Assembly: GCF_004010195.1 (NCBI RefSeq) | Contig: NC_057754.1 | Span: 7,888,725-7,910,643 of the forward strand | Length of the DNA stretch: 21,919 nucleotides | DNA from: Chiloscyllium plagiosum | Lineage: Eukaryota | Direction: 5' to 3' | Part shown: piece after piece, positions 1 to 21,919 of the stretch | How positions within the stretch are numbered: the stretch's first letter is position 1 | How the letters are laid out: every line of letters starts with the position of its first letter | Position numbers and translations under genes: made by a program | Notes under the pieces: model-generated | The model's input: the letters and a program-made list of their open reading frames with translations, nothing else | Told to the model about the DNA's origin: nothing | Database searches by the model: none

Positions 1-400
1 TTGTGATGTCCCAGGTCTACAAAGCTGTGGGCCAAATGAAGGGAAATGGGATTAGAACATAGAACAGTACAGCACAGAACAGGCCCTTCAGCCCACGATG
101 TTGTGCCGACCACTGATCCTCATGTATGCACCCTCAAATTTCTGTGACCATATGCATGTCCAGGAGTCTCTTAAATGTCCCCTATGACCCTGCCTCCACA
201 ACTGCTGCTGGCAACTCATTCCATGCTCTCACAACTCTCTGTGTAAAGAACCCGCCTCTGACATCCCCTCTATACTTTCCTCCAACCAGCTTAAAACTTT
301 GACCTCTCGTGTTAGTCATAATTAGAATAGCTAAGTGGCTGTGACAGGCACAGACGCAATGGGCCTTTTTCATTACAGTAGACATCCATAACCCTATGAC
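1..400 (+). mobile_element. Old CR1 LINE 3' UTR fragment (1-57 and 321-400), split by a younger minus-strand CR1
   Basis: gggccaaatgaagggaaatgggattagaa resumes as attagaatag...gacgcaatgggcc...ccctatgac, a CR1-type tail. ATTAGAA is duplicated at 51-57 and 321-327 (candidate TSD). Confidence 0.6.
53..320 (-). mobile_element. CR1/HER1-like LINE 3' end, 5'-truncated
   Basis: Encodes the CR1 ORF2 C-terminus TRGQSFKLVGGKYRGDVRGGFFTQRVVRAWNELPAAVVEA and ends in a (ttctatg)n-type tail (tagaacatagaac on +). Flanked by the ATTAGAA duplication. Confidence 0.9.
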
Positions 401-409
401 ATTATTTGA

Positions 410-710
410 GGCAGCACGGTGGCTTAGTGGCTAGCACTGCTGCCCCACAGCTCCAGGGACCTGGGTTCGATCCCACCCTTGGGTGACTGTCTGTGTGGAG
501 TTTGCACATTCTCCCCTGTGTCTGCGTGGGTTTCTTCCCGCAGTCCAAAAATGTGCAGGTCAGGGTGGATTGGCTGTGCTAAATTGCCCATAGTGTTAGG
601 TGCATTAATCAGAGGGGAATGGGTCTGGGTGGGTTACTCTTCGGAGGGGGTCGGTGTGGACTGGTTGGGCTGAAGGGCCTGTTTCCACACTGTAGGGAAT
701 CTAATCTAAT
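410..710 (+). mobile_element. HE1-like tRNA-derived SINE, near full length
   Basis: Head gcagcacggtggcttagtggctagcactgctgcc (A box), B box gggttcgatccc, body gtgtggagtttgcacattctcccc, LINE-shared tail gaagggcctgtttccacactgtagggaatctaatctaat. Possible TSD attatttg (401-408) / attatctg (709-716). Confidence 0.92.
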
Positions 711-1304
711 TATCTGGTCATTAGCTTAATCCTAAATCGAACACTAAAGCATGACCAGGTTGTTTTTGGAATCTTGATGGATGCTAATGGACTCTCCTGT
801 TGCCAGAAACGTGCCTAAACTTGGAAGAGGTGCTCGAGTGGCTTTGGAGATGTCCTTTGGCTGTGGAAAGTGCTGTTTAAGTACTGACCTTAGCTTCCAG
901 CCTTGTGAGGAGTTCCCGTCAGGGCAGCAGGCAAGAAATAGAAATTTGTAAACGTGAGAAGAAGATCTCAACAGCTCCCTCACACTTTTCTGAGGCAAGT
1001 CATGCTCGTACCTCAGTGAACTATGAACAACAGAGTCTCCCAGTGGTGTGAGGTGGAGTTGAGAGGTTCAGCTGTCCTTCAGGTTACCGCCTTGCTCTCC
1101 GCATTTCTGGTGCAGCTTAAGGAAGTATCGAATCCCAGTTGCAGGAATGGGTCATCCGAGCCAGCTCTACCACTCAGTCTGACCACAGCAACTCAGTACC
1201 CTGTTCCTGGTTTCTCCCCTGTATCCCTTGAATCATTTGTGTTTTCAGCACAGCTTGCTATCATGGAGCTTTTATTATAGTATCAGCAGCTGAAGTAAAA
1301 TGGC

Positions 1305-1351
1305 GGGGGGGGGGTTTGGGGGGGGGGGGGGGGGGGGGGGGTTGGGTGTGG
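1305..1351 (+). repeat. Poly-G tract (G10 T3 G24 followed by short G runs)
   Basis: Directly visible homopolymer runs. Confidence 0.95.
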
Positions 1352-1863
1352 AAGTTGGTCTCGATTTCTCAAAACTTGGTGCAAAACCTCTCACACTGCA
1401 GCAGCGCGAGTGTTGGCGCTCTCCATGCATGTGCTTAATCTGCAAACAATTTAAATACGTACTCAAGATAACTGTTCTTCCAAGTCCTGGCCAAAAGGAC
1501 TGTTTTTCCCACAAGAAAAGTAATTTGTATTCCTCTCTGCTTTTTTTTAAATGGAAGGCAAATGCATCTGAAAGCTCCGCAAATCCGCTCCTTTATCTGC
1601 CTGTCACCTGCTGTTTGAAGGCTGATGTAGAAGGAGAGACCGCAGAACGATAACAGCCTTTGCTTCAGCTCCTGGGCAGGATTTCTTGGAAGTAAATTTG
1701 TTCAGCTTAGTCCCGTGATTGATTAAGATAATGGCTTGAGAGTAGTCATTCAGTCATCCAGTAACTGTGCACATTGCCACTCATGGGATTTTGACTTGGA
1801 AAGCAAAAGCAAACTGCTGCATTATTTTAGTGCCTTCCACAACCAGACTTTTTGCTAAGCAGT

Positions 1864-2182
1864 TACAGAATCCCTACAGTGCAGAAAGAGGCCATTTGAC
1901 CTGTCAAATCTGCACCGACCCACCAAAGAGCATCCAGCCCCAACCCTATCCCCAGGGCTAACCCACCTAGCCTGCACATCCCTGGGACACTATGGGCAAT
2001 TTAGCATGGCTGAACCACCTAATCTGGACTGTGGGAGGAAACTGGAGCACCTGGAGGAAACCAGTGCAGACATGGGGTGAACTTGCCAACTCCACACAGA
2101 CAGTCACCCAAAGGCTGGAATGGAACCCGGGTCCCTGGCGCTGTGAGGCAGCAGTGCTAACCACTGAGCCACTGTGCCACCC
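1864..2182 (-). mobile_element. HE1-like SINE, near full length
   Basis: Reverse complement of the HE1 head (gtgaggcagcagtgctaaccactgagccactgtgcc), B box (tggaacccgg), body gggcaatttagcatggc and tail gaatccctacagtg. Confidence 0.92.
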
Positions 2183-2337
2183 ACAGTCACTGTTGGAATG
2201 TAGACGACGCACCTTGAGTGCGGTGAACCCCCACAGAGAGCAGTGCGATGACAGCCAGGCAGCCTGCTTGTGTGAAACTGCTGCGTTCTGTCCCATTCTC
2301 ACTGTAGAGGTCACCCCTGGACCTCGGCGAGTGACAA

Positions 2338-2390
2338 AGGGGGCCTTGAAGATTTCGCACCTCACCCAAAGGACGGCACCTCTGACAGGG
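2338..2390 (-). mobile_element. Possible DeuSINE/SacSINE1-like core fragment
   Basis: ctcacccaaaggacggcacctctgacag resembles the reverse complement of the SINE segment that follows the minisatellite at ~13150-13180, and of the recalled core ctgtcggaggtgccgtctttcggatgag. Confidence 0.4.
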
Positions 2391-2724
2391 CCTTCAAATA
2401 CTATTGTGGGAGATGTCAAAGTTGCTTATGTGCTTTGGTGTCAATAGGGCAACTGAAAGCCATGTCCTCTTCAGTCAGAGGCATGAATGCCACTTGCCTG
2501 ACACTTCTACGGTGAAAACTGTGGACGGGCATTTCGTTTTTACTGCTAAATTCATTCAAAGCACCTTTTCAGTTTGGGGCAGCTGTTACATTTTGGGACC
2601 TCTTACTCCAGATTATTTCAGATTTTGCCTTTTAAGTTTTGTATTGGATGATTCTCAAGTTTGCAAACCCCCTGCAGGATCTGTTTGGCTTGACATCGGG
2701 GCAAGTTTTTCAAAACATCCCCCT

Positions 2725-2830
2725 TTTTTGGATAGTTATCCAAGTTGCTTTTACTAATCAGGATTGAATCGGCCTCCACCGCACTCTGGCGGCGCATCCC
2801 GGGTCCCAGCCATTTGCTCTTTCCCCTCAG
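2725..2830 (-). mobile_element. Degraded CR1 3' fragment
   Basis: ttgaatcggcctccaccgcactctggcggcgcatccc resembles the reverse complement of the WN-LP---VEA-S region seen in other CR1 copies here. Confidence 0.45.
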
Positions 2831-2849
2831 CTCGCTATCTCCTCAAGAG

Positions 2850-3275
2850 CATAACATGTAGGTGGGGAAGTAGGCCATTCAGCCCATTGAATCTGTTCCA
2901 GTGAACTCGTGGCTGATCTGAGATTCTTCAGGTCTACTTTCATATCCCTGTGAGCTTTGGTTCCCTTCCTAATTATAAATCTGTTTAACCTCAGTGAGCA
3001 AGCATCCCTAGTAAAGAATTTCACAGATTTGTTACCCTCTGAGTGAAGGAATTCCTCCTCATCTCTCTCTTAAATGTGCGACTTTTTATTCTGAGATGAT
3101 GCCCTCCGGTCCCAGACTCTCCCGTAAGCGTCAACAACTACTCCGCATTTACCCTGTCGAGCTCCCAAAGACTTCTGCATATTTCGGTAGGGTCACTCTT
3201 ACTCATCTATATTACGATGATTTCAGCCCAATTTACTGCTCATCTCTTTACAAAATAATCCCTCTGTACCTGAGA
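2850..3275 (-). mobile_element. CR1 LINE 3' end (older subfamily)
   Basis: Tail gaagtaggccattcagcccattga, 3' UTR ggctgatctg, and ORF2 end aagaatttcacagattt...ctctgagtgaaggaattcctcctcatctc. Confidence 0.8.
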
Positions 3276-3336
3276 TTTAGGCAAACAGCAGACTTCGTAC
3301 TGACCCTGGGGAACCCCACTGTATTGCTTCCGCCAG

Positions 3337-4071
3337 TGTTAGGTTTTTTTTCCCCGAGGTTTCACACATACCAACTTCTGCGAACAGTTAAAGTTTATTA
3401 AAGCCTGTACAAGCTTGGGGTGACCCCCTTTGACCCTCCTCGCAAGTGTGCAAGGTCGAATCAAAAGAGGCCCCAAACAAAGGAAACGCATCCCATTTAT
3501 ATAGGTCAGTTGGTAATGCTCACAGGTACTCCGGCTACATCCCATAACCACCTGTTACCCCAGGTACAGTGGTAGCATGAGATCATCCTCAGCGGTAATG
3601 TAAATGTAAATGCCCTAATCCTGGGGAATCGTTATGCAGATGATTTCCTGACTTCATGATTCCCCAAGACAACGTATGTGTGACGTGTCCTAGTTTCGGG
3701 GTGGTCCTGCAAATGAGTCCTGGCTCTGCTACCTCCCTGGACAATGTAGGCGTGATATAGTTCAGTATCGGGGGATGATCACGCAAACCAATTTGATTAG
3801 CTGGGGGATGGCTATGAAAGCATTTCTGAATAGAAGGGACTGACCAAGAGTTTAATTTGATAATAGCGGTAGAATAGTAGTAAATGTCTGCCCAGATGAA
3901 GTGTGGATTACAATGGATAGTCATCCACATTCCTGCATGCTATCTGTGAGGAATGTCAGCCCCACCTACTTCCAGTATGTTCATCATCTTGGAGAAAGAC
4001 AGTACAGTTTAACCCTTTAACATTACATTAATGTCCACAGAGAAAGTTCAATTTAATCTTTTAACATTACA
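3337..4071 (-). mobile_element. Solo LTR (735 bp) of an LTR retrotransposon or ERV
   Basis: TG...CA termini (tgtta...ttaca) and a perfect 4-bp TSD CCAG (3333-3336, 4072-4075). Minus-strand TATATAAA at 3496-3503 and AATAAA at 3394-3399 lie in U3-R-U5 order. It cleanly interrupts a CR1 relic. Confidence 0.85.
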
Positions 4072-4194
4072 CCAGTCTGAGAAATTTAATGTTACTGTCT
4101 GTTGCTTTGTCCACTTCATATCCATGCTGTCTCTGTCTACACATTCCCCCGGCTTTGATTTTACTGGCGAACCTTTTTATGAGGCACTTCTGGA

Positions 4195-4292
4195 AGCCCC
4201 TGTCAACCTCATCAGTCCTGGGAGTCCTAGGTTCAAGTCCCGCCTTCCCTGAGGTATATCACAACATGCCTGAAAGGATTGATTAAAATATC
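4195..4292 (+). mobile_element. Short tRNA-related SINE fragment inside the CR1 relic
   Basis: Pol III B-box-like ggttcaagtccc followed by a short unrelated tail ending gattgattaaaatatc. CR1 homology resumes on both sides. Confidence 0.5.
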
Positions 4293-4952
4293 CACACCAC
4301 ATCAATCAGGGTTACCCTTATTGACGCTCTGTCGACTCATCAACAATCTGAATCAAGTTAGTTAAGCTTAATTTGCTTTTAATAAATCCGCGTGGTTTTC
4401 CTTAATTAATCTGCAGTTGTCCAAGTGGCTGTTCATTTTGTCCCATTAAACTCTGTGTGTTGAACACAGATGTTCCCTTGTTTATTTTCTGTATCGACTG
4501 GCTGATTTAGAAAGCTGCCTGAATTCACCGGTTGCCCACCCACCACTAGACTCAGTAGGTGGGGGTTTTACTTGTGACAATCTTGGTGCTGTTCTCAGTC
4601 GTGCTGAAACACTGTGAGGTGAGACAGTCAGACACACCCTGTCCTGCATCAAGCCCAATTAGATATAAATTAGGAGCAGGAGTAGACCATTCAGCCCTCA
4701 CTACCTGATCAGCCATTTAATAAGATCATCCAACTCATTACCCTGTCCCCACTCTCTCTCCCATATCCTTTGATCCCTTTCGCTCGAAGAACTATATCTC
4801 CGAAATAATTCCACAGAGGCTGGTTTCCTGCCACTCTTTATTTCCACATGGACAGTCCTTGACTTTAATATTGCCTCATTCAGAGTCTGGTACGAGAGTG
4901 TCAGTATCTCTAACTCTCACATTTTTCTCTTTTTTTAAACCCTTCCCCCCAC

Positions 4953-6373
4953 CATAGAGTCATAGGGATGTACAGCATGGAAACAGACCCTTCAGTCCAA
5001 CCCATCCGTACCGACCAGATATCCCAACCCAATCTAGTCCCACCTGCCACACCCGGCCCATATCCCTCTAAACCCTTCCTATTCATATACCCATCCAAAT
5101 GCCTCTTAAATGTTGCAATTGTACCAGCCTCCACCACATCCTCTGGCAGCTCATTCCATACACGTACCACCCTCTGCGTGAAAACGTTGCCCCTTAGGTC
5201 TCTTTTATATCTTTCCCCTCTCACCCTAAACCTATGNNNNNNNNNNNNNNNNNNNNNNNNNNNNNNNNNNNNNNNNNNNNNNNNNNNNNNNNNNNNNNNN
5301 NNNNNNNNNNNNNNNNNNNNNNNNNNNNNNNNNNNNNNNNNNNNNNNNNNNNNNNNNNNNNNNNNNNNNNNNNNNNNNNNNNNNNNNNNNNNNNNNNNNN
5401 NNNNNNNNNNNNNNNNNNNNNNNNNNNNNNNNNNNNNNNNNNNNNNNNNNNNNNNNNNNNNNNNNNNNNNNNNNNNNNNNNNNNNNNNNNNNNNNNNNNN
5501 NNNNNNNNNNNNNNNNNNNNNNNNNNNNNNNNNNNNNNNNNNNNNNNNNNNNNNNNNNNNNNNNNNNNNNNNNNNNNNNNNNNNNNNNNNNNNNNNNNNN
5601 NNNNNNNNNNNNNNNNNNNNNNNNNNNNNNNNNNNNNNNNNNNNNNNNNNNNNNNNNNNNNNNNNNNNNNNNNNNNNNNNNNNNNNNNNNNNNNNNNNNN
5701 NNNNNNNNNNNNNNNNNNNNNNNNNNNNNNNNNNNNNNNNNNNNNNNNNNNNNNNNNNNNNNNNNNNNNNNNNNNNNNNNNNNNNNNNNNNNNNNNNNNN
5801 NNNNNNNNNNNNNNNNNNNNNNNNNNNNNNNNNNNNNNNNNNNNNNNNNNNNNNNNNNNNNNNNNNNNNNNNNNNNNNNNNNNNNNNNNNNNNNNNNNNN
5901 NNNNNNNNNNNNNNNNNNNNNNNNNNNNNNNNNNNNNNNNNNNNNNNNNNNNNNNNNNNNNNNNNNNNNNNNNNNNNNNNNNNNNNNNNNNNNNNNNNNN
6001 NNNNNNNNNNNNNNNNNNNNNNNNNNNNNNNNNNNNNNNNNNNNNNNNNNNNNNNNNNNNNNNNNNNNNNNNNNNNNNNNNNNNNNNNNNNNNNNNNNNN
6101 NNNNNNNNNNNNNNNACTACACCTCCAATTTTGGTGTCATCTGCAAACTTACTAACTGTACCTCTTATGCTCGCATCCAAATCATTTATGTAAATGATGA
6201 AAAGTAGAGGACCCAGCACCGATCCTTGTGGCACTCCACTGGTCACAGGCCTCCAGTCTGAAAAACAACCCTCCACCACCACCCTCTGTCTTCTACCTTT
6301 GAGCCAGTTCTGTATCCAAATGGCTAGTTCTCCCTGTATTGCATGAGATCTAACCTTGCTAATCAGTCTACCA
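4953..6373 (-). mobile_element. Young HER1/CR1 LINE, 5'-truncated, spanning an assembly gap; RT fragment with intact FADD
   Basis: [48 protein letters not shown]...[11 protein letters not shown] at 6116-6370, C-terminus RGERYKRDLRGNVFTQRVVRVWNELPEDVVEAGTIATFKRHLD, and a (ctatgact) tail at 4953-4965. Confidence 0.95.
5237..6115. other. Assembly gap (879 N)
   Basis: Run of N. Confidence 1.
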
Positions 6374-6751
6374 CTGTACAGCAATAGTGTTTATTTTTAC
6401 CACACAACACCCGTGTTTATGTACATGCGAAGTGACTCAGTAGAGACACCATTTGATTCAGTATTTACACCACCAGGAAAACACCCAGATGGCCAGAGAG
6501 CTAGTAGCAAGCAAAGCCCCATAAGCGCACGGCTTACACGAAGCAAGTAAAAGGGGAGGGTCAGGATTACATCAAAATAGATTTGGAGGGGGAAACGAGA
6601 CACTCCACCCACTGCAGTGCCCACCACATCCTGAAAGCTTCCAAGACCATTTGTGGACCCTAAGTGCTCTCTCTCCAAGAACACCCAGGTTTGAACGTAG
6701 CCGCGGAAGGGAGGGGGGCAATGGTCGGAAATGACCAAGAATCAACTTTTT

Positions 6752-7522
6752 TTATAAAAAAGGAATGCTACATGGTTCAGCCAGTTCAGGAATCAGATTT
6801 CCTCCAAAAACAAATCAAAACCAAAAGCAGCAGGAACACACTGACTGTGGCCCAGCCAGCACAGAGTCAGTCTCCTAAACTGAGGGGACTCTAGATCTCC
6901 TGGTGGGTTTTTTTGCCCTCAACTAAGGAGACTAAATCTCCAGGGTTTTTTTTTAAAAACATATTTCCCCTGTACTACCACCTAACTGCAGTAGATTAGA
7001 TTAGATTCCCTACAGTGTGGAAACAGGTCCTTCAGCCCAACCAGTCCACACTGACCCTCCGAAGAGTAACCCACCCAGACCCATTTCCCCTCTGACTAAT
7101 GCACCGAACACTATGGGCAATTTAGCATGGCCATTCCACCTGAATTGTGCCATGAAGTAGTGCTTATTTTTTCCCCAGCACCCGTGTTGTGTGTGTGCAG
7201 GTGTGAGACACAGTGAAAGACACAAGGTGTACAAATCTTTATTTAGTTTCCACCACCAGGAAGAAAGGAAACACCAGGGTGGCCAGTGACAAGCAATGCC
7301 CTTCCCAGAGGGCAATGCTGCATGATCGAAAAAGTGAAGGGGAAGGCAGGGATTAATCAAAATCGAGTTGGAGGGGGAAGTAAGGCACTCTACCCACTGC
7401 AGTGCCCACCACACCCTGAAGGCTTCCAAGAGCATTGGTAGACCTTACCTGCTCCCTCTCCAAGAACACACAGGTTCGAATGTTGCCACAGAAAGGGGGC
7501 AGTCGTTGGTAATGGCCAACAG
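6752..7522 (-). mobile_element. Tx1-like LINE 3' end, unit B, interrupted by an HE1 fragment
   Basis: Encodes RLPPFCGNIRTCVFLEREQVRSTNA and, in a shifted frame, LEAFRVWWALQWVECLTSPSNSILI. The 3' UTR gtagtgcttattttttccccagcacc is closely similar to unit C, while the distal 3' segment 6752-6945 is unique to this unit. Confidence 0.75.
6995..7155 (-). mobile_element. HE1 SINE 3' half
   Basis: Tail attagattagattccctacagtgtggaaacagg, closely matching the reverse complement of 560-710. TSD AGTAG at 6990-6994 and 7156-7160. Confidence 0.92.
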
Positions 7523-7532
7523 TCACCTTTTT

Positions 7533-7931
7533 TTTAATTTTATTAAACAATTCACAGTTCACAAAACAATTAAAATTTACAGCTGTTTACAGAGAAACAG
7601 CAATTTTACAAGGGAGAGGGGCAGCAAAGCCAAGCTCCAAACCTTACCATTCAGCCAGTTTTCAGGGAAATGAAGAACTCTCAAATCCCACAATTATCTT
7701 TTTCTATTTGTTCTTTTTTTTCTTTTTACCCCCCCACACTACCGCCTAACTGCGGTTGTGCTTATTTTTTCCCCAGCACCCATGTTGTGTGTGTGCAGGT
7801 GTGAGACACAGTGAGAGACACAAGGTGCACGAATCTTTATTCAGTTTCCACCACCAGGAAGATAGGAAACACCCGAGTGGCCAGTGACAAGCAGTGCCCT
7901 TCACATCAAAGGGCAATGCTGCATGATGCAA
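7533..7931 (-). mobile_element. Tx1-like LINE 3' UTR, unit C, more heavily 5'-truncated
   Basis: 7757-7927 is closely similar to 7157-7327. Minus-strand AATAAA plus oligo-A at 7528-7543. Stem-loop cactaccgc-ctaact-gcggttgtg at 7737-7760. Confidence 0.75.
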
Positions 7932-8471
7932 TCACCTTTTTATCTGTCAGCCAGGGCTCCCTGATTGGGCCAGATTAAAAGCCCCAGTCAAAGGTCTCAT
8001 TCTGTTATGTCCAGCTTGGTGACCTCGTTACAATCACTACAACCTCCTTCCTGAAAACTTTCAATGTCTTGGCCTCGGCTGATAGAGAATTCCACTGGCT
8101 CCCCAGTCTCTGGGTGAAGACATCTCTCCTCCTCTCAGTCCTGAATGGCCTACTCCGTTTCCTAGACTGCGATCCTGGTCCTGGATCCCCTGGTCATGAA
8201 CATCTTTCCTGCATGCGCCCTGTCTAATGTTCGAATTTCATTGATTTCCATGAGATTTCTCCCCCCCCCACTACAAATCCTAGCGAATATTGTCTTAACC
8301 GGTCCATTCTGTCCCCGTATGTCAGTCTAGCAACCCAAGACTCAGTCTGGTAAACCTTCCATGCATACCCTTCATATTGTGATTAAATGGTTAGCATGAA
8401 CTAGTTTAACTCCAGTTGGGTTCTCAGGCCTTGGCCTTTCCACCAACATAAACATGTTGCAGGACTCTTCA

Positions 8472-9245
8472 GTCACAAAGGATTCTAGGTGTCCTCTTGG
8501 ATGAATCATAGGAAGTTAGTTTGCAAGTACACTAGGCAAATGGAATACTGTCGTTTTTTGCAAGCGGAATAGGGCAGTCTTACTGCAGCTGATTCAGCAA
8601 ATCAGTTAAAACGAAGTTATTATAAATAAGTTATGCTCCCATAATAATGGTCCTGAATGCACACACCAGCTCAAAGGGGTAGATGCAGCTACAGTTACAA
8701 CGCTTAAGAGACATTTGGACAGTTACAACAGTTAAAAGACATTTGGACAGGTACATGAATAGAAAAGGTTTAGATGGGGGTGGGCCAAATGGAAGCAAAT
8801 GGGACTAGTTTACTTTGGGAAGGTTGATCCGCATGGAGGAGTTAGGCTGTAGGGTCTGTTTCTGTGCTGTGTGACTCGAGTGAGACCAAATCTGGAGCAA
8901 TGTGTATGGTAATGATCATTTATTTAAGAAAGGACATAATTGTACGAGAAGCGATTTAGAGAAGATTTACTCAACTTATTCCTGAGGTAAGGAAAGGTTG
9001 AGTGGGTTGGGTCTATATACATTGGCTGAGGTTTAATATTGTTGAAACTTATATGATCCTTATACAAGTGCGTGCTGACGGAATGATTATGTGTAACATC
9101 AGAATGAGGGGGTGAAGTGACGTTGAGAGCCTGTGGGTCCAGTGGGGAGGTGGGGGGGGCTTATTTTTCAGGCTGTGCTGGAATACTGAAGGCAGGGAGT
9201 GTTGAGGAAAGTGGAGCTGAGGCTGCAGCTGGATCAGCTTTGGGT
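8472..9245 (+). mobile_element. Highly degraded CR1 ORF2/3' UTR pieces (about 8472-8600, 8880-9065, 9185-9245)
   Basis: caaagggattctaggtgtcctc (RDLGV-like), gcaaatggaatactg (ANG-L), gtgagaccaaatctggag (VRP-LE), agaagatttact (RRFT). Confidence 0.55.
8676..8878 (+). mobile_element. HER1/CR1 3' end with an internal ~28-bp tandem duplication
   Basis: gtagatgcagctacagttacaacgcttaagagacatttggacag is followed by ttacaacagttaaaagacatttggacag. Tail gggtctgtttctgtgctgtgtgactc. Confidence 0.85.
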
Positions 9246-9465
9246 GCTGGAAGTCTGAAACAAGCATGGATGACGCTGGAGAAACTCAGCGGGTCTGCGG
9301 AGACAGAGAGAGAGAAAAAAGCAGCAAGTCCAATGTTTAAATCGGGCAAGGTTTTGTTTACTGACCTAGCAGGCTCAAGATGTCGAGTGGCCTCCGTTTT
9401 CTCCCTGCTGCTCCGTCTGGACCTCTCTTGTCTTTTGCTGTTTCTATCCAAGCTCCTGTCAGCTT
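9243..9465. mobile_element. Degraded shark repeat of the gatgctggaaatctgaaac...gctggagaaactcagc type (probably Penelope-associated), with weak inverted arms
   Basis: gtgctggaagtctgaaacaa...gctggagaaactcagcgggtctg matches a recalled shark repeat and the related fragment at 10662-10790. The right arm is only loosely complementary. Confidence 0.4.
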
Positions 9466-9514
9466 CCTGTTCCTTAAGGAGGAAATGCTAAGCTTCTCTC
9501 TCTCTCCCCTTAAC

Positions 9515-9762
9515 TCGAAACCCATGCAGTGCAGAAAGAAGCTGTTTGGCCCATCGAGTCCCTCCAAAGAGCATCCCATCCACCCTATCCCCATCGCCCT
9601 ACTTTTATCATGGCCAATTCACCTATCCTGCACATTCCTGGACAATTTAGCCCAGAGCAGAAACTTGCGCAGACACGGGGAGAACATGCACACTCCACAC
9701 AGACAGTCGCCCGAGGTTGGAATCGAACCTGGGTCCCTGCTGTTGTGAGGCAGCAATGCTAA
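9515..9762 (-). mobile_element. HE1-like SINE, lacking the first bases of its head
   Basis: ggaatcgaacctgggtccctg (B box), gtgaggcagcaatgctaa, actccacacagacagtcgcccgagg, ggacaatttagc. Confidence 0.88.
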
Positions 9763-9789
9763 TATAGTCTGATATACAGCCCATATAGT

Positions 9790-9892
9790 CCTTCATCCCT
9801 GGAGCCCTTGTCCTAAATCTTCACTGCACCCTTTCCGAAGTCTTGGCTTCTATCCCAAATGGGCATCATGCTCCAAGTTGAGGCTGACCCAG
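9790..9892 (-). mobile_element. Degraded CR1 ORF2 fragment
   Basis: cttcatccctgg...aatcttcactgcaccctttcc is the reverse complement of an E-VQ-RF---PGM-like motif. Confidence 0.5.
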
Positions 9893-10247
9893 AATGCTGG
9901 ATACCAAAGGCAGTGACTTTGCTTCAGTGCATTGGCTGTGCTCATATTAAGTATTTATTTTGTTTAATTTTGATCTCTGATTTCTCATTCCGACGTGCGA
10001 GTGCCCATTTATCTTTGAGATGCTTAAGTGAAACTAAACCACCAGCGATTCATGCATGATATTCAAACGCTGATTGAGCTTTATGAATTATGTAACAGGC
10101 TGATTTGGATGTGTCAGGAATCGCTGCTGGATAGAATTATTTGTTGTACTGTTAAGCAACGGCTGCAACTCTGGGCAGGAGCTATTGCTCTCCCAGGGAA
10201 GGATAGAGGCATGGGATCAGAGCTCCATTTGGATGCTCACTATGTAA

Positions 10248-10633
10248 CTGGGGCTCTACTCCCTGGAATTTAGAAGAATGAGAGGTGATAGCTCATTGAA
10301 ACAGGCAGGATCCTTTATGGGCTTGACTGGGTGCTTCCGCACGTGGGAGAGTCACACACCAGAGGGCACAGTCTCCGAGTAAAGGAACACCAATTTAAGG
10401 CTGAGATGAGGGTGAATTTCTTCTCTTCGAAGGTTAAGAGTCTTTGGAGGTCCTTGCCACAGAGAACTGTGGGGCCGGAGTCCTTGTGTGTATTTAACAC
10501 TGAGATAGGTTCTTGAGCAGTTGAGCGATCATGGGAAAGGGCGTGAGGAGAGTCCGATCAGCCACGATCCTTACTGAATGGTGGAGCAGGCTGGAGGGGC
10601 CCTTACTCCTGTTCCCGGTTATGATGGTCTTAC
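10248..10633 (+). mobile_element. CR1 LINE 3' end
   Basis: GESHTRGHSLRVKEHQFKAEMRVNFFSSKVKSLWRSLPQRTV, then 3' UTR gatcagccacgatc...gaatggtggagcaggctggaggggcc...actcctgttcc. Confidence 0.9.
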
Positions 10634-10661
10634 GCCCGATGGGTGAGTGCAGTGAGACGTT

Positions 10662-10790
10662 AAAAGACGAAAATACCTCTGGCGCGGGAACCCTGAAAGG
10701 AAAGCAGAAAGTGCTGGGAATCCTCGGGCAACCTCTGAGCAAAGGGAAGCATGGGTTATTGATCCTGGTTGACGTCCTTTCATCAGAATG
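10662..10790. mobile_element. Degraded Penelope-associated terminal repeat fragment
   Basis: ctgaaaggaaagcagaaagtgctgggaatcctc...cctttcatcagaa, related to 9243-9340. The minus strand keeps CTGATGA at 10780-10786. Confidence 0.45.
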
Positions 10791-11014
10791 AAGAAGAATT
10801 CTTCTAGGAGGGGTGTTTTTTAAAAAAAAAGGCAGTGGAACATTCTGGGCCCTGAGGGGGCTGACCTCCAGGCAGGAAACAGACTAAATTCAGTGGGGCA
10901 GTGGTGGATCAGAAATCCAAATTACATTTTCATGATTCTTACTCTGTAGTTGGCACTGGCCAAAAAAAAAACACAGCTACCCAATTTTAATCGAACCCAA
11001 TGTCATCAGGTTCA

Positions 11015-11145
11015 CTATTTGGACTGGTATATGGATAGGAAAGGTTGAGGGGGAATATGGGCCAAACACAGGTAGACCGGATGAGTTTAGTTCAGGATGG
11101 GTGAGTTGGACTGAAGGGTTTGTTTCCATGTTGTATGACTCTATC
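11015..11145 (+). mobile_element. HER1/CR1 3' tail fragment
   Basis: tttggactggtatatggataggaaagg...atatgggccaaac...gagttggactgaagggtttgtttccatgttgtatgactctat. Confidence 0.85.
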
Positions 11146-12012
11146 TTTAAATAAGCTGAAAGAACAGTCATGTGGAACAAGTTATTCTTGACTCAACTGA
11201 CATTGTCTTTCCTCTACTTATTTGAACAATATTGCAATTAAAGGTCAACATAATATATAGGTTGACTGGCTGACAGTACTGTGCCTGACAAGTTATCTGT
11301 GCAACTCCCAAATTTGTTAAAACATCGGTCTGAGGTGGCTTATTTCCTGACTGAGAGTTGGCTTTGGTGTAGATGGAATGCTTTACAATGGTAAACTTTT
11401 GTCACTATGTATAAATCTCACACTCTGCATTTTATTTGGCAATTTACTGTGATTTTCAAAAGAAAACACATAGTTATCGTTCAATTAGATTCAACATGCT
11501 ATTCTGACAGTGGCATGGTACGTGCTGGGGGGGGAAGGCCCAAACTGTTGCCCGTTGAGCTCCTTAGATGTCTTGAGGGGCTCGTTCTGCCTTGGCTTCT
11601 TCAGTTACTTCAGCGCCTGGCGGGACAAGAAAGGGTTACCCAGCTCTGGGAAGCCTGTCACCTCAGTGAGTGGGGTCTCTCAATCTGCAGTAATCTCGGT
11701 AAAATCAAAGGGAAAGAGCCAAGATGAAGTTCGAGGGAGTGATTGGCTGCCGAGGGCTTTCTGTGGCCCATTCTTGGTCCAGGGAGCCTTGGGATGTTGG
11801 GGGTGGTGGTGATGGATGGAGTTGGGACGCAGCTTGCTTTGGACATGGCTGCCACGTCTGTCAAGGTACTGCCGACTCCCAGCGTTCTCCTCAGTGGGCT
11901 GGCACCTCCTCCATCCAGATTTGGAGTTACAGCCGACTGCTGGAGGATTTGGCAGTCTTTCTCAGCTTCATGGGACTTGTCTGGAAAACTGGGAATTCTG
12001 CCGGCAATGTCA

Positions 12013-13590
12013 GTGTCAGCCTTGGCTCCTCTGGTCAGACTCCAGCCTCTGGAATTAGAAAGTTGTGGGCTGAAGTCCAAGTCCAAGGGTTAAGAACAAA
12101 CGTTGAAGCTGAAACAGACAGTGCAGTTCTGAGGGAACATTGTACTGTCTGGATCAGTATCGAGGGAGCGCTGCACTATCACAGAGTCAATACTGAGGAA
12201 GTGCTGCTCTGTTGGAGAGTTCGTACTGAAGGAATGCAGCACTGTCGGAGGGTCAGTGCTGAGGGAGCGCCGCAGTGTCGGAGGGTCAGTACTGAGCGAG
12301 TGCTGCACTGTCTGAGGGTCAGTACTGAGGGAGTGCCGCAGTGTCGGAGGGTCAGTACTGAGGGAGTGTCGTGCTGTCAGAGGGTCAATGTGTAAGGAGC
12401 TCTGTACTGCCAGAGAGTGAGTGCTTGAGGGAGTGCTGCACTGTCGGAGGGTCAGTGCTGAGGGAGTGCTGCACTGTCGGGGGGTCAGAGCTGAGGGAGT
12501 GCTTCACTGTTGGAGGGTCAGTACTGAGGGGGCGCCACACTATCGGAGGGTCAGTACTGAGGGAATGCTGTACTATTAGAGGGTCAGTACTGAGGGAGTG
12601 CTGCACTGTCGGAGGGTCAGTGCTGAGGGAGTGCTGCACTGTCGGAGGGTCAGTGCTGTGGGAGTGCCGCACTGTTGGAGGGTCAGTGCTGAGGAATGCC
12701 ACTGTCGGAGAGTCAGTACTGAGGGAGTGCCGCACTGTTGGAGGGTCAGTGCTGAGGGAATGCCACTGTCGGAGAGTCAGTGCTGAGGGAATGCTGTACT
12801 ATTAGAGGGCCAGTGCTGAGTGAGCACTGCACTGTCAGAGGATCAATACAGAAGGAGCTCCGCACTGTCAGTGAGAAAATGCTGAGGGAGCGCCGCACTG
12901 TCGGAGGGTCAGTACTGAGGGAGTGCTGCACTGTCAAGGGTCAGTGCTGAGGGAGTGCTGTTCTGTCGGAGGGTGAGTGCTGAGGGAGTGCTGTTCTGTC
13001 GGAGGGTCAGTACTGAGGGAGTGCCGCAGTGTCGGAGGGTCAGTGCTGAGGGAGTGCCGCACTGTCGGAGGGTCAGTACTGAGGGAGTTTCGCGCTGTCA
13101 GAGGGTCAGTGTGTAGGGAGCATGTTCTGTCGGAGGGTGAGTGCTGCAATGCTGTGGGTATTGTCCTTTGAATGAGATGTTAAGCTGAGTCCCTGAGTAG
13201 AGGTAGAAGATCCCATGGTCTGAGGAATATGGGAGTGTTCCAGTCCTTATTCTTCCAGTGGCGAATATGGACTGTATGATTGTGCTTGTGCTGCTTTGTG
13301 TTGGAGCTTGCTGTGCGTACCTGATCAGACATTGTATATTACAGCGCCACTTCACTGAGTGCAGATTGTTCTGCTGTGATGTGACAGTTAAGTTCCTCTG
13401 CAGCCTCACACTGTCAAGGATCGCTAATAGAAAATCGTTATCCAAACAGCGTCCACAATTTGTCAGTCATGTTGTAGCCAATTGGTATGGATGAAATGCG
13501 TATTATAGCAGAACGACCTGTATACACTGCTGTGGGACATCCTGTGGTCAGGAAAAGCACTGTGGATAAGCAAATCTGTCTCTCCCTCTT
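12013..13590 (+). mobile_element. DeuSINE/SacSINE1-like SINE with an internally expanded minisatellite
   Basis: tRNA-like head gtcagccttggctc...gcctctggaattagaaagttgtgggctgaagtcc, core cagtgcagttctgaggg, post-array tcctttgaatgagatgttaagctgag...aagatcccatgg...ggagcttgctgtgcg, and tail gggacatcctgtggtcaggaaaagcactgtggataagcaaatct. The family name is from recall. Confidence 0.7.
12118..13155 (+). repeat. 33-bp minisatellite, about 31 copies, consensus gggtcagt(a/g)ctgagggagtgc(t/c)gcactgtcgga
   Basis: Directly visible tandem periodicity. Several reading frames show 11-codon repeats (RECCTVGGSVL; QHSLSTDPPTV). Confidence 0.97.
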
Positions 13591-13992
13591 AATGAGATGC
13601 CGAGGGAGTGATAGCCGTCTGGTGTTGAGCGAGAGCAGAGAATCTTAAATCACAGTGGCCCAATGCTGTGTTGTGTACGAGGCAGACACGTGGGTGAGAA
13701 ACTGCCGTGGTGTGGATGGAACAGGAGTTCTGGACGGCCGTGCACCTTTGAGCAGAACAAGTGGATGAACTGCACTGGGCATGTGTCATTCCTGGTCAGG
13801 TTGTTCACTCTGTGTGCCATTCTGCTTCTCCCCATGACACACATTAGATCGGATTCACTGACTTTGGGCAGTTCTCCTTTTACCCACCCACCTCACTTGC
13901 TGACTCTTCCAATCCCTCGTTCAGCCCAGATTCCTTTAGTTTGTACGATCCAGCTCTGAGATCCCCTCTTAGATTCACCAGGTTCATCAGCA

Positions 13993-14699
13993 GGGGCAGC
14001 ACAGTGGCTCAGTGGTTAGCACTGCTGCCTCACAGCGCCAGAGACCTGGGTTCAATTCCACCCTTGGGCAACTGTCAGTGTGGAGTTTAGGCACTCTCCC
14101 TGTGTCTGCATGGGCTTCCTTCGAGTGCTCCGTTTCTTCCCAAAGATGTGCAGGTTAGGGTGGATTGGCCGTGCTAAATTGTCCTATAGTATCCAGGGAT
14201 GTGCAAGTTAGGGTGGATTGCTCATGCTACATTGTCCCATAGTGCCCAGGGATGTGCAGGTTAGGGTGGATTGGCCGTGCTACATTGTCCCATAGTGCCC
14301 AGGGATGTGCAGGTTAGGGTGGATTGGCCGTGCTAAATTGCCCCATAGTGCCCAGGGATGTGCAGGTTAGGGTGGATTGGCCGTGCTAATTTGTCCCATA
14401 GTGCCCAGGGATGTGCAGGTTAGGGTGGATTGGCCGTGCTACATTGTCCCATAGTGCCCAGGGATGTGCAGGTTAGGGTGGATTGGCCGTGCTAAATTGC
14501 CCCATAGTGTCCAGGGATGTGCAGGTTAGGGTGGATTGGCCGTGCTAAATTGCCCCGTAGTGGCCACGGATGTGCAGGGCTAGATGGGATAGTCATGATA
14601 AATATGGAGTTACAGGAATAAGGTAGGATGCTGTTTGGAGGTTTGGTGTAGACTTGATGGGCCAAATAGCCTCTATCAGCACTGCAGGGATTCTGTGAT
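13993..14699 (+). mobile_element. HE1-like SINE with an internal tandem expansion
   Basis: Head ggggcagcacagtggctcagtggttagcactgctgcctcacagcgccag, B box gggttcaattcc, tail gatgggccaaatagcctc...actgcagggattctgtga. Confidence 0.93.
14145..14590 (+). repeat. 53-bp tandem array, 8 full copies plus a partial ninth
   Basis: Unit gatgtgcaggttagggtggattggccgtgcta(a/c)attg(t/c)cccatagtgcccagg starts at 14145, 14198, 14251, 14304, 14357, 14410, 14463, 14516 and 14569. Confidence 0.97.
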
Positions 14700-14836
14700 A
14701 TTTCTTCCATTTTCCCATCTGCACAGCCTTAATTGCTCTCATTCTGTCCTTTTCATACCTTAATTCACACCCATTTCCTATTACTCTCACCACCAATACC
14801 AACCCTTTTGTCTTTTACACTAGGCTTTCCTACCAC

Positions 14837-15002
14837 TGCTAAATTGCCCCAATTGTCCAGGGACGTGCAGGCTGTGGTTAATGTGGGGCTATGGGGATGT
14901 TGGGGGGGGGGTTTGAGTGGGTCCAAATTGGATGCTCTTCGGAGGGACAGTGCAGACCTGATGGGCTGAATGGCCTGTTTCTGCGCTGTAGGGATTCTGT
15001 GA
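14837..15002 (+). mobile_element. HE1 SINE 3' half
   Basis: tgctaaattgcccc...gtccagggacgtgcagg...gatgctcttcggaggg...gatgggctgaatggcctgtttctgcgctgtagggattctgtga. Confidence 0.85.
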
Positions 15003-15484
15003 CGGCTTCCTCTGACTTACCTCACCGGACGGATCTTGAACACGGCTGTTCCCTAATCCGTTGCTTTTGTTCAGGATGTCATCATCCCTCTTGTCTCCCT
15101 CTCCCGTCTCCGTCAGCTACTTCCCTCCCCCCACGTCCCCTGTGCCCCCCCCCCTAAGTTGTCGTGTCTTGTGCTTGAAACTTTCGGACGCCCCGAAGAT
15201 GATAGGAAGCCAGAGGAACGATGATAAATTACCTTCTGTCTTGGTTTGTTCACAGTGCACGTTTTCAGGCTCATTAGCACACAAACACCTCTGTCACAGC
15301 AGCTGCGGCAGATGGTTGTAAGGAGCACGTTAAATCACATCCACTTAACTCATTTCACAATCCTTCACCATTTATGAAACGGGTTTTGGTGCACCTCAAT
15401 GGAATCTGTCCCAGCTCAGCCCAGGCTGCAGCAATGTCAAGTGATCTCTTTGCTCGTCGAACTCTGATCTGTGACCTATCATCT

Positions 15485-15615
15485 CGCCATTGGTAGCCTG
15501 GAGCTCTGAAGTTCCCTTTCTAAACCCCTCAATTGTGCGAGCTATCTATTTTTTGATCACCCTTCCTGATGTCTCCTCCTGTCTCAATGTTTGCTTGATA
15601 ATACTGCTGTGGAAA
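15485..15615 (+). mobile_element. Possible L2-type LINE 3' end relic
   Basis: ccattgg...gctctgaagttccctttctaaacccctc...ttttgatcacc...tgtctcc...tttgcttgataatactgctgtg resembles a recalled shark L2 tail. Heavily deleted. Confidence 0.35.
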
Positions 15616-15911
15616 TCTGCCCTCTCTACTGAGCTGTTTGATTCCAGATTTCAGTTGATGAAGCTGGCAATGAGAATGCCAATAGTTCATTGGTGATCAG
15701 TTATCTTTCGGGAAAGGGCAAGTTCTACCCAGGGGATCTTGACTAGTAGCTGGTCCTCCTGAGTGTACAATTTGCTGTCTGGATGGATGGTGAAAGCTAG
15801 TAAGTTTGTAAAGGAGAGTGATTGCAGGTCTATGGGGAAAAGCAGGGAGAATGGGGCTGATTCAGTCACTCTTGTATGAGGTGGAGGCTTGCTGTAATCC
15901 TGAGCATCTTT

Positions 15912-16420
15912 TGGATGTTGGTGAGGCCTCTTTGGCGTACTGTGTCCAATTCTGGTCTGCCTGCTCGAGGAAGGATATTAAGCTGAAGAGATTTACCAGG
16001 ATGCTGCTGGGGTTGGAGGGTTTGAGTCATAAGCAGAGGCTGGACAGTTTGGAAATTGTTTCCTTGGAGCTTCGGAGATTGGGGGGGGGAATGACCTTAT
16101 AGAGGTTTATAAAATCATGAGGGGCATGGGATAGGGTAAATCGACAAGGTCTTTTCCCTGGGGTCGGGGAGTCCAGAACTCGAGGTCATAGGTTGAGGGT
16201 GAGAGGGGAAAGGTATAAAAGAGACCTAAGGGGCAACTTTTTTATGCAGAGGGTGGTGCGTTTATGGAATGAGCTGCCAGAGGAAGTGGTGGAGGCTGGT
16301 ACAATTGCAACATTTAAAAGGCATCTGGATGGGTATGTGAATAGGGAGGGTNNNNNNNNNNNNNNNNNNNCCGAAGGGTCTGTTTCCGTGCTGTACATCT
16401 CCATGACTCTATGACTCTAT
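15912..16420 (+). mobile_element. HER1/CR1 LINE 3' portion
   Basis: LAYCVQFWS...RFTRMLLGLEGLSHKQRLD and RVRGERYKRDLRGNFFMQRVVRLWNELPEEVVEAGTIATFKRHLDG. Tail ccatgactctatgactctat. Confidence 0.93.
16352..16370. other. Assembly gap (19 N)
   Basis: Run of N. Confidence 1.
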
Positions 16421-16423
16421 AAC

Positions 16424-16742
16424 AAAAAGGGTCTTTTCTCTAAGGTGGGGGATTTCAAGACAAGGGGACACATTTTTAAGCTGAGTGGAGAAAAGTTTTT
16501 TAAAAAGTCAAAAGGTGCAATCTATTTACACAGAGAGTGGTTTGTTTGTGCAATGAACTGCCAGAGAAAGTGGTGGATGCAGGCGCAGTTGCAGCATTCA
16601 AAAGACGTTTGGATAAGTTCATGAATAACAAATGTTTGGAGGGATATGAAATGCAGGCAGGTCTGACTAGTTTAGTTTGGGCACATGGTCGGCATGGACT
16701 GACTAGACCAAAGGGTCTGTTTCTATGCTGAATGACTGTATA
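16424..16742 (+). mobile_element. CR1/HER1-like 3' end, directly following the previous copy
   Basis: CNELPEKVVDAGAVAAFKRRLDKFMN. Tail aagggtctgtttctatgctgaatgactgtat. Confidence 0.88.
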
Positions 16743-16744
16743 AT

Positions 16745-18750
16745 TGCAAAATGTTAGCATGCAGGCACAATAAGAAGTTAGCAGGTCTAACAGAATGTTG
16801 GTCTTTATTGTAAACTGGACTATAAAACATTGGGAAGACTTGTCACTACTGCCCACAATGTTGTGCCGAGAATCAATCCTAATGTAAAATACAATAACCT
16901 TACTTACACACCCCTCAATTCATTGCTGTCCATGTGCATATCCAGCAGTTGCTTAAATGTCCCCAATGACTCTGCTTCCACCACCACCGCTGGCAACGCA
17001 TTCCATACCTTCACAACTCTCTGTGTAAAGAACCTACCTCTGATGTCTCCACTATACCTTTCTCATAGTATCTTAAAACTATGACTCTTCGTGCCAGTCA
17101 ATCCTGCCCTGGGTAAAAGTCTCTGGCTATTGACTCTATCCATGCCTCTTATTACGTTGTATACCTCGATCAAGTCACCTCTCTTTCTCCTTCCCTCCGG
17201 AGAGAAATATCTGAGCTTAGTCAACTTCTCTTCGTAAGAAAAGCTCTCTAGTCCCGGCAGTATCCTGGTAAACCTTCTTTACACTCTCTCCAAAGCCTCT
17301 GTATCTTTACTATAGTAGGGCAACCAGAACTGGACACAATATTCCAAGTGTGGTCTCACCAGGGTTTTGTAGAGCTGTAGCAAAACCTCGTGGCTCTTAA
17401 ATTCGATCCCCCTGTTAATGAAAGTCAAAACACCATATGCTTTCTTAACAACCCTATCCACTTGGGTGGCAACTTTGAGAGATCTATATACTTGGACACC
17501 CAAATCCCTCTGTTCCTCCACACTGCCAAGAATCCTGTCTTTAATCCTATATTCAGCACTCGAGTTCGACCTTCCAAAATGCATCACTTTGCATTTATCC
17601 AGGTTGAATTCCATCTGCCATTTCTCAGCCCAGCTCTGCACCCTGTCTGGGTCGCGCTGCAGCCTGCAGTAGCCCTCGATACTATCAATGGCACCTCCAA
17701 CCTTTGTGTTATTGGCAAATTTACTAACCCACCCCTCAACCTCTTCATCCAATCATTTATAAAAACTTCAAAGAGCAGAGGCCCAAGAACAAAGCCCTGC
17801 GGGAAACCACTCACCACTGACCTCCAGGCAGAATACTTTCCATCTACAACCACTCTCTGTCTTCTGTCAGCTAACCATTTCTGAATCCAGACAGCCAAAT
17901 CTCCCTGTATCCCATACCTGGCTGACTATATGAATGAACCTACCATAGGGAACCTTATCAAATGCCTTGCTGAAGTCCATCTACACCACATCCACTGCTC
18001 GACCTTCATTGACCTGTCTCATCACCTCCTTAAAGAACTCAATAAGATTTATGAGGCATGACCTGCCCCTCACAAAGCCATGCTGACTGCTTTAATCACT
18101 CTATGCTTTTCCAAATAGTCATAAATCGTATCCCTCAGAATTCTTTCCAAAACCTTGCTGACCACAGATGTAAGACTGACTGATCTGTAATTGCCAGGGA
18201 TTTCCCTATTCCCCTTCCTTGAAAAGAGGAACAACATTCATCTCCCTCCAATCCTCCGGTACGAATCCCATAGAGAGTGAGGAAGCATAATGAAACCACA
18301 CCTGGAGTATTATATAGATAGTTTCTATCCATTTGGGCACTTCAGAGAAGGTTCTCTAGGGATGAAGGTGTTATCTTAAAAGAAAATGTTGAGCAGGTTA
18401 GGTTTGTAACCCATTGAAATTTAGAAGGACAAGAGGTTTATGTTGTTGAAGTGTATAAGATTCTGAGAGGGCTTAAAAGGAGGGGCTGCAGAGAGGATGT
18501 GTCCCTTCGCGAGGGAATCTAGAATGAGAGAACCACTGTTTAAAAATAGGAGGAATTATTTCCATTGGCGAGTCATGAGATTTTGGAATTCACTTCCAAC
18601 AACAGGGTACGTCGGTGAATATATTCAAGGCCGAATACAACAGATCAACGTGAGAGGCTTGAGTTGTAGGGTCAGCAACTGAGAGCTCTGTAAAGCCAGC
18701 CATGATCTGATTAAACGGTGTAACAGGCTTGTTGGGCCAAATAGCATCCA
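16745..18750 (+). mobile_element. Old CR1 ORF2/3' UTR relic (about 16745-16848 and 18285-18750), split by a minus-strand CR1
   Basis: gttagcatgcagg...aacagaatgttggtctttattg resumes as gaaaccacacctggagta (PHLE), then GESRMR...RVMRFWNSLP and cagccatgatct. Confidence 0.65.
16850..18285 (-). mobile_element. CR1/HER1-like LINE, 1.4-kb ORF2 (reverse transcriptase) relic, frameshifted and catalytically dead
   Basis: WIQKWLADRRQRVVVDGKYSAWRSVVSGFPQGFVLGPLLF, then a frameshift, then SKFANNTKVGG (FADD changed to FANN), WQMEFNLDKCKVMHFG and LYKTLVRPHLEYCVQFW. Confidence 0.95.
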
Positions 18751-18791
18751 TTATTACGGATGAGATTGAGGAGTACTTGGTAACATAGTAG

Positions 18792-19787
18792 TGTTGTGAA
18801 GCAGAGGTTGACACTCCCTCCCCAACTCTGATGGCTAAAACTGAACCCCCAGAGAGGCTCACTTCACCTCATACTCTATTAAAAGAATGATATGAAAATT
18901 GGTATAACCTACCTCTTACCACCCAATCTGTTCGAAAGGAATGGTTAAATGAAATGAATCCTTTCACTCACTCTATATTAAACAAGTAACAATTTATTTA
19001 TCTAACTCCAACAGTGAACAAATGAACAGAACCACTAACAAACTGAACAATTCCCCTCTAACTACTAACTATTCCCCAGTAAACAAAATTCTAATCGGAT
19101 GATGTTCAAATAACTGCCAGTCCTACTTATATAAAATGCCATTAAAAAAAAATTAGAATGTAGTCTCTGGAAATTACAGCTAGGATACATCTTCCGGAAT
19201 GCTCCATGCCCTGTCCACTAATCTTCTTTCAGGGAAGCTTCCTCTTTTGAATTCTTGCATCCAGAAAGCCAGTCTCCATCAAATTCTTGCTTCAGGAATA
19301 TTAGCTATGAGTGCTGCTGTACCTTTAGTCAGATAATTATTACTGAGAGAGCTAAGAGAGCTGATCTCTTCGGATGGCAAATTCCTATATGCCGATTTTC
19401 AAATGCCCTCTTCTTTTATACCCTTTGACCTATTAATTTCTTAAAATATAATTAGTTCTGGGTTGTCAAAACCATCAGATTTAAGTTTAATTGGTCATTA
19501 ATCTCCAAGTGCCTGGTTTAAATGAATTGGCTAAATTTAAAAATCTGTTGTCTTGGTAAAAACGCTGCTTTGCCTGCTGACAGAATGGTCTTTTGCTGCA
19601 AATGTTTCAAATCGAGCACCTGCAAACTGGCAAGCTGCTGCCCACAGCCACTCATTTTTAAATCTCTAACCATGGAAAATAAAACTTCATCTTTTAAAGG
19701 GACCACTCCTCCCCAAATCATTTTACAAACATCAAATTCTAACCTTCTGCCTTCTAATCCACTGATACTCTACCCAACTTCGCAACA
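18792..19787 (-). mobile_element. Solo LTR (996 bp)
   Basis: Termini TGTTGTGAAG...CTTCGCAACA form a 9/10 inverted match. Minus-strand CCAAT (19490-19494, 19526-19530), TATAAAA (19414-19420) and AATAAA (18993-18998). It interrupts the CR1 just before the QHGF-like motif. The TSD is degenerate (gtag / ataa). Confidence 0.8.
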
Positions 19788-20037
19788 ATAAGATTTAAGT
19801 CGGTATGGCTTCATCAAAGGGAGCTTCACACCTGACAAATCTGTTAGAATTCTTTGAGGAGGTAACGAGCAAGTTAGATAAAGGAGAGCCAGTGAATGGC
19901 ATCTATTTGGATTTCCAGAAAGCCTTTGACAAGGTTCTGTACAAGAGGCTCCTAAATAAGATAAGAGCCAGTGGTGTTAGGGGCAAGGTACTGATATGGG
20001 TAGAGGATTAGCAGAAGGAAGAGAGGGGGGATAAAAG

Positions 20038-20678
20038 TTGTCACTCCAGTTGATAGGGGTTGTTAAGAAGGCATATGGTGTGTTGGCTTTCATATGGGAG
20101 ATTGAGTTTACGACCTCTGAGGGAATGCTGCAACTCCATAAAGCCCTGGTTAGATCACACTTGGAATATTGTGTTCAGTTCTGGTTACTTCATTACAGGA
20201 AGGATGTGGAAGCTTTAGAGAGGGAGATTTACCAGGATGCTGCCTGGACTGGAGGGCATGTCTTATGAAGAAAGATTGAGGGAGTTCGGGCTTTTCTCAT
20301 TGGAGTGAAGAAGGGTGTGAGGTGACTTAATAGAGGAGTTCAAGATGATGAGAGGCACAGATGGAGTGGATAGCCAGAGATTTTTACCCAGGGCGGAAAT
20401 GGCTATCACGAGGGGACGTAATTTTAAGGTGATTGGAGGAAGGTTTCGAGAAGATGTTAGAGATAGGTTCCTTACACAGAACGTGGTGGGTGTGTGGAAT
20501 GCATTGCCAGCGATGGTAGTGGAGGAGTCAGATACATTAGAGACATATAACTGGCTCTTGGGTAGGAACACGGTTGACAGTAAAATGAAGGGGATGTAGG
20601 TTAGTCTGATCTTGGAGTAGGATAAAAGTTGGCCACAACATCGCAGGCCGAAGGGCCTGTACTGTTCTAGGTTCTATG
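20038..20678 (+). mobile_element. CR1/HER1-like 3' portion nested in the older CR1
   Basis: VVKKAYGVLAFI...LVRSHLEYCVQFW and TRGRNFKVIGGRFREDVRDRFLTQNVVGVWNALP. Tail gttctaggttctatg. TAAAAG is duplicated at 20032-20037 and 20679-20684. Confidence 0.9.
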
Positions 20679-21084
20679 TAAAAGAGTCTTTTTCAGGATG
20701 TTTGCCAGTGACTAGTAAAGTTCTGTAGGGGTCTGTGTTGGCGCCAGGAAGCATTCACGTTATACATTAGTGGTTTGGACAAAGGAACTGAGGACATTGT
20801 TGCTAAGTTTGCCGATGACACAAAGATAGCTGGTGGGACAGGTAGTGTTAGGAAGTGGGGAGGCTGCAGAAGGACTTAGGCTAGGAGAGTGGGCAAAGAA
20901 GTGCCAGCTGGAATACCATGTAGGATAGTGTGAGGTTGTGCACTTTGGGCAGAAAGAATAGAGATGTAGACTGTTTTCTAAACAGGGATGGGCTTCAGAA
21001 ACCTGAATTACAGAGGGACTTGGGAGTCCAAGTTCAGGGTTCTCTTAAGGTTAAATGCAGGTTCAGTGGTCAGTTCGGAAGGCT

Positions 21085-21186
21085 TCAACCGTGTGCCTAA
21101 CCAAGAGCCGCATAAATGTCCCTAATGTATCTCCTCCACCACCACTGCTGGCAGTGCATTCCACACACCCAGCACTCTCTGGGTAG
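21085..21186 (-). mobile_element. Internal CR1 fragment (~100 bp) in inverted orientation, without a tail
   Basis: taaatgtccctaatgtatct...ccaccaccactgctggcagtgcattccacacacccagcactctctgggta is the reverse complement of a TQRV-GVWNALPA-VV motif. Confidence 0.8.
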
Positions 21187-21823
21187 GTTTTAGCATTCCT
21201 TTCAAGAGGTCGAGAACGCAAGAGCAGGGATGTATTGCTGAGGCTGCAAAAGGCTTTGGTCAGATTACATTTGGAATACTGTGAGCAATTTTGGGCCCTT
21301 TAACTAAGGAAAGATAAGCTCGTCTTGGAAGGGGGCGAGGGGAGATTTACAGGAATGTTCCCAAGGACGAAGGGCTTGTCATATGAGGAGTGGTTGAGGA
21401 ATCTGGGTCTGTACTCATTGGGGTTCAGAAGGATGAGGGGGAATCTGATTAAAATATATAGAATATTGAGAAGCCCAGACAGGGTGGACAGAGACAAAAT
21501 ATTTCCACTAGGAGGAGAGACTTAGGACCCGAGGGCACAGCCTCAGAATGAAGGGATGACCCTTTGGAACTGAGCAGCAGAGACATTTCTTCAGCCGGAG
21601 GGTGGAGAATCTGTGGAACTCATCGCCACAGAGGGCTGTGGAGAGCGAGTCATTGAGCCTCTTTAAGACAGAGTAAGATAGGTTCTTGATGAGTAAGGGG
21701 TTCGAGGGTTACAGGAGAATCGGGTTGAGAAACATGTCAGCCATGATCGAATGGCAGAGCAGGACCGAATGGCCTAAATCTGCTCCTGTATCTTCTAGCC
21801 TTATGGATATATGAGCAATGTGG

Positions 21824-21919
21824 GTGACGTACAGGCGGGGCAGTGGGGGAGTGACGTACAGGCGGGGCAGTGGGGGAGTGACGTACAGGCGGGGTGGGAT
21901 GGGAGGGGGTGACGTACAG
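21824..21919 (+). repeat. 27-bp G-rich minisatellite gtgacgtacaggcggggcagtggggga, running off the window end
   Basis: Identical units at 21824 and 21851, a variant at 21878, and a fourth starting at 21909. Confidence 0.95.

Follow-up and report, generated by a model that had tools for sequence, protein, structure and literature searches.

Three LINE 3' ends (units A, B and C) lie stacked head-to-tail inside a solo LTR of ~217 bp, at its TATA-like box, in the window considered here, namely, the whole stretch of 21,919 nucleotides that was analysed. This vertebrate DNA is rich in repeats, which appear shark-like. The stack is real and is likely the work of a site-seeking LINE of the Tx1 type. 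Serial insertion by an element preferring this site, with the mechanism presented below as its best explanation, can be proposed with good confidence.

The solo LTR and its three LINE units

The first-pass annotation of this DNA had described three LINE 3' ends of common orientation. Such units were indeed found, all on the minus strand and with a copy of the target word at each border. The parts of the locus, given in the order in which they are read on the minus strand, are as follows.

8033-8037, minus strand: GTGAT, upstream copy of the 5-bp target duplication made by the LTR itself; the downstream copy is GAGAT at 4796-4800, a 4/5 match
7942-8032, minus strand: solo LTR 5' half, with TG start and CCAAT at 7968-7964, leading into the TATA-like word
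7533-7931, minus strand: unit C, consisting of a 5'-truncated LINE 3' UTR core (7931 to ~7735), an A-rich tract and a distal tail
7703-7689, minus strand: target-like 15-mer inside unit C, degenerate, with 4 mismatches
Past this 15-mer, minus strand: distal tail of unit C, multicopy, with AATAAA at 7544-7539 and then an A tail
6752-7517, minus strand: unit B, consisting of an A-like putative ORF2 end (7517 to ~7385), a C-type 3' UTR, a nested piece, an A tract and a tail
~6992-7156, minus strand: SINE/CR1-tail piece nested in unit B
6954-6946, minus strand: A tract of unit B, accompanied by a distal tail that is multicopy and holds an internal two-copy repeat
4927-6736, minus strand: unit A, with a divergent 3' UTR, a CR1 interruption near the 3' end and an A-rich tail (4952-4927)
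4953-6377, minus strand: LINE fragment nested in unit A, putatively of CR1 type; Pfam RVT_1, E 9.4e-11; spans a gap of 879 N
4801-4911 (to 4916 with the 10-nt word), minus strand: solo LTR 3' half, with AATAAA at 4842-4837 and ending in CG in the window

The host element presents the traits of a solo LTR, namely, TG...CA ends, a 5-bp flanking duplication, a TATA-like box, AATAAA and a multicopy empty form. The terminus at 4801, CG in the window, assumes the CA form in 8 contigs of X1, one of the four runs (X1, X5, X9 and X14, from three organisms) whose public contigs were used for comparison. No LTR internal region was found within the window. In the contigs, position 4911 is joined directly to 7935 (4, 3, 3 and 3 contigs in X1, X5, X9 and X14, respectively) or to 7937 (5, 4, 4 and 5 contigs), such that joints between the LTR halves appear in 9, 7, 7 and 8 contigs, with a short side of 35-56 nt, the longest in each run being 44-56 nt. 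As contigs in all four runs join both halves directly, insert-free copies of this LTR exist, in agreement with the earlier proposal that the LTR becomes continuous once the block is removed, with the TATA-like word below the CCAAT box. These insert-free copies differ from the window copy inside the target word.

Comparison of the units revealed 91% identity between the 3' cores of C and B (173 nt) and 80% identity between the 5' parts of A and B (188 nt), while the 3' UTR of unit A is far from those of B and C. The putative ORF2 end comprises ~180 nt in B, with ~60 codons being held by the units. The distal 3' tails differ between units, as had been claimed, with 913 of 1,000 shuffles scoring as well as the B/C tail alignment; the B and C distal tails do have a 15-nt word in common. 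An origin of the B or C distal tail by transduction of the LTR 3' half was not significantly supported, with 248 and 383 of 1,000 shuffles, respectively, scoring as well. Within the window, no additional copies of the units and no matches to Rfam families were found, and the fold of the unit C UTR was no better than that of shuffled sequences (z -0.23). Summed contig depth in X1, which is not a measure of copy number, reached ~470,000-550,000 over the unit C core and 5,000-21,000 over the multicopy B and C tails, relative to ~7 for single-copy sequence. The unit A UTR is near-unique, its depth at a likeness of 80% being that of single-copy sequence (7.1 at 6428). The fragment nested in unit A, in which the assembly gap of 879 N lies (5237-6115), is 93% identical to another copy in the window. 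The units present the insertion mode of L1/Tx1-type elements, namely, 5' truncation, an A-rich 3' end and a target duplication of 10-15 nt, and together they form a TSD-separated tandem stack, i.e., copies of the same orientation with a single target copy between each.

The peptide encoded by the units, presumably an ORF2 end, appears similar to those of Tx1-type elements; based on this likeness, on poly(A)/TSD anatomy and on a published statement concerning repeats of cartilaginous fishes, the LINE likely belongs to the Tx1 clade, an assignment made by exclusion rather than by a match from any tool. According to the accessible part of that publication, whale shark and Callorhinchus contain Tx1 L1-like repeats, with whale shark lacking full L1 (PMC8455134). 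The window holds no endonuclease or reverse transcriptase of the LINE seen in units A, B and C, and protein searches with the translated unit fragments found no relative and no tie to Tx1. A lone HMMER match (P0001, a tandem-repeat protein) was discarded, as neither fragment aligns with it locally. Neither the viral and metagenome contigs searched for an exact motif of the LINE 3' UTR nor the metagenome and prokaryotic contigs searched for an exact motif of the LTR gave a match; this animal is not expected in such collections.

Target words and probable preference for one LTR position

A pattern search of the window located a 10-nt word at 4917-4926, 6742-6751, 7523-7532 and 7932-7941, where the minus strand reads AAAAATGTGA, AAAAAGTTGA, AAAAAGGTGA and AAAAAGGTGA, respectively. 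All four copies claimed to bound the units are, therefore, present at their expected positions. Read from the upstream side, the target copies are as follows.

7932-7941, minus strand: target copy 1, 10 nt, the TATA-like word of the LTR and upstream TSD of unit C
7518-7532, minus strand: target copy 2, read as a 15-mer, the first 10 nt being the same as copy 1
6737-6751, minus strand: target copy 3, with a single substitution at 6745 that is polymorphic (X5 record 23)
4912-4926, minus strand: target copy 4, running on into the LTR 3' half; the joints of other LTR copies start at 4911

The number of such words is unremarkable, with 4 matches at no more than 1 mismatch relative to 2.74 expected. 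Because 28 of 100 shuffles reach 4, motif count by itself was dropped as evidence. The placement of the word is, however, above chance. The window contains 50 runs of five or more A, and 4 of these continue into GGTGA (no more than 1 mismatch), these being precisely the four unit borders, on a single strand, at a per-site chance of 1.3% by base composition, in a test that is post hoc given that the motif was derived from those same sites. The remaining 46 A-runs are not followed by the word.

When read as 15-mers, the C|B, B|A and A|LTR copies differ pairwise by 3, 3 and 5 positions, and the upstream copy (LTR|C) agrees with the other target copies over 10 nt only. Given this similarity between the three 15-mers and the 10-nt match of the upstream copy, the duplication was likely ~15 nt for A and B and 10 nt for C. 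The 10-nt words flanking unit C are identical, as previously stated. The substitutions in the copies flanking unit A, also part of the earlier description, are of less value: the perfect word is found at 6745 in X5 (19/19 depth), such that the B|A substitution is polymorphic and cannot date A. Contigs of X9 and X14 do not cover 6745, which is not counted as absence of B.

Assembly support was considered at each junction. The B|A junction is bridged by a contig from an independent study (X5 record 23), and the C|B junction is partly bridged, with X5 record 24 extending 33 nt past 7522 and only 23 nt past 7532. Among the 32 pieces listed (645,283 further pieces exist), none bridges LTR|C or A|LTR and none crosses the whole stretch. 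Unit A with its nested CR1 also occurs in organism B, where X9 record 31 presents 17 differences in 284 nt. Organisms B and C likewise contain the flank of this locus and the 5' end of its LTR (X9 record 32 and X14 record 16).

Evidence on whether the site is targeted comes from 15 joints, listed from a total of 3,846, and from 12 between-letter rows, listed from a total of 800, with CR1 and SINE copies dominating. Four of these 12 rows lie inside CR1 and five pass from one paralogous unit to another; in the remaining 3, the 5' side of the core is connected to other DNA. In one of the latter (X5, depth 220), the LTR 5' half is followed by a word containing TATAAACAGGAG and then by the LINE core truncated at 7799. 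In another (X9; X1 and X14 contain this joint too, its shorter side measuring 20-23 nt), a C-type tail is followed by a ~15-nt word, judged by eye to be 10/15 identical to target copy 2, and then by the core truncated at 7273. In the third (X5, depth 409), the core is joined at 7835 to CR1 at 5070. As such, the TATA-site word is found in 2 of the 3 rows joining the core 5' side to other DNA among the 12 of 800 listed. With core truncation points differing by copy (7931, 7799 and 7273), the presence of the word next to truncations at 7799 and 7273, rather than 7931, indicates independent hits on further LTR copies and further stacks. The word is also variable between loci, that in the X5 junction containing TATAAACAGGAG and that in the X9 junction matching at 10/15 positions. 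The first-pass idea of a fixed 10-mer as target did not survive this comparison, with other loci carrying a TATAAACAGGAG-like word and the A and B duplication seemingly spanning ~15 nt; on the sequence evidence, the LINE is directed to a position whose word varies, and not to AAAAAGGTGA as a fixed 10-mer.

These junctions bear on two other accounts of the locus. Were the LINE served by a promiscuous L1-type nuclease able to cut at any T/AAAA, the A-run of the LTR TATA box and the A tails of earlier units would be plain hot spots. Indeed, the site begins with T/AAAAA, a sequence also open to cutting by a generic nuclease of the L1 type, and AT/AAAAA fits the L1 consensus TTTT/AA, according to the accessible part of PMC1950540. 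The junction between 7835 and CR1 at 5070 counts against strict specificity, as does the summed depth of the C core, which at ~10 times that of the LTR 5' half (~54,000 in X1) is far above the LTR, depth not being copy number. Such an account is nonetheless improbable, as 46 of the 50 A-runs in the window are without the word, no more unit copies were found in the window, and hits at this TATA position recur, with other truncations, in a second LTR copy and a second stack. Alternatively, A-B-C, or C with its tail, might have been copied as a composite transcript, or the word might belong to the element consensus. Unit C does hold an internal A tract, the degenerate target-like word at 7703-7689 and a multicopy tail, giving C, at least, the appearance of a source locus copied by read-through. 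As an account of the stack, this is very improbable and is partly refuted: the internal words match the version of the site in this LTR, other loci carrying another version; cores elsewhere are truncated at other points; and A is far older than C, as judged by copy depth and presence in organism B. Preference of the LINE for the LTR position thus remains the favored reading.

Insertion order and the 5' part of unit B

The earlier claim of serial insertion of A, B and C at a regenerated LTR site held in that insertion appears serial, in one orientation and with A being the oldest; the part that failed was dating by the B|A substitution. We infer the order A, then B, then C. Unit A has no close relatives (single-copy depth) and is present in organism B, pointing to A as the oldest, while the position of C and the identical 10-mers that flank it place B before C.

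Units A and B begin at the same base, in register. Two separate truncations would rarely coincide, and hence the 5' ends of A and B do not count as independent. Both units carry the same letter, one that differs from the majority of the other copies, at 7384, 7411 and 7413, and they also agree at 7305, where the alignment is poor; 7328 is without a partner in A. In X1, summed depth falls 150-fold, from 32,614 at 7384 to 219 at 7411, and is 21 at 7484 (single-copy ~7). The common start, the variants agreeing with A and the drop in depth between 7384 and 7411 somewhat favor unit B being a chimera, with sequence derived from A upstream of about 7385 and sequence of the C type downstream of it. 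Against an A-derived 5' part stand 7344, 7364, 7380, 7391 and 7484, where B alone departs from both A and the majority (5 of 9 mappable listed sites). A start site common to many molecules, i.e., a fixed 5' end for A and B, was not seen among the rows listed, where contigs drop rare variants.

The same observations could be taken to mean that the stack grew partly at the DNA level, through unequal crossover or gene conversion involving arrays on sister chromatids or at paralogous LTRs, with only two insertions and a recombinant. The common 5' start of B and A and their three common variants are in line with this, as are the identical 10-nt words around C and, in the X5 allele, at B|A. Simple duplication does not fit, however, since the B 3' UTR is C-type (91%), that of A is distant from both and the B and C distal tails differ. 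Moreover, two arrays at this site would have to exist before any crossover, a condition that presupposes targeting. Growth of the stack at the DNA level is accordingly given little credence, and serial insertion is retained.

Proposed mechanism and relation to known systems

Established LINE biology includes an endonuclease nick, reverse transcription primed at poly(A), 5' truncation and regeneration of the site through its duplication; pairing of cDNA with a resident element is a further candidate mechanism. In the case considered here, a poly(A)-type LINE would nick members of the LTR family at the A-run of the TATA-like box and insert by target-primed reverse transcription from its poly(A), with 5' truncation. 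Every insertion would duplicate 10-15 nt of the site, creating a new target for the next, and successive units would enter the upstream target copy, the one retaining LTR context. The 5' end of B may have been joined through pairing of the incoming cDNA, or recombination, with resident A, which would account for B starting at the first base of A; a later unequal crossover offers an alternative origin for the chimera. The accessible parts of PMC5105311, PMC3510499 and PMC1920257 hold no usable precedent for pairing of cDNA with a resident element.

A more far-reaching version, in which the LINE aims at the TATA box so as to capture the LTR promoter, with a self-extending array driving the LINE and displacing the LTR transcript, is unlikely. 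Here, CCAAT and the duplicated TATA lying directly before the newest unit would lead to transcription of truncated copies; transcripts would read into older units and target flanks, seen as distal tails, and then be re-mobilised; and incoming cDNA would pair with resident units, yielding chimeric stacks. As far as the sequence can tell, promoter capture is as plausible as promoter disabling. CCAAT and a TATA-like copy are still intact upstream of unit C, and as the LTR is solo, there is no element there to disable.

The principle of Tx1 families aiming at LTR elements and of TSD-separated stacks is already in print (PMC4494074, accessible part). In that part, the crocodilian Tx1 families Tx1-8_Crp and Tx1-4_AMi are reported to prefer LTR retrotransposons, with a family being considered target-specific when one sequence type occurs in >20% of its flanks (Kojima, 2015). 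Those families and the LINE described here are both LTR-directed, a likeness by description only; the accessible part of PMC4494074 gives no LTR position, TATA box or LTR stacks, whereas here, both a TATA box and a stack are found. In the open-licence literature, no report was found of a Tx1 element from sharks directed to the TATA box of an LTR. The present locus adds a clear case of a LINE that targets the promoter of another retroelement, in a lineage without such a report in that literature, with the likely A/B chimera being a locus-specific addition to the known principle.

In the same part of PMC4494074, tandem SINEU-3 copies "sandwiching a TSD" and sequential insertion into Mariner-N4_AMi are described, and transcription from a flanking element is suggested. 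As here, SINEU-3/Tx1-Mar in Mariner-N4_AMi involves TSD-separated tandem copies in another mobile element, with the difference that a DNA transposon serves there as the target and that snRNA-headed SINEs form the inserts, rather than LINE 3' ends in an LTR promoter. Stacks of the kind seen here amount to an ordered record of LINE subfamilies. Large target-site duplications are found at human L1 insertions (bioRxiv 10.1101/2024.12.14.628481, accessible part), yet these measure 1-10 kb rather than 10-15 nt, L1 is promiscuous, and pairing with a resident element is not described in that part. In Tx1L of Xenopus laevis, found in Tx1D, an APE-type endonuclease similarly chooses one site in another transposon, nicking almost solely its target (accessible parts of PMC1950540 and PMC4494074). 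There, the target is of the piggyBac type and specificity was demonstrated biochemically, whereas here it is inferred, for a site that differs from one LTR copy to the next. Should the endonuclease prove specific for the ~15-nt TATA-region word, the shark LINE would offer a further natural model of site reading by an APE endonuclease.

Target-like words in the window

Target copies 2 (7518..7532, between units C and B) and 3 (6737..6751, between units B and A) are occurrences of the TATA-like LTR word that borders the stacked LINE 3' ends. Two further words were considered relative to copy 2:

2714-2728, minus strand: 15-mer with three mismatches (word comparison)
7689-7703, minus strand: degenerate target-like 15-mer with four mismatches

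The first, adjoined by neither a LINE unit nor an LTR match, is probably a chance match. The second lies after the A tract of unit C and before its distal tail. That tail may reflect read-through from a source stack or a small fourth unit. At position 6745 of copy 3, the perfect word, lacking the substitution seen in the window, was found in public sequencing run X5; the substitution is either polymorphic or an assembly error.

Unit B tail, CR1 joint and gaps

6860-6950, minus strand: two ~35-nt repeat copies, start of the unit B distal tail (shuffle comparison)
5237-6115: N gap within a CR1-type copy
16352-16370: N gap within a CR1-type copy

Each unit B repeat copy is headed by an A-run and GGAGAT, and an equal score was obtained in none of 1,000 shuffles. 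Comparison of this tail with the LTR 3' half revealed no significant similarity. In an X5 contig (depth 409), the LINE core at 7835 was seen to be joined to a CR1 3' part at 5070, reflecting either off-target insertion or template switching. Loose contig ends were encountered at 5236 and 6116, with repeat sequence running on from both.

Tandem arrays and LTR surroundings

12162-13146: tandem array, 33-bp period, 30 copies, 80% matches
14145-14578: tandem array, 53-bp period, 8.2 copies

The 53-bp array is built from a segment of a SINE that is also present at 543-589. The regions spanning 4640-4800 and 8033-8370 are, judging by their likeness, apparently an older LINE fragment that hosts the LTR. 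The right flank together with the LTR 5' end was found in both organism B (X9 record 32) and organism C (X14 record 16).
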